A program made the translations under genes and the position numbers. Positions 1 through 64,000 of a stretch of 64,000 bases of DNA are shown one piece after another. The stretch is from Planctomycetota bacterium. GTDB lineage: Bacteria > Planctomycetota > GCA-002687715 > CAIWVZ01. The DNA is taken from contig JBGANV010000001.1 of the NCBI GenBank assembly GCA_044222185.1, forward strand, positions 160,001-224,000, given 5' to 3'. Below the pieces are notes generated by a model. The model did no database searches. It had not been told where the DNA came from and worked only from the letters and a program-made list of their open reading frames with translations. The first letter of the stretch is position 1, and each line of letters opens with the position of its first letter.

Positions 1-408
1 CCCATCCTTCCTGCGGCAATGTCGAACGGTGCCTCCGCCGGCCTCGGGCAGCGTGTCGGGCAGGTCGTCGGCCGCGGTGCGGCGCAGGCCGGCGCGACCG
101 TCGCAACGGTCGGGCAACGCATCCAGGACCTGTGGGACGTCGTGCGGACCGAAACCAGTGAGGCGGTGACGACTGCGCGCAACGCATACCAGCGCAACCG
201 TCCGATGACGCCGCCGCCCGGTTTCCCGTCGAGGCCCACTCCGCCGCCCGTGCCCCGCCGGCGCGGCTTCTTCCTGACGGTGTTTGGCGCGCCCTTTCGC
301 CTGGTGCGGTGGGTCTTCTCGAACCTCATCACGGTCGTCCTGACCTGCGCGATCGCCGGGGTCCTCATCGGGCTCGTCGATGTTGCCCTCGAAGCGCTGA
401 TCAGATAG
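1..408 (+). CDS. Hypothetical membrane protein, probably 5'-truncated by the window edge
   Basis: The frame is open from position 1. A Pro-rich linker precedes a C-terminal hydrophobic segment (LITVVLTCAIAGVLIGLVDV). It ends 9 nt before the ECF sigma gene. Confidence 0.6.
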   Translation, partial: PILPAAMSNGASAGLGQRVGQVVGRGAAQAGATVATVGQRIQDLWDVVRTETSEAVTTARNAYQRNRPMTPPPGFPSRPTPPPVPRRRGFFLTVFGAPFRLVRWVFSNLITVVLTCAIAGVLIGLVDVALEALIR

Positions 409-417
409 CCTCGCGCC

Positions 418-1056
418 GTGGGCGTCGCCGACTATGACATCACCAAGCTCCAGGCCCTCGACGAGGCCGAATGGAGCAAGCTTCGCGACGAGTATCACGA
501 CCGCGTGTTCGGGTACGTGAAGCGGCAGATCGCTGACCCGGAGCTCGCGGAGGACCTCACTCAGGACACGTTCCTCGGCGCCATCCGCGGCATCCGCGGA
601 TTCGACCGCCGCTACAACGTCGAGCAGTACCTCATGGGGATTGCTCGCAACAAGGTGATCGATCACCTGCGGAAGAAGCGCGCCGAGGTCAGCATCGCCG
701 ACAAGAACGAAGACTCGTCGGGGTTCTTCAACATCACACCATCTCCGACCGCTCGACGCCCAAGCCAGATCCACTCGGCGCGCGAGACGATTACGCGGCA
801 GAAGGACGCGCTCGTCGAGTGCCTCCACGACATGGTCCAGGACCTCAAGTCGAAGCGCGAGTTCAAGAAACTCATGGCGATCGAGCTGTGCTTCCTGAAA
901 GACTGGAAGCACCGCGCCATCGCCGAGAAGCTGGCGATCTCGGACGAGAAATCCATCGCCGGGATCAAGTTCAGGGCAATTCGTGACCTTCAGCAGCGAC
1001 TCATGAAGCGCGACCCGCGCAAGACGCTCTTCAGCGAGTTGTGGAGGCAGGGATGA
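418..1056 (+). CDS. ECF-type RNA polymerase sigma factor
   Basis: Region 2 motifs AEDLTQDTF and YLMGIARNKVIDHLRK. C-terminal HTH-like region 4 (HRAIAEKLAIS..IAGIKFRA). Confidence 0.9.
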   Translation: MGVADYDITKLQALDEAEWSKLRDEYHDRVFGYVKRQIADPELAEDLTQDTFLGAIRGIRGFDRRYNVEQYLMGIARNKVIDHLRKKRAEVSIADKNEDSSGFFNITPSPTARRPSQIHSARETITRQKDALVECLHDMVQDLKSKREFKKLMAIELCFLKDWKHRAIAEKLAISDEKSIAGIKFRAIRDLQQRLMKRDPRKTLFSELWRQG

Positions 1057-1472
1057 GGGACTGCCCGGAACTACGCGAGATCGCCCGTTTCGTCGAAACG
1101 GGAGAAGGTCCCAAGGACCTGGTCGATCACCTGAAGGTGTGCGACGCGTGCCAGGACGCCCGCGACAACCTGGAGGACGAGGTCACCAGCCTCCAGATCT
1201 CGATCTCGGAACTGTGGTTCCGCGAAGGCGTGTCCTGCGTCAGTCTCGAGGCGCTCCAGAAGTACGCAGCGCGCCAATTGCCGGCGGACGAGCAGGAATA
1301 CGTCGCGTTCCATCTGGAGACGCTCGAGTGCCGGACGTGCCAGGCCCGTCTCGGGGCGCACGAAACGGCAGCGTCACCCGAAGGTCGGCGTCGGATCACC
1401 CAGTCTCGATCCCGAGTCGCGGACGCGACGACGAGGCTCCTGGGGACGCTCCGAAAAGAACAGCGCCCTTGA
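1053..1472 (+). CDS. Putative soluble zinc-binding anti-sigma factor with two ZAS-like motifs
   Basis: ATGA overlap with the sigma stop codon. Motifs HLKVCDAC and HLETLECRTC. No transmembrane segment. Confidence 0.7.
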   Translation: MRDCPELREIARFVETGEGPKDLVDHLKVCDACQDARDNLEDEVTSLQISISELWFREGVSCVSLEALQKYAARQLPADEQEYVAFHLETLECRTCQARLGAHETAASPEGRRRITQSRSRVADATTRLLGTLRKEQRP

Positions 1473-1657
1473 TCCGGCGGCCGGGCGAGAGCGCCCGACT
1501 CCATGGTCGTTCCCCGCGCCGTCCGGCCCCCATCCCACGATTTTTCGTCGCCCGTAATACCGCCAGGGTGCCTACGTATGCGTCCCCCATCGGCCGGGAA
1601 TCGACGGTGGGTGATCCCCCCGCAAAATGAACCCGGAAACGCACAGGAGTTGCATCC

Positions 1658-2476
1658 ATGTTCAAGAAGCTGGTGATTGGGTCGGTGGTGTTCGCGGGTC
1701 TGGCGTTCTTGTTCCTGGGGCCGGCGGTCGTGTCGCACGCCCGGCATGCGTTCGGGTCCGTTCGCGAGGGCGTGCAGGGCGCGTTCCCCATCGAATACGA
1801 ACTCCAGCGGGCAGAGCGGATGATCCAGGACGTCGCGCCGGAGATCGAGAAGGCCAAACACTCCGTGGCGGAAGAGCAGGTCGAGATCTCCTACCTCGAG
1901 CAGGAGGTCACCCGGCTCGAGAAGCGCATCTCTGACTCGGAGCGCAAGGTCAAGTTGCAGAACGCCTCCATGAAGACGGGGGAGACGTCCTTCACCTTCG
2001 CGGGGCGCCAGTACACCCGCAACCAACTGGAGAACGACCTGCGGCTGACGTTCGACGAGTTCAAGAACGACCAGCAGCTGATCGGCAGCAAGAAGAAACT
2101 CCTCGAGGCCCGGACCGGGGCGCTCCAAGCCGCGATCCAGAGGCTCGAGGCCGTGCGGGCGCAGGAAGGCCAGCTCCGCGCGAACGTCGAGAACCTTCGT
2201 GCGCGGCTCCGTCACACGCAGGCCATCGAGGCGTGCAGTGGGAAGATCACCCTCGACGACGGCGCGCTCGCCCAGGCGAAGGAGATTCTCGCCCGGTGCC
2301 AGAAGCGGATCGACGTCGCGTCGAAGGTGATCGAGAACGAGGGTGCCCGTCCGGGGGCGATCGCGCCCGAGGCCATGGATGTCCGTGACATCACTGCGGA
2401 GGTCGACCGGTACTTCACGCAGCCCGCGCAGGCGCCGACCGTCGATGCGACGGCCTCCGCCCGCCTCGAGCGGTGA
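1658..2476 (+). CDS. Signal-anchored long coiled-coil protein, PspA/IM30-like
   Basis: SD AGGAG upstream. N-terminal MFKKL plus a hydrophobic helix, then heptad-rich helices interrupted by a short beta-hairpin-like segment (TSFTFAGRQYT). Confidence 0.6.
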   Translation: MFKKLVIGSVVFAGLAFLFLGPAVVSHARHAFGSVREGVQGAFPIEYELQRAERMIQDVAPEIEKAKHSVAEEQVEISYLEQEVTRLEKRISDSERKVKLQNASMKTGETSFTFAGRQYTRNQLENDLRLTFDEFKNDQQLIGSKKKLLEARTGALQAAIQRLEAVRAQEGQLRANVENLRARLRHTQAIEACSGKITLDDGALAQAKEILARCQKRIDVASKVIENEGARPGAIAPEAMDVRDITAEVDRYFTQPAQAPTVDATASARLER

Positions 2477-2508
2477 GCCACTGAGCGCGGTTCGTTCCGC
2501 GACTGAAG

Positions 2509-2550
2509 GAAGGCCGTCCGGCGTACCCGCCGACGGCCTTCGTCGTTTTT
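2509..2550 (+). terminator. Rho-independent terminator
   Basis: Inverted repeat GAAGGCCGTC-CGGCG / CGCCG-ACGGCCTTC followed by GTCGTTTTT, just downstream of 1658..2476. Confidence 0.75.
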
Positions 2551-2694
2551 GCATCGAACGCAGGCCTGCGCACCGCGTCGGCGCGGGACTGGCTTCTTGT
2601 TCACGACGCGCCGGCGTCGGAAGATCGGCCACAGGCGGTCGCCGCTCGGCAGGCCGCACCACCGCCGTCTTCAGGTCAAAGGAGGACCCGTACC

Positions 2695-3534
2695 GTGACC
2701 GACTCCACCAACCCAGGCCCCCAGAGTCCGGCCCCTGCACCGGCCCCCGCCACGGCGACGGATTTCGCCATTCGCGAGATCGCCGCCAAGCGCGAGGCGA
2801 AGAAGCCGTCGCACGTGAGTGAACGGGAGTGGCAGCGGCACCGGTGCGCGGCGGGCACGATGGTGCTCATCCGCAGCCACTTCAAATCGATCTACCTCAT
2901 CCCGATGGCGGTGCTTTCACTGCTCTGCGGGATCTGGATGGTCTTCACGGACCCGGGCACGGCTGCCGATCCCCACGGCGTGTCCTACAAGATCGGGCTC
3001 GTCTGGATCCTGGCGTTCGTGTTCTACATGAACATCTTCATCTTCGAGTGGTCGCGAACCTGGACCTACGTCCTCCTGGCGACCATCCTCGCGCTCGTAT
3101 TCCTGGGGTTTGCGGTGAACGGCCCCGGATTCCCGGTCTGGCAGAAGGTCCGGGACGTGATCGGGGTGAGCCGCTTCGAGTTCTCGGCGCAGTCGTACTT
3201 CTTCTTCGCCATCTACTTCGCGTTTTGCGCCACTCTCTCGTGGCTGAAAACACGCTTGAACTACGTGGTCGTCGAGCACAACGAGATGCAGATGCACCGA
3301 AACGCCCTCTTCGGGGATCGGGAGCGTGTGTCCCTCCTCAACCCGCGGATCGAGGTTCGCGTTCCTGACATGCTGGAGTACTTCCACCCGTTGTATCGGG
3401 CCGGCCAGATCATCATCCACGCGCCCGACAGGACGATCGTCCTCGACAACGTCCTGCACATCCGCGCGATCGAGCGCACGCTCGACCACCTCACGGGGAC
3501 GTTGAGCGTGCAGGTCGAGAAGCCCGCAACTTGA
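2695..3534 (+). CDS. Integral membrane protein (about 4 TM) with a C-terminal soluble, possibly bacterial PH-like, domain
   Basis: SD AGGAGG before the GTG start. Four hydrophobic segments. The C-terminal part reads NYVVV...AGQIIIH...VLDNVLHI. Confidence 0.6.
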   Translation: MTDSTNPGPQSPAPAPAPATATDFAIREIAAKREAKKPSHVSEREWQRHRCAAGTMVLIRSHFKSIYLIPMAVLSLLCGIWMVFTDPGTAADPHGVSYKIGLVWILAFVFYMNIFIFEWSRTWTYVLLATILALVFLGFAVNGPGFPVWQKVRDVIGVSRFEFSAQSYFFFAIYFAFCATLSWLKTRLNYVVVEHNEMQMHRNALFGDRERVSLLNPRIEVRVPDMLEYFHPLYRAGQIIIHAPDRTIVLDNVLHIRAIERTLDHLTGTLSVQVEKPAT

Positions 3535-3570
3535 TCTCCCTCATCCCTTTCCGCGACATGCGCCGAACGT

Positions 3571-5454
3571 ATGATTCGGCGCATGAAGCGCGAAGAGGCG
3601 ATCCAGCAGTCCGCCGTTCACGAGTGGGGTGAGTCCTACTTCTCCATCGACGAGAGCGGTTTCGTGTGCGTCCGACCCAAGCAGTCGGACGAGCTCTCCG
3701 TCCGGCTCGTGGATGTGGTCGAGGAACTGCGCCGCCGCGGTTTCCGGTCACCGTTCCTGCTGCGGTTCCCTCAGATACTGCGGCACCGCGTTGCTCGCCT
3801 GAACGAGGCGTTCGCGGCGGCGATCAAGGAGTTCGACTATCCGAAGCACTATCAGGGCGTGCTGCCGGTCAAGGTGAACCAGCAGCGCGTGGTCGTCGAG
3901 GCCGTGGTGGAGGAGAGCGCCACCTATCGGTACGGACTCGAGGCTGGGAGCAAGGGCGAGCTCGTTCTCGCATTGACGATGACGCTCCATCCGGACGCGC
4001 TCATCATCTGCAACGGCTTCAAAGACCGCGACTACATCGAGCTCGCGCTTCGCGGATCACTCGCCGGGACGCAGGTCGTGCTCATCTCCGAGACGATCCA
4101 CGAGGTTCGCGAGGTCGTTGCGATCGCAAAGGACGTAGGGATCCGTCCGCGGATCGGGTTCCGCGCGCGCCTGCACAGCGCTGGCGTAGGCAAATGGCAG
4201 GATTCGGGGGGCTCACACGCGAAGTTCGGCCTCTCCACCTCGGAGCTGCTCGAAGCCCTGAACTTCCTCCAGGAGGTCGGCTACCTCGATTGCGTCGCCT
4301 GCCTCCACTTCCACATCGGGTCGCAGATCTGCGACATTCGCGCCGTGAAGGAGGCCGTGAAGGAGGCGACGCGCCTCTACTGCCATGTGAAACGCCGCGC
4401 GCCATCGTTGTACTTTCTCGATCTGGGCGGCGGCCTCGGCGTCGACTATGACGGAACGAGCACGAGCACGGACTGGAGCCTCAACTACACGATGGAAGGC
4501 TACTGCCGTGACGCGGTCTACAACGTGAAGATGATCTGCGACCAGGAGGAAGTCGATCCACCGATCCTCGTGACTGAGAGCGGGCGTTCGGTCCTCGCGT
4601 ACCACGCGGTAACCGTGGTGACGCCGCTGAAGGTCATCGGTCGGACGCCCCAGGCGCCTCCACCGGTGCTGCCGCCTGAAGCCTGTCACCAGGTCCGCGA
4701 GCTCAAGTCCACGCTCGAAGAACTGCGGAAGAACAACTGCCGCGAGCTGATCAACGACGGCCGGGCGCTGCACGCCGAACTCATCTCCGGGTTCAAGCTC
4801 GGCTTCGTCACGCTCGAAGATCGAGCGGCGGGGGAGGCGCTGTTCGTGGACCTCTGCATCAAGGCGCTTCAGATCTGGGATCGCGCCGACGCCTCCGACG
4901 AGGAGCTCCGGGAGCTCGAAGAGATGACGGCCCCGCGGTTCGTCTGCAATTTCTCGATCTTCCAGAGCGTTCCCGACACGTGGGCGTTCCGGCAGGTCTT
5001 CCCGGTCCTGCCGCTGGCGCGGATGCTCGAGGATCCGATCACCCATGCCACCGTGGGCGACATCACGTGCGACTCCGACGGGCGCATCGACGAATTCGTG
5101 GGCAATTGCGGACTGCGACGGACGCTCCCGCTCCCGACGTTGAACGTCGACGAGCCCTTCCACATCGGGATCTTCCTCGTGGGCGCGTATCAGGACACGC
5201 TCGGCGATTACCACAACCTCTTCGGTGCGGCGAACGAGGCGGCCGTCATCGTGAACGAGGGCGGATCGTTCAACGTCGTCCACCAGTATCGTGGGACGAC
5301 CGTGGCCGAGGCGCTGGAAGCCTTCGGCTACCAGCTCTCGATGTTGCGCGCGCGATTCGACGAACGCTATGGCGGAGACGACTCCGTGGACATGGTCCGC
5401 TACCGGGACTGTTTCATGCGGATCGTGTCGTCAGGCACCTACCTGAAGCGCTGA
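3571..5454 (+). CDS. speA: Biosynthetic arginine decarboxylase
   Basis: PLP-lysine motif PVKVNQ, plus GLEAGSKGEL, LHFHIGSQI, DLGGGLGVDYDG, DITCDSDG and GAYQDTLGDYHNLFG. Confidence 0.95.
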   Translation: MIRRMKREEAIQQSAVHEWGESYFSIDESGFVCVRPKQSDELSVRLVDVVEELRRRGFRSPFLLRFPQILRHRVARLNEAFAAAIKEFDYPKHYQGVLPVKVNQQRVVVEAVVEESATYRYGLEAGSKGELVLALTMTLHPDALIICNGFKDRDYIELALRGSLAGTQVVLISETIHEVREVVAIAKDVGIRPRIGFRARLHSAGVGKWQDSGGSHAKFGLSTSELLEALNFLQEVGYLDCVACLHFHIGSQICDIRAVKEAVKEATRLYCHVKRRAPSLYFLDLGGGLGVDYDGTSTSTDWSLNYTMEGYCRDAVYNVKMICDQEEVDPPILVTESGRSVLAYHAVTVVTPLKVIGRTPQAPPPVLPPEACHQVRELKSTLEELRKNNCRELINDGRALHAELISGFKLGFVTLEDRAAGEALFVDLCIKALQIWDRADASDEELRELEEMTAPRFVCNFSIFQSVPDTWAFRQVFPVLPLARMLEDPITHATVGDITCDSDGRIDEFVGNCGLRRTLPLPTLNVDEPFHIGIFLVGAYQDTLGDYHNLFGAANEAAVIVNEGGSFNVVHQYRGTTVAEALEAFGYQLSMLRARFDERYGGDDSVDMVRYRDCFMRIVSSGTYLKR

Positions 5455-5455
5455 T

Positions 5456-7327
5456 TCACATGCGATCGACCATCGCGATTCCGAGGAGCGCGCACCCGCG
5501 CTCCAGGACGTTCGCCGTGGCGGAGGAGATCAGCAGCCGGGAGTGCTTCAACGCATCCGGCGTCGCACGGAGCACCGGCACCTCCTGGTAGTAGGCGTTG
5601 TAGGCCTGCGCGAGGTCATGCAGATAGGTGCAGACGACGGCAGGACTGAACTCGGCCGCGGCTCGGGCCGTCGCACGGTTGAAGCGCAACAACGCCCGGG
5701 CGAGTGCCACCTCCGTCGGGGCCCCGAGCAAGGTCGGATCGAAGTTTCCGACCGCCGATTTCAGGTCGAGTCCCGAGTCGCGGAGCATCCGCCGGATTCT
5801 CGCGAACGTGTAGAGGATGTACGGCCCGGTGTCCCCGTCGAACGACACGGACTCCTTCGGGTTGTAGACCATCGTGCTCACCGGGTTCACCTTGAGCAGC
5901 ATGAAACGGAGCGCCGCGAGCGCAATCTTTTCGGAGCGCGCAGACAACTCGTCGGTCGTGACCTCCGGGTCTCGGTTCTTGATCTCGTCCTTCGCGAGCG
6001 CAGACACCTCGTCCAGGAGGTCGTCCGCATCCACGACAGTGCCTTCCCGTGACTTCATCCGTCCTTCGGGGAGGTTCACGAGTCCGTAGGCCAGATGGTG
6101 GCAGCCCTTCGCCCACGGGTAACCCATGAGCTCCAGGATCTTGAAGAGGACCTTGAAGTGGTGCTTTTGCTCGTCGGCGACGACCCAGGTCTGTCCGTCG
6201 GCATTCCACTGTTCGGCCTTCTGTACCGTCGTCCCGATGTCCTGCGTGATGTAGACCGACGTGCCGTCCGAGCGCAGCACGACCTTCTTGCCGAGCCCGT
6301 GCGCCGACAGGTCGATCTCGACCGCGCCGTCAGCGCGCTTCTGGAATATGCCACGCTCGAGCGCGTCCAGGATGAGGTCTCGCCCGAGCTTGTACGTCTC
6401 GCTTTCGAGGTAGATCCGGTCGAATGCGATCCCGAGTCTCGCGTACGTCTCGTTGAACCCGTCGAACACCCACCCGTTCATCGTCTTCCAGAGATTCACC
6501 GTCGCGGGATCGCCACGTTCCCATTGCCGCAACATCTCCTGCGCCGCCGCTCCGAGCGGGATCTTCCCGAAGCCTTCCTCCTTGAACGACGATCGCCACT
6601 CCTTCGCGACCTCTTCGACGGGGCGCGGCTGCCCCTTGCGGTCGACGGCATGCGTGCGGACGTACTCGTCTCGCTCGGCCTCGTGAGTTGCGACGTACTC
6701 GTCGACCTCCTTCTGGAACGCCTTCTCGAACTCGACGTAGAAGCGTCCGACGAGGTGGTCGCCCTTCGTCCCCGACGTTTGGGGCGTCACGCCGTTGCCG
6801 AACCGCTGGTACGCGAGCATCGACTTGCAGATGTGGATGCCGCGATCGTTGATGAGGTTCACCTTCGTCACGTTCGCGCCCGCGTTCGCGAGCAGTCGCG
6901 AGACGGAGTCGCCGAGGAAGTTGTTGCGCAGGTGCCCCAGGTGCTGCGGCTTGTTCGTGTTCGGTGCCGAAAACTCGACGAGAAGGCGCCGCCCGTCGCA
7001 AACCGAGTTGCGGCCGGCCGCCGTTGCATCGAGCACTGCCGCTGGGATGGCCGAGCGGAAGAGGGCCGCGCGGTCGACGGTGACGTTCACGTAACCCGAG
7101 ACGGCCGTCGCCGCGATGATCGAACCTCGGCCCACGAGCCTCGGTGCCAACTCGGCGGCGAGAATCGGCGGCGCCTTTCGAAGCGATTTCGCCAGATGAA
7201 AGCAATTGACGGTGAAGTCACCGAAGGACGCGTCCTCGGGAAACTCGACCGAGATCGCGGGCACTTCAGCGCCCGTCATTTCCTTCAGCGCCGCGCGCGC
7301 GGTCTGCCCGATTTCGTCGATGATCAT
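5456..7327 (-). CDS. argS: Arginine--tRNA ligase
   Basis: EFSAPNTNKPQHLGHLRN (HIGH), RMKSREG (KMSKS), GDTGPYILY and C-terminal DRM. Start reassigned to MIIDEIG at 7327. Confidence 0.95.
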   Translation of the reverse strand: MIIDEIGQTARAALKEMTGAEVPAISVEFPEDASFGDFTVNCFHLAKSLRKAPPILAAELAPRLVGRGSIIAATAVSGYVNVTVDRAALFRSAIPAAVLDATAAGRNSVCDGRRLLVEFSAPNTNKPQHLGHLRNNFLGDSVSRLLANAGANVTKVNLINDRGIHICKSMLAYQRFGNGVTPQTSGTKGDHLVGRFYVEFEKAFQKEVDEYVATHEAERDEYVRTHAVDRKGQPRPVEEVAKEWRSSFKEEGFGKIPLGAAAQEMLRQWERGDPATVNLWKTMNGWVFDGFNETYARLGIAFDRIYLESETYKLGRDLILDALERGIFQKRADGAVEIDLSAHGLGKKVVLRSDGTSVYITQDIGTTVQKAEQWNADGQTWVVADEQKHHFKVLFKILELMGYPWAKGCHHLAYGLVNLPEGRMKSREGTVVDADDLLDEVSALAKDEIKNRDPEVTTDELSARSEKIALAALRFMLLKVNPVSTMVYNPKESVSFDGDTGPYILYTFARIRRMLRDSGLDLKSAVGNFDPTLLGAPTEVALARALLRFNRATARAAAEFSPAVVCTYLHDLAQAYNAYYQEVPVLRATPDALKHSRLLISSATANVLERGCALLGIAMVDRM

Positions 7328-7412
7328 GTGTTGTTCGCTCGTCCCTGCGACGGTTGGCTCGGTCGCGAAGGCCGGTATTCTACGGCCGCACTTCGAGCCA
7401 AGAAGGAGCCTG

Positions 7413-8309
7413 ATGACGCTCGTGTCCAGCGACGAACGCTCCGTGATCATGACCGCGCCACGGCGGTCAGAGCCACGTCGCGTGCTCATGTGCAGTCCCG
7501 AATCCTTCGACGTCGCGTACGCGATCAACCCCCACATGCGTGACGAGAACGGCGACCTGCAGCGGGTCGACGCGCACGCAGCCCGGGCGCAATGGGAAGC
7601 CCTGCGTCGGGCCTACGGATCGCTTGGGCTCGCCGTCGACGTGATCCCCGGTGTTCCTGGCTTGCCCGACATGGTGTTCGCCGCCAACCAGACCCTCCCG
7701 TTTCGCACTAAAACCGGGTCTCCCGCGGTCCTCCTGTCGAACATGCACCACGAGGAACGACGACCAGAGGTCGCCCATTTCGCCGCCTGGTTCAAGGCCC
7801 GCGGGTTCGACGTTCGATCCCTACCTCGTGAAGCCGTCGGTGATTTCGAAGGGAATGGCGATGTGCTCTGGTTCCCCGGGCGCGAGGTCGTCTTCGGAGG
7901 GTTCGGTTACCGGACGTCGCGTTCTGCGCTCGCGTCGATCGCCGACGTCATCGAGAGACCGTTGATCCCGCTCGAACTCGTGGACCCGCGCTTCTACCAC
8001 CTGGACACGTGTCTGTGCCCGCTCGATTCATCCCGAGCACTCGCCGTGCGCGACGCCTTCACTGCGGCCTCCTGGGCCGTGCTCGAGGCCTGTTTCGAGA
8101 CCTTGATCGAGCCACCGCTGAACGAATGTGCGGCATCCTTTGCCTGCAACGGGCATTGCCCCGACGGCCAGAACGTCGTCATCGACCTCAGTGCGACGGC
8201 GACGATCGCGCGTCTTCGAGGGTTGGGGTTCACGCCACACCCCGTCGACACGTCCGAGTTCCGCAAGTCGGGGGGATCCGTGTTCTGCCTGAAGATGATG
8301 TTCGACTGA
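7413..8309 (+). CDS. Amidinotransferase / dimethylarginine dimethylaminohydrolase (pentein) family enzyme
   Basis: YAINPHM, PDMVFAAN, FEGNGD, FYHLDT and catalytic Cys in SGGSVFC. SD AGGAG before the ATG at 7413. Confidence 0.85.
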   Translation: MTLVSSDERSVIMTAPRRSEPRRVLMCSPESFDVAYAINPHMRDENGDLQRVDAHAARAQWEALRRAYGSLGLAVDVIPGVPGLPDMVFAANQTLPFRTKTGSPAVLLSNMHHEERRPEVAHFAAWFKARGFDVRSLPREAVGDFEGNGDVLWFPGREVVFGGFGYRTSRSALASIADVIERPLIPLELVDPRFYHLDTCLCPLDSSRALAVRDAFTAASWAVLEACFETLIEPPLNECAASFACNGHCPDGQNVVIDLSATATIARLRGLGFTPHPVDTSEFRKSGGSVFCLKMMFD

Positions 8310-8330
8310 CCGCGAAGGGACGCCGGAAAC

Positions 8331-9191
8331 ATGAAGGATTTCAGAAGCCACGACACCTGGATGGTCTTCAAGATCATGGGCGAGTTCGTGGAAGGGTTCG
8401 AGACGCTGCGCCGGCTCGGCCCGGCCGTCTCGATCTTCGGTGGCGCCCGTTTCGGGGAAACCGACCCGCACTACCGGATGGCCGTCGACATCGCGGAGCG
8501 CGTCGCGCGCGCCGGCTACGCGATCATCACTGGTGGGGGACCGGGGGTCATGGAAGCCGCGAACCGCGGAGCGTCGCTCGCCGGCGCGAAGTCCGTGGGG
8601 CTGAACATCAAGCTCCCGTTCGAACAGGGGGCGAACAAGTTCGCGAACACGAAGGTCGAGTTCGACTACTTCTTCGCCCGTAAGGTGATGTTCATCCGTT
8701 ACGCCCAGGCATACATCTGCCTGCCGGGCGGATTCGGCACGCTCGACGAGGTCTTCGAAGCCCTCACACTGATCCAGACCGCCAAGATCCGGAACTTCCC
8801 CGTCATCCTCGTGGGACGGACGTTCTGGCGTGGGTTGCTGGATTGGATCGACTCGACGCTGGTCCCCCTCAAGACGATCAGCCCGGACGATCGCGCGATC
8901 TACACCGTCGTCGACACCGCTGAGGAGGTCCTGGAGGTCATCCGGCAAAGCCGCATGAGGACGCGCCGAGAGCTCCGGCGTGGAGGCTCCGACCGGGAGA
9001 TCCGCCCGGGCCTGGAGACGGGTCCGCGCGAACCGACGAACGGCTCAGCGGAGGCGGATCCTGGCGTCGGGTTCGGTTTGGGTCCCGCAGCTGCGGCTTC
9101 AGCCGAGCCGGTCGACGCGCCGCCCGATCCGGGCGCCGCCAACCTCCGCGTGAAGCGCACGCGGGCGCGTCGCGGCGCCGGCCGACGCTGA
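8331..9191 (+). CDS. LOG-family nucleotide 5'-monophosphate nucleosidase (TIGR00730-type)
   Basis: GGGPGVMEAANRGA, YFFARKVMF and PGGFGTLDE signature. Disordered C-terminal tail. Confidence 0.9.
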   Translation: MKDFRSHDTWMVFKIMGEFVEGFETLRRLGPAVSIFGGARFGETDPHYRMAVDIAERVARAGYAIITGGGPGVMEAANRGASLAGAKSVGLNIKLPFEQGANKFANTKVEFDYFFARKVMFIRYAQAYICLPGGFGTLDEVFEALTLIQTAKIRNFPVILVGRTFWRGLLDWIDSTLVPLKTISPDDRAIYTVVDTAEEVLEVIRQSRMRTRRELRRGGSDREIRPGLETGPREPTNGSAEADPGVGFGLGPAAAASAEPVDAPPDPGAANLRVKRTRARRGAGRR

Positions 9192-9296
9192 ACGAATCTT
9201 GAACGGGGGGGCGCAACCCGACAGAGTAGCCGCCGCGCGCGAGCAGCAGTCCTTGGAGACGTAGCCAGGACCGCGCGGGTTTCCGCCCTCACTCCG

Positions 9297-11138
<1,842 letters not shown>

Positions 11139-11292
11139 GCGAGACTTCCGCGGGCGCGCCGTGGTCTGAGTTGCGGTCGCGGATCGTGCCGCCGTGTCGC
11201 ATGCGCGCCCAGCGCGCGGCGCTGTCGTCGCTCGCCGAGCAGCGGACCCGCACCCCGACTTCGCGCAGGTGGTCGGTGGCCGGCGACTCGCC

Positions 11293-11808
11293 CTACGCGC
11301 CTGAGGTTGGTTCGCGGTTCATCTCCGCTGGTGCCGCCGTCTTGCGCACGGACCACCGGCTGCGCTTCCAGGCGAGGGCCAGCGCGGCGATGCTGACATA
11401 CCAACCCTCCATCGGGGGCGCTGGACGCGTGGCGTCGAGCTGCATTTTCGTCATGAGGCAGAGGTAGACGATTCCGAACAGCACGAGAGCGGGCTGTGAC
11501 AGGAGGGCGCCACCCTTTCGCGGGCGATTGGCCACCAGGCGGAACCCCACGGCCACAGCGAACGACGCGACGGCGGCCAGGACTGCAGTGAACGACCATT
11601 CGAGTTGCACTCGGGCCGTCGCCTGGCGAACGCACAGCCCCAGCATCCCGAAGCCGACGCCGAGTGCGAGCAGCCCACAGACGACACCGAGCGGTCGGGG
11701 CAGGGGTGAGGGCGCGTCCAGTCGATGGAACACGGCGGTGCCCTCGTTGGGGTGTCCGGAGCCGCGCGAAGGAGAGGTGGAGGAACCTGAAGTCCCCGTG
11801 GGGGTCAT
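11293..11808 (-). CDS. Small hypothetical membrane protein (about 4 TM)
   Basis: Four hydrophobic segments. It fills the gap between typA and the dehydrogenase. Start uncertain. Confidence 0.55.
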   Translation of the reverse strand: MTPTGTSGSSTSPSRGSGHPNEGTAVFHRLDAPSPLPRPLGVVCGLLALGVGFGMLGLCVRQATARVQLEWSFTAVLAAVASFAVAVGFRLVANRPRKGGALLSQPALVLFGIVYLCLMTKMQLDATRPAPPMEGWYVSIAALALAWKRSRWSVRKTAAPAEMNREPTSGA

Positions 11809-11890
11809 CGGCGAGACGCCTCGATGGAACGTCTCGCCGGAGCGGATCGAGCCGAGGACGCGCAGCCGCGGCGGCCGGCGCGTCAGTCGA

Positions 11891-13189
11891 TCACGGGAAG
11901 ATGCCGCGAGCCTTGTAGGCGTCGCCGATGCGCTGGATCGCCACGCAGTACGCGGCCGTGCGCATGTCCACGCGCTTGTCCTTCGACATCTTGACGACCT
12001 TGCCGTAGGCCGTGAGGAGCATGTCCTTCAGCTTGCGGTCGATCTCGTCCAGGTGCCAGTACTGCGAGGCGCGGTTCTGGGCCCACTCGAAGAACGACAC
12101 GATCACGCCGCCCGAGTTGGCGAGGATGTCCGGGATCACGTCGATCCCGCGGCGCGCGAGCTCGCGCTCGCCGAGCGGCGTCGTTGGGCCGTTGGCGCCC
12201 TCGACGACGATCTTCGCCTTGATCAGCGGCGCCGTCTTTCCCGTCACCTGGTTCTCGATGGCGGCTGGCACCATCACGTCGCAGTCCACGCCCCAGAACG
12301 TCTCGGGCGTGATGTCCTCGCCGCCGGCGAAGCCCGGGAGACGTCCCGTGGAGGCCGTGTGCCGGCGCAGCGCGGCCACGTCGATCCCGCGCGCATTCAT
12401 GATCGCGCCGGTGTGATCGTGGATCGCCACGACCTTGGCGCCCATCTCGGAGATGATCGCCGCCGTGAACGAGCCCACGTTGCCGAAGCCCTGAACGGCG
12501 ACGCGAAGATCGGAGAGCTTGTGTCCGTGGTCCTTCGCCCACTGCTCGATGATGAGGCAGACGCCCTGGCCCGTGGCCTTCTCGCGTCCTTCCGAGCCGC
12601 CACAGGCGAGGCTCTTGCCCGTCACGACGCCGCGCCCGCGCGTCCGATCGACGGAGGCGACGGTGTTCGTGAACGTGTCCATCATCCAGTCCATCGTCTG
12701 GGAATTCGTCCCGACGTCGGGGGCTGGGATGTCGTAGTCCGGTCCGATGTTCGTCCCGAGGGCGTACGTGAAGCGCCGCGTCAGGCGCATGTTCTCTTCC
12801 TTCGACAACGTCGTCGGGCGAACGTTCACACCGCCCTTCGCGCCGCCGTATGGAAGTCCGGCGAGAGACGTCTTCCAGGTCATCCACGCCGCGAGCGCCT
12901 TCACCTCCTCGAGGTTGACGTCGTGGTGGTAGCGGATGCCTCCCTTGTACGGGCCGAGGATGTTGTTGTGCTGGATCCGGTAGCCGGTGAACAGGCGGTA
13001 TGAACCGTCATCCATCCGCACCGGGAAGTTCACGATGATCTCGCTCTTCGGCTGACCGAGGATCGTTCGGATCGCCGGATCGAGTTCGATTGCGTCGGCT
13101 GCGCGCTGGAACTGCGCGGACGCCATCTCGTACAGGTTTAGGTGTTGCTCAGTCTGCCCGGCCTGGGCTGGGGTGCGGGACTCTGACAT
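11891..13189 (-). CDS. gdhA: Glu/Leu/Phe/Val dehydrogenase, likely glutamate dehydrogenase
   Basis: GPYKGGIRY, PYGGAKGG, DIPAPDVGT, VVTGKS, QGFGNVG, EGANGP and NSGGVIVS. Confidence 0.92.
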   Translation of the reverse strand: MSESRTPAQAGQTEQHLNLYEMASAQFQRAADAIELDPAIRTILGQPKSEIIVNFPVRMDDGSYRLFTGYRIQHNNILGPYKGGIRYHHDVNLEEVKALAAWMTWKTSLAGLPYGGAKGGVNVRPTTLSKEENMRLTRRFTYALGTNIGPDYDIPAPDVGTNSQTMDWMMDTFTNTVASVDRTRGRGVVTGKSLACGGSEGREKATGQGVCLIIEQWAKDHGHKLSDLRVAVQGFGNVGSFTAAIISEMGAKVVAIHDHTGAIMNARGIDVAALRRHTASTGRLPGFAGGEDITPETFWGVDCDVMVPAAIENQVTGKTAPLIKAKIVVEGANGPTTPLGERELARRGIDVIPDILANSGGVIVSFFEWAQNRASQYWHLDEIDRKLKDMLLTAYGKVVKMSKDKRVDMRTAAYCVAIQRIGDAYKARGIFP

Positions 13190-13354
13190 GCGAGTTGGCT
13201 CCGGAAATTCGGGCGGGAGTCCGTGAAGGAATCGCGACTCGGCCCTAGGACGAGAGTGCGTTCGTGATATGTCCCGAGCTCGATTTCGGCAAGTGGCGAG
13301 TGTCCGTCGGCGCGTCGTGCGCGGGTGATCTCAACGTCCTGATTTCTCACACCC

Positions 13355-13384
13355 TTGACAGCTTTCCCGTGTTCCCCATAGAGT
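13355..13384 (+). promoter_or_regulatory. Putative sigma70 promoter for the parvulin gene
   Basis: TTGACA at 13355-13360, 18-nt spacer, TAGAGT at 13379-13384. Confidence 0.5.
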
Positions 13385-13456
13385 CTTCGCCGTCTGGGGC
13401 CGGCGACGTCTTCACCTCGCCATCAATCGAGTCCTCCCCATTTCGACGTCAAGAGC

Positions 13457-14212
13457 ATGACCCTTCCAAGCGCGCACGCGGTGCGACGACTGTCGCCCGC
13501 AGCATTGTGTCTGCTGGTGTTCGTCCAGGCTTGCGGCAAACCGGCCGAGGTCACGATCGTCGCCCCGCCGCCGCAGCCAGGGATCGTCGCCTGTTTCCCC
13601 GACTCAGGTCCCATCGCGTTCAGCGTGAACGGCGTCCTCGTCCCGGAAGCGACGATCACTCGCCTTGCGGGCTTCGTTCGCGAGATCAACTCGGCGTACT
13701 CGGATGATCAGGCCAAGGAGGTCGCGATCACGGAAGCCGTGATTCCGACCGCCGTCGTCTACGCTGCCGCACAGGATCGCATCGCCGAATGGTCCAAGCG
13801 TGTCCAGGACGTCCGCAACCGCCTTTCCGCTGGCGCGGACCTGGCCGACGTCGCGAAGGCCGAGTCGGCGTGTCCGTCAAAGGAGAAGGGCGGCGACCTG
13901 GGCAGCTTCACGCGAGACAAGATGGTCCTCCCATTCTCCGAGGCGACCTTTCACGCGGAGGTGGGCGCGATCTCGGGACCCGTCGTCACGGTCTTCGGCG
14001 CGCACGTCTTCAAGGTGACGTCCAAGACCGACGGCTCCAGCGCGGCCCAAGATCAGCGCCGCGTCTCGCACGTTCTGATTCCCTTCGATGCCGCGGCGAT
14101 CAAGGATGCCGCGGCCTACGGCAAGGCCCTCGAGGACCTGAAGCGGACAGCCCGCGTCGAGGTCAAGAAGGACGCCTACAAGAAACTGGTCCCTGCGAAC
14201 TACAGGCGCTGA
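13457..14212 (+). CDS. Parvulin (PpiC-type) peptidyl-prolyl isomerase, probable lipoprotein
   Basis: Lipobox-like LLVFVQAC. SACPSKEKGGDLGSFTRDKMVLPFSEATF and ISGPVVTVFGAHVFKV. Confidence 0.88.
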   Translation: MTLPSAHAVRRLSPAALCLLVFVQACGKPAEVTIVAPPPQPGIVACFPDSGPIAFSVNGVLVPEATITRLAGFVREINSAYSDDQAKEVAITEAVIPTAVVYAAAQDRIAEWSKRVQDVRNRLSAGADLADVAKAESACPSKEKGGDLGSFTRDKMVLPFSEATFHAEVGAISGPVVTVFGAHVFKVTSKTDGSSAAQDQRRVSHVLIPFDAAAIKDAAAYGKALEDLKRTARVEVKKDAYKKLVPANYRR

Positions 14213-14656
14213 GGTCGAACGAGGCGCGCGTCTCCAGGGAGCGTTCCCACCGAACGCCGGCGGATCGCCGTCTGGACTCGGTGCGGCGGAAGACCGACTT
14301 TTTGTGAGACACTCGAAATCTTTGGGGCTTGCGGCTGATGTGGTCGATGGTATATCTCGTCCACGTCGGCGCGGCTGCACTGCTGCGTCGGAAGCGCGAG
14401 CTTCATCTGCCCCGCACGGTTCTGACGCGGGGCCGCGGATCCAAGATGTCGCCATGGCCCATGGCCGCGACGCTGCGATCCGCTCCAGTTCCTTCGCCTG
14501 GGACCTGTCTTGTTGGCGCATGGCGCGCCTTGCTCGGTCCCATGGCAATACGCGAACTGGCTTTCTCGGGCTCTTTCTTGCGCACCGAGCGCGAGTGCAT
14601 TCGGGACGACCCGGGTGCCCTCGCACGGCGCAAGTGTTTCAGGAGACTGGCTGACC

Positions 14657-16276
14657 ATGAGCGCCAGGAATTCTCGTAGGCGACCGGGTGGCGGAGGTTC
14701 GGGGGGCGGTGGACCCGGCGGTGGTGGCGGCGGCGGCGGTGGCGGCGGTGGTCGCCGCGGCGGACGTCGGCGCGGCCGCGGGCGTCGAGGAGGTGGGGGC
14801 GGTGGCGGCGGCCCATGGGGCGGCGGCGGACCTGGCCCTGGAGCCGGACCGGGGTCGGATCAACTCGCCGACCAATCGATGATGGGGCAGGAGGCCGGAT
14901 TCGGCGGCCAGCCTCAGGGGTGGGAGACGGAATCGCTCCCGTTCGACGTCGAGCCGGGCGCGGCGGCTGCTGCGGCCGGGGACGAAGGGATGGCTGAGGG
15001 GTTCGGCGCCGGGCTTGGCAACGCAGGCCACGGTGGCGCACCTGCGGTAGCGCCCTTCCCAGGTGGCGGACCTCAGGGGCAGCACTATCAGCAGCAAATG
15101 CACGGAGGCCAGCAGCACCAGCAGAACATGCAGATGCCGCAGCGGCCGACGGAGCCGATGAAACGCCCGGGGCTGCTGGAGCTCATGCAGGACGGCTTCG
15201 GCTTCCTGCGCTTCGTCGAGAACAACTACCTGCCCGATGCCGAGGACATCTACGTGCCAGCGGGCCTCGTGCGCCGCTACCGGATTCGTCCGGGCTCGAT
15301 GATCATGGGCGACCTTCAGCCGGCGCGAAAGCCGGGGCAGAAACCGGCGCTCGCGGCGATCCACACGATCAACGACCGCGACCCCGAGCTCCATGCGGGC
15401 GAGGTGGCCTTCAAGAGCCTTCCGCCCTGCGACCCCGAACAACGATTCCTGCTGGAGACGTTCCCGGACAACGACATCTCCATGCGAGTCGTCGACCTTC
15501 TTTGCCCGATCGGCCGAGGACAGCGCGCCCTGATCGTCGCTCCGCCGCGAACCGGCAAGACGATCCTGATGCAGAAGATCTGCAACTCGATCAGCCGGAA
15601 CCACCCGGAGACGAAGGTTCTGGTCCTGCTCGTCGACGAACGCCCGGAGGAAGTCACGGATTTCCGCCGCAACACGACGGCCGAGATCGTCGCGTCCTGC
15701 CTCGACGAGGGCGCCGGCAACCACATCCGCGTGACGGAGCTGGTCCTCGAGAAGATGAAGCGGCAGGTCGAGGCCGGCCACCACATGGTCGTGTTGCTCG
15801 ACTCCATCACGCGCCTGGGTCGCGCCTACAACAACGAGGCCAAGGGCGGCGGCCGCATCCTCTCGGGCGGTCTCGATGCCAAGGTCCTCACCAAGCCAAA
15901 GGCGTTCTTCGGCTCGGCCCGCAACATCGAAGGCGGCGGCAGCCTGACGATCATCGCGACCGCGCTCATCGACACCGGGTCCCGGATGGACCAGGTGATC
16001 TTCGAGGAGTTCAAGGGCACGGGCAACAGCGAGATCGTGCTGTCCCGCCAGCTCTCCAACAACCGCATCTTCCCGGCGATCGACATCTCGACGTCGGGCA
16101 CGCGCAAGGAGGAGAAGCTCTTCCACCCCGATGAGATCGAGCGCATCAAGGTGCTGCGCCGCGTTCTCGGGCAGCTGAATCCGAACGAGTCCATGCGCCT
16201 GCTCATCGAGAAACTGGAGAAGACCCGGAGCAACGCCGAGTTCCTCCTTCAGTTCACCATCCGGGACAGCGCCTGA
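14657..16276 (+). CDS. rho: Transcription termination factor Rho with a low-complexity N-terminal extension
   Basis: DGFGFLR, DIYV, PIGRGQRALIVAPPRTGKT, LLVDERPEEVTD, LLDSITRL, TALIDTGSRMD and EEFKGTGN. SD AGGAG before the ATG at 14657. Confidence 0.97.
   Translation: MSARNSRRRPGGGGSGGGGPGGGGGGGGGGGGRRGGRRRGRGRRGGGGGGGGPWGGGGPGPGAGPGSDQLADQSMMGQEAGFGGQPQGWETESLPFDVEPGAAAAAAGDEGMAEGFGAGLGNAGHGGAPAVAPFPGGGPQGQHYQQQMHGGQQHQQNMQMPQRPTEPMKRPGLLELMQDGFGFLRFVENNYLPDAEDIYVPAGLVRRYRIRPGSMIMGDLQPARKPGQKPALAAIHTINDRDPELHAGEVAFKSLPPCDPEQRFLLETFPDNDISMRVVDLLCPIGRGQRALIVAPPRTGKTILMQKICNSISRNHPETKVLVLLVDERPEEVTDFRRNTTAEIVASCLDEGAGNHIRVTELVLEKMKRQVEAGHHMVVLLDSITRLGRAYNNEAKGGGRILSGGLDAKVLTKPKAFFGSARNIEGGGSLTIIATALIDTGSRMDQVIFEEFKGTGNSEIVLSRQLSNNRIFPAIDISTSGTRKEEKLFHPDEIERIKVLRRVLGQLNPNESMRLLIEKLEKTRSNAEFLLQFTIRDSA
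14686..14830 (+). repeat. GGN-rich low-complexity tract encoding the poly-Gly/Arg-Gly segment of Rho
   Basis: Runs of GGC/GGT codons translate to GGGGSGGGGPGGGGGGGGGGGGRRGGRRRGRGRRGGGGGGGG. Confidence 0.8.
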
Positions 16277-16397
16277 TCGCCTCGGGCGGACCGCGCGGGG
16301 CCGAGGCTCCGCGCGGCGCCACCGAGATCCTGGCCACACGATCGGACGCATTCCGGCCCTCGCCCGATACAACGGTCGAGACTACAATCGCGCGATC

Positions 16398-18632
16398 GTG
16401 ACTTCCCCCGCGGCGCGATCCATCGTCCTTCTCGGCATCCTCCTCGTCTGCGCTTCCCGCGTGCGCGGCCAGCAGCAGGCGCCGATCCTCTTCGTCGACG
16501 ACCGGCCCATGCTGAAGGCGACGCTGAAGGCCGGCGAGAAGGTCTACTACTGCCACCTCCTGCTCGACCTGTCGCTGGCGGAACCGCTCGTGCTTCATCG
16601 CAACGCGGCGGGCAGCCTCCGCGCGCAGGAGACCGACATCTCCTTCGAGGGGCTGAAGCTCGAGGGCGTCCCCATCACGCCGACGCGGAGTGAATGGCTC
16701 GAGACGCTCACGCGGGACTACGCGAAGGAGCTGCAGGAAGTCCCCTGCGCCGGCTTCATCGGCCTCTCCGCATTCGGCAGCTCCGTCGTGCAGATCGATG
16801 GTCCGGGCAAGGTTCTGCGGACGTTCGACGTGGATCCGACGGCGGGCGCTGACGCCGCTCCGCCGCCCAACTTCACGCGAGTCGCGTTCCTCGCCGGATC
16901 CGACGCCACATCGGTTTCGATCCAGGCAAGCGTCGGCGACTCGAAAGTGGCGAAACTGCTCTTCGACACCAAGGAGCGCGCGTCGACCATCGAACGCTCA
17001 TGGTTTGGCGCCGCGGACACTCGCCCGACTGTGCCATCGATGATGGCGGGCACGCTCGACCTCGCTCGACTGACGCCGTTCCGGCGCGTCGACGCGTCGC
17101 CGCTCGATGGGACCGTCGGTGCGACCCTCATCTCGAAGCTCGTCGTGACCATCGATCGCACCGCCCGCCAGCTCGCGCTCCAGGGCCCGGCAAGCGCCGC
17201 GTACCCGAAGGACGAGGCCGACTTCTACGCGGCACTCGACGCCCCAGGCCATGAACGGCTACGCGAGTTCTACAAGGCCAACCCATCGTCGCGGTGGACG
17301 TCCGACGCGGCGGGTGAGGCGTTCACGCGCGCCACGGCGGCAGCGCCACGCGACCTCGATGTCGCGATCGAGGCCGCACTTGCTGTCGTCGACGCGACGT
17401 CCATCGAGAAGAAGGCGACGACCGCACTCGCCCTGGACGACGCGCTCGCGAAATGCGCCGACTCCGACTCCGTTCGCCAGCGGCTGCTCTCTGCGGGCGC
17501 TGCCGTCGCGCGCGGCGACGCCGACGGAACGGCTCAGCTCCAGGTGCGCATGAGGCTCGGCCAGATCGAACTCTCGCGCGGAAACCACAAGGAGGCCTAC
17601 CGCAACCTCTTGTCGGCGGCGTTCGGCATGACCGGTGACGGGCGGCCCGCACTTTCGCTCGGCCATCTGCACCGCGACCTGGGACAGCTCGATCGGGCCT
17701 GGTCGCGCTACGTCCAGGCGCTGCTCGACGTGAAGCAGACGGGCGTCGATGGCCTGATCGCCCTCGACGCGCTGTGGCGCAAGCAGCACCAAGGCGGTGG
17801 CGGTCTCGCCGCCGCGATCGCCGAATCCGTCGAGGGGAAGGCCCCCGGGTTTCACCCAATCCCGAGAGATGCGGCGGAGACCCGTCCTGCTGGCGGCCCC
17901 GTGCTCGTCGAATTGTTCACCGGGGCACACTGCCCGCCCTGTACCGGTGCCGACCTCGCCGTCGACGCGCTGGAGGAGTACTTCACGCCTGATCGCGAGG
18001 TGATCACGCTCGTCTGGCACCTTCCGATCCCGGCCCCCGAGCCCCTCGTCTCGACGGAGGCCTTGGCGCGCGCGCGTCACTACTCCGTCGAGGGAACCCC
18101 GACGATCGTCGTTCAAGGGGGCGAGAAGAGCGTGGGTGGCGGGGGAGCGGGTGAGGCGCCCAAGCTGTTCGAGAAGTTCAAGTCGGCGGTCGAGGAGGCG
18201 CTGGCCGACGCCAAGCCGATCGACCTCGACGCGACGGTCGCGTGGAGCGGCGACAAACTCACGGTGACACCGCGCCTGGCGCCGATCGCCGGAGCGCGCT
18301 TGCACGCGATCCTCACGGAGCGCTCCATGGTGTTCCCGGGGCGCAACGGCGTGATCTTCCATCACGCGGTGGTCCGCGCGGCGCTGACGTCGCCGGACGG
18401 CGCCGACGCATCCGTGAACGTCCCGGCGCTGGACCTGACCATGGCGACGGTCGAGTCGCGACTCGATCGACAGCTCACCCAGTTCGAAGCGAAGGGACCG
18501 TTCCCGATCCGTCCGACGCAGCCGGACCCCACGAATCTCGCCGTCGTCCTCTTCGTCGAGAAACCCGGTGATGGCGTCGTGGCGGCAAAGCGCATCGACG
18601 TGCCGGCTCCCGCGGAGGGGAAGGGCCGATGA
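16398..18632 (+). CDS. Secreted multidomain protein: degenerate retropepsin-like region, TPR, and thioredoxin-like CPPC domain (DUF1223/Omp28-like)
   Basis: Signal peptide. LLLDLS...GFIG and LLFDTK...DGTVG resemble aspartyl-protease lobes. TPR-like helices. VLVELFTGAHCPPC and GTPTIVVQG (cis-Pro loop). Confidence 0.65.
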   Translation: MTSPAARSIVLLGILLVCASRVRGQQQAPILFVDDRPMLKATLKAGEKVYYCHLLLDLSLAEPLVLHRNAAGSLRAQETDISFEGLKLEGVPITPTRSEWLETLTRDYAKELQEVPCAGFIGLSAFGSSVVQIDGPGKVLRTFDVDPTAGADAAPPPNFTRVAFLAGSDATSVSIQASVGDSKVAKLLFDTKERASTIERSWFGAADTRPTVPSMMAGTLDLARLTPFRRVDASPLDGTVGATLISKLVVTIDRTARQLALQGPASAAYPKDEADFYAALDAPGHERLREFYKANPSSRWTSDAAGEAFTRATAAAPRDLDVAIEAALAVVDATSIEKKATTALALDDALAKCADSDSVRQRLLSAGAAVARGDADGTAQLQVRMRLGQIELSRGNHKEAYRNLLSAAFGMTGDGRPALSLGHLHRDLGQLDRAWSRYVQALLDVKQTGVDGLIALDALWRKQHQGGGGLAAAIAESVEGKAPGFHPIPRDAAETRPAGGPVLVELFTGAHCPPCTGADLAVDALEEYFTPDREVITLVWHLPIPAPEPLVSTEALARARHYSVEGTPTIVVQGGEKSVGGGGAGEAPKLFEKFKSAVEEALADAKPIDLDATVAWSGDKLTVTPRLAPIAGARLHAILTERSMVFPGRNGVIFHHAVVRAALTSPDGADASVNVPALDLTMATVESRLDRQLTQFEAKGPFPIRPTQPDPTNLAVVLFVEKPGDGVVAAKRIDVPAPAEGKGR

Positions 18633-20134
18633 CAGGCGCGACGGCGACCGCGCAGCTCGAAGCTGCGCTCGCACCACATCTGCGGACCCTCGGCGCGCGA
18701 CGGCGATCGCACGCTTGGCGCAGGGGACTTGCCCGTGGCGTCCGGCGCGCGCCCGCGGTCGCTCTCGCACTCGGGGGGACCGTGTCTGCGCTGCGGCTCG
18801 GCGGACTCGTCGATGGCGGCATCCTCGTGCTCGCGGGGTTGGTGGGAGCGTCGGTACTCGTTCCAGCGATCTGGCGCGTCGCGCTGGACTGGATGGCACC
18901 TCCCACGGTGGAGGATGCAGCCATCGCCTGCGACAGGGCCGCCGGGTGGCACGATCGCCTCTCGGCTGCGTGGGAGTTCCAGCAGGCCGGGGCGACGGAT
19001 CCCATGCGCCGCGCGGCGATCGAGGACGGCTTGCTGGCGCTTTCGACGCTGGCCACGCGCCCGATCCGACTCCCCGTCCGCCGAGTGGACATCCCGCTCG
19101 CGCCAGCGTTCCTCGCGTGCCTCGTCCTGTGGGCGTGCGCCCTCGTTCCGTCGACGGCCGCACCGTCGACCCGGCCCGTGGATCTGTCGGCGAAACCACG
19201 GATGTCCGGCGATACCAGCGCCACCGCCGAACAACGCGCGACTCCCGACTCGCGACCGAATCAACGCGCAGCGTCCCGCCCGGCGAGCCGGCCCGCCGCA
19301 GAGTCCGAGCCCGTGGCGCGGCGCGCGCAGGCGAGGCCCACCCCGGCAACCACCGCACCGGCAGCCTCCGCGGGAAACGCCGGGCGCCAGGGGAGTGCCG
19401 CCGCCGAGGGAAGCGATTCCAGCGGTGCATCGGAGGTCGCGCAGGCGAAATCCGGCGAACCGTCTCCAGGTGCCGGAGGATCGGGCGCAGCCGCTGGATC
19501 CTCCGCTGCCGCGCCGCCCCCATCGGCACCGCAGAAGAAGCCACAGAAGCGCGACTCTCCGCCGACGCCGAACAAGCCCAGCCGACCGAGCCGAGAGGAT
19601 TCGATCGGCGCCACGGGCGGTGCGTCGAAAAACCGGGGAATGACGACGCCGACGGGTGGCCGCAAGGAACTGTCCCAGCGCGCCAATCCCGCGGGCGACG
19701 ACGCGCGCTCGCCCGACGAGGACACGCAGGACGAGCGTGAGGAGACCGAACAACGCGGTGGCGTCGCGCCGCTTCAGCGCGACCGGCCCAAGCCGCCGTC
19801 GCGAGAGCTTTCGATCAGCGGTGACGGTCCACCGGACGACGGGCGTGGTGGGCCCACTCCGCCGAAGAAGTCCCGAGGAACGGCAGCGCTCGTCCTCGGG
19901 ATCACTCTCGAGGATCAGGTGCGAGGTCAGCCCAACCCGGGGACTGCGCGCACGTCCATGGGCCGCATCCCACCGATTCCCGAACCCGACCCGAACGGCC
20001 AGCGCTCGGCTGCCGCGCACGCCGCGGCACCGGCCACGCCCCAACCTCCGCACGTCCTCGACGCGCGCTTTTGGGGCCTCGTGCAACGCTTCCATGAACG
20101 GCTGCGCCAGAGCGAGCCTTCGGAGAAACCGTGA
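18629..20134 (+). CDS. Membrane-anchored protein with a long Ala/Ser/Pro/Gly-rich disordered region, MoxR-operon accessory
   Basis: ATGA coupling to the upstream gene. Hydrophobic segments followed by AAIACDRAAGWHDRLSAAWEF and a low-complexity C-terminal half. Confidence 0.65.
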   Translation: MTGATATAQLEAALAPHLRTLGARRRSHAWRRGLARGVRRAPAVALALGGTVSALRLGGLVDGGILVLAGLVGASVLVPAIWRVALDWMAPPTVEDAAIACDRAAGWHDRLSAAWEFQQAGATDPMRRAAIEDGLLALSTLATRPIRLPVRRVDIPLAPAFLACLVLWACALVPSTAAPSTRPVDLSAKPRMSGDTSATAEQRATPDSRPNQRAASRPASRPAAESEPVARRAQARPTPATTAPAASAGNAGRQGSAAAEGSDSSGASEVAQAKSGEPSPGAGGSGAAAGSSAAAPPPSAPQKKPQKRDSPPTPNKPSRPSREDSIGATGGASKNRGMTTPTGGRKELSQRANPAGDDARSPDEDTQDEREETEQRGGVAPLQRDRPKPPSRELSISGDGPPDDGRGGPTPPKKSRGTAALVLGITLEDQVRGQPNPGTARTSMGRIPPIPEPDPNGQRSAAAHAAAPATPQPPHVLDARFWGLVQRFHERLRQSEPSEKP

Positions 20135-21120
20135 TGTCAGACACTCAACAGGTCCGATCCCAAGGCAATCGTTTCGGCGAGATCTTCAGGTCGTTGGAGG
20201 CGGATGTCCACCGCCTCATCGTGGGACAGGACTCGGTCGTCCGCGGCGTGCTCACGGCGCTGTTCTCCGGCGGACACGTCCTCCTCGAAGGCGTTCCGGG
20301 CATCGGCAAGACGGCGCTCGTGAAGGCCCTGGGCTCGGCCCTGCATCTCGAGCGCAGCCGGATCCAGTTCACTCCGGACCTCATGCCGGCGGACGTGGTC
20401 GGAACGCTCGTTCTCGACGACGCGGGCGCGGGCCGGAGCGTCCGGTTCCAGCCCGGGCCGATCCACGCCAACCTCGTCCTCGCCGACGAGATCAACCGCG
20501 CGACACCGAAGACGCAGTCTGCGCTTCTGGAGGCCATGCAAGAGCAGCAGGTCACCGCGGGCGGCGTGACGCGTCCTCTGCCACAGCCGTTCATCGTCCT
20601 CGCCACGCAGAATCCCGTGGAACAGGAGGGCACCTATCCGCTTCCCGAGGCTCAACTCGATCGCTTCATGTTCAAGCTGATCGTCGGGTATCCGCGGGAG
20701 GAGGAGTACGACCTCATTCTCGATCGCACCACGGGCCGCGGGCTCCCCACGATCGACGCAGTGACGACGGGTGAGGAGATCTGCCGGATGCGCGACCTGG
20801 TTCGCGACGTGCCCGTGCCCGAGGCGGCGCGGCGGTGCGCCGTCCGGCTCGTGATGGCGACGCAGCCCGGCAGCCGGCATGCTCCCGCGCGCGTGGGCAA
20901 ATTCGTGGCGCTGGGAAGCTCTCCGCGCGGGGCTCAGGCGCTCCTTCTCGCGGGGAAGGTCTCGGCGCTGCGGGATGGCCGGTTTGCCGTGTCGGAGGCC
21001 GACATCCGCAGTTCGGCTCACGACGCGTTGCGGCACCGCATGCTCCTGAACTTCGCGGCGCGCTCCGAGGGCGTGACGCCCGACAACCTCGTCGACGAGA
21101 TCCTCGAGACTACGAAGTGA
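20131..21120 (+). CDS. moxR: MoxR family AAA+ ATPase
   Basis: HVLLEGVPGIGKT, RIQFTPDLMPADVVG, LADEINRATPKTQSALLEAM and ATQNPVEQEGTYPLPEAQLDRF. Confidence 0.96.
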   Translation: MMSDTQQVRSQGNRFGEIFRSLEADVHRLIVGQDSVVRGVLTALFSGGHVLLEGVPGIGKTALVKALGSALHLERSRIQFTPDLMPADVVGTLVLDDAGAGRSVRFQPGPIHANLVLADEINRATPKTQSALLEAMQEQQVTAGGVTRPLPQPFIVLATQNPVEQEGTYPLPEAQLDRFMFKLIVGYPREEEYDLILDRTTGRGLPTIDAVTTGEEICRMRDLVRDVPVPEAARRCAVRLVMATQPGSRHAPARVGKFVALGSSPRGAQALLLAGKVSALRDGRFAVSEADIRSSAHDALRHRMLLNFAARSEGVTPDNLVDEILETTK

Positions 21121-22013
21121 CGGAGGCGGGCCTGTTCGATCCGGCGTTTCTTTCGGCGTTGGAGGCGCTTCGGCTGACGGTCCGATCGGTCCCGGCAGGC
21201 GGACGGCCTGCCGAGCATCGCTCGCGCACCCGCGGCGCGGGCCTGGAATTCGCCGACATGCGTCCCTACGTGCCTGGCGACGACCTTCGGTCTGTCGATT
21301 GGCATCTGTTCCAGCGACTCGACAAGGTGTTCGTGCGGCTGTACCTCCACGAGGAGGACCTTCCCGTCCACTTCTTGCTGGACGAAAGCGCCAGCATGAC
21401 GCTGACGCGTTCTGCCGACGGACGCAGCAAACACGTCGTCGCACGACAGGCGTTGGCGGCGCTCGCATACATCGCCATGAACCGCATGGATCGGGTGACG
21501 GTGTGGCCTTTCGCAGGCGAGCCGCTCGAACCGCTCGTCGAACAGACGGGCGGTCTCGGCTTCGAGCGCCTCCTCCGCTGGCTTTCGACGCGGCCCACGA
21601 CAGGGCGGGGTGATCTGGTCTCCGCCGCGCGCCGACTGGCTGAACGCAGCCGTCGGCGAGGCGTGTGCGTCATCGTCTCGGATTGCTTCGACGTTCGTGG
21701 GATCGACGCCGTGCGTGAAGCTCTCGCGGCGATCACTCATCGCATCTGCCTCGTCAGACCCGTTCACGCGGGGGAGAGCGAGCCCACCGTCCGCGGGCCC
21801 CTCGAACTCGTCGATTGCGAGGGAGGGGAGAGCCTGACGCTCGAGGTCGACGATTCCGTCGTCGCGCGCTATCGGTCCGCCTACGAGTCCTTCGTCGCGG
21901 AGGTCGAATCCGCCGTTGCTCATCGCGGAGGCGGCTGCTGCACGTTGACGACGGCCGAGCCCGTCGTCCCCCAGATCGCCGCGCTCTTCGAGCGGGGAGC
22001 GTTCGTTCCATGA
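21117..22013 (+). CDS. DUF58 / vWA-like MoxR partner
   Basis: GLEFADMRPYVPGDDLRSVDW, LLDESASM and VIVSD. The GTG start overlaps the moxR stop. Confidence 0.92.
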   Translation: MTEAGLFDPAFLSALEALRLTVRSVPAGGRPAEHRSRTRGAGLEFADMRPYVPGDDLRSVDWHLFQRLDKVFVRLYLHEEDLPVHFLLDESASMTLTRSADGRSKHVVARQALAALAYIAMNRMDRVTVWPFAGEPLEPLVEQTGGLGFERLLRWLSTRPTTGRGDLVSAARRLAERSRRRGVCVIVSDCFDVRGIDAVREALAAITHRICLVRPVHAGESEPTVRGPLELVDCEGGESLTLEVDDSVVARYRSAYESFVAEVESAVAHRGGGCCTLTTAEPVVPQIAALFERGAFVP

Positions 22014-23434
22014 CGCTCACGGCCCTTTCCCTCGGAACCTATCTCGCAGGCATCGGAGCCGTTGCGGCGGCCGTGTTCGTGGCACACCTGCTGCGCGTGC
22101 GCCATCGCCGGGTGCCGGTCGAGACGTTGCTCTTCTTTCGACTCACGGAGACCCCCAGCCGCCCGCGCGTGCTGTTCGGCATGCCGGCGCGGTGGTTGTC
22201 CATGCTGGCCGCGATGCTCGCGGCCGCGGCGATCTGGACGGCGGTCGCGGATCCTGTCGCCGCCGGTGACGACGCCTCCCGATTCGTGGTCGTGGCGGGC
22301 AGCTCGGCGGTCGATCCCGAGCTTCGGGACGAGGTCCTCTCGTCACCGCTCGGACCGCGCGGACGCATCGTCACCGCGGATGACGACGGCGGGCTCCTCG
22401 CCGGTGCGGACGAGCCGCGAGGCGTGGCGACGGCGCGCCTGGACCCGCGCGAAGCCGCGCCGGGAACGGCCGTCGATGGCGCCGCGGAGCTCGTCACCGC
22501 TCTCGCACGACCGGGGGACGCGGTCGCCGCTCACGGGGTTGATGCTCCCTCCGTTCGCCCGGGCGTCCACGTGGAAACTTCGCGATGGACGCTCGTGCGA
22601 GGTTCCCGCGACGACGTCGCGGACTCGCGGCCCGTGCGGCCCCGGCGCGTTCGCATCGATCCGGCCGTTCCATCCGTCGTCGCCACCGCCGTTGCGTCCG
22701 ATCGGCGGTTCATCGTCGCCTCGGACGGGGAAGCCGAGGCTCTCGTCGTGATGGCGGAAACGGCGCGGTCGGATCCGCGGTCACCCATGCTGGTCATCGA
22801 GCCCGGCGCGAACGCTCGCGAACGGCGTGCAGTCGCCACCTCGGTGCTCCCACTGCCGCTCGGCACGTTCGATCGCACCTCGACGAGCGGAACGCGCCTC
22901 GATGCGCAACCCGGCGAGACGACGTGGGTCGAAGATGCGTTCACCACGGAACCGCTCGTCGCCGCGCGACCGCGTCGCGGTGATGGCGGCCCGCAGGTGC
23001 GTGTCGTCGAATGGCTGCTCGCGCCGGCCGCGCACCGTGACGTGCCCATCCTGGTCTGCGGCGCGCTCGCGATGCTGACGGGCGTCGATCGTCCCGCACG
23101 CGTGACGGCGGGCCAGATCCTCGCGCTTCCGGCCCTCGCCACGAATCCCATCCTCGTCCGGGGATCGGAGACCTTCACCGTCTTGCCGCTGGGGGGGTCC
23201 TACCGTTTCTCGCTTCATCGGCCGGGATCGGCGGTCCTCGATGACGGCGTCACGAGCGCGACCGTCGAGGTCGAGGCCGCCGCGGTCACTCAGAGGCCGG
23301 CGGCCTCATCATCGACGTCCCACGAACGCGGCGTCGTTCGCGACCCGGTCCGCCTCCGCACGTGGCTGATCGCCGCGGCGCTGCTGGCGCTCGTGCTCGA
23401 CATCTGGCTCTATCGGCGAGGGAGCGTGCCATGA
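22010..23434 (+). CDS. BatA-like N-terminal double-TM membrane protein
   Basis: AHLLRVRHRRVPVETLLFF BatA-type N-terminus and a C-terminal TM ending DIWLYRR. ATGA coupling. Confidence 0.7.
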   Translation: MTLTALSLGTYLAGIGAVAAAVFVAHLLRVRHRRVPVETLLFFRLTETPSRPRVLFGMPARWLSMLAAMLAAAAIWTAVADPVAAGDDASRFVVVAGSSAVDPELRDEVLSSPLGPRGRIVTADDDGGLLAGADEPRGVATARLDPREAAPGTAVDGAAELVTALARPGDAVAAHGVDAPSVRPGVHVETSRWTLVRGSRDDVADSRPVRPRRVRIDPAVPSVVATAVASDRRFIVASDGEAEALVVMAETARSDPRSPMLVIEPGANARERRAVATSVLPLPLGTFDRTSTSGTRLDAQPGETTWVEDAFTTEPLVAARPRRGDGGPQVRVVEWLLAPAAHRDVPILVCGALAMLTGVDRPARVTAGQILALPALATNPILVRGSETFTVLPLGGSYRFSLHRPGSAVLDDGVTSATVEVEAAAVTQRPAASSSTSHERGVVRDPVRLRTWLIAAALLALVLDIWLYRRGSVP

Positions 23435-26400
23435 CGTTCGGCCACCCCTGGGCGCTCCTCTTCTTGGTCGGCGTCGTTCCGGCCGGCGTGGTCCTGTTGC
23501 GCCGTGGAGCGCGAGCCGGCGAGGTGTCGCGCGCGGCGACGCTCCTCCAACTCCTGGCGCTCGTTTGCCTGTGTCTTGCGCTGGCGGATCCACAGGTCGA
23601 GCGCCCGGACACGCCCGTGCACGTGATCGCGGTCGCCGTCGGCGATTCGGCACGCGCGGCCGGCGACGACGCGGTCGCAGCGTTGCGTCGCGCCGACGGC
23701 GATGCGCGAGTCGAACGGATCCAGGTGGATTCCCAGGTGAGCCTCGGCGATGGGAGTCCGCCCGAAACGGCGCCCGATCTGGCGCGCGGCCTGGCCGTGG
23801 CGCGCGGGCTCGTCCCTTCCGGCGCCTCCGGTCGGATCACTCTCGTGAGCGACGGAAGCCACGTGGGCCCGTCTTTCCACGATGAGGTCTCGGCCATCAC
23901 GCGACGCGGGATCGCCTTCGACGTCGTCGCCGTTCGCGGGGATCGACGCCCCGCGCTGCTCTCCGTGGATCACCCGTCGGCCGTCCGCGCCCGGGAGCCG
24001 TTCACGCTTCGCGCACGCGTCCGAGCGAGCGAGCCCACGAGCGGCCACCTCGTCGTCGAATCCCGCGGCGCCGTGCTCGCGCGCCACGCGGCGAAGTTGG
24101 ACGTCGGCACGACGACACTCGCGATGGACCTGTCGATCGAGGCCCTCGGCGTCGCCGACCTGCGGACGCGCTTCGTCATCGGCGTCGACACCACGGCCTC
24201 GGGCTTCGAGGAGCGCTCTGCGGTCGACGTCACCGCTCCGCCCATCATCGCCCACGTGATTCCCGGAGTCGATGGAAGCGACCCGCTCGCGTCGCTCCTC
24301 GCGCCGTTCGGCTTCGACGTTCGCGTCGTCGATCCGGGACACGTGGCACCGGCGTTGTTTCGCGAAGCGTCCGCCTGGGTCGTGGACGACGTCGCCGCGG
24401 ACCGCTGGGAAGCCACGGCCCAGGAGGAACTGCGTCGTGCGGTGCTGGAAGAGGGTTCGGGACTCCTGCTCGCGGGCGCGCACCAGAACCTCGGCCCCGG
24501 GGGTTACGGCGGATCGCCCCTCGCCGACATCCTGCCTGTCGACTTCCCGCAGGAGGAGGAGCGCCGCGATCCGTCCGTCGGCCTCGTGCTCATCATCGAT
24601 ACGAGCGGAAGCATGGGCGGAGCGCGCATCGAACTTGCGAAGGAAGTTGCGCGCCTCGCACTGAAGCGTCTCCAGCCGCACGACAAGGTCGGCATCGTCG
24701 AGTTCTACGGCAGCAAGCGGTGGGCAGCGCCCCTTCAGTCGGCCAGCAACGCCATCGAGATCCAACGCGCACTCAACCGGCTCCAGGCCGGCGGCGGAAC
24801 GATCATCTACTCGGCGATCGAAGAGGCGTTCCACGCGTTGCGCGCCGCGACCACGCGTTTTCGCCAGATCCTCGTGCTCACGGACGGCGGCGTGGAGTCG
24901 GGTCCATTCGACGTTCTCGCACGCCAGATCGCGGAGAGCGGAATCAACTTGAACACGGTCCTGATCGGCCCGCAGGGGAACTCGCCGTTCCTCCAGAACC
25001 TCGCCAACTGGGGACGGGGACGGTTCTACTCCTGCCCGTCGCGGTTCCAGCTTCCGGACCTGTCGTTCCGCGAGCCCCAGACGTCGCCCTCCTCCGCCGT
25101 GCGCGATGCGCGGATGGAAGTCGACGTCTCGATGCCGGTGGACGCCCTGCGCGTCTGGGCCGGTCACGCCATGCCTGCGATCGGCGCGCTGACGAACGGA
25201 ACGGCGCGGCCGGGCGCCTCGACGTGGATCTCGACACGCGATGGGCGACCCGTCCTCACGGCCTGGGACCAAGGCTGCGGGCGCGCGGCGGTGCTCGCGA
25301 CGGAGTTGTTCGGGCCCGCGTCAGCCGAGTGGCGGAGTGACGGGCGATTCGGCGCGGGACTGGCCGATCTGCTCCGAGCACTCGGCCACGGCAGTCGGGC
25401 CATCGTGCCCGCCGTCGACGTTCAGGCGTTCCCGCACCGACTGCTGGTTTCCGGACGAACGGCCGGCGTCGACGACGTGACCGTGAGCCTTCGAACCAAC
25501 ACGGGAGCACTCGCGGCAGCGCCGGCGAGGTGCGCAGCGGATGGCACATGGCGTGCGGCATTCGAGTGGCCTTCGGACTCACCCGTCGTGATCGAAGCCG
25601 AGACGGATCACGTGGTGGCTCGCGGAGCAGCCGTTCGTCCGCTTTCGCGGAGCGAGCGTGCGGAGGACGTCACGGCCGACCTGGCGATGCTGCGCGAACA
25701 CACCGCACGGGCGCCCGCCGTGGCTGCGAGGCCGAGGTCCGTTCCGCGGCGGATCGCACCCATCGTCCTCGTCGCCGCGCTGCTGGCGTACATCGCCCAG
25801 CTCTTCGTGCGCCGAACGGCTCCGCGCGGCGGTATTGCGGTGACCGCTGCGTTGGTGCTGTGGGGAACGCCCGCGGCCGCGCAGTCGCCAGCCGAGTTCC
25901 AGGCGACGATCCAGGAGACGCTGATGCGCGACGGTCGCCTCGATGCGCTTCGCGCGAGGGCCGACTCTCGACCGTCCTGGTGCCGGGTCGCCATCGAGCG
26001 CGCCGATGGCGATCTCGAGGCCGCGCTCGCCGCAGTCGACCGGGCCGACGCCTCCACGCGAATCGAGTTGCTCGAGCGCCTGGGACGCCTCGCCGACGCC
26101 GAGAGCGAATTGCATCTGAACGCCGGGGGTTCGACCGCGGAGGATCGCCTCCATTCGACCTGGATGTCGACCCAGCGGGCCCTGCTGCGTCTTGCCCAGG
26201 GGCGTCCCGACGAGGCCTCGAAGGACGTCGATTCCGTGGTGTCGAACGCGACGGCCGAAGACCGCGCGTTCTTCGTGCGACTCCTCGCGCTGTGGGGCCA
26301 GCGCGCGAAGGCTCTCGCTCTCGACACGCGCAAGACCGGCGAACTCTCGCTCGGGGATTCCCTCCGGCGCGCCATGTGGCTGTCGGATGCGGGGCGGGTG

Positions 26401-29400
26401 CCGGAAGCCCTCGACACCCTCGAGTTGGCGTATGGCAAGGCCGCACTCGATCGCGATCGCAGATTCCTCCTCGCGCGCAGCATCACGCTGGCGCGGCGAG
26501 GTGGCCTGCTCGCGGAGCTGGCCACGCGGTGGACGCGCTCGCTCACGCCCGAAGACGTGACGCGTCGCACGGGCCTCCTCCAGGCGCTCCGTGAGCTCGG
26601 TCGCGCCGACGAAGCTCTCGCTCTCGCGTCGGCGTCGACGGACGGCGACCTGCGCCAGGAAGCACTGGCGATCGCAGCGGAGCTTGGACGAACGTCCGAC
26701 GTGATCGAACGGGCGCGGGCTGCGCTCGTGACGAACCCGAAGGACGGACGCGCGCGCCGATTCCTCGCGTTGACCCTGGCCGAGAACCGGCGCCTCGACG
26801 AAGCCGACGCCGTCCTTCGCGAGGCCGTCGTCGTCGAGTCCAGGATCGGAGAACTCGTGGGATGGGCCGAGGCGGCGGGGGACCTGGGCCTCGCCGCGAG
26901 TCGCGACCTGGCGATCGAGCGGCTCTCCGGTCAGGGGGAAAATGGACGCGTTGCCGCGGCCCTGGTTCGTGCTCGCGACCTGCGGAACCGGCGGAAGCTG
27001 GCCGACGCGGCCGTCGTGCTGGTGGACGCCGCGAAGGCCGCCGAGGGCCCCGCCAATCTGGCGGCGCTCGCATCCGAGCTGGAAGCGGTGGACAAGCGGA
27101 CGGAGGCGATCGAGGTCTTGCAGCGCGTCTGGGGGGCGACGGGGAGCGAGGACGTCGGCGCGCGCCTCGCACAGTTGCTCGCCGACGGCAAGCAGCAGTC
27201 CGAACGCGATCGAGCCCTCGCGATCCAACGCGAACTGTGGTTGCGACCCGGGACCGCGGCCCGGCGCGTCCAGGCCGAGGAGCGCGTTCTCGACGCGGCG
27301 GCGCGCGAAGGAACGCTGGCCGACCTCGCAATCGAACTCGAGGAGGGCCTCGCCGCGGCCGGCCCCGATCACGACGCGCGACTGGATGCGCTCTTGAAGA
27401 TCTATTCGCGGGCGCGGGACGCGGCCGGCGGCTCGGCGATCCTCGCCGAGGAAATGAAGCGTCGACCGGAAGAACGGGTCCGGTTGACGGAACGGCTGGC
27501 GCAGCTCCAACTCGAGTGCGAGGAGTTCACCGCGTACGAGCGCACCCTGCGCGAACTGATCGTGATGGCTCCGGCGAACGAGCTGGACTACCGTCAGCAA
27601 CTCGCCATGAGCGCGCTCGAGCGCGGCCGGCCCGCGGACGCAGCCAAGGTCGTTCGCGACCTCGTGTCACGCGGGGGGATGCTCCCCGAGACCGCGTTCG
27701 AGTTCTCGGCGGGCATCTTCAACCTCGCGGGCGACCATCAGTCGGCCGCGGCTGCGTACCGGCGGACGCTCGCGCTCCATCCCGATCGGATCGAGACGTG
27801 GCTGCTGCTCGGAGACGCGTTGCGGAACCTGGGCGAGTCCGATCGCGCGATCGGGATCTTCTCGGACCTCATCAAGCCGTCCGCGAGAGACGACCTCTTC
27901 GTCGTCGCCGTCGACGGCCTCCTCAACATGGACGCCAATCCGCGGATCATGGCGTTCGCCGAAATGCGAATTCGCGAGCGCCTCGCGTCGCGCCCCGACA
28001 CCGTGTTCCTGCTGCGACTGCTCCAGGACGTGCTCGAGCAGCGCCGGGACGAGAAGGGGCGGGCCGTACTCCTCGACGAGCTCGTCATCGCGGCTGGCGA
28101 GCAGCGCGTCGCGTTCCTGCGCGAAGCGATGGACGACGCGCGCACGGCATCGGATTGGCAGCGCTACAGCGACTTCGGCCACGAACTCCTCATGCTCGAG
28201 GACGACGCGCCCCCGGCCGTCTTCCTCGAACTTGGCGAAGTGTTGTTGAAACGCAAGGACCTGCGCGGCGCCGAACAGGCGTTCGGAAGGGCCCGGATGG
28301 CGAACGAGTTCGACGCCATCGAGCAACACATCGCCGAGCTCTACGCGGCAGGCGGCAGCCCGGCGGATGCGGCGCGCGTTCGCGCGAGGATCCTGCTTCG
28401 GCACCCGGAGGATCCGGCGGCGCGGCTCGCGCTTGCGAAATTGTGGGAGCAGCTCGGACGCCATGCGGAAGCGGGACCGTTGTTCGTCGATGCCGCGGTG
28501 ATGCAGCTCGCGTCACCCGGATCAGCACCGGCCGAGCCACCGGACTTGACCTCGGGCGGCGGCATCGCCGGTGCCCTGTCGACCGTCCGCCTCGTGAGCC
28601 GCGCCGACCGCGCCCAGGAAGCGGCAGCTGACGAAGCGATGGCTGGCGCCGCGCGGTGCGCGAGCCGTCCGTCCGACCTCGGGGCGGTGGTCGACCGCCT
28701 GAAGGCCGTCGCGCGCGATTCCACGCGCCGGGATCGGCCCATGGCCCTCGACCGCCTGAGGGAACTCGCCGTCGTCTTCCGGTCCGACGATCTCGCTGGA
28801 GAAGTGGGCGCGATCGAGGCGGAATGGCTCGGCGCCGCGGATCCCGTGCTCGTGCGGGCCGTCGTCGCGGGGCGCGATCGCATCGGAGACGTCGACGGAG
28901 CCGTGGCGGCCGCCAAGGCCCAGCCTGCGGCACGGTTCGATCGACCGGCGTGGCGTGCGGCGCTGCTCGCGGGCAAGGGCGACGACGCGCTCTCGCTCGC
29001 GGCGAATGCTCCGCCGGAAGCGCTGTTGCAGACGCTGCAGGCTTTCGTGCTCGACGGCGATCTCGATCGGGCGCGGCGGGCGCTCGACGCACTGCGGCGA
29101 TCGGGCGCGGGCCGCGAGCGAACGATCGCCGCCCAGCTCCGCAAGGCACAAGCGACGCTCGGTGAGCCCGTGACCGCCGATTCGCGTCCACCCGACCGGG
29201 GCATCGACGACGCCCTGGCGTCGAAGGGCCGCAGTCGCGTCCAGGCCGTCATCTCGGCCGTTCGCGCGTCGAAAGGGGCGCCCGTCGATCGGAAGGTCCA
29301 GGCGTTGTTGGCGATCCTCCCCGAAGTCCGCGCGGATGCCACGGGCAATACCGCGGCGTCGTTCGTCGGAGCTGCGCGCGGTGTCCTCCCCGCGGAACAG

Positions 29401-31464
29401 ACGACGGAGTTGGTGGAGAAGGCGCTCCAGACGGCGTCCATGCCCGTGCTGGTCGGGATCCGGCTGCGGGATCTGGACATGGTCGTCCCCGAGCGCCGCC
29501 TCGAAATTGCCGTCAAGGCGCTCGACCGCTTGAAGGGCGAGGAAGCGAACACGGCGCTCCTCTCGCTCTTCGACGGCCAGGCTGCGCAGCTCTCCGAAGA
29601 TCTGCTCCTCGGGCTCGTGAAGAAACTCGCGGCGCGGCGTCTGGATCAGCCCGACCTCACGCGCCTTTCGCGGATCGTCGCAAACCCGGCCCTCCCCGCG
29701 ACCGTGCGCCGCGCCCTCGTCGACCACGTCGGCGAGGCTCGCCCCGACGATCCTGCCGTGCTCGTCCAGCGGGCCGGATTCATGCCCGTTGGACCCGAGC
29801 GTGACGCACTCGCCGATCGGGCCGCCAAGGCGTTCGCCGCGCAGAAGCGCATGGGATCCGGCGGAATCGACCTCGCGAACGAGATAGCCGCATTGCTCGG
29901 GCCCGACTCCCTTCGGGCCGCCGCCGGCACGGATTCGCGGCCCGCGGCGCGCCTGCTCGCGGGACTCGCGGACGCACGCAGCGGCAACTGGAAGGCCTTC
30001 GGGGACGCGGTTCGCGATCTCGGCTTCGATCTCGCCGAAGACGTGAGCGCCGTGATGCAGACCGTCAGCGTGATGAAACAGCTCGGCCGGATCGAGGACG
30101 CCGCCGGCATCTACCAGCGCCATCTGGCGCGTGCGTCGCAGGTCTATCCGTATCACGCGCAAAACGCCGCCGAGCTGCTCCTGCGCAGCGGGAAACCTGC
30201 AGAGGCGCTTGCGGCGCTCGGAATGGCGAAGAGCGACCTGGGCGAGGACCCGTCCCTTCGGCTGCGCGTCGGCGCTCGACTGCCCGATGCGACGGCCCGC
30301 CGCACGGCGCTTCGCGTCGCCATCGGATCCTCCGGGCGATCCACGCTCGTGCCTTCGCTCGTCGCGCGGAACGACGATGATGGCGGCAGTCTGGCGGAGG
30401 CCTTGGCTCGCCCCACGCTCCGGCCGCGGGTGCCCTCGTCCCTGAAGGATTGCGAGTCGCTTCGAGCCGGCTTGGACGTGCTCGGATTCGTGCCGGAGGG
30501 GGCCGACCTGGTCGCCGCATGTCGCCGCGCCGCGGCGATCACCATGGGCGACCTCGGCCTCGCCGTCGAGCGCGCGCGCGTCCGCAGCGCGTCCGCGAGC
30601 GGAGGGCTGGCCACGCTCCTCCAGGAAGCGCGGGCGGCGCTTGCCGCGCGCCCGTTCGATCGCGACGCGTTGCGCGTGCTCGTCGCCGCGATCGAATGCG
30701 GGCTCGCGAAAGAGAAGGACGCGCCCATGCGCCTCGCGCACGTGGCGCTCCTGCGTGATCGGACGGACTGGAAGCTGCTGGTGGAGATGGCGCGCGTGCT
30801 CGAAACCGCAGGCGACAAGGAGGAGGCGGACCGGCTTCTGGCGATCATCGCCGTCGACCGCGAGACGCTTTCCGGCCTCGATTTGGCGGACGAGGCCCGG
30901 GATCTGATCGCCATGGTCGCGTCGCGTGATCCGGCCCGCCTGATGCGCCTCGTTCCAGCGGGCGACACGCCCCAGAACGACTTCGACGGCGAACTCCTCT
31001 CGGCGCTCACGGCCTCCGACGTTCCCGTGCGCGCGATCGTCGAAGCCTACCCGACCATGCAATCGCATTTCGGAGACGGGGGATCCCGCTACCGCATGGA
31101 GCGGTTGGCCCTCCCGTGGGTCGGCGTGATGCTCCGCGCGGGGAATCGCGACGGTTTGCTCCGCACGCTCGGCGTGCTCGCGACCACGACCGACGATCTC
31201 GTCGCCGCGCGTCTCGTCGGCGCCGCGGTTCCGCCGCTCCGATCCTGGACCGATCGAACGATCGCCGAGGACTTCGCGACGGCGATCCGGGAGCGGCTCG
31301 CGTCCCCGAATCTGAAGTCGCGCTTCCTCTTCGCGCGGCTGGGCTCCGTGCTCGCGCGCCGTCTCGACGAAGGCGGAGAGGCCGATGCCGCACGGGCGCT
31401 GTGGGCCTCGGTCGAAGCCGCGACGGGCGGGATCCCCGGCTTCTCGGCGTGGCGGCCGTTCTGA
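23431..31464 (+). CDS. Giant (about 2677 aa) membrane vWA + GATase1-like + TPR-repeat protein
   Basis: MTFGHPWALL N-terminal TM. GLLLAG..NLGPGGYGGSPLADILPV (GATase1-like). MIDAS IIDTSGSM...GGGT...LTDG. Two hydrophobic helices, then more than 1800 aa of helical/TPR repeats. Confidence 0.85.
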   Translation: MTFGHPWALLFLVGVVPAGVVLLRRGARAGEVSRAATLLQLLALVCLCLALADPQVERPDTPVHVIAVAVGDSARAAGDDAVAALRRADGDARVERIQVDSQVSLGDGSPPETAPDLARGLAVARGLVPSGASGRITLVSDGSHVGPSFHDEVSAITRRGIAFDVVAVRGDRRPALLSVDHPSAVRAREPFTLRARVRASEPTSGHLVVESRGAVLARHAAKLDVGTTTLAMDLSIEALGVADLRTRFVIGVDTTASGFEERSAVDVTAPPIIAHVIPGVDGSDPLASLLAPFGFDVRVVDPGHVAPALFREASAWVVDDVAADRWEATAQEELRRAVLEEGSGLLLAGAHQNLGPGGYGGSPLADILPVDFPQEEERRDPSVGLVLIIDTSGSMGGARIELAKEVARLALKRLQPHDKVGIVEFYGSKRWAAPLQSASNAIEIQRALNRLQAGGGTIIYSAIEEAFHALRAATTRFRQILVLTDGGVESGPFDVLARQIAESGINLNTVLIGPQGNSPFLQNLANWGRGRFYSCPSRFQLPDLSFREPQTSPSSAVRDARMEVDVSMPVDALRVWAGHAMPAIGALTNGTARPGASTWISTRDGRPVLTAWDQGCGRAAVLATELFGPASAEWRSDGRFGAGLADLLRALGHGSRAIVPAVDVQAFPHRLLVSGRTAGVDDVTVSLRTNTGALAAAPARCAADGTWRAAFEWPSDSPVVIEAETDHVVARGAAVRPLSRSERAEDVTADLAMLREHTARAPAVAARPRSVPRRIAPIVLVAALLAYIAQLFVRRTAPRGGIAVTAALVLWGTPAAAQSPAEFQATIQETLMRDGRLDALRARADSRPSWCRVAIERADGDLEAALAAVDRADASTRIELLERLGRLADAESELHLNAGGSTAEDRLHSTWMSTQRALLRLAQGRPDEASKDVDSVVSNATAEDRAFFVRLLALWGQRAKALALDTRKTGELSLGDSLRRAMWLSDAGRVPEALDTLELAYGKAALDRDRRFLLARSITLARRGGLLAELATRWTRSLTPEDVTRRTGLLQALRELGRADEALALASASTDGDLRQEALAIAAELGRTSDVIERARAALVTNPKDGRARRFLALTLAENRRLDEADAVLREAVVVESRIGELVGWAEAAGDLGLAASRDLAIERLSGQGENGRVAAALVRARDLRNRRKLADAAVVLVDAAKAAEGPANLAALASELEAVDKRTEAIEVLQRVWGATGSEDVGARLAQLLADGKQQSERDRALAIQRELWLRPGTAARRVQAEERVLDAAAREGTLADLAIELEEGLAAAGPDHDARLDALLKIYSRARDAAGGSAILAEEMKRRPEERVRLTERLAQLQLECEEFTAYERTLRELIVMAPANELDYRQQLAMSALERGRPADAAKVVRDLVSRGGMLPETAFEFSAGIFNLAGDHQSAAAAYRRTLALHPDRIETWLLLGDALRNLGESDRAIGIFSDLIKPSARDDLFVVAVDGLLNMDANPRIMAFAEMRIRERLASRPDTVFLLRLLQDVLEQRRDEKGRAVLLDELVIAAGEQRVAFLREAMDDARTASDWQRYSDFGHELLMLEDDAPPAVFLELGEVLLKRKDLRGAEQAFGRARMANEFDAIEQHIAELYAAGGSPADAARVRARILLRHPEDPAARLALAKLWEQLGRHAEAGPLFVDAAVMQLASPGSAPAEPPDLTSGGGIAGALSTVRLVSRADRAQEAAADEAMAGAARCASRPSDLGAVVDRLKAVARDSTRRDRPMALDRLRELAVVFRSDDLAGEVGAIEAEWLGAADPVLVRAVVAGRDRIGDVDGAVAAAKAQPAARFDRPAWRAALLAGKGDDALSLAANAPPEALLQTLQAFVLDGDLDRARRALDALRRSGAGRERTIAAQLRKAQATLGEPVTADSRPPDRGIDDALASKGRSRVQAVISAVRASKGAPVDRKVQALLAILPEVRADATGNTAASFVGAARGVLPAEQTTELVEKALQTASMPVLVGIRLRDLDMVVPERRLEIAVKALDRLKGEEANTALLSLFDGQAAQLSEDLLLGLVKKLAARRLDQPDLTRLSRIVANPALPATVRRALVDHVGEARPDDPAVLVQRAGFMPVGPERDALADRAAKAFAAQKRMGSGGIDLANEIAALLGPDSLRAAAGTDSRPAARLLAGLADARSGNWKAFGDAVRDLGFDLAEDVSAVMQTVSVMKQLGRIEDAAGIYQRHLARASQVYPYHAQNAAELLLRSGKPAEALAALGMAKSDLGEDPSLRLRVGARLPDATARRTALRVAIGSSGRSTLVPSLVARNDDDGGSLAEALARPTLRPRVPSSLKDCESLRAGLDVLGFVPEGADLVAACRRAAAITMGDLGLAVERARVRSASASGGLATLLQEARAALAARPFDRDALRVLVAAIECGLAKEKDAPMRLAHVALLRDRTDWKLLVEMARVLETAGDKEEADRLLAIIAVDRETLSGLDLADEARDLIAMVASRDPARLMRLVPAGDTPQNDFDGELLSALTASDVPVRAIVEAYPTMQSHFGDGGSRYRMERLALPWVGVMLRAGNRDGLLRTLGVLATTTDDLVAARLVGAAVPPLRSWTDRTIAEDFATAIRERLASPNLKSRFLFARLGSVLARRLDEGGEADAARALWASVEAATGGIPGFSAWRPF

Positions 31465-31483
31465 TCGGGCGGGCCTCTGGACG

Positions 31484-31987
31484 CTAGGCCGGCGGAGGTC
31501 CGCCCGTCGAGCGGATGGCGTTGGACCAGTCCGTCTCGTAGAGGAGGTACCCCGTCTCGTGCATGGCCTGGTGCTCGTAGGTCGTGCGCGCGCGGCGGTT
31601 CTCTTCCTCGACGTAGAGCCGCAACCCGATCACGTTGCCCTCCGCACGCGCCGCCGATTCCACGTGGCGATGCAGGGTTCGGTAGACACCGTGGCCGCGG
31701 AAGCGCTCCGCGACGTAGACGCTCTGGATCCACCAGAACCAGCCGTTGCGCCAGTCGCTCCACTCCGTGGTGATCATCACCTGGCCGGCGATTTCCGCTC
31801 CCACCATCGCCACGAAGTAGCGACCGCGACCACGATCGGAAAGGACCGCGGCGACGCCTGGCTTCAGGATCCCGAGGTCGAGCTCGCGGGCTTCGCTCTC
31901 CCGCGCCAGCCGCGCGTTGAACTCCGCGATGACGTCGACGTCGGCGGGGACGGCGTCGCGCACGCGCACGAGCAAAGGTGTCGTCAT
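31484..31987 (-). CDS. GNAT family N-acetyltransferase
   Basis: TTEWSDWRNG..WWIQSVYV..FRGHGVY and LRLYVEEENRRARTTY. Start reassigned to the ATG at 31987. Confidence 0.9.
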   Translation of the reverse strand: MTTPLLVRVRDAVPADVDVIAEFNARLARESEARELDLGILKPGVAAVLSDRGRGRYFVAMVGAEIAGQVMITTEWSDWRNGWFWWIQSVYVAERFRGHGVYRTLHRHVESAARAEGNVIGLRLYVEEENRRARTTYEHQAMHETGYLLYETDWSNAIRSTGGPPPA

Positions 31988-32288
31988 GATGGCGGACACG
32001 ATAACGGGACGCAGCCGCGCGCTCCCGATGGAATGAGTTACGCAGCGTTTGAAACGATTGCGGGCCGCGCGACGCGCCAGGTGCCCCGATCCCACGCAGC
32101 GATGGCGACGAGCCTCGTCCGCTACGACGATCAACGGAATCGGCCCGCGATTCGCTGACCGTAGAAGGACCCGACGCCCGAGCGGCGCGGGCCGCATCCC
32201 CGCAAGGCGGCTGTGCGGCGGAGCGACTTCGAATCCCCGACCTCCAGCCGCGGCCCCGTGACTCGAACTCCTCTCCGGAGGGAAACCC

Positions 32289-33518
32289 ATGCGACGCGCA
32301 CTCTCCATCTCCTTCATCCTGGCACTCCTGGCGCTCCCGGTCCTCGCGCAGGCCTCGCCCGGCGACTGGCTGCTCGCGAGCAACGGTTACCCCACGTCTG
32401 GGCTCTTCCGGATGCATCCGCTGACCGGCAGCCTCTCGCCGTTCACGAGCCTGCCCGGCTATGCGCCTTCCACTCTCTACATGGCGCCGAACAACGTGGA
32501 CGTCGTCGCGGTCGACTCGCTCGGATACACGGTCGACACGTTGCACCCGAACGGATCGCTCGCGGCGAGCTTCATGATCCAATCGCTCACCGGTCTGCCC
32601 GGCCAGCTGACGCTGGACCAGGACGGAACGTACGTCGAGGCGACGGAATGGAGCGGCCTGCTTCGATTCGACGTCGCGTCGCAGCTCGAGGGCTACGTGT
32701 TCCAGCAGGTCCATTTCACCGAGTTCGGCGTGTGCGTCGACGGCGACACGGGTGACTACATCATCTCCGGGGTGTTCTACGGGCTCGACGGCCGCCTCAT
32801 CCGCGTGAATCGCGTCACTCACGCCGCGTCGATCATCATCAACGGGAGCATCCTCCTGCAACCCGGAACCGTGGACTTCGATCCGCTGACCGGCGACTTC
32901 CTCGTGGCGACGGGCGATGCGTTCTCGCCGCTCCTGCGCGTGCACAGAAACGGCACGGCTGCCTCCATGGGCATGTTCGTGCCGTCGGGCGCAATGGCCG
33001 CTCGCGTCGACCAGGAGACCGGCAACATCCTGGTGGCGGGAACGTCCTCCGTCGCGTTGCTCGGGCCCACGGGCAATCAGATCCGCTCGTTCGCCATCCC
33101 CACGGGCATGGCGGTCGGTGGCCTCGAGGTGTTCGGCGCGCGAAAGATCACGGGCTCGGGTCCGGCGACCGCGAACAGCACGTACACGATCCGCATCTCG
33201 TTTCCCGGTCTTGGTGGACGCTCCTACCTGGGCGCACTGTCGAATGCCATGCGCCCCGGGATCGCGCTGAGCGACGGCACGGGCCGCGTCATCAGCCTTG
33301 CGCCTGACGGCCTCTTCTCCGCGTCGCTCGGGGGGGTGCCGGGTCACACGACTGGTTTCTCGGGTGTCCTCGACTCCAGCGGGCACGCCACGGCGACCGT
33401 GCACATTCCGCCGGGGCTTCCCGCCGGAACGCGGGTGTTCTTCAGCGCCGTTGCGTTCGACCCGGCGCAGCCGTCGGGCTTCGCGACGGCGAACACGATC
33501 GGCTTCTCGATCAACTGA
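32289..33518 (+). CDS. Secreted beta-propeller protein with a C-terminal beta-sandwich domain
   Basis: SD GGAGG and signal peptide ending VLA-Q. About 40-aa blades (VDGDTGDYII, FDPLTGDFLV, VDQETGNILV). Confidence 0.75.
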   Translation: MRRALSISFILALLALPVLAQASPGDWLLASNGYPTSGLFRMHPLTGSLSPFTSLPGYAPSTLYMAPNNVDVVAVDSLGYTVDTLHPNGSLAASFMIQSLTGLPGQLTLDQDGTYVEATEWSGLLRFDVASQLEGYVFQQVHFTEFGVCVDGDTGDYIISGVFYGLDGRLIRVNRVTHAASIIINGSILLQPGTVDFDPLTGDFLVATGDAFSPLLRVHRNGTAASMGMFVPSGAMAARVDQETGNILVAGTSSVALLGPTGNQIRSFAIPTGMAVGGLEVFGARKITGSGPATANSTYTIRISFPGLGGRSYLGALSNAMRPGIALSDGTGRVISLAPDGLFSASLGGVPGHTTGFSGVLDSSGHATATVHIPPGLPAGTRVFFSAVAFDPAQPSGFATANTIGFSIN

Positions 33519-33533
33519 GCGCGCGCGCCGCGC

Positions 33534-35081
33534 TCATCGGCCGATCGACACGTACTTCCCGCCGCTCTCCTTGGCGAGGCGGCGCATGAGGTTGACGTCG
33601 TGCGTGCGGCCCAGCCCGACCGTGTTGATCTGAACGCGAAGGTCCCGGTTCCGGCGTGCGATCTCGTCCGCGATCGCACCGCCGTTCAGGATTCGACCCG
33701 ATGAGGCCTGTCCGTCGGAGAGGAAGAAGACCGTGTCGATGGGCTGCTGCCGGGATGGCGTCGTACCGGCGGCGGCCGCGCCGAAGGCCCGCTCGAGCGC
33801 ATCGATGATGTTGGTCGAGCCCCGGACGGCGATGGCCTGAACGAACGCATGCGCGTCGCGCCGCGTCGCGTCGGTCAGTTCGATGGGCGCCTTCATGAAC
33901 GGTCGCGGCGCATCGGAGAACACGATGATGTTGAAGAGGGCGCCCACGGGCAGCCCGTCGAGCGTCCGATCCAGTTCACGCTTCGCCCGCGCGAGCTTCG
34001 TCTCTTCCGGCGGTCCACCCGAGCTCTGGCCCGTCCGCGTCGTTGGCGAGACCTTCTCGGCCATGCTGCCGGACGCGTCGATGACGAAGCAGATGCGCGT
34101 GGAATGCGTCGTGATGCCGTAGAAGCTCACGCCTCCGCCGTTCCTGGGCCTCGTGTCCGTGGAGGGAGGCGGCGGCCCCTTCCACCCCGTGCGGTTGCTC
34201 ACCCACCAATCACGCCAGAGCGTCTGGTTGTCGTGGAAGTTCTGGCCCGTGAGCTCGACGAGCGCCGCGATCACGTCGCCCTGGAGTCTTCCCGTCTGCT
34301 TCGGCAGTTCGACGATGAACGCCTCGATCGTCTCCGGGTCCTTGTGCTTCCGCAGGGCGTCGATGGCTGCCGACCGCACCAGGAAGAACTCGTCCGCGAG
34401 GGCGTGGGCCAGGAACGTGACGTTGGCTACGTCGGGGCGCGCGCCGAGCGCGAGCGCCGCCTCCGATCGGACTCGAGGATCGTTCGACCCGGCGAGCAGA
34501 CTGCGGATCGCCGTGCGCGCCTCGGGCACCTCGAGCTTGGCGATGGTTCGAAGCAGCTCGCGCTTCCGCTCGTCGCTGGTCGTCGTCTGGAGCGCGCCGA
34601 GGATCCGTGCGGCCTGCTGCGACCGGTGGGGCTCGGGTAGGAGGGATATGTTCGTGCCGACGGCCGCGCGCAGCTCGTCCTCCAGCGCCAGGCTCCCCGC
34701 GACGCGCTCGGATACCGAGGCGAGTTCCTTCTGGAGGTCGGCGACCGCCTGGTCCGCCCGCTGTCGCGCCGAGGTGCCAGGCACGCCGGCCTTCGCCAGG
34801 TCGGCGCGCGCGGCGATGATGGTCTCCTGAAGCTTGGCCGTGCGCTTTCGGATCTCCTCGACCGACTTCTGGTATTCGGCAAGTGTCGCGAGGAGCTGAT
34901 CGGGAACGCGGGCGTCCGGGAGCTCGGAGAAGATCCTCAGCGCCTGCGTCTGCTCCGCGCGGGTTCCGCTGCGGAAGGCGGCCACGAGCCGATCGCGGGC
35001 ATCGGCGAACGTGTCCTGCGCGGGAAGGCCGAGTGTGACGAGGAGGACGAGGAGGTTGGTGCGGGCCGTGGTCAGGAACAT
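33534..35081 (-). CDS. Secreted HEAT-repeat + C-terminal vWA protein
   Basis: Signal peptide, coiled coil and HEAT repeats (DPRVRSEAALALG, FLVRSAAIDAL). FYGI..ICFVIDASGSM, GSTN and FFLSDG form a MIDAS. Confidence 0.85.
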   Translation of the reverse strand: MFLTTARTNLLVLLVTLGLPAQDTFADARDRLVAAFRSGTRAEQTQALRIFSELPDARVPDQLLATLAEYQKSVEEIRKRTAKLQETIIAARADLAKAGVPGTSARQRADQAVADLQKELASVSERVAGSLALEDELRAAVGTNISLLPEPHRSQQAARILGALQTTTSDERKRELLRTIAKLEVPEARTAIRSLLAGSNDPRVRSEAALALGARPDVANVTFLAHALADEFFLVRSAAIDALRKHKDPETIEAFIVELPKQTGRLQGDVIAALVELTGQNFHDNQTLWRDWWVSNRTGWKGPPPPSTDTRPRNGGGVSFYGITTHSTRICFVIDASGSMAEKVSPTTRTGQSSGGPPEETKLARAKRELDRTLDGLPVGALFNIIVFSDAPRPFMKAPIELTDATRRDAHAFVQAIAVRGSTNIIDALERAFGAAAAGTTPSRQQPIDTVFFLSDGQASSGRILNGGAIADEIARRNRDLRVQINTVGLGRTHDVNLMRRLAKESGGKYVSIGR

Positions 35082-35286
35082 CGCCGATTTGCCACCGTGG
35101 ATCGCATCATCGCTGCCGGGTCAGGTGGGGGAGAGGGTACCAGGTCCGATGAACAAAGTGGGCCGTGAACGAGGCTTTTCTCGTCGCGGGCTCGGCCGGC
35201 TCGGCGCTCCATCTTTTCCTTCCCCCGGACGATAGTTCACCCTGGCGGAAACCGGCGACGGCCGGGAGCAGAAGGTCCGCCACGTC

Positions 35287-38200
35287 ATGACAAGGCAGCC
35301 GGGCTCAGGTCGTTTCCAGGTGGTCCGACCACTCTGGACGGGGTCGCACGCGACCGCCGAACTCGCGCGCGACGCGTTTCGGGGCGATCGCCTCGTGACG
35401 CTCAAGACGATTGCGCCCGGACGCCTTCCTCCTCGCGTGATGGCTCGGCTCCAGCGAGAGTTCACCATCCGCCGGCGGCTGAAGCACGCGGGGATCGCCG
35501 AACTGCTCGACTTCGAGTTCGACGACGCGGGCGCCTGCCGAATCGTCCGCGAGTACGTGGACGGAACGGACTTCGTCACGTGGTGCGAGGGTCGGGACGT
35601 CTCCGCGATCGCGGACGTGACCGTTCAGGTCCTGCAGGCGCTCGCCTACCTCCACGATTGCGGCCTCGTCCACGGGTCGATCCGCCCGTCGAACGTCGTC
35701 GTGGTCGGTGGAGATCGGCCGTACGCGCGCCTCCTCGATTTCGATCCGGTCGGCGACGTCGTCTCCGGCCGCGATCCCGTCGACCGGCTCCACTACGCGG
35801 CGCCGGAGGTGCTTCGCGCGCAGGTCCCCGACGGTCGCAGCGACCTCTACTCGCTCGGCGTGCTCCTGCTCTACGGCCTCCAGGGGCGACTGCCATTCGA
35901 GGATCAGAACCAGCCCGCCGCCGTGGTGGCCTGGCACCTGTCGCCCAGTGCCGAGCGCGTTCCGAAGGGGTGCCGCCTCGCACGGACGATCGAGCGTCTC
36001 CTCGAGGTCGCGCCCGAGCGCCGCTTCTCCGAGGCGCCGGAGGTCGTCCGCGCCATTGGTACCGAGGTCGGCCGGCGGTTCCGAAGTCGCGTGATCCGGG
36101 AGAGCGAGCAGCTCCTCGTCACCGGGCGGTTCGTCGGCCGCGAACGCGAGCTCCGCAAGATCGAGGAGGTCGCGCGGCGGGTCTTCAACGGATCGGGTGG
36201 CCGGTTCTTCCTCGTCGCCGGTCCGCGGGGGATCGGCAAGTCCCGCCTCTTGGACGAGGCCCGAGTCCTCGCTCACATCTCGGGCATTCGAGTGATCGCG
36301 GCGCGGTGCGGGCGCGAGGGCTGTCCGCCGCTCGGCGTCTTGCGGGACGTCCTGAGGCAACTCGTGACGCACATGGGCGTCGAACACCCCGTCGTGGAGC
36401 AGCACCGGGCCGTGCTGACCACCGTGCTCCCCGAGATCTTCGAGGCCGTGTCGGCGCGCTCGACGGATGCGGATCTCGGCGCCGCCGACGCGTGGTTGCG
36501 GGTGAAGAACGGGATCACGGACTTCCTCGCGGGCGCGGCAGACGTCCGCCCGCTCCTGATCCTGTTGGACGACCTCCAGGCGATGGACGAACCGAGCCTC
36601 GCCGTCTTGCGCTGGCTTTCGAACACCTTCCGAGGTGGTCCGTTCATGATCGTCGCGAGCCTGCGAGACGACCCCGTTCCCGCCGGCACCCAGCCCGCCA
36701 ATGCGCTCCTCGTCGACGAGGAACACGAGGTCCTGCGGCTGCGACCGCTCCAGCCGTCCGAAATCGAGATGATGCTGAGTTCCGTGCTCGCGCTGTCGGG
36801 CACGCTCCGCGAACTCACCGATCTCATCATGAGGCTCACGGGCGGCGTGCCGCTCTTCATCGAAGAGCTCATCCGCTCGTTGATCGATGGCGATCTGACC
36901 AGCGTGCTCGGCGACGCCACGCCCGTGCGACTGGCCGGAGACGGCGACGCGAATCGGGTCGCGGCCCGCGCGCTCGCCCTCGCGGTCGCCCGCATGCGTC
37001 GCCTGGGTGACGATGCCCAGCGGCTGCTGGGCATGCTTTCGGCGTTCGAAGGGCCAGTGCCACTCTCCGAACTCCAGGTCGTCGCCGCGCTCGAGCCCGT
37101 GGCCGAGGCCGCGGCGCTCCAATCGCTCGACGCCGCCGAAGTGGTGTCCATCGAGCCTCGCGCACAGGGAAGCACCATCTCGTGGCGCAGCGATCTGTTC
37201 CGTGAGGCGGCGCGATCGCTCGTGAGCCCGGAGGTCATCACCGGCGTCCACGACCAGGTCGTCGATCATCTCTCGGCCCGGAACGACGGGAGCGTCGATC
37301 ACGTCGCGCGTGTGGCGTTCCACGCCCTGCGCGGTTCTCGGCGTGAGACCGCGTTGAAGGTCTGCATCGCGGCCGCGCGCCACGGGCTCCTTCTTCACGC
37401 CGGCGGATCGGCGCGGCCCTGGCTCGAGCGCGCGCGGCAGATGGCCCACGAGACCGGCGACCAGGAAGCCAGACGGGAGGCCTTGAACCTCCTCTCGGAA
37501 GCCTGCGAGCGCGCCGGCGATCTGGACGGCGCGCGCGCGGCCTACGAGGAACTCCGGGAACTTCCGGCGGCAGATCCGGACACGGGCGTGAACGCGCTGC
37601 TGCGCATCGGTGACATCGAAAGCTCCAGTGGACGACAGCAGGCGGCGGACCGCACGTTCAGTACGGCCGGGCAAGAGGCGGAGCGGATCGGTGACGCACG
37701 CCTGATCAGTCGGGTCGAGAGGGCTGCCGCCCGCCAGCTCATGCGACGCGAGCTCTATCGTGACGCCCGCGACCGGCTCGATCGTGCGCTCTCGCTTCTC
37801 GGGGAGTTCGCGACGCCGGCCGAGCTGGGCGGCATTCTCGGAGAGATCGGGCTCGCCGACTGGCACCTGGGCGACCTGGGCTCTGCACGGCTGCACCAGC
37901 GGCGGAGCCTCCAATGCGCGTTGCGTGCTCGCGACTGGGTCCTCGTCACCACGGCGCACCTCCACCTGGGTCTCGTCGACTGGAAGTCAGGTCGCACGAA
38001 GGCTGCGCTCGGCAGACTGACCCGTGCGGAGGCGCTCTCGCGGCGGCTCGGCCATTACCCGCTGCGCGCTGCGGCCCTGCAGAATCGCGGAGCCATCGAA
38101 CTCGAGCTGGGCCGCCTGGCTCAGGCCGTTCAGACGCTCACGCAGAGTCTCGCCGTGCGTCGCCGGCTGGACGACGATCCAGGCGTCGTCGAAACCCTGG

Positions 38201-38979
38201 CGATCCTGGCGACGGCGCAACACCGTGGCGGTCGCCATGACGTCGCGCGGCGCCTGCTCGACGACGCCATCGCTCGCGCCTCGAACCGAGGCGACGTCCT
38301 GCGCGCCACGCGCGCGCGGGTCGCGCTCGGTCGCGTGCTGTTGACCGTCGGGGCGCTCGACGCAGCGGAGACGCTGCTGCGCTCCGTCGCCCAGTCGCCC
38401 GGGTGCGAGGGTGATCGGGCCACTGCCGCCGGTGCGTGGCTCGGGCTGCACGAGATCGCCCGAGAGCGTCTGCACGACGGGAACGAGGAGCTGGATCGGG
38501 CGGTGGCCCTGGCTTCGGGACACGTGGCGCGCGTCGACGCCGAGGTGGCGCTGGCAGCCGCCAGGCGCGCCGTGGAGACGCGCCGAACGGGCGACGCCCG
38601 GAAACACGTCGCGGCCGGCCTGCGGGCCGCGCGCGCACTCCGTGATACCGAGCTGTGCATCCGAGCGCGCTGGATCGCAGGACTCGTGCGCACGGAAGCG
38701 GACCGGATCGTTTCATTCAACGCGGCCGTTCGGGGAGCCGAACGGTGCGGCATGGCCGAACTCGGGTGGCGTGTCCACAGAGATCGTGGTGCAGCCCTCC
38801 TCGAACTCGGGCGCGGCGAGGCCGCCCAGCTTGGGCTTCGGGACGGGATGCGGATGCTCCGTGCCATCCACGACGCGTTGCCCGCCTCGCAACGGCCGGC
38901 GTACCTGTCGAGCCCCGGGCGGCAGGCGTTGCGTGCCCTCTTCCGCCAATCGTTGTCGACGGGGGTCGGGGTGCGATGA
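35287..38979 (+). CDS. Ser/Thr kinase-like domain + STAND/AAA ATPase + TPR signalling protein
   Basis: Kinase fold (VTLK, HGSIRPSN, LLDFD, YAAPE, SDLYSLG). FVGREREL, Walker A GPRGIGKS, Walker B LLILLDDLQ, GGVPLFIEEL, then TPR repeats. Confidence 0.9.
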   Translation: MTRQPGSGRFQVVRPLWTGSHATAELARDAFRGDRLVTLKTIAPGRLPPRVMARLQREFTIRRRLKHAGIAELLDFEFDDAGACRIVREYVDGTDFVTWCEGRDVSAIADVTVQVLQALAYLHDCGLVHGSIRPSNVVVVGGDRPYARLLDFDPVGDVVSGRDPVDRLHYAAPEVLRAQVPDGRSDLYSLGVLLLYGLQGRLPFEDQNQPAAVVAWHLSPSAERVPKGCRLARTIERLLEVAPERRFSEAPEVVRAIGTEVGRRFRSRVIRESEQLLVTGRFVGRERELRKIEEVARRVFNGSGGRFFLVAGPRGIGKSRLLDEARVLAHISGIRVIAARCGREGCPPLGVLRDVLRQLVTHMGVEHPVVEQHRAVLTTVLPEIFEAVSARSTDADLGAADAWLRVKNGITDFLAGAADVRPLLILLDDLQAMDEPSLAVLRWLSNTFRGGPFMIVASLRDDPVPAGTQPANALLVDEEHEVLRLRPLQPSEIEMMLSSVLALSGTLRELTDLIMRLTGGVPLFIEELIRSLIDGDLTSVLGDATPVRLAGDGDANRVAARALALAVARMRRLGDDAQRLLGMLSAFEGPVPLSELQVVAALEPVAEAAALQSLDAAEVVSIEPRAQGSTISWRSDLFREAARSLVSPEVITGVHDQVVDHLSARNDGSVDHVARVAFHALRGSRRETALKVCIAAARHGLLLHAGGSARPWLERARQMAHETGDQEARREALNLLSEACERAGDLDGARAAYEELRELPAADPDTGVNALLRIGDIESSSGRQQAADRTFSTAGQEAERIGDARLISRVERAAARQLMRRELYRDARDRLDRALSLLGEFATPAELGGILGEIGLADWHLGDLGSARLHQRRSLQCALRARDWVLVTTAHLHLGLVDWKSGRTKAALGRLTRAEALSRRLGHYPLRAAALQNRGAIELELGRLAQAVQTLTQSLAVRRRLDDDPGVVETLAILATAQHRGGRHDVARRLLDDAIARASNRGDVLRATRARVALGRVLLTVGALDAAETLLRSVAQSPGCEGDRATAAGAWLGLHEIARERLHDGNEELDRAVALASGHVARVDAEVALAAARRAVETRRTGDARKHVAAGLRAARALRDTELCIRARWIAGLVRTEADRIVSFNAAVRGAERCGMAELGWRVHRDRGAALLELGRGEAAQLGLRDGMRMLRAIHDALPASQRPAYLSSPGRQALRALFRQSLSTGVGVR

Positions 38980-41177
38980 ACGACTTCTTCCGCGACCTCG
39001 AGATGTTCGAGAACGCCGAGCCGCAGGCGGAGAAGCCACGCTCCATGTCGGCGGAGCACCTGAGCCTGCTGGCCGATTTCGCGCGCGAGCTTTCGGCGGT
39101 GGTCGACGTGGACGACCTGGCGCGAGTCGTCCTGCGGCGCGTCCTCTCGCTCACCGGCGCCGATCGGGCCCTGATCTACCTGAGCCGAGGCCAGGAACGG
39201 TGCCGGCCCTTGTTGGGCCTGGACCGCGACCAGCAACGCCTCATCGGTGAGCGCAGCCGGGTGGGACAGGAGATCGTGGAGGCCGTCGTGGAGACCGGCG
39301 AGCCGGTCCTCTCCAATACGGTGATGCGTCACGAAACGGCCGCGGGGCCGGACGACTCGATCGCGCTCGGCGTGGGAACCTGCATCTGTGTCCCGCTCGA
39401 GTCCTACCGCGGTCGCATCGGGGCGCTCTACCTCGACAGCCCGGTCGGTTCGCACGAACTCGACGAGGAGGATCTGATCGTCGCGCGCCTCGTCGCGGTC
39501 CAGGCGTCGCAGGCATTGGAACTGCTGCGATTCGAGACGCAGAAGCGCGAGGCTGAACGCGTCCGTCTCGAGAACGACTACCTTCGCCAGCTCTCCAAGA
39601 AGACCGCGGACGAAGCGCGTGTCATCGAGAACCTGAACAACGAGTTGAAAGGGCGCACGGAGAAGCTGACGCAGACGTCTGCCTTCCTCTCCAGCGTCCT
39701 CGAGAGCAGCACCGAGCACGCGATCATCGCGACGGATCGCGACGGGCTCATCAGTACGTTCAACGCCGGAGCCGTTCGCGTCTACGGTCACTCGCCCAGC
39801 GAAGTCGTCGGGCGCGCGCGGCTCGACGTTCTCTTCCGCGGGACGGACCGCGAACGGGGCGTGCCGCGGGAGATCATCAATGCTGCGGCTGGACCGACCG
39901 GGCGTGCCGAGGGCGAGGCACGACGGGTTCGGAAGGATGGTCGAGAGATCGCCGTGCACGCGGCGACGACGGCGATACGCGACTCGGACGGGCACCTCAC
40001 CGGCTACGTGGACGTGTCGCGCGACATCACCCGTGAAGTGGAGATGCGCCGGCAGATGCTCATGTCCGAGAAGATGGCCGCGCTCGGTACGCTCGCCGCC
40101 GGCGTCTCGCACGAGTTCAACAACCTGCTGACGGGGATCATCGGCTTCCTCGAACACGCCGAACTCGCCCCAGACGCCGAAAGCCGCGCTCGGGCGATCT
40201 CGATCGCGCTGAATGGCGCGCAACGCGCGGCGTCGCTCACGCGGCAACTCCAGTCGGTTGCGCGCCCCGCCGTCACGAAACAGGTCGCGACGCCGCTCTC
40301 CGATCTTGCGAACGAGGCCGTCGCCCTCGTGGAGAAGAGCTTCGCCTCGGAGGGCGTCGAGTTACTGACGGAGCACAAGCCCGCGGGCATGGCGGTCCTC
40401 GATCGCTCTCGGTTGTTCCAGGTGTTGATCAACCTCCTGACGAACGCGCGTCACGCCGTGGAGAAGTCGGCGGAGAAGAGGGTCGTCGTCACCACGAGCC
40501 AGGAGGGCAGCTGGTGCGTGCTCGCGGTGCGGGATTCCGGCTGCGGAATGACGCCCGAGGTCCAACGCCGGATCTTCGAGCCGTTCTTCACGACGAAGGG
40601 CGCGCTGGGCGGCGACGTCCACGACGGCAAGATCCACGGCACGGGCCTGGGGCTCGCCATTTCGCACGGAATCGTGGCCGAGCATGGCGGGCGGATCGAG
40701 GTCGTGAGCGAGGTTGGGGTCGGCTCCACGTTCCGCGTTCTCTTGCCGATGGCGCCCGCTGGCGTGGAGGCCAACGCGCCGTCCGCCGGCTCCGCGCACA
40801 GGGGTGGCCACGCCGTCAAGAAACTCGACGTGCTCGTGGTGGATGACGAGGCGTCGATTCGCGATCTGCTGAAAGCCGTCCTCGGCCTGCGCGGGCACGC
40901 CGTGACATGCGCCGGCGACGGGGAGTCCGGTCTGAAGGCTGCCCTGGCCGCGAAGTTCGACGTGATCATCGCGGACTTCCAGATGCCCAAGCTCACGGGC
41001 GGGAAGTTCTTCGCGAAGCTCGCCGAGTGCGCCAAGGGACCTCTGCCACGACGGATCCTCATCACGGGGCTCCCGCCGTCCGAGCTGGACCTCCCGGCGG
41101 GCCTGGACGTGGTCCTCGAGAAGCCCTACAGCGTCCAGGACATGATCCGCGCCGTGGAGCAGCCGGGACCGGCGTGA
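38976..41177 (+). CDS. Hybrid sensor histidine kinase (GAF-PAS-HisKA-HATPase-REC)
   Basis: GAF (CVPL..IGALYLD), PAS (FNAGAVRVYGHS, RKDG), H-box GVSHEFNNLL, NLLTNA, DSGCGM, FEPFFTTK, GTGLGL and REC (VVDDE, DFQMP, KP). ATGA coupling. Confidence 0.93.
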   Translation: MNDFFRDLEMFENAEPQAEKPRSMSAEHLSLLADFARELSAVVDVDDLARVVLRRVLSLTGADRALIYLSRGQERCRPLLGLDRDQQRLIGERSRVGQEIVEAVVETGEPVLSNTVMRHETAAGPDDSIALGVGTCICVPLESYRGRIGALYLDSPVGSHELDEEDLIVARLVAVQASQALELLRFETQKREAERVRLENDYLRQLSKKTADEARVIENLNNELKGRTEKLTQTSAFLSSVLESSTEHAIIATDRDGLISTFNAGAVRVYGHSPSEVVGRARLDVLFRGTDRERGVPREIINAAAGPTGRAEGEARRVRKDGREIAVHAATTAIRDSDGHLTGYVDVSRDITREVEMRRQMLMSEKMAALGTLAAGVSHEFNNLLTGIIGFLEHAELAPDAESRARAISIALNGAQRAASLTRQLQSVARPAVTKQVATPLSDLANEAVALVEKSFASEGVELLTEHKPAGMAVLDRSRLFQVLINLLTNARHAVEKSAEKRVVVTTSQEGSWCVLAVRDSGCGMTPEVQRRIFEPFFTTKGALGGDVHDGKIHGTGLGLAISHGIVAEHGGRIEVVSEVGVGSTFRVLLPMAPAGVEANAPSAGSAHRGGHAVKKLDVLVVDDEASIRDLLKAVLGLRGHAVTCAGDGESGLKAALAAKFDVIIADFQMPKLTGGKFFAKLAECAKGPLPRRILITGLPPSELDLPAGLDVVLEKPYSVQDMIRAVEQPGPA

Positions 41178-41220
41178 CGAAGGTTGGCCTGGCGCACCGA
41201 TTCGCGCGCGCCGCGGGGCG

Positions 41221-43005
41221 TCACCGCAGTTCGAGTTCGAGAGTCTGCTTCAGCTCCTGCGGTGGCAGGCAGGACCGCGCGTCGCAGACGATGGCGGTCA
41301 CGGTCACGTCGATCGCCTGCTTGCCCGCGACGGCCTCCGGGCGCCTGCGAAAGTCCTGGCGGAACGTCACGGTCCCCGAGAATTGCGCCTCGTCACCTTC
41401 CGCGGTCTTGTGGGTCGTCGTGGGGGCGGGGACGACGAGCTTGCCGGCGGCCAGGAGGTCTCGGCCCGGTCCGATCACGACCTCCATCGGGTACCCCGCC
41501 GTCGTCGACGGCGAGTATCCGTGCCAGCCCTCGTCGAACGTGACGTCGATGCGGACCGTGACCACCCCCTTGGCCGCGTCGGTCGTCGCCCGGGTGCGCA
41601 CGTCGACGTGTTTTCCGTGGGTCGTCGATTCGGTCGATGTGGCCTTTGCCGGGGCGGGATCGGCTCCGTGGCCCGTGGAGGGCTGCGTGTTCACGAACCA
41701 CCGGTAGCCACCGAAGTCGCTGAAGTACAGGCGCGAGCGGTTGGCATCGAACCAGGTTCGCAGGGCGGCGGCGCCGTTCGAGGGTGCCTCGGGCGCGTAG
41801 CGCGCAAGGAGCCGTTGGGCGAGTGCATCGCTCGGGTCCTTCTCCAAACGCGCAACGATCTGCGCGAAGAACTCCGGTTTGCGGTTGGAGCCACCGAGCG
41901 CCACGACGTCCTCGTCGACGACGTGGACGTTGCGGTCGCCCGAGCCCTTCGTCGCATGCACGGCCTCCATGTGATCGAGGAACCACCGCTTCAGATTCGG
42001 GTAACTCCCCGAGGCGTGCTCGACGGTCGCGGCGCCGAAGTACCTCGTCGCGGACTTGGCGTCGAACGTCGCGACGGCGGTCTCGCTACCGAGGATCGCC
42101 GGAGTCTTGTCGTTCATCTGGGAGGCGACCCACAGCTCCACGATCACCCACTCGCGCGGACTCGCGACCTTCTTCTGGATCGGGTGCTGCCCGTCGAATT
42201 GCCTCATCCAGCAGATGGCGTTCGTCAGCACGTCCTTCGCCGATTCGGTCATGATCTGGGGTGAGCACGCGAATCCCCAAAGGAAGTAGTTGGCCTGACG
42301 ACCGAGGGCGAGGGAGTCGGGGCCCTTGGAGTTGATCCCGCTGGAAATCCACTCGCAGTCCGGCGAGTCCTCGAAGCCGAATCCGTCCGAGACCATTCCC
42401 ACGTTGTCCAGGGGGCGTCGCGAGTCGGATCCCTTGGAGTCCGTCGCGGGTCTGGGCGGCTGCTCGAAGACCTTCCAGGCACGGAGGGATGGGGGCACTG
42501 CGCGCGGCGCGTAGTGGGAGTAGTGCTCGGGGACCGAGAGGTCCTCGAGCGTGATGGCGGCCTTGAGAGGTGTGTTGAAGATCGGGTGGTCGAGGCGCAT
42601 CCCGTGCGCCATCTCATCGAGGCACAGTCAAAGCCAGCCGATCTTGCTCGACTTGTCTGCGGCCTTTCCCGCGGATGCGATCAGCACGGTCGGGCGTGAC
42701 CAGGACTCCGGGAAGCTGATGCTCTTGGTGCAGCCACTCATCTTCAGCCGGTTGCCAGGCGCCTCTTCCACGGTGCCGTCCGCGACGATGACGTCGAAGC
42801 CGGCCCCATTCGATTTCAGGAGTTCCTCCGGGGTCGTCGTGCCCACCTTCTCGAAGCGGCCTCGGAGGAAGTCCACGTAGGCCTTCTCGCGTGGCGTCCC
42901 GGGCTCTCCGGCATAGAGCACGGAAACCGGGTGGCGCGGCGGAGGTGCGGGGGAATCCTGCGGCGCGAGCGCCAGCAGGGGGAGGAGGGAGAGAGTGGCG
43001 AGCAC
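41221..43005 (-). CDS. Putative exported selenoprotein (594 aa, Sec at codon 126, U-x-C motif) with a C-terminal DsbD N-terminal-like domain
   Basis: ORFs 42628..43005 and 41221..42612 share a frame and read ...GGC TGG CTT TGA CTG TGC CTC GAT GAG ATG... = GWL*LCLDEM. The signal peptide is only in the upstream part. A hairpin lies just 3' of the TGA. The C-terminus has GWHGYS and VCDARSCLPP. Confidence 0.8.
42590..42627 (-). promoter_or_regulatory. Putative bacterial SECIS element
   Basis: mRNA reads UGA-CUGUGCCUCGAUGAGAU-GGCGCA-CGGGA-UGCGCC-UCGA. It forms a 6-bp upper stem with a 5-nt loop (G at loop position 2) starting 23 nt after the UGA, extendable to a lower stem across a bulge. Confidence 0.7.
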
Positions 43006-43080
43006 GGGAACCCCTTTCGTCGGCGGACAGGCGGCGTCCGCGGCGGATCTTAGTCCGGAAAGGGGGCGCTGGGGCGCGGC

Positions 43081-43218
43081 TCAGCCCTTCGGGGTCGTCT
43101 GGCGGCCGATTCGGCGGTGGCGCTTGATCACCTTCTTTCCGCCTTTCGTCTTCATGCGGGTCCGGAAGCCGACCTTCTTGAGCCACTTCTGCTTGCTGCG
43201 ACGGGTGTTGATTTTCAT
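43081..43218 (-). CDS. rpmH: 50S ribosomal protein L34
   Basis: 45 aa: MKINTRRSKQKWLKKVGFRTRMKTKGGKKVIKRHRRIGR, matching the L34 GFRxRMxTxxGxxVIxxRRxxGR pattern. Confidence 0.92.
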   Translation of the reverse strand: MKINTRRSKQKWLKKVGFRTRMKTKGGKKVIKRHRRIGRQTTPKG

Positions 43219-43286
43219 CGGTTTGCTCGGGTCGGGTGGGGGGATTGGCGGGCGATGGCCGCGATCTCCGACCCGAAAGAGGCGGC

Positions 43287-43316
43287 TTAATAGCAGCGAC
43301 CGAACGACAGGGTCAA
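43287..43316 (-). promoter_or_regulatory. Putative sigma70 promoter of rpmH
   Basis: Minus strand TTGACC, 18-nt spacer ending in TGC (extended -10), then TATTAA. Confidence 0.4.
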
Positions 43317-43547
43317 GCTTCGAGCCGCCCTCTTCCCGCGCTTCGGGGGGTGGCGGGGGGGGCGCGACTCGCGCGCGGCGGCAGGGTGCGCGGCGGCTCG
43401 CTCTCGCGCGACGCCGTCGTCCGTGCCCGCGGCGCCGCGGCGAAACGCCGGGAAACATGGCTTGACCTCGGGGTGGGGGCGGCGGGTAGGGTCTTGTTAC
43501 CCCGCCTTCCGACCTGCGTCCTGCATCGCGGAGGGCTCGACCCAGTG

Positions 43548-44117
43548 ATGGAGTGGCAAACATCCGAAACCGGTGATCCGCTCGTGGAGTCGCGGCAGGT
43601 TCACCAGCCGTCCGCCGAGGAAGCCCTCGTCGCACTGGCACCCGAGGTCGTCAACTTCCTCGAACATCACGTGGGCGATCCGGTCCTCGCGGCCGACATC
43701 GCCCAGGACACGCTCGCCCAGGCCTTTCAACTGCTTGGGACGCTGCGCGACATCCGGGCCCTGCGGGCGTGGGTGTTCCGCATCGCCGTCAACCGGTTCA
43801 ACGACCATCTGCGGCGCGTTCGGCGCGCACCTGCGGTCGAGGAACTCCAGGACGTCGTGGAGCGCCCCGATCACGACCGCCCCGAGCACTCGGTCATGCG
43901 GCGCGAATTGGACGACGTGATCCGGAGCTCCGTCGCACAACTCCCGGAGCGCCAACGGACGGTGTTCCTCCTCCACGACGCGAAGGGCATGTCCCACCCG
44001 GAGATTGCGGCTCTTCTCAACATCACTACCGATGCGGTGAAGACGAGCCTGTTCCACGCGCGCGAGAAGCTGCGCGAGCGACTGAACCGTTACCTCGGCC
44101 GACGCGGAAACGACTGA
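43548..44117 (+). CDS. ECF-type RNA polymerase sigma factor
   Basis: AADIAQDTL, AWVFRIAVNRFNDHLRR and LPERQRTVFLL..GMSHPEIAALLNITTDAVKTSLFHAR. Confidence 0.92.
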   Translation: MEWQTSETGDPLVESRQVHQPSAEEALVALAPEVVNFLEHHVGDPVLAADIAQDTLAQAFQLLGTLRDIRALRAWVFRIAVNRFNDHLRRVRRAPAVEELQDVVERPDHDRPEHSVMRRELDDVIRSSVAQLPERQRTVFLLHDAKGMSHPEIAALLNITTDAVKTSLFHAREKLRERLNRYLGRRGND

Positions 44118-44126
44118 GCGTCAACG

Positions 44127-45773
44127 ATGAAGGAACCCTGCCCACCGAAGACCCTCTTGCACGAGTACGTCGACGCTGCCCTCGACGGCCCGCGCCGCAG
44201 CGACTTCGAGGCGCACCTCATTCGATGCTCCGAGTGCCGCGACGCAGTTCGGCTCCTCCGCCGCATCTTCACCTTCGCGCGCGCCGTCGAGCACAGGCCT
44301 GTCCTCGACGTCTCGGCCATCGTCGCACGGGCCCGGGAGCAGGCCGCGCCGGAGATCGTGCGGCAGGCCGTCCCCGCGCCTTCGCGCTTCGGGCTCCTGC
44401 GGAGGGTCGCGCCCGTGTTGGCCGTCGCATCGTTGCTCATGGTCGTCGGCGTTGCGTCCTGGACTGCCGGCGAACATTCGATCCGTGACGGAGCTCCTGA
44501 GACGTCGCCTGCGCCCGTCGAGGCCCGACCCGTAGCCTGGACGTGGCCACCGTCCACGCTTCCGCTGGCCGAGCAGGTCCAGCGCGTCTTCGACGGCTCC
44601 GGTGCGCGCCAGGTCGCGATCCAACGCGCCGAGGAACTGCTTCGCCGGCGTCCATTCTCCGACCCGGAGCTCGTGAGCGGCTTGATGATCCTGGCTCAGC
44701 TCGGCGGGCCGGAGGCCCAGCCGTCGGTCACCCGGATCGTTCGCGCCCGCGAACTCACGCCAGAACCCTCCGCGAGCGCACTGGCGGCCACGCGGCACCC
44801 GCGGGTCGCCGCAACCATCGCCGAGCTCCTGCGCGAATCGCCGAGCGGGCTGCGGCAGCAACTCCTGGCGTCGGTGCCGGGCGAGGATGCGACGCGCTTC
44901 CTGCTCGACGAGTGGATCCGCGTGGGCCTCATCGACGGCCTGGAGCCGACGTTCCTCGAGCGAGAAGGCCTGATCACGCTGGCACGCCGCCGGGCCGTGG
45001 TCGCCTCGCGCGAAACCCGGATCCGGCTCTGGACTCTCGTGGGGCGGCTCGGCGGAGACGATGCCGTCGGCGCCCTCGAGAACGTCTGGCGGGAAGGCGG
45101 GACTCCGTCGGAGGTGATCGAGAGCCTCGCGGTGATCGGTTCGACCAAGGCCTTCGAGGCGCTCGCGCGGCGGCTGCCGAAGGTCGACGACATCGAAGAA
45201 TGGCCGCTGGATCCGGAGGTCGAGCTGATCGAGGGCGCCCTGCGCCAGCACGCGACCGTCGCCGGGCCGTGGCTCGCGCACGTCATGCGCGGGCTCGACA
45301 GCGTGTCGGACCGTCGCCGTCTGTTGATCGCCGCCGGCCTCACCCGCAGCCCGCGGGTGCTTCCAGAACTGCGGCGCGCGCTCGGCCGGTCTCAAGACCG
45401 TCGTGCCGCGATCCTGGCTCTCGCCCTCGCGGAGGACGGGGACAGCGTCCCGCACCTCGAGGCTCTCACGATGATGGAGGATCTGGGTACCCGCCGCCGT
45501 GCCGTCCGCGCGCTCGGCGCGATCGGGACCGACGACGCCGTGAAGGCCCTGGCGGGCCTGCTGCCGAAGGATCGAGAGCGGCGTCTCGTCGTCGACCTCC
45601 TGGCGAAGAGCCAGAAACCTGCCGCGACGATCGGATTGATCGACGGCCTGCGCTTCGAAGACACCCGGGAGCGCGCCGTTGCCGCCCTCAAGCTGCGAGC
45701 CGGGCCCGACGCGCCCGCGACCGCGAGTCCGGCGGCCTGGTACGCCTATTTCCGCCGATCGCCGGGGGAATGA
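44127..45773 (+). CDS. Zinc-finger anti-sigma factor with a TM segment and HEAT repeats
   Basis: EYVDAAL...FEAHLIRCSEC (ZAS motif), one TM, and HEAT-like repeats (RRRAVRALGAIG). Directly follows the sigma gene. Confidence 0.8.
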   Translation: MKEPCPPKTLLHEYVDAALDGPRRSDFEAHLIRCSECRDAVRLLRRIFTFARAVEHRPVLDVSAIVARAREQAAPEIVRQAVPAPSRFGLLRRVAPVLAVASLLMVVGVASWTAGEHSIRDGAPETSPAPVEARPVAWTWPPSTLPLAEQVQRVFDGSGARQVAIQRAEELLRRRPFSDPELVSGLMILAQLGGPEAQPSVTRIVRARELTPEPSASALAATRHPRVAATIAELLRESPSGLRQQLLASVPGEDATRFLLDEWIRVGLIDGLEPTFLEREGLITLARRRAVVASRETRIRLWTLVGRLGGDDAVGALENVWREGGTPSEVIESLAVIGSTKAFEALARRLPKVDDIEEWPLDPEVELIEGALRQHATVAGPWLAHVMRGLDSVSDRRRLLIAAGLTRSPRVLPELRRALGRSQDRRAAILALALAEDGDSVPHLEALTMMEDLGTRRRAVRALGAIGTDDAVKALAGLLPKDRERRLVVDLLAKSQKPAATIGLIDGLRFEDTRERAVAALKLRAGPDAPATASPAAWYAYFRRSPGE

Positions 45774-45878
45774 GGGCCAGCCTCCGCGGCGCGGCGCACG
45801 GGCCGGCCGCTTCCGTCGCCCTCGCCTCGTCCGCCCTGCCACTCGGCCTGACGGAGCAACCCGGTATGCTTGTCCGTC

Positions 45879-47096
45879 ATGAGAGGCATGATGTCGAGCA
45901 AGGTGATGCTGTTGGTGGCCCTCATTCCGGCCTGCGTCCGGGCACAGGCGGAGGCTGACGCCGCCTCCCGACCCCAGACCTCCGCGACGCGCCCCGCGGA
46001 CGGCGCGCCCGGTACGGCCGCGGGCGGCTGGAGGCAATGGCGCGGTGACCCGCTGAATTCGGCTTTCTCCCGCGGGAAGGCGCCCGAGTTCAAGGGGATC
46101 AAGTGGCGCTTCATCGCCGACAGCGAGATCGTGAACTCGCCCGTCTACGCGGACGGCGTGGTCTACGTGGGATCGCGTGGTGGGATGCTGCACGCCATCG
46201 ACGCGGCGGCTGGAAAGCGCGTCTGGAGCGTCCGGCACATCCCGGCGGTCGAAGGAGCCCAAACGCCCGGGTTCACCTTCAGTGCCCCACTCGTCTTCGA
46301 GGACCGGATCTGCATCGGCGCCGAGGACGGTAACGTCCACTGCGTGGCGCGCAGCGACGGACACTCGCTGTGGAAGGTCAGCCTCGGAGGCGAGGGCGAC
46401 ACCGCCAGAGTGTGGTCATCGCCGAAGACGGACGGCAAGCTCGTCTTCGTCGGATCGCTCTCCGGCTACGTCTATGCGATCGACCCGATGAAGGGCGACG
46501 TGCGATGGAAGGTGGCTCTCGGTGATTCGATCGCCGGCAGCCTCGCGATCGTGGGCGGGAAGCAGGGCATCGTTCCGGGGAAGGACAAGCGCCTTCACGT
46601 GATCGATCTGGAGAAGGGCGTCGAATCGTGGCGATGTGACGTCCCCGGGTGGTCCATGGCGGCGCCGTCGGTCGCCCTCGGCTACGCATTCATGCAGACG
46701 CGCGGCAACCATTTCATCGCCGTCGACCTCGTGGCGCGGAAGGTCGCGTGGGACTACGACGAGATGCCATCGAACACGTACTTCCAGCCTTCGCCGTGCT
46801 GCGACGGCGACCGTTGCTACGTGACGAACGGCGCGAACGTGGTCGCCATCGACACGCAAACCGGTGCGCGAGCCTGGATCTTCAAGGGGCGCGGCCCCTA
46901 CGATTGTTCGCCGACCATGGTCGGGGACTTCATCGTGTTCGGAGGGAACGATCAGGCTCTGACGGCATTGGACAAGAAGACCGGTGACGTCGCGAAGCAG
47001 GTGTTCCTGGGGGAGAAGATCCTCTCCACACCCTGCATCGTCGACGGCATCGCGTACGTGGCCGGGAACTCGGGCACCGTGTTCGCGGTGGAGTGA
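45879..47096 (+). CDS. PQQ-like (BamB-type) beta-propeller protein, exported
   Basis: Signal peptide, WRQWRGD, and repeated SPV..DG.VYVGS..G.L.AID..G...W blades. Confidence 0.9.
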   Translation: MRGMMSSKVMLLVALIPACVRAQAEADAASRPQTSATRPADGAPGTAAGGWRQWRGDPLNSAFSRGKAPEFKGIKWRFIADSEIVNSPVYADGVVYVGSRGGMLHAIDAAAGKRVWSVRHIPAVEGAQTPGFTFSAPLVFEDRICIGAEDGNVHCVARSDGHSLWKVSLGGEGDTARVWSSPKTDGKLVFVGSLSGYVYAIDPMKGDVRWKVALGDSIAGSLAIVGGKQGIVPGKDKRLHVIDLEKGVESWRCDVPGWSMAAPSVALGYAFMQTRGNHFIAVDLVARKVAWDYDEMPSNTYFQPSPCCDGDRCYVTNGANVVAIDTQTGARAWIFKGRGPYDCSPTMVGDFIVFGGNDQALTALDKKTGDVAKQVFLGEKILSTPCIVDGIAYVAGNSGTVFAVE

Positions 47097-47105
47097 GACC
47101 GGCTC

Positions 47106-47414
47106 ATGACGATCGGTGCTCGTTCGCGCGGAATCGATGAGATCGCGGTGCAGTTCCTCGTTTTCGGACGGGTCCAAGGCGTCGGCTTCCGGGAATCGAC
47201 GCTCCGCCAGGCGCTGGCCATCGGAGAAGTGCGTGGATTCGTGAGAAACCGGCGGGATGGCACCGTCGAGGTCCAGGCGGTCGGACCCGCCGATTGCCTC
47301 GCGAGGCTCAGGGCCTTTCTCGCCGTGGGGCCCCCGATCGCACGCGTCGACCGGCTGTTCGAGGAGCCGCTGGCCGACCCGCCCGCCGAAAACACCTTCC
47401 GCATCATGCGCTGA
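47106..47414 (+). CDS. acyP: Acylphosphatase
   Basis: GRVQGVGFR, GFVRNRRDGTVEVQAVG and GPPIARV. Confidence 0.9.
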   Translation: MTIGARSRGIDEIAVQFLVFGRVQGVGFRESTLRQALAIGEVRGFVRNRRDGTVEVQAVGPADCLARLRAFLAVGPPIARVDRLFEEPLADPPAENTFRIMR

Positions 47415-47540
47415 GGTCGACCTGCAAGAGGGCCGGATGGAGCGTTGATCGTCACCAGTTGCGCAATAGATTGCTTCACTTTTCGCGGGGCAGATCCCAT
47501 GGGAATCGCCTCGCGTCGTCGGAGAGCTCGAGTGGAAAAC

Positions 47541-48482
47541 ATGATTGAGGTGCGGGACCTGTGGAAGAGCTACGGCTCGTTCCATGCCCTGCTCGGAATC
47601 TCCTTCAACGTCCGACGTGGGGAGATCTTGGGATTCCTGGGGCCGAACGGTGCTGGCAAGTCGACGGCCATGAAGATCCTCACGGGGTTCATGTATCCGT
47701 CACGAGGCACCGTGACCGTGGGCGGCCTGGACGTCGTGGAGAAGTCCATCGAGACCCGCCGTCTCATCGGCTATCTGCCGGAGCACACCCCGCTCTATCC
47801 GGACATGTCCGTCCGCGAGTACCTGCGTTTTTGCGCGCAGCTTCGGGGCATGCCGTCCGCGCGGGCCCGTTCCCGCATCGACGAGGTCGTCCAGCTGACG
47901 ACGCTCACGCCCAAGTGGAAGGCGGGGATCAAGACGCTCAGCAAGGGGTACCGGCAGCGCGTCGGCATCGCCCAGGCGCTCCTGCACGAGCCGGACGTGC
48001 TGATCCTGGACGAGCCCACCGTCGGGCTCGACCCCAACCAGGTGGTCCCGGTTCGCCAGATCATTCGGGACGTCGGGCGCGATCGCACGGTCATCCTGTG
48101 CAGCCACATCCTCTCCGAGGTCGAGGCCGTCTGCGGGCGCGTCGTCATCATCAACGAGGGCACGATCGTCGGTGACGGAACGCCGCGCGAACTCGCCGAG
48201 AAGCTCTCGAGCAGTCGCATCTTCGAGGTCCGCGGCAAGGGCGATGCGGAGGCTGCGCGCGCTGCGCTCGCAAGCGTGCCGGGCGTCGTGTCCGTCGACA
48301 TGCTCCCCACGGGCGGCGATGCCGTCGCCGCGCGCGTCACGGTGGATGCGGGTGCGCAGCCCGGCCGTGACATCGCCCGTGCGTTCGACCAGAGGGACGT
48401 CGCGCTGACCGAGATCGCGTCGCGATCCGCCGGGCTCGAAGACGTCTTCCGCCAACTGACCGCCAGCACCGGAGTCCACTGA
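47541..48482 (+). CDS. ABC transporter ATP-binding protein (GldA-like)
   Basis: GFLGPNGAGKST, LSKGYRQRVGIAQA and ILDEPTVGLDPNQ. Start reassigned to MIEVRDL. Confidence 0.95.
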   Translation: MIEVRDLWKSYGSFHALLGISFNVRRGEILGFLGPNGAGKSTAMKILTGFMYPSRGTVTVGGLDVVEKSIETRRLIGYLPEHTPLYPDMSVREYLRFCAQLRGMPSARARSRIDEVVQLTTLTPKWKAGIKTLSKGYRQRVGIAQALLHEPDVLILDEPTVGLDPNQVVPVRQIIRDVGRDRTVILCSHILSEVEAVCGRVVIINEGTIVGDGTPRELAEKLSSSRIFEVRGKGDAEAARAALASVPGVVSVDMLPTGGDAVAARVTVDAGAQPGRDIARAFDQRDVALTEIASRSAGLEDVFRQLTASTGVH

Positions 48483-49234
48483 TGGGCACCACGACTGCGA
48501 TCTTCTGGAAAGAGTTCCGCGGCTTCATCAATGCGCCGCTGGCCTACATCTTCCTCACGCTCTTCCTGATCTTCCTTGGCTTCCTGTACTTCTACGGCAG
48601 CCTCACGGGGCAGGGGTTCACGAGCCTCCAGGTCAAGGAGGCGAGCCTCGAGCCGTTCTTCATGAACCTTCCGTGGGCGTTCGTGATCATCGTGCCCGCG
48701 CTGGCGATGAAGCTGTGGCCGGACGAGCTGAAGCTCGGAACCATCGAACTGTTGATGTCGTACCCGGTGCGTCCTGCGCAGGTGGTGTTCGGCAAGTTCC
48801 TCGCGGGATCGTTGCTGATCTTCGTCGCTCTCGCGCTGACCCTCGTGACGCCGTTGACCGTGTCCTCGTACGCGTTGCACGCGGGCGGACTCGACTGGGG
48901 GCCAGTCTGGGGTTCGTATGCGGCGGCCATGCTTCTCGGGGCGGCATTCCTTTCCGTCGGACTCTTCGCCGGCGCACTCTGCCGCGAGCAGGTGACGGCG
49001 TTCATCGTCGCGCTCTTCATCTGCGGCGTGCTCGTGCTGGTCGGCCAGCAGCAGGTCCTCCTGAAGCTCGGCGGGACCTTCGCGGACATCGCCCAACTGG
49101 TCTCGTTCCAGACGCGATTCGAAAGCATGGCTCGCGGGGTGATCGAGCTTCGGGACGTGATCTACTACGGAAGCTTCACTGGCTTGTTCCTCGGCCTGAA
49201 CGTCGTTGTGCTCGAGTGCCGCAAGGCCAAGTGA
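48482..49234 (+). CDS. ABC-2 type permease (GldF-like)
   Basis: AIFWKEFRGF..PLAYIF, PALAMKLWPDELKLGTIELL and RFESMARGVIELRDVIYY. Confidence 0.92.
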   Translation: MGTTTAIFWKEFRGFINAPLAYIFLTLFLIFLGFLYFYGSLTGQGFTSLQVKEASLEPFFMNLPWAFVIIVPALAMKLWPDELKLGTIELLMSYPVRPAQVVFGKFLAGSLLIFVALALTLVTPLTVSSYALHAGGLDWGPVWGSYAAAMLLGAAFLSVGLFAGALCREQVTAFIVALFICGVLVLVGQQQVLLKLGGTFADIAQLVSFQTRFESMARGVIELRDVIYYGSFTGLFLGLNVVVLECRKAK

Positions 49235-49244
49235 GGACGCATCC

Positions 49245-51155
49245 ATGAACGAAAACAAATCTCGATTCTGGATCCCTGTTCTCCTCGGAGTCCTCGGGAT
49301 CGGCATTGCGGCGTCGCTGAACGGACTGTTCCTCCACTCCGGAGCGCAGATCGACCTGACGCAGGACAAGCGCTTCACCGTCTCGCCGGCGCTGGAGCGA
49401 ATCGCAGGCACGTTGACGGAGACGTGCCGGGTCACCTGCTACATCTCCGAGTCGCTGCCCCGCTACATCCAACACGTGCCTCGCAGTCTGCGCACGGTGC
49501 TGGACGCCGTGCGCCGCGCCTCCAGCGATCATCTCGAGTACGAGTTCGTCGACCCGAAGGACGACATCGACCTGGGGCAGAAGCTCAAGCAGAAGAAGAT
49601 CGAGCCACTGCCGCTGCAGGACATCAAGGACGACCAGATCACCCAGGGCAGCTACTACCTGACGGTCGTGTTCCGATACGGCGATCAGGAAGAGGTCCTG
49701 AACCTCGTCGACATGGGGTACGACCTCGCGAAGGAGGAGAAGACGCTCTCGGCGTTGCCTGCGTTCGTCGCGTCGCGCCTGGTGAAGGTGTCGCAGCCGG
49801 AGGCCGTCGTCGGCATCGCCAGCGACAAGAAGATGGTCCCCCAGCAGGGCCAGCAGCAGCCGGAGGCGACGGATGGGATGGAGCAGCTCCGCACCCGCCT
49901 CAAGTCGCACTGCAAGGTCAAGGACGTCACGTTGAAGAACGGCATCGCCGTTCCCGACGACATCAAGTGCCTCATCGTCCACAAACCGGAGAAGCTCGCT
50001 CCGGCCGACGTCTATCAGCTCGACCAGTTCATGATGCGCGGTGGGCGCGTCGTGCTTCTCCTCGAGAACGCATCCGCCCTCGACCTCGACCGCCTGCAGG
50101 CCATCGGCACTCAGATGCAGCAGGACAACTACTCCCTGCGTGCGATCGACTCGGGGTTGAACGACTGGCTCGCTCACTACGGCATCGTCGTGAGCCCGGG
50201 CCTCGTCATGGACCGGAAGAATCACAAGCTCGCGCGCATCCGCCAGGTCACCGATCCGAGGACGGGGATGCCGACGATGCAGATCAAGCAGGAGGTCAAC
50301 GACCTCCCCGGCGTCCTCGACGTTCGTCAGTTGGACGAGAAGCGTGAAGAGACGGGCCAGATGGAGGCGTCGGAAACCACCGTCGCCGGCATCGGCGCCT
50401 TGGCGTTCATGCTTCCCACGCCCATGCAGCTCGACGTGGAGGGTTTCGCAAAGCGTCACTCCGCCGCCACGCTGCCCAAACCCCAGGCGCGCATCGAGTC
50501 GCTCGTGCGTTCGTCGAAAGAGGCGTGGGTCGTGAAGGACTTCAAGGACACGCTCTCGATGGTCAACTCGACTCCGCCACCTCGGGAGGAGTGGGGGAGC
50601 TGGGTCCTCGTCGCGCGCGCGTCCGGCATGCTGAAGTCCTTCTTCGCCGGCAAGGACGTCCCGGCTGGTGTCGCCGGCATGCAGGACCAGGCCGAGTCGC
50701 GCTCGACGCGGACCGAGTCGAATCCCAAGGACGGATCCCAGCTGTGGGTCATCGCCGATTCGGACTTCGCCTCGGACGTGTGGGTCAACAGCTTCGGGCG
50801 CATGGGCGCCATGGGACTCGCCAAGGGCCTGCAGATCAGCTCGGCCATGCTCACCAACGTCGTCGACGTGGCGAGCGGCGGATCGGACCTCGTCGAGATG
50901 CGGCGCGCACGCCTCATCGACCGATCGATCAACGAGACCCAGGTCAAGGAAGACCGCACGAAGATCACCTTCCTGAATCTCTTCATGATGCCGATCGCCT
51001 TGATCGCGTTCGGCCTCGTCTGGTGGATGGTCCGCGCCGCCCAGACGTTCGTGGCGTCACCGCGCCAGCCGGTGACCGTCGCATCCAACTCGCAACCACC
51101 GGCTCCCGCGCCTGAACCCGCAGGCGCCGGGGCGCACGGAGCGGAGGGCCACTGA
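49245..51155 (+). CDS. GldG-like ABC transporter auxiliary component
   Basis: IDLTQDKRFTVS, YEFVDP, YQLDQFMMRGG and VIADSDF. N- and C-terminal TM segments. Confidence 0.88.
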   Translation: MNENKSRFWIPVLLGVLGIGIAASLNGLFLHSGAQIDLTQDKRFTVSPALERIAGTLTETCRVTCYISESLPRYIQHVPRSLRTVLDAVRRASSDHLEYEFVDPKDDIDLGQKLKQKKIEPLPLQDIKDDQITQGSYYLTVVFRYGDQEEVLNLVDMGYDLAKEEKTLSALPAFVASRLVKVSQPEAVVGIASDKKMVPQQGQQQPEATDGMEQLRTRLKSHCKVKDVTLKNGIAVPDDIKCLIVHKPEKLAPADVYQLDQFMMRGGRVVLLLENASALDLDRLQAIGTQMQQDNYSLRAIDSGLNDWLAHYGIVVSPGLVMDRKNHKLARIRQVTDPRTGMPTMQIKQEVNDLPGVLDVRQLDEKREETGQMEASETTVAGIGALAFMLPTPMQLDVEGFAKRHSAATLPKPQARIESLVRSSKEAWVVKDFKDTLSMVNSTPPPREEWGSWVLVARASGMLKSFFAGKDVPAGVAGMQDQAESRSTRTESNPKDGSQLWVIADSDFASDVWVNSFGRMGAMGLAKGLQISSAMLTNVVDVASGGSDLVEMRRARLIDRSINETQVKEDRTKITFLNLFMMPIALIAFGLVWWMVRAAQTFVASPRQPVTVASNSQPPAPAPEPAGAGAHGAEGH

Positions 51156-52426
51156 TGAACAAGGTCTACGTGATGCTCGGCCTCTTCGTCGTCCTGGCGC
51201 TGGCGGCCTTCATCGTCAACTACGATTCTTCCGGCAAGGGCGTCGATCGTACGAGCAAGGTCCGTGAGAACGTTCCGAAGCTCCCCGCCATCGACCAGAA
51301 CCGGATCATGGGACTGGAGCTCTCCGACGGAACCGGGACCATCAAGGTCCAGCGCGTCGGCGACGGCTGGGTGATGCCCGACAAGTTCAACGCGCCCGTC
51401 CAGGCGACGAAGGTGAACGACCTGCTGAAGGCACTCACCGACCTGGACAAGGCAGACCGCGTCGCCGACACACGCTCGATGGATTCGCGGTACGGCTTGG
51501 GGAACGACAAGGGCAAGCGCGTGAAGCTCTTCGACGAGACCAAGAAACTCGTCGTCGACCTGTGGATCGGCAAGGCCGACACGTCGTCGGATCGCACGAT
51601 CCAGACGGCGGGCAACTACGTGCGCATGGAGGGCTCGGACGTCGTCTACTCCCACGGGAAGCGACTCGAGCACCTCACTGCCACCATGCTTCTCCAATGG
51701 ATGGAGGCACGTCTGTTCGCCGTGGATCCAAAGGACATCAACGACCTCGTCACCAAGGCCGAGAAGGTGACGCTCGAGTTCGACGACATCCCGCCACCTC
51801 CGCCTCAGATCCCGGACTCCCAACCGTCGACCGAACCGACCGACGCGGAGAAGAACGCTCCCCGGATCCGAGTCATGCTCACGGGCAAGGAGGTCGAGGT
51901 CCCGGTGGAGTCGACGCCCGGCGCCGACGTCGGACCATCCGCCAACGCCAAGCCCCCGGAGACCAAGCCCACGACGAAGAAGGAGAAACAGTGGACGCTC
52001 GTCGAGCCGGCCGATCCCGCGATCAAGCCGTACTCGGCGTTCGTGGAGCAGATCGTCCGGACGATGCTCTACGGCCGTTTCGACGACGTCGTCGGTTCGG
52101 ATCCCTCGCTGAAGGAGTACGGCTTCGACAAGCCGACCGCCGATCTCACGGTGACGTTCGCGGACGGAAGTTCGCGGCAGCTGAAGGTCGGGAAGAAGGC
52201 GCCGCCGCCCTCCGACCCGGCCCGCAAGATGGGGCAGTACCGCTTCGCCTACGTCGAGGGGACGTCGCGCGTCGTCCTCCTGAACGAGTACACCGTCGTG
52301 GCACTGCGCAAGAAGCCAGTGGATCTGAAGGCGCCCGAGATGCCCAAGCCGGGAGCCACGGGCCCCGCTCCGATCGAGATCCCCAAGGACGAGCCGGAGT
52401 CCAAGCCCGCGAAGAATGGCGACTGA
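51155..52426 (+). CDS. DUF4340-type membrane-anchored protein
   Basis: N-terminal anchor and repeated YGL/YGFDKP...L.VGK units. Typical position after gldG. Confidence 0.8.
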   Translation: MNKVYVMLGLFVVLALAAFIVNYDSSGKGVDRTSKVRENVPKLPAIDQNRIMGLELSDGTGTIKVQRVGDGWVMPDKFNAPVQATKVNDLLKALTDLDKADRVADTRSMDSRYGLGNDKGKRVKLFDETKKLVVDLWIGKADTSSDRTIQTAGNYVRMEGSDVVYSHGKRLEHLTATMLLQWMEARLFAVDPKDINDLVTKAEKVTLEFDDIPPPPPQIPDSQPSTEPTDAEKNAPRIRVMLTGKEVEVPVESTPGADVGPSANAKPPETKPTTKKEKQWTLVEPADPAIKPYSAFVEQIVRTMLYGRFDDVVGSDPSLKEYGFDKPTADLTVTFADGSSRQLKVGKKAPPPSDPARKMGQYRFAYVEGTSRVVLLNEYTVVALRKKPVDLKAPEMPKPGATGPAPIEIPKDEPESKPAKNGD

Positions 52427-53336
52427 GCCCGCACTCTCCGTTCACGGGGGAGCGTGGGACATCCCCACGCCGGAGCGCGATGCGCACCGGCGTGGATGCC
52501 TTCAGGCGGCGCGGGAAGGCGGCCGCAGGCTCACCGAGGGCGCATCCGCGCTCGACGCCGTCGTCGCGGCCGTTCGCGCCTTGGAAGCGGACGGGACGTT
52601 CGATGCGGGCGTCGGCTCCGTCCTGACGCGGGAGGGCGCGGTCGAGGTCGACGCCGGTTTGATGGATGGCGAGAGCCTGCGGGTCGGTGCGGTCGGCGCC
52701 GCACCGTGTCTCGCTCACCCGATCCTCGTCGCACGCCTCCTCCTCGAAGAGCCCGAACTGAGTTTCCTCGTGGGCGCCGCAGCAACTCGATTCGGCGAGG
52801 AGCACGGGGTCCCTCCGACGTCGGCCGCGGCGCTCGTGTCTCCGCGCGAGCGGGCCCGGTGGGAGGCGCTCGCCCGACACCGTGCGACCGTCCGAAGCGC
52901 GTTCTCGGGCACGGATTCGACGCCGCCCGCGCCACGCGGGACCGTCGGCGCGGTGGCGCGCGATCGCCGAGGGCATCTGGCCGCCGCGGTCTCGACTGGG
53001 GGCACGCCCTTCAAGCCGTCGGGGCGCGTTGGCGACACGCCCGTGGTTGGGTGTGGGTTCTTCGCCGACGATGGTCTTGGCGCCGTTTCGTGCACGGGCT
53101 TCGGCGAGACGATTCTGCGCGTGCAACTCGCGCATCTGGCCGCGCGCATGCTCCCCGACGCGAGCGGGGCCGATGACGCTGCTCGTCGGGCGTTGGAGCT
53201 GCTCTCGACACGAGCCGCCGGCCTTGGTGGAATGGTCATCCTCGGGGCGCGCGGCGCCGCGGCTGCGCGATGGAATACGCCCACCATGGCGTTCGCGCAT
53301 TGGACGCCCGAGGGTGTGACGGCCGACTGCCCCTGA
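52416..53336 (+). CDS. iaaA: Isoaspartyl peptidase / L-asparaginase (Ntn hydrolase)
   Basis: VHGGAW, FDAGVGSVL, autocleavage motif GTVGAVA, STGG and GRVGDTP. Confidence 0.92.
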   Translation: MATEPALSVHGGAWDIPTPERDAHRRGCLQAAREGGRRLTEGASALDAVVAAVRALEADGTFDAGVGSVLTREGAVEVDAGLMDGESLRVGAVGAAPCLAHPILVARLLLEEPELSFLVGAAATRFGEEHGVPPTSAAALVSPRERARWEALARHRATVRSAFSGTDSTPPAPRGTVGAVARDRRGHLAAAVSTGGTPFKPSGRVGDTPVVGCGFFADDGLGAVSCTGFGETILRVQLAHLAARMLPDASGADDAARRALELLSTRAAGLGGMVILGARGAAAARWNTPTMAFAHWTPEGVTADCP

Positions 53337-53342
53337 CCGAAG

Positions 53343-53636
53343 ATGAGACCGACCATGACTGGCGACGAACCCACCAAGTGCCCCGAATGTGAAACCCCGC
53401 TCGCGCTCGGCGGGACGTACTGCCGTCAATGCGGCTGGGACTCGGAACTCGCCGGGACGGAGGATGCGTATCTGGATGGAGTGGACGTTCCCCAGGGCTA
53501 CTCGGCGGAGGATGAGGGCCCGCTCCCGACGAATCCGCCACCGACCCGGTCGGTCAAGATCGTCACGTGGATCGTCGTCGTCGGCCTCCTCGGCATCTTC
53601 GCCTTCGGGATCTACGCGTCGGTCAAGGGGCGATGA
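53343..53636 (+). CDS. Small zinc-ribbon membrane protein
   Basis: CPEC...CRQCG, an acidic linker and a C-terminal TM. ATGA coupling to the downstream kinase. Confidence 0.7.
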   Translation: MRPTMTGDEPTKCPECETPLALGGTYCRQCGWDSELAGTEDAYLDGVDVPQGYSAEDEGPLPTNPPPTRSVKIVTWIVVVGLLGIFAFGIYASVKGR

Positions 53637-56545
53637 GTGGCGGGGTCGAGCCGGCGCGGGAGTCGTCGGACGACCGTTCCGAGGATGCCGGACGTGGGTT
53701 CGAGGAGACGGCTCGCTCCGATACGAACTCGGAAATCACCCAGCCGGACACTGAGCGCGCTGACCTCGCTCCAGCGCAGGAGGCCGTCGCCGCGAAGTTC
53801 GCGAAGTTCCTCCATGCGCTTGGCGGCGCGCCGCCCGATGAAGGCCCCGAGCAAGACGAACTGGCCTCCGGCACGGTGCTGGCCCATTACCGCATCGTGA
53901 GGAAGCTTGGCGCTGGCGGGCAGGCGACGGTCTACCTGGCGAACGACCTGGACCTCCCGCGGCAAGTCGCTCTGAAGGTCGCGGGCGACCGCCATTCGAT
54001 GACCGCCGCGCGCCGATCCCGGCTGCGTCGGGAGGCCGAGATGCTCGCGCGCCTCGATGACCCGTGCGTATGCCGCGTACTCGACACGGGCGTCGATCAC
54101 GGCACCTGGTGGATCGCCATGAGCTACGTGCAGGGGATCACGCTCGACCGCGTGATCCGTGCACACCACGAGCGCGGCGCGAAGTCCACCGTCGCGGACG
54201 AGGGCGCGGACGGCGCGTCCGTGACGCCGAGTACACTCCCGAGCGATCCTCTCGCGACGCTGCGGGTCCTCGCTCGCGTGGCGCGCGCCGTCCAGCGCGC
54301 CCACGCCGTCGGCGTGATTCACCGGGACATCAAACCGTCGAACATCATGGTTCGGCCCGACGGCGAACCCGTCGTGTTGGACTTCGGCCTGGCTCGTCCG
54401 ACGGACCTTGCGATGACCGTCACGGTGAAAGGGCAGGTCTGCGGCACGTTGCCGTACCTGTCCCCCGAGACGATCGCGGGAGCAGAGCCGACTCCCGCTG
54501 CCGACGTCTGGGCCATGGGCGTGACGCTCTACGAGGCGGCGACCGGCGAGTGGCCGTTCCACGGGATTTCCCGGTCCGGGTGGGAGCAGGCGATCACGAA
54601 AGATGAGCCCGTGCGCCCGCGTCGGCTCAACCGGCGGATCCCGCCTGATCTGGAGACGGTGATCCTCACGAGCCTCTGCAAGGTTCCCTCGGGCCGATAC
54701 TCCACCATGGAGTTCCTCGCCGACGACTTGGAGAACGCTCTCGCGAGTCGCCCCATTCGCGCACGCCCGACGGGGCTGGTGGTGCGATTCCACCGATGGA
54801 TGCGCCGTGAGCCGCGGCTCGCGACGGCCCTCGTCGGAACGCTCGCTTCGCTCGTCGTCGCGCTGGCGGCGGCGGTTTGGGCCCTTCAGTCGAGCAACGA
54901 GCGGGTGGCGGCCGAGTCGGAGCGACGGCGGCAGACGGAGATCGCGGAGCACGAGGGCCGAAGCCGGCAGGCCGACGCCCACATGGCTGCCGCGAGGTTC
55001 GCCTCGCAACGTGGCGAATGGACCGTTGCGTTGGAGCGCCTCGGCCACGCGGAGGCCGCGGGCTACCCGGACCTTCCGTCTGTCGTGATCGGCCGCGTCG
55101 AAGCGCTCGAGGTGTTGTTCCGTAGCGAGGAGGCCGCTGCCGAACTCCAACGCCTGGACACGCTTCCCGGGGCGACCGCGCGAAAGGCTGACCGCTTGCT
55201 CTGGGAGGCCGATCTGAGCATCGCCGGCGGAGACTCGACCACGGCAGCGGACGCGCTCATCCGCCAGGCGCTCGAGCTGAAGACGTTGAGACCAGCCGAC
55301 GAGGCGTACGCCCGAGCCTTGTTGAGCGCGCGCATAGGCGACATGCGCGACGGGCTCGAGTCCGCGCTGAAGGCCGAGCCGTTCCACCACCGCGCGAACG
55401 GCTTCTACGGCCTCGTTCTCGCCTGGATGGGCGACGCTGACGGGGCCATGCTTCAGGCCCAGAGGATGCGCTCCCGCTTCCCGAACGACTGGGAGCCGCT
55501 GGTCATCGAGATGTTCGCCCGGCACCTCCTCAAGGACGACCAGGCCCGAGGCAAGGATCCGGCCCGCGCCGAGCTCAAGTCGCGCATCTCGCCCCAGACG
55601 TTCTCGTGGATTCGTTACGCCACGGACTGTGGGACCCTCGTGTTCGACATCGGCGACACCCTGGCGAGTCAGGTGATGGTCGAGGACGACGCGGACGAGC
55701 GAACGGACCGGCTTCAGAAGGGCGCGATCCGCCTCGTTCTCGGCGCGCCGAACGCACCCGCCGGGTCGATCTTCATCGGACGCGTGACGCGGATCCTCTC
55801 CACCATCGTCCTGCCGGCCGTTCGGGACGTCCCTCGGCTCGCATTCAGATCGAATGGGCCAGCCGTGGATCGCAAGTCGGCGGCAGAGCTTGCTGCGCTG
55901 GCGGACCGCTGGCCGTCAGCGACCGCGAGGCTCGGGGTCGCGGCCACCTACCTGATGCAGGAACGGTGGGAGGATCTCGTCCCCATCGTCGACGGGCTGT
56001 TGCAGGTCCCGCGAAGCCGGCTCGTCACCCGCGCGTCCGAGCTGTTTGGCGCCATCGCGGAGTACAAGCTCTTCGAGCGCGAGGCCCGCGCCGCTGGAAG
56101 CACGACGGTGAAGTCAGACCACCTCGTTCGCGCGGAAGCACACTTGCGTCGCGCCGTCGCCGTGGGCCCGATCAGTCGGAGGTGGTTGGGAGTGTTCTCG
56201 GGGTGGGCCGGGCGGACGGCGGGGCCCCTCGGCGAGGACCTGTTCGCGTCGTGGCGGCGGTGGTGGCCCGACGATCCTGCCGGATGGCTGGAGTCGGCCC
56301 ACTTCGAGTTCCGGTGTGGCCACTATTCCACGGCGCTCCAGTTCGTGGACCGCTCGGCTGATCTGAATGCGACGCCGGAGGCCGCGCGGCTCCGGGAAGC
56401 GGTGGTCTCGAATCTGCATCGGGTCGGACCGCCCGGCTCCGAGATGTCGTTCGAAGACTACGACGCTGCGCGCCAACGACGCAGCGAGACCCGGCGGGCA
56501 GCGACTCGGGCGGCCGAGTCCGCACCGACGACTCGACCGAGATGA
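53633..56545 (+). CDS. Membrane Ser/Thr protein kinase with a helical/TPR C-terminal region
   Basis: LGAGGQATV, VALK, HRDIKPSN, DFGLA, GTLPYLSPE and DVWAMG. TM segment after the kinase domain. Confidence 0.93.
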   Translation: MSGGVEPARESSDDRSEDAGRGFEETARSDTNSEITQPDTERADLAPAQEAVAAKFAKFLHALGGAPPDEGPEQDELASGTVLAHYRIVRKLGAGGQATVYLANDLDLPRQVALKVAGDRHSMTAARRSRLRREAEMLARLDDPCVCRVLDTGVDHGTWWIAMSYVQGITLDRVIRAHHERGAKSTVADEGADGASVTPSTLPSDPLATLRVLARVARAVQRAHAVGVIHRDIKPSNIMVRPDGEPVVLDFGLARPTDLAMTVTVKGQVCGTLPYLSPETIAGAEPTPAADVWAMGVTLYEAATGEWPFHGISRSGWEQAITKDEPVRPRRLNRRIPPDLETVILTSLCKVPSGRYSTMEFLADDLENALASRPIRARPTGLVVRFHRWMRREPRLATALVGTLASLVVALAAAVWALQSSNERVAAESERRRQTEIAEHEGRSRQADAHMAAARFASQRGEWTVALERLGHAEAAGYPDLPSVVIGRVEALEVLFRSEEAAAELQRLDTLPGATARKADRLLWEADLSIAGGDSTTAADALIRQALELKTLRPADEAYARALLSARIGDMRDGLESALKAEPFHHRANGFYGLVLAWMGDADGAMLQAQRMRSRFPNDWEPLVIEMFARHLLKDDQARGKDPARAELKSRISPQTFSWIRYATDCGTLVFDIGDTLASQVMVEDDADERTDRLQKGAIRLVLGAPNAPAGSIFIGRVTRILSTIVLPAVRDVPRLAFRSNGPAVDRKSAAELAALADRWPSATARLGVAATYLMQERWEDLVPIVDGLLQVPRSRLVTRASELFGAIAEYKLFEREARAAGSTTVKSDHLVRAEAHLRRAVAVGPISRRWLGVFSGWAGRTAGPLGEDLFASWRRWWPDDPAGWLESAHFEFRCGHYSTALQFVDRSADLNATPEAARLREAVVSNLHRVGPPGSEMSFEDYDAARQRRSETRRAATRAAESAPTTRPR

Positions 56546-56573
56546 GCGTGTCGGGGCCCTCCGCCGTTCGCCG

Positions 56574-57173
56574 TCACGCCCCGCCCTTGAGGGACTCCCG
56601 GATCAGTGCGTCGATCGGCGCATCGGCGCCGAGGCGCTTGCGCGCCCCCTGCGCCGCCTTCAACGCCGCGACGTCCGAGTACCCGAGGACGACGAGAGCC
56701 TCGACGACGTCGTCCGCACCCGACGCGCCATCGCCGGTGCCTTGCGTGTCGCGGCCCGCGCCGGCGCGCTTCTGCGCCTCGTCCTTCAACTCGACCACGA
56801 GGCGTTGCGCGATCTTCGGGCCGATCCCCTTGGAGGACATGAGCTTCTTCTGATCACCGTCACGGAGTGCCGCCCAGATCTGGTCGGGGTCGAACGCGGA
56901 AAGGAGCGCAAGCGCGTGCGACGGTCCGACGCCCGCGATCTTAAGGAGGTTCCGGAAGAGGTCTCGCTCCGTGTCGTCGGCGAAGCCGAACAGCCGCGGT
57001 TTGTCGTCGGCCTCGCTCTGTCGCATCTGGACGAGGACCGTGGCCTCGGCACCCTGACGCATCGAGGAACTCGTGCGAACGCTCGTCTCCAGGAGGTATC
57101 CGACCCCGCCGACGTCCAGGATCACGGACGTGGGAGTCTTTCGGGCGACGCGACCTCGGAAGTAGTCGTACAT
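56574..57173 (-). CDS. ruvA: Holliday junction branch migration protein RuvA
   Basis: ILDVGGVGY, LFGF, IAGVGP, GIGPKIAQRLVVELKD and EALVVLGY. Confidence 0.96.
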   Translation of the reverse strand: MYDYFRGRVARKTPTSVILDVGGVGYLLETSVRTSSSMRQGAEATVLVQMRQSEADDKPRLFGFADDTERDLFRNLLKIAGVGPSHALALLSAFDPDQIWAALRDGDQKKLMSSKGIGPKIAQRLVVELKDEAQKRAGAGRDTQGTGDGASGADDVVEALVVLGYSDVAALKAAQGARKRLGADAPIDALIRESLKGGA

Positions 57174-57212
57174 CGAGAACCCTCGCAGATGCAGCGCGTT
57201 CGGTCCGCCAAC

Positions 57213-57247
57213 GAAAACGGGCCGCAGCCCAAGGGAGCGCGGCCCGT
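57213..57247 (-). terminator. Rho-independent terminator after the TPR/RpoA-CTD gene
   Basis: Inverted repeat ACGGGCCGC / GCGGCCCGT followed by TTTT on the minus strand. Confidence 0.65.
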
Positions 57248-57263
57248 CGTCGACGGAGAGGGA

Positions 57264-58685
57264 TCAGGAGTTCTTCAGGCTGACGCCGAACTCCGCGAGC
57301 TTGGCCTTGAGCTCGTTCAGACTCGTGAGACCGAAGTTCTTCAGCGCGAGCAGCTCCGCCTCCGTGTGGGTGAGGAGATCACCGACCGTGTTGGCCTTGA
57401 GCGCGGCCAGGGCCTTGCGGCACCGGACGGAGAGCTCGATGTCCGAGAGCACGATGCTCAGCACCTTGGGGTCGATGCCTTCCGGGATCGGCACCGGGCC
57501 GTGGGCCGGGGCGTCGTCCTCGGGTTCGTCGAGCATCGGCATGGGAGCCGCCATCATCGCCGAGGCGGCGCCGTCGCCGACGCGCATGCCGAGGCGCAGC
57601 CCCTTCTGCGTGAGAAGGCTGCGGATCTCCTGGAGCGTCGTCTCTCCGAAGTTCTTGTAGGAGAGCAGCTCCGCCTCCGTGCGGCTGACGAGGTCGCCCA
57701 GCGTCTGGATGTTCATCTTCGCGAGGCAGTTTCGAGCGCGCACGGAAAGCTCGAAGTCGGCGATCGGCACGCGCAGCATGGCGCTATTGCGATCGTGGCG
57801 ACGGTCGTGGTCGTCGTCGAAGACCATGCCGATCGACGCTTCCGCGTCCCGAAGGTATTGCCGTGCGCGACGGTGATTCGGGAAGTTGACGATGACCGTG
57901 CGGTAGCAGGCGACGGCGTCGTTGTATCGGCCTTGATCCTCGTACAGCACGCCGAGGTTCAAGAGCGCGTGCGTGTTGAGCGGCTTCATGCGGGAGAGCT
58001 GCTCGTAGTAGCCGATGGCGCGAGCGTCTTCGCCCATGACGTCGCAGCAGAACGCGAGACGGAACATCGCGTTGCGGTGCGTCGGCTCCTGCTCGAGAGC
58101 TTGCTCGTACAGCGCAGCGGCAGCAGCGGGATCGCCCTCGAACTCGACGAGCCGGCCCTGGTAGTACTTGGCGTGCGCCGTGTTCTTGGCGGCGGCAGGC
58201 ATCTTCCCGAGTGCTTCCGCGAAGCCGTCGCGGTTCTCGTCGAAGAGGAGCGCGTCGAGGTAGAGCGTCCAGACGCGCGGATCGCTCCACAGCGCCTCGT
58301 GCTTCGCGAGCGTCTTCACCGCGAGGTCGGGGCGGCGCATGGGGCGCGGCGTCCCTTCCGACACTTCGGCGCGCAGGCAGCACTCGGCCAGCAGGAACTG
58401 CATCGTCGCGTTGTTGCCGCCGGCGGACTTCAGGAGGGGATAGGCTCGGTGATACTGCGCGAGCATCCACCGGGCGATCCCTCCGTTGCGTGCGTCCGCA
58501 CCGGACTCGCCGAGACCATCGAGCTTGCGCTCGAGCGCGTTCTTCGCGGACCGGTTGAGGAGGACTGCATCCTTGATCGAAAGGAGTTGGTCGAGCGTCG
58601 GGTTCTTCTCTGCGGCGAAGCTCCAAACGTCAATGGACGGCGCCTCCGCACTCATTGCAGGGGCACCAGAGTCCGCATTCATCAT
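57264..58685 (-). CDS. TPR protein with two tandem RNA polymerase alpha C-terminal domains
   Basis: TPR repeats (ALLNLGVLYEDQG). ELSVRARNCL..NIQTLGDLV...KNFGETTL and ELSVRCRKAL...KNFGLTSL. No alpha-NTD. Confidence 0.9.
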   Translation of the reverse strand: MMNADSGAPAMSAEAPSIDVWSFAAEKNPTLDQLLSIKDAVLLNRSAKNALERKLDGLGESGADARNGGIARWMLAQYHRAYPLLKSAGGNNATMQFLLAECCLRAEVSEGTPRPMRRPDLAVKTLAKHEALWSDPRVWTLYLDALLFDENRDGFAEALGKMPAAAKNTAHAKYYQGRLVEFEGDPAAAAALYEQALEQEPTHRNAMFRLAFCCDVMGEDARAIGYYEQLSRMKPLNTHALLNLGVLYEDQGRYNDAVACYRTVIVNFPNHRRARQYLRDAEASIGMVFDDDHDRRHDRNSAMLRVPIADFELSVRARNCLAKMNIQTLGDLVSRTEAELLSYKNFGETTLQEIRSLLTQKGLRLGMRVGDGAASAMMAAPMPMLDEPEDDAPAHGPVPIPEGIDPKVLSIVLSDIELSVRCRKALAALKANTVGDLLTHTEAELLALKNFGLTSLNELKAKLAEFGVSLKNS

Positions 58686-58925
58686 GAGGCGCTCCGGGAG
58701 GTGTGAAGCAGGGATCGGGTCAGAGCTGGGGTCAGCACTGAAGCGGTACGGAAAACCCTTCCCCGCGACGGTTAAGGGCGAAAAGTCTATCGGGGGACGC
58801 CAGCAAAGAAAAGGTTCGGGCGCCGCGCGGCGATCCCGTGTTCGCGTCTTTGGGGCGTCTGGGGCTCAAGTTACAGTCCCCGCCCTCGGCGGCGGACGCC
58901 CCCGACTCGGCGTCCGCGACACGGC

Positions 58926-60389
58926 ATGTTCGACTCCCTCTCCAAAGGCTTCCAGAGCTTCCTCCAGAAGTTCTCGGGTACGACCAAGATCACCGAAGAG
59001 AACGTCAAGGACGCTCTCCGGGAGGTCCGCGTCGCGCTGCTGGAAGCCGACGTAAACCTGGCGGTCGCCCGCGAATTCATCGAGAAAGTCCGCACCAAGG
59101 CGCTGGGCGCGGACGTGCTCACCGGGGTCAACCCGGGTCAGATGATCATCAAGATCATCCACGACGAGCTGACGGCGCTCATGGGGCCGGAGGCGGCCCA
59201 GATCCAGTTCGCGACGCCGGGGCCGACGGTCATTCTCATGGCCGGTCTCCAGGGGTCGGGCAAGACGACGACCTGCGGCAAGCTCGCCCACTTCCTCAAG
59301 AACAAGTCGAAGAAGTCCGTGATGCTGGTCGCAGCGGACCTCCAGCGTCCGGCGGCCGTCGAACAGCTCAAGGTTCTGGGGCAGGACCTGGGCGTTCCGG
59401 TGTTCGCCGAGACCGGCTTCAAGCCGCCCATCGTCTGCGAGCATGCGCTCGCGCAGGCACGTGCGAACCGCGTCGACGTCCTGATCCTGGACACGGCCGG
59501 GCGCCTCCACATCGACGACGCGTTGATGGACGAGGTCGCGGACGTCGCCCGCCGCACGGCACCGCACGAGATCTTCCTCGTGTGCGACGCCATGACCGGC
59601 CAGGACGCGGTGAATTCGGCCAAGGCGTTCAACGACCGGCTGCCGCTCACGGGAGTCATCCTCACGAAGCTCGACGGCGACGCGCGCGGTGGTGCCGCGC
59701 TTTCGGTCAAGACCGTCACGGGAAAGCCCATCAAGTTCGTCGGTCTGGGGGAGAAGCTCGACAAGCTCGATGCGTTCTACCCCAACCGGATGGCCGAGCG
59801 GATCCTCGGCATGGGCGACGTCGTCTCGCTGGTGGAGAAGGCCCAGGAGGCCATCACCCAGGAGGAGGCGAAGGCGCAGGCGGAGAAGATCTTCCTCGGG
59901 TCGTTCGATCTGGCGGACTTCCTCAGCCTCCTTCAACGCTTGAAGAAGATGGGCCCCCTGAAGGACGTCCTGGGAATGCTCCCGGGAATCGGCGCCCAGC
60001 TTCAGAACATGCCGATCGACGAGAAGGAATTCCCGCGATCGGAAGCGATCATCCTCTCCATGACCCCTCTCGAGCGGCACCACCCGGAGGTGCTCAACAC
60101 GAGCCGCCGCGAGCGAATCGCCAAGGGCGCCGGCGTCAGCCTCGAGCAAGTCAACGAAGTCATGCGCGGCTTCAAGGAACTCAAGAAGCAGTTCGCCGAG
60201 CTCAAGAAGATGGGTATCCTCGGCAGCCTGTTCGACCCGACGCGCAAGCTTCGCAAGGAAAAAGAGAAGGAACTCGTCCGCATGCAGCGCGCCGGGGTGA
60301 ACCTGTTCGACATGGATCAGGTTCGAGCGTACCGGCAATATTCGGAGCGCCAGGCGCGTGCCGAGGCGCGAAAAAAGAAACGAAAATAG
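58926..60389 (+). CDS. ffh: Signal recognition particle protein Ffh
   Basis: ALLEADVN, GLQGSGKTT, DTAGR, TKLDGDARGG, RILGMGD and SMTPLER. Confidence 0.98.
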   Translation: MFDSLSKGFQSFLQKFSGTTKITEENVKDALREVRVALLEADVNLAVAREFIEKVRTKALGADVLTGVNPGQMIIKIIHDELTALMGPEAAQIQFATPGPTVILMAGLQGSGKTTTCGKLAHFLKNKSKKSVMLVAADLQRPAAVEQLKVLGQDLGVPVFAETGFKPPIVCEHALAQARANRVDVLILDTAGRLHIDDALMDEVADVARRTAPHEIFLVCDAMTGQDAVNSAKAFNDRLPLTGVILTKLDGDARGGAALSVKTVTGKPIKFVGLGEKLDKLDAFYPNRMAERILGMGDVVSLVEKAQEAITQEEAKAQAEKIFLGSFDLADFLSLLQRLKKMGPLKDVLGMLPGIGAQLQNMPIDEKEFPRSEAIILSMTPLERHHPEVLNTSRRERIAKGAGVSLEQVNEVMRGFKELKKQFAELKKMGILGSLFDPTRKLRKEKEKELVRMQRAGVNLFDMDQVRAYRQYSERQARAEARKKKRK

Positions 60390-60398
60390 GAAGACCTC

Positions 60399-60842
60399 AT
60401 GGCAGTCCGCATTCGTCTGACCCGCACGGGTCGCTTGAACCGTCCGTTCTATCGCATCGGTGTGTACGACTCGCGCACGCGCCGCGATGGTCGGATCATC
60501 GAGCAGCTGGGCTACTACGACCCCATGCTCTCGACCGGCACCGAGTGGAAGCTCGACGTCGATCGCCTCCAGTACTGGATCGGCAAGGGCGCCAAGCCGT
60601 CCGAGATCATCACGGCGTACCTGCAAGGCGAGAAGGTCCGCTTCTACGACCGCAAGAAGATCGAGAAGCGGAACGACACGCACAGCGTCCAGCGCAAGGC
60701 GGCACGCCGGCGCACGGGCCGCACGGTGGAGGCCACGGCGAAGCCGCTGATGCCCAAGAAGCCGGGCGGGTCCGCGAAGCCGCCCGCGAAGAAGAAGGCG
60801 GCCAAGCCCGCCGCGCCGAAGAAGGAAGAGCCGAAGGCCTGA
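60399..60842 (+). CDS. rpsP: 30S ribosomal protein S16 with a Lys/Ala/Pro-rich tail
   Basis: MAVRIRLTR.G....PFYRI.V.DSR..RDG..IE.LGYYDP and YWIGKGAKPS. Confidence 0.97.
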   Translation: MAVRIRLTRTGRLNRPFYRIGVYDSRTRRDGRIIEQLGYYDPMLSTGTEWKLDVDRLQYWIGKGAKPSEIITAYLQGEKVRFYDRKKIEKRNDTHSVQRKAARRRTGRTVEATAKPLMPKKPGGSAKPPAKKKAAKPAAPKKEEPKA

Positions 60843-60857
60843 TCGCAATAGCCACTC

Positions 60858-61700
60858 GTGGACGCCAAGGCCTTCATCGCTGAAATCATCGCCGTACTCG
60901 AACCGAGGATCGGCGGTCCGCGTGAACTCGACGAGCCGCGTCCACTGGAGCAGCTGATCCTGCTGCTCCTCGCCCGGGGCTCGAACACCAAGAAGGCCCG
61001 CCAGGTCCTCAAGCGCCTGCAGACCGACTACGTCGACTGGAACGACGTCCGGGTGACGCCGATCCGCGAGATCGCGGCGAAGGTCAACTCGGTCGGGGAC
61101 AAGCACGCACTCCAGAAGGCGGAACAGATCGTCGACCTCCTGTCGATGATCTACCTGAAGTTCAACCGATTGAACCTGGACTTCCTCGCCGATCCGCATG
61201 GTGGGGACGACGCTGCGAAGAAGAAGAACAGGCTCTTCCAGTACCTCTCCGAGCGGTCGTTCGCCTACCCGGCGATGCTCACGCTTCACCGCGCGCCGAA
61301 GCCCGACGTCATCGTCGACGGCGGCCTCCCGCGGATCCTCGCACGGCTCGGACTCGTCGAGCCCAAGTCGGCGTCCACGGCGATCCGACAGCGGTTCCTC
61401 GAGTTCACGCCCGAGGCCGACGTGATCGTCGCGCAGTTCCTCCTGTACGTCCTGTCCGAGGAGTCGTGTCACGCGAAGGCTCCGGCCTGCGACGGGTGCG
61501 CGTTGAACGAGATGTGCCCGACGGGAAAACAGGAGGTCGAGCGGTCGCGCGACCGCGCCGAGGCGGCCGCCGCAGCTGAGGCCAAGGCTGCGAAGAAGCA
61601 GGCCATCGCCGACAAGAAGAAGGCCGCGGCCGCGAAGGCACAGGCGAAGTCGAAAGCCGCCAGGCCTGCTCCCAAGGTCAAGCCAAAAGCCCGCAAGTGA
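60858..61700 (+). CDS. Degenerate endonuclease III (HhH-GPD)-like protein with a 4Fe-4S motif and basic tail
   Basis: PLEQLI.., DYVDWNDVRV, IVD and CHAKAPACDGCALNEMC (Cx6Cx2Cx5C). Confidence 0.75.
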   Translation: MDAKAFIAEIIAVLEPRIGGPRELDEPRPLEQLILLLLARGSNTKKARQVLKRLQTDYVDWNDVRVTPIREIAAKVNSVGDKHALQKAEQIVDLLSMIYLKFNRLNLDFLADPHGGDDAAKKKNRLFQYLSERSFAYPAMLTLHRAPKPDVIVDGGLPRILARLGLVEPKSASTAIRQRFLEFTPEADVIVAQFLLYVLSEESCHAKAPACDGCALNEMCPTGKQEVERSRDRAEAAAAAEAKAAKKQAIADKKKAAAAKAQAKSKAARPAPKVKPKARK

Positions 61701-61801
61701 ACCGTTCCGTGCGCGACGACGTCGGCGCGCTCTCGTTCAGGTGGGTCATGCCGATCGACTCGGCCATGCGCGCGCGGGCAGGAATCGCAAACTCCTCTAA
61801 G

Positions 61802-62440
61802 ATGGGTGAGATGAACCAGCTCACGGCTCCTGGGCGCGCGAGCGATCAACGCCTCGTTCTCGCTTCCACGTCGCCCCGGCGACGCCAGCTATTGGGCGAG
61901 CGTGGGTTCACGTTCGAGGTCTTCGATCCTGCGGTGGACGAGGAGTCGGTCGTGATCCCGGATCCCGCCGAGCTGGCGGCCCACCTTGCGCGGGAGAAGG
62001 CCCGCGCCGTCGCGGCGTCCTGCGGACCGGCCTTCGTCGTCGGCGCAGACACGGTCGTCGCGGTGGACGACGAAAGCCTCGGCAAGGCCGAGGACGACGA
62101 GCACGCGCGCGAGATCCTCCGCAGACTCTCCGGCCGCACGCACCTCGTGGTCACCGGGCACTGCGTGGTGCGGACAGCCGACGGCGCCGAGATTGGCGGG
62201 GTCACGCGGACGCTCGTTTCCATGAGAGAACTGCCGGACTCGGAGATCGACGAGTACGTCGCCAGCGAGGAGTGGCTCGGAAAGGCCGGCGCCTATGGCA
62301 TCCAGGGGGCGGCACGTCGATTCATCTCCGGGTTGGACGGGCCCTTCGACAACGTGGTGGGCCTCCACGTGGATGCGATCGTCCGCGCGTTGCAGGACCT
62401 GGGATTCGAGGCGGCTCGAACGAGCGGAAGGCCGCGATGA
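61802..62440 (+). CDS. maf: Maf family nucleoside triphosphate pyrophosphatase
   Basis: LVLASTSPRRRQLL, VDEE, GADTVV, LSGRTH, KAGAYGIQG and NVVGL. Start at 61802 or 61811. Confidence 0.93.
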   Translation: MGEMNQLTAPGRASDQRLVLASTSPRRRQLLGERGFTFEVFDPAVDEESVVIPDPAELAAHLAREKARAVAASCGPAFVVGADTVVAVDDESLGKAEDDEHAREILRRLSGRTHLVVTGHCVVRTADGAEIGGVTRTLVSMRELPDSEIDEYVASEEWLGKAGAYGIQGAARRFISGLDGPFDNVVGLHVDAIVRALQDLGFEAARTSGRPR

Positions 62441-63099
62441 CCGCCGATGATCGGTTCGTGCTTCTCCTCGCAGGCCTCTTGGCGATCGCCGTGTGCGTGA
62501 CCGGCGCCCAGTTGCGGGAGCGCGGTGAGCCGGGGCTTGCCGATCGGCCGCGGATCGGACGCTCGATCGACGAGGTCACCGCCGGTCCCGATCCGGAGTT
62601 CCCGCGCCTGCAAGGATCGAGCGCGCGCCGCGCCGCCGAGTCGCGCCGCGAGGCGATGTCCCGCGTCGAAGCATTCATCGGCACTGGCAACTGGCCCATC
62701 TTCGCCAAGGCGATCGTCTTCCATCCCATCGTGGGCGACGAGCTCCCGCAATCGGATCTGGAGGAGGGGCCGCCGTTCCACGTGGTGATCTTTCCGGACG
62801 GTCGGTCGGAGTGGACGCCGCGCGGCCGTCGGAGCGCGCTCGCGTCACCCCCGGGAATACCGACCGCGGAGGCGGCGCGTGCCCTTCACGTGGTGATCCT
62901 CTCTGCGTCCTCGCCAAGCCGTGCGCGCGATGCGACCGTGCGGGCCTGGTGGTTCGTCGCGGCCGCCCGCGCCAAGAGCTCCCGCAACGCCGCTCTGTTC
63001 GCCGATGAGGTGCCCGGCTCGACTGCCGCCGTTCCGACGACTTTCGATCGGGCGAACTGCGTTCCGACTGCCGCCGAACTGGAGGAGATCCTCAAGTGA
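62437..63099 (+). CDS. Membrane-anchored hypothetical protein, possibly a degenerate Amidase_2/PGRP fold
   Basis: ATGA coupling to maf and an N-terminal TM. AIVFH...PFHVVIFPDGRSEWT resembles amidase IVIH..YHFVI..DG motifs. Confidence 0.5.
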   Translation: MTADDRFVLLLAGLLAIAVCVTGAQLRERGEPGLADRPRIGRSIDEVTAGPDPEFPRLQGSSARRAAESRREAMSRVEAFIGTGNWPIFAKAIVFHPIVGDELPQSDLEEGPPFHVVIFPDGRSEWTPRGRRSALASPPGIPTAEAARALHVVILSASSPSRARDATVRAWWFVAAARAKSSRNAALFADEVPGSTAAVPTTFDRANCVPTAAELEEILK

Positions 63100-63722
63100 A
63101 ACGGATGATGGTCTGGTTGTCGCTGGCACTTCTCGCGTGCTCGCACGCCGAGCCGGCGGACACGCACGGCGCCGGTACGGCCACCGCCGCGCCGTCGAAC
63201 TCGCCGGCGAAGGTCGACGAGCCGCGCGTGAGCGAGCTTCCGGCCGACCGTCGCGCAGGCACGACGCCACCGTCCACGGCGCCCGAAACGAAACCGGTGC
63301 CCCGTCCCGTCTCGAACGTCGTCGACATCGGGTTCGGGGACGTGACCGTACACTCGGGTCTTGCGCTGCGCTCGGCGGATCGCTCGCGCGGGCTCGGAGG
63401 TCGGACGAGCCTCGCGCCGAACGAGGGCCTGCTCTTCGTGTATCGCAACGCGGACACACACGAGTACTGGATGAAGGACTGCCTCATGGCGATCGACATC
63501 CTGTTCGTCGCCGACGACGGGAGCGTCATCGCCATGCGCACGATGGATCCGCCGAAGCCCGGCGCGAAGGACGACGAGTTGGAACGCTTCTCGAGCGGGA
63601 AGCCCTGCAGGCTCGTCCTCGAGGTGGCACCCGGATTCTCGGCCAAACATGGAATCAAGGTCGGGAGCCGACTGCTCCTCCCGTCCGACATGGCCGCGCT
63701 GTACGGAGCCGCGGACCCGTGA
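63096..63722 (+). CDS. DUF192 family lipoprotein
   Basis: Lipobox LLAC, RSRGL..R..L...EGLLFVY, YWMKDCLMAIDILFV and VLEVAPG. Confidence 0.9.
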   Translation: MKRMMVWLSLALLACSHAEPADTHGAGTATAAPSNSPAKVDEPRVSELPADRRAGTTPPSTAPETKPVPRPVSNVVDIGFGDVTVHSGLALRSADRSRGLGGRTSLAPNEGLLFVYRNADTHEYWMKDCLMAIDILFVADDGSVIAMRTMDPPKPGAKDDELERFSSGKPCRLVLEVAPGFSAKHGIKVGSRLLLPSDMAALYGAADP

Positions 63723-64000
63723 GCGAGCTGCGGGCGTGGATCCTCCTCGGCGTGACCACACTCCTCCTCGTCGTGTCGGTCGCGTTCTTCATCCACGTGG
63801 TGTCGTCCCGCATGGACGGCCGGCGTGCGGAGGCGGTGCCGGGCGACGCTCTCTACCGTGAGGTGATGAGTCGGATCGATCACGACTACGTGACCGAAGT
63901 GGATCACGAGAAGCTCGTGTACGCCGCGGTGAAGAGCCTGGTAGGCGAGCTGGACCCGCACTCCCGGCTCTACGTGCCGGGCGAGTGGGAGGACTTCCAG
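63719..64000 (+). CDS. S41 family carboxy-terminal protease, N-terminal fragment running off the window
   Basis: My translation is MSELRAWILLGVTTLLLVVSVAFF...YREVMSRIDHDYVTEVDHEKLVYAAVKSLVGELDPHSRLY, which has the CtpA-type YV...LDPHS N-terminus. GTGA overlap with the DUF192 gene. Confidence 0.8.
   Translation, partial: MSELRAWILLGVTTLLLVVSVAFFIHVVSSRMDGRRAEAVPGDALYREVMSRIDHDYVTEVDHEKLVYAAVKSLVGELDPHSRLYVPGEWEDFQ

Follow-up and report, generated by a model that had tools for sequence, protein, structure and literature searches.

Two adjacent reading frames of a planctomycete as one probable selenoprotein gene, with a U-x-C motif on a GATase1/ThuA-like domain and a C-terminal DsbD_N module

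Two adjacent open reading frames on the reverse strand of a contig from Planctomycetota (not Bacteroidota) raise the question of whether they are separate genes or halves of a single selenoprotein gene. Within the window, i.e., the whole stretch of 64,000 nucleotides that was analysed, translation with table 11 gives one frame of 125 aa with a GTG start (42628..43005) and another of 463 aa (41221..42612), the second of which begins with an ATG six codons past a TGA. The original prediction held that the two are one frame, and the frame reading agrees: 43005..41221 (-) is a run of 594 codons with a single internal TGA at 42630-42628, which is codon 126 and stands in the context KIGWL-U-LCLDEMAHG. 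The U-x-C motif described at the same time (U126-x-C128) is present in the read-through frame, as are the segments GWHGYS and VCDARSCLPP. From the upstream in-frame stop (43083-43081) down to the GTG at 43005, no further ATG, GTG, or TTG occurs. In the alignment, homology runs unbroken past the TGA into single-ORF forms with Cys, and the C-termini coincide. Judged from sequence, the two adjacent "genes" are very likely one gene for a presumed exported protein with selenocysteine (Sec) at its internal UGA (Table 1).

Table 1. Features of the putative selenoprotein gene (positions in the window)
Feature	Position	Strand	Remarks
Shine-Dalgarno-like AAAGGGG	43011..43017	-	5 nt upstream of the GTG start; seen in the sequence
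Complete CDS of the probable selenoprotein	41221..43005	-	594 codons plus terminal TGA 41223-41221; GTG start at 43005
Hydrophobic N-terminal segment, residues 1-14, MLATLSLLPLLALA	42964..43005	-	May serve as export signal or as signal anchor
GATase1/ThuA-like alpha/beta domain, residues 25-272	42190..42933	-	Carries U126 and C128; AF2 model and fold matches
In-frame UGA (putative U126)	42628..42630	-	Cys in aligned homologues; TGA in 33/92 homologous loci
TGC (C128), partner in U-x-C	42622..42624	-	Nearly invariant in 87 sequences
SECIS-like hairpin GGCGCA-CGGGA-UGCGCC	42594..42610	-	Stem from 17 nt, apical loop from 23 nt after UGA
Conserved middle domain, residues 273-445	41671..42189	-	AF2 secondary structure: mainly helical, small sheets
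DsbD_N (Ig-like) domain, residues 473-588	41242..41589	-	Pfam PF11412 and Foldseek
Cx4C pair C574...C579 (VCDARSC) in DsbD_N	41269..41286	-	Equivalent C624/C629 of P0014 invariant in 47/47 long forms

An alignment of homologues across the TGA had been proposed as a check on this reading. The first alignment, of 15 full-length homologues, shows homology on both sides of the site without a break, with Cys in the U126 column in every case (15/15), inside an invariant C-x-C-L-D block. The wider family consensus around the site is CLCLDxxAHxxxxxHPIF, in which A133 and H140 are nearly invariant beside C126/C128. C128, which corresponds to C155 of the Cys-form homologue P0014, does not vary among 47 long Cys forms; nor do C153, C624, and C629 of P0014. 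Bacteroidota homologues were originally said to have W-x-C-L-C-L-D at this position, and DWYCLCLD is indeed found there. A set of 177 database relatives comprises 98 with Cys at the U126 position, 67 that begin within approx. 25 residues past it (MCL... or MRLDHP...), and one that ends at residue 125; four of the 177 have neither U/C126 nor C128, and the same is true of loci L044 (S-L-D-L) and L030. The anticipated splitting of the gene by standard annotation is thus visible in the databases, which hold this genome's own 459-aa fragment (P0002) together with the 67 relatives that start just past the codon. If the Sec reading is true, annotation of this locus is systematically wrong in planctomycete proteomes.

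The stop codon itself recurs. The codon at the site is TGA (Sec) in 33 of 92 homologous loci, Cys in 57, and another codon in two, and all TGA loci with a named source belong to Planctomycetota. Relatives from Isosphaeraceae and Pirellulales are represented in this set of loci. A survey of 61 related genomes gave 21 matches covering residue 126, every one of them with a TGA; in 11 of the 12 loci that could be read, this TGA falls precisely on the aligned codon. It does so too in 22 of 80 loci taken from named genomes, where the patterns used to collect the loci favour Cys forms, so that the resulting TGA:Cys ratio of 22:57 is not a frequency. With such recurrence the TGA is not a chance stop. 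The codon had also been marked for checking against other data, and contigs of three further studies, from four runs in all, cover 42628-42630 without any difference at the codon; hence, the TGA is not an assembly error. In the family tree, the 33 TGA loci are scattered over several deep clades, and sequence is conserved on both sides of the codon. On these sequences, this is an unnamed and widespread family in which planctomycetes would have Sec and Bacteroidota have Cys at the same position. Such a natural Sec/Cys pair would offer a ready comparison of both residues in one scaffold.

The components needed to decode UGA as Sec, for which a search had been suggested, are all present in the same genome: selA (487 bits), selB (330 bits), and selD (371 bits) are over their curated cut-offs, and a tRNA-Sec with anticodon TCA scores 74.7 bits against a cut-off of 47. 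The selD gene itself contains one in-frame TGA. Among related genomes, selA is found in 16/16 of those with a TGA-form homologue, and no homologue of the family occurs in any of the 10 without a selA match. These results bear on the alternative that the UGA is a plain stop and that the locus is a pseudogene in decay or else a pair of genes, one for an exported fragment of 125 aa and one for a cytoplasmic protein of 459-463 aa. The table 11 output, with its ATG six codons past the TGA, and the fragments produced by gene callers for 67/177 relatives are what such an explanation would lead one to expect. However, the same stop is found at the same codon in 33 loci across several deep clades with both sides conserved, the Cys forms, each a single ORF, run co-linearly over the site, a downstream fragment on its own would begin mid-strand in the GATase1-like domain, and the Sec machinery of the genome is complete. 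A plain stop is therefore very improbable.

Downstream of the UGA lies a SECIS-like hairpin. According to the bSECIS rules (PMC13188914, Fig. 2 legend), the loop has 3-9 nt with a G in its first two positions, the stem has 4-16 bp, the distance from UGA to loop is 16-37 nt, and the MFE is <= -7.5. The hairpin at 42594..42610 satisfies these rules, with a 6-bp stem, a 5-nt loop (CGGGA), a distance of 23 nt, and -9.0 kcal/mol for the hairpin folded alone. In the interval +6..+50, 26/33 TGA loci have a perfect stem of 6 bp or more vs. 2/25 GC-matched Cys loci; the remaining 7/33 TGA loci are without one. Covariation was counted on a named structure because the register of the hairpin differs between subgroups. 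In 20 related loci, 88.2% of cells pair compared with 76.3% in shuffles (0/500 shuffles reach the observed value), a percentage that is biased because these loci were picked for having the hairpin at 15-17 nt; five of the eight pairs change on both sides, and slid controls are much lower. Part of the conservation of the loop is due to protein constraint, as the loop overlies conserved Ala-His-Gly codons. The stability of the hairpin is no greater than that of shuffled sequence (z -0.50 over 73 nt; z -1.55 to +1.34 in 11 loci). RNAalifold, applied to a codon-register alignment of 11 TGA loci, did not recover it and gave a weak 5-pair helix elsewhere (-1.07 kcal/mol), and an Rfam search of 42480-42700 at E<=10 returned no match.

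UGA read-through occurs in bacteria, and it is conceivable that the codon is read as something other than Sec, either by near-cognate insertion of Trp, Cys, or Arg or under a reassigned code. Beyond this general background, nothing specific speaks for such decoding here. TGA terminates 9/9 neighbouring Pfam-supported ORFs, so the genetic code is not reassigned; the homologues have Cys, the usual counterpart of Sec, and not Trp or Gly; the SECIS-like hairpin is enriched in TGA forms only; and selA accompanies the TGA form in all 16 related genomes. Non-Sec read-through thus deserves hardly any credence. Under the Sec reading, SelB and Sec-tRNA(Sec) would decode the UGA at 42630-42628 as Sec, guided by the hairpin that starts 17 nt downstream.

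The protein is composed of four parts: a hydrophobic N-terminus, a GATase1/ThuA-like domain, a middle domain, and a DsbD_N domain. A Shine-Dalgarno sequence and a signal peptide had been ascribed to the upstream part; the former is borne out (AAAGGGG), whereas the latter is weaker than supposed, as the N-terminus (MLATLSLLPLLALAPQ), although hydrophobic, shows no basic n-region and carries Pro directly after ALA. The homologues open, in the alignment, with MKK followed by a hydrophobic stretch; in some of them there is also a lipobox-like Cys. It is reasonable to assume from these termini that the protein is exported or extracytoplasmic.

The fold of the N-terminal region was assessed with an AF2 model of residues 1-445 (pLDDT 88.8, pTM 0.89). 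VIA-align of residues 25-272 gives Z-scores of 11.9-11.0 to HisH (4gud), ThuA-like proteins (4jqs/1t0b), and a Planctomyces GATase1-like protein (3rht). The HisH match (Z 11.9) has an rmsd of 3.0 over 171 residues, approx. 50 GATase1-type hits have Z >= 8, and Foldseek adds the glutaminase domains of GMP synthase (E 3.5e-5). According to the predicted model, therefore, the Sec-bearing domain is of a GATase1/ThuA-like fold, not a thioredoxin fold, and U126 and C128, two residues apart, are placed on one predicted beta-strand. Sec on such a fold would be of interest in itself, as Sec/Cys redox centres are not expected there. A catalytic class I glutamine amidotransferase was considered and rejected: the fold fits, but the GATase1 elbow after the fourth strand (past strand 106-110; ...TVLIASAGKAA, family consensus FIGExA), as placed by predicted secondary-structure register, is without the nucleophile Cys. 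In this respect the domain resembles ThuA-like and non-catalytic GATase1-like proteins (4jqs, 1t0b, 3rht, 2gk3), whose alpha/beta fold is shared by residues 25-272 (Z 11.0-11.8) and which likewise have no Cys at the glutaminase nucleophile position (here judged by the same predicted register). It differs from them in having a conserved U/C-x-C on the next strand and a conserved extra domain of 170 residues. At the level of sequence profiles, the N-terminal 450 residues are left uncovered by both Pfam and NCBIfam, and ThuA PF06283 matches neither the read-through protein at E<=1 nor any of 47 homologues at E<=0.01. A search of the ESM Atlas with the natural Cys homologue P0014 returned unnamed clusters and a sub-threshold, language-model lead to ThuA (0.83).

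The extra domain, in the middle of the protein, has no Pfam match in any of 47 homologues; D364 and W418 are invariant in it, and R402-Y403-T404 are nearly so. At the C-terminus, a DsbD-N-like domain with a Cx4C pair had been predicted, and this assignment holds. Pfam PF11412 matches residues 473-588 with 33.3 bits (cut-off 25, E 5.6e-8) and is also found in 44/47 long homologues. In the full-length model (mean pLDDT 70.9; 79-91 in the DsbD_N domain), Foldseek relates the domain to solved nDsbD structures (3pfu, 1l6p, 1jpe, 1vrs, and 6dnv; E 1.4e-6 to 2.6e-5, TM by target 0.55-0.61) and to ScsB-N (6c29, E about 1e-6); searching PDB sequences with the C-terminal 139 residues (phmmer) yielded nothing relevant and thus no residue-level nDsbD alignment. 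The C-terminal 120 residues resemble nDsbD/ScsB-N in profile and structure. They contain an invariant Cys pair shortly ahead of Pro-Pro, a feature also of the family consensus, and this pair may correspond to the redox-active one of E. coli nDsbD. They differ in the Cx4C spacing, in their fusion to an unrelated Sec-bearing domain, and in being optional: the module is missing from approx. 26/92 loci, and is thus not needed for the core function. A full-length DsbD was also considered and rejected, as DsbD_N is the only DsbD part that Pfam and NCBIfam find in the read-through protein. In homologues, the NCBIfam DsbD model is touched only at positions 37-139, far below cut-off. In contrast to DsbD, the domain is C-terminal here, on a soluble or anchored protein without the transmembrane domain of DsbD or a thioredoxin-like c-domain.

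Within the context of known selenoproteins, none of the 119 families of the 2026 catalogue (PMC13188914) matches, in line with the initial impression that this is not a characterised selenoprotein family. No description of the family was found in the literature on bacterial selenoproteins, DsbD/PF11412, ThuA, SusD-TlpA, or planctomycete selenoproteomes, although S9 Table of PMC4807772 (candidates from two planctomycetes) might contain a member. NCBIfam returns no family for the read-through protein at E<=1 and none over cut-off for six Cys homologues. The sole catalogued selenoprotein on a GATase1-type scaffold is the CTP-synthase-related GATase selenoprotein (NF004836; PMC13188914, Table 1). 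Its Sec lies in G-x-U-x-G, which in the present reading resembles the glutaminase nucleophile motif, whereas the Sec proposed here lies in W-L-U-L-C-L-D, approx. 15 residues past the nucleophile position, in a protein with no NCBIfam match. Two further catalogue entries invite comparison, i.e., TsoA, with the motif LULAxC (NF045695), and TsoB, a rhodanese/DsbD fusion-like protein (NF045694): the first shows a local L-U-L resemblance, and the second is a catalogued selenoprotein with DsbD in its name. However, going by the catalogue entries, LULCLD differs from both LULAxC and UxxxxU, only one Sec would be present here, and neither NCBIfam model matches. Catalogued U-x-C selenoproteins (PF13192, NF033936) have the same spacing but belong to different folds and families, and neither PF13192 nor NF033936 matches here. 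Taken as sequence evidence, it is highly probable that this is a genuine selenoprotein gene of an uncatalogued family, with an active-site-type residue that is Sec or Cys. If so, it adds a prokaryotic selenoprotein family that is missing from current HMM libraries and from the 119-family catalogue.

The question that remains is what such a protein might do. It may be a periplasmic thiol/selenol redox protein, in which U126 and C128 would form a reversible selenylsulfide, i.e., the Sec version of a CxC redox centre. Gene neighbourhoods of the Cys forms are consistent with such a role: TlpA-like genes (Redoxin / AhpC-TSA / Thioredoxin_8) lie in the flanks of 29/57 Cys-form loci, often on the same strand and at gaps of 0-60 nt. 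Beside the Sec-form loci, including 41221..43005, a thioredoxin-like gene was found in 0/33 cases, with some flanks extending over only 1.5 kb.

The same residues could also bind a metal. According to this alternative, the protein is a genuine selenoprotein, but U126-x-C128 and conserved His residues (AHG 133-135, H140 of HPIF) form a soft-metal site (Cu, Hg, Zn, or Ni) of a periplasmic metal-binding or metal-handling factor, with DsbD_N and the TlpA-like partners keeping the ligands reduced. The near invariance of A133 and H140 in the family consensus is in keeping with this, as is the presence of the DsbD_N-like ScsB-N among the fold matches. ScsB is a component of a copper-stress system, and the assembly of copper centres is a task of TlpA-like proteins. 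Moreover, a UxC motif is catalogued in the Cu/Zn efflux transporter family SO_0444 (PMC13188914). The same catalogue, however, presumes a redox role for the majority of uncharacterised Sec/Cys pairs, and the flanks examined showed no genes for metal transport or metal resistance. A soft-metal site thus seems quite unlikely, and redox chemistry, as against metal binding, may be regarded as somewhat probable.

Given redox chemistry at U126/C128, the DsbD_N module with its Cx4C, where present, could move reducing equivalents between a TlpA-type thioredoxin-fold partner and the U126/C128 centre. Both the existence and the direction of this domain-to-domain relay are rather doubtful. A predicted complex of the N-terminal and DsbD_N modules of a natural Cys homologue gave a score of 0.26 (mark 0.32), which speaks neither for nor against binding. 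More speculatively still, the family might represent a new catalytic scaffold, i.e., a ThuA/GATase1-like fold without the glutaminase nucleophile, whose strand-borne U-x-C centre is often wired to its own DsbD-N. It would then act as the terminal reductase of a hitherto unrecognised extracytoplasmic electron path (TlpA-like -> DsbD-N -> U-x-C) on a small substrate, brought in by SusC/SusD in Bacteroidota, with Sec widespread in planctomycete branches and the Cys form in a single clade of Bacteroidota and Opitutaceae; as a whole, this proposal is unlikely. Pinibacter and Bacteroides are among the genera with a Cys orthologue. The function of either form, once established, would explain an uncharacterised class of non-glycan SusCD loci, since the Cys orthologues, which are common in gut and soil Bacteroidota, reside in SusC/SusD and TlpA-like operons with ECF-sigma/FecR-type control. 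In these Bacteroidota loci, the SusC/SusD pair lies immediately upstream of the Cys-form gene.

The gene on the minus strand (43005..41221) is, very probably, a real selenoprotein gene that is split by standard annotation. As originally predicted, the two apparently separate ORFs form one frame of 594 codons with a single internal TGA (42630-42628, codon 126), around which the translation reads KIGWL-U-LCLDEMAHG. The sequence AAAGGGG is located 5 nt upstream of the GTG start of the 125-aa ORF, and no further start codon occurs between 43005 and the upstream in-frame stop (43083-43081). This stop, which bounds the selenoprotein ORF, is the TGA of an L34-like ORF that shares that frame and strand and ends 75 nt before the selenoprotein start. 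The internal TGA is not an assembly error: with regard to read support, a point raised in the original prediction, contigs from four runs, belonging to three studies distinct from the possible source (at least 99% likeness), cover 42628-42630 and agree at the codon, differing only at 42508, 42781, and 42907. TGA is the stop codon of all nine neighbouring Pfam-supported ORFs.

Features of the selenoprotein locus and of the Sec machinery in the same genome (C1 and C14 are contigs of that genome; other coordinates are those of the window)
Feature	Coordinates	Strand	Remarks
Upstream ORF	42628..43005	-	125 aa, GTG start, table 11
Downstream ORF	41221..42612	-	463 aa, table 11
L34-like ORF	43081-43218	-	upstream of selenoprotein gene; Pfam 21.9 bits, below cut-off 25
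ECF sigma factor	43236-44117	+	back to back with selenoprotein gene
zf-HC2/HEAT-repeat anti-sigma-like gene	44127-45773	+	follows ECF sigma factor
GAF-PAS-HisKA-HATPase-receiver hybrid kinase	38655-41177	+	listed 840 aa; converges on selenoprotein 3' end
Ser/Thr kinase-AAA-TPR (STAND-like) ORF	35287-38979	+	1230 aa
tRNA-Sec	C1:1632625-1632718		74.7 bits (cut-off 47); ARAGORN anticodon TCA
selA	C1:1631186-1632544		487 bits
selB	C1:529551-531440		330 bits
selD	C14:427704-428624 (locus L018)		371 bits

One argument for selenocysteine comes from homologues, in which, as anticipated, Cys occupies the TGA position within continuous homology. A word-indexed protein search yielded 30 relatives; all 15 of the longer ones align without a break across the TGA and carry Cys there, within an invariant C-x-C-L-D block (DWYCLCLDAHAH). 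In an exhaustive HMMER search, 864 cluster representatives reached E<=1e-3, of which 435 passed <=1e-10 and 174 passed <=1e-30. Among 177 relatives scored at residue 126, Cys is found in 98, and 67 start just past this residue (MCL..., MRLDHP..., and similar), as would be expected of the truncated entries that gene callers yield when codon 126 is TGA. The remaining proteins end at residue 125 (one), carry Ser (two), Glu (one), or Arg (one), cover the C-terminal part only (six), or are unclear (one).

The TGA itself recurs in other genomes. Of 61 genomes that share the family, order, or phylum of this one, 25 gave a match. Residue 126 is spanned by 21 of the matches, each of which contains a TGA. 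In 11 of 12 loci retrieved, the TGA coincides exactly with the aligned codon (DWLULCL, DWLUMCLD, YGULCLN, GSGUTCL); the twelfth, L030, has a degenerate motif with no U aligned at codon 126. At 80 loci from named genomes, found with search patterns that favour Cys forms, the codon is TGA in 22, TGC in 42, TGT in 15, and TCC in one. By title, 19 of the 22 TGA loci belong to Planctomycetota lineages and three to a "bacterium" only, and the Cys forms derive from Bacteroidota, Opitutaceae, and five Planctomycetota records. Two planctomycete homologues, L044 (about 3001-4146; S-L-D-L, with the TCC codon) and L030, have lost the Sec/Cys as well as the second Cys, as have 4 of the 177 database proteins; these may be non-redox paralogues.

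The genome also encodes the machinery that a selenoprotein presupposes, as selA, selB, selD, and tRNA-Sec were all found. The tRNA-Sec gene directly follows selA, about 80 nt downstream on the same strand (L001, L009; C1:1631186-1632718), and selB is on the same contig at a distance of approximately 1.1 Mb. Because selD has one in-frame TGA of its own, its product is likely a selenoprotein too. selA scored over the cut-off in all 16 related genomes with the TGA form, and the homologue is absent from all 10 of the 61 genomes without a selA match; since the other 51 have selA, this co-occurrence is weakly discriminating.

A SECIS-like hairpin, whose stem starts 17 nt past the UGA (GGCGCA-CGGGA-UGCGCC, 42610-42594), folds in isolation at -9.0 kcal/mol. 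According to the legend of Fig. 2 in PMC13188914, the consensus bSECIS has an apical loop of 3-9 nt on a stem of 4-16 bp, a G at loop position 1 or 2 with G or U next after it, a UGA-to-loop distance of 16-37 nt, and an MFE <= -7.5; the window hairpin, with a distance of 23 nt, agrees with all four of these constraints. A simple scan of +6..+50 for perfect stems of 6 bp or more was positive at 26 of 33 TGA loci (mean MFE -12.5), leaving seven that fail this criterion, compared with 2 of 25 Cys loci of similar G+C (>=0.55; mean MFE -9.1) and 6 of 32 of low G+C (mean MFE -7.2). For a named 8-bp helix in 20 TGA loci selected for a hairpin start 15-17 nt past the UGA, 88.2% of cells pair, versus 76.3% in shuffles (none of 500 reached the observed value), and both sides change in five of the eight pairs (e.g., columns 21/37: UA 11, GC 4, CG 3, GU 1); slid controls all pair far below the hairpin register. 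Against a SECIS stand the seven failing TGA loci and several other results: hairpin stability shows no excess over dinucleotide or mononucleotide shuffles, RNAalifold on the codon-register alignment did not recover the helix, Rfam gave no match at the hairpin region, and the loop overlaps conserved Ala-His-Gly codons. The hairpin of an Isosphaeraceae-type clade (L033-L036, L038) is of another type (gugugg-UGCCC-ucgcac) and is placed 25 nt past the UGA, i.e., 8-10 nt further downstream than that of the window's clade, which suggests that the SECIS position has shifted within one family.

An AlphaFold2 model of residues 1-445 (87-sequence alignment; mean pLDDT 88.8, pTM 0.89) shows a class I glutamine-amidotransferase-like fold at residues 25-272, which resembles HisH 4gud (VIA-align Z 11.9, rmsd 3.0, 171 residues aligned), ThuA-like 4jqs and 1t0b (Z 11.8), the Planctomyces GATase1-like protein 3rht (Z 11.0), and GMP synthase glutaminase domains (Foldseek E 3.5e-5 to 1e-3). 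Going by the succession of predicted elements, a glutaminase nucleophile elbow would come after strand 106-110, where the sequence is TVLIASAGKAA (family consensus FIGExA) and Cys is absent. The next strand (126-129) carries U126 and C128, a placement by secondary-structure register rather than residue-level superposition. At a spacing of two residues along a strand, the two side chains would share a face, an arrangement that would allow a U-C selenylsulfide. The module at residues 273-445 is conserved and largely helical; D364 and W418 are invariant in it, and none of 47 homologues gives a Pfam match there. The C-terminal domain was correctly recognised as DsbD-N-like: GWHGYS and VCDARSCLPP are both present, Pfam DsbD_N matches residues 473-588 (33.3 bits, cut-off 25), and in a full-length model (pLDDT 70.9 overall, 79-91 in this domain) it resembles solved nDsbD and ScsB-N (Foldseek E about 1e-6). 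PF11412 is matched by 44 of 47 long Cys-form homologues, in all of which four Cys are invariant (C153 and C155 of the CxC and C624 and C629 of the Cx4C, numbered as in the natural Cys form P0014). By protein length after position 126, long forms make up 17 of the 33 loci with Sec and 49 of the 57 with Cys, and the rest are short, although a few of the short calls may reflect contig ends; L032, the closest relative (56% identity), is short. By this measure, the DsbD_N module is optional.

Family chemistry may centre on a selenylsulfide/dithiol redox pair, which a DsbD-N module together with partners of the thioredoxin fold would serve; the chief rival reading is a metal site made up of Sec, Cys, and His. 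The redox reading draws support from the thiol-redox context of Cys forms, not of the window locus. Flanking ORFs at 92 loci were clustered by all-against-all BLAST and cluster representatives scanned against Pfam. TlpA-like thioredoxin-fold genes (Redoxin/AhpC-TSA/Thioredoxin_8) occur at 29 of 57 Cys loci, often on both sides of the family gene, SusD-like genes upstream at 37 (mostly same strand, gaps 3-90 nt), and a TonB-dependent receptor ahead of the latter at 27; each count is 0 of 33 for Sec loci, where flanks of L021-L031 extend only about 1.5 kb. Among the loci with TlpA-like neighbours are those of Opitutaceae (L043, L049, L103) and an Isosphaeraceae record (L037). The ECF sigma cluster appears at 7 of 57 Cys loci and 1 of 33 Sec loci, namely the window, and FecR-like genes are close to the homologue in six Cys-form loci.

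A quick, unrooted maximum-likelihood tree (LG+G4, 91 rows, L074 left out for its short alignment; Sec/Cys column masked as X in Sec rows only, with C kept in Cys rows) requires five changes of state to account for its rows (33 Sec, 56 Cys, and 2 other). A 14-row Planctomycetota Sec clade (support 100) is sister to a clade (support 95) whose 52 rows, all Cys, come from Bacteroidota, Opitutaceae, and three Bacillota-titled contigs. The other Sec rows are spread over a number of deep, long branches and have four planctomycete Cys rows nested between them. Several long branches render the deep order unsafe, and, being unrooted, the tree gives no direction between Sec to Cys and the reverse. The Lachnospiraceae- or Clostridium-titled contigs L053, L055, and L080, whose Cys forms nest in Prevotella clades and have SusD/TlpA-type neighbours, are probably mis-binned Bacteroidota contigs.

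In all, the family is widespread, with the Sec form in Planctomycetota and the Cys form in Bacteroidota and Opitutaceae, and is unlisted in the catalogues checked. In line with the original prediction, none of the 119 prokaryotic selenoprotein families or subfamilies in Table 1 of a 2026 review (PMC13188914) has this architecture or motif, as described there. By those descriptions, the nearest by name differ: the CTP-synthase-related GATase selenoprotein has GxUxG, TsoA has LULAxC, the rhodanese/DsbD fusion-like TsoB has UxxxxU, and the two UxC families are a thioredoxin-like fold and a metal transporter. NCBIfam gave no match to the read-through protein at E<=1 and none over cut-off for six Cys homologues, which resemble the DsbD model only faintly, in its N-terminal part. 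None of the ESM Atlas clusters of one Cys homologue bears a name. The family is not described in the literature searched, beyond which lies a supplementary candidate list for two planctomycetes (PMC4807772). Elsewhere in the window, the 1230-aa STAND-like ORF overlaps the start of the 840-aa hybrid-kinase ORF in another frame, and the true start of the latter probably lies further downstream.
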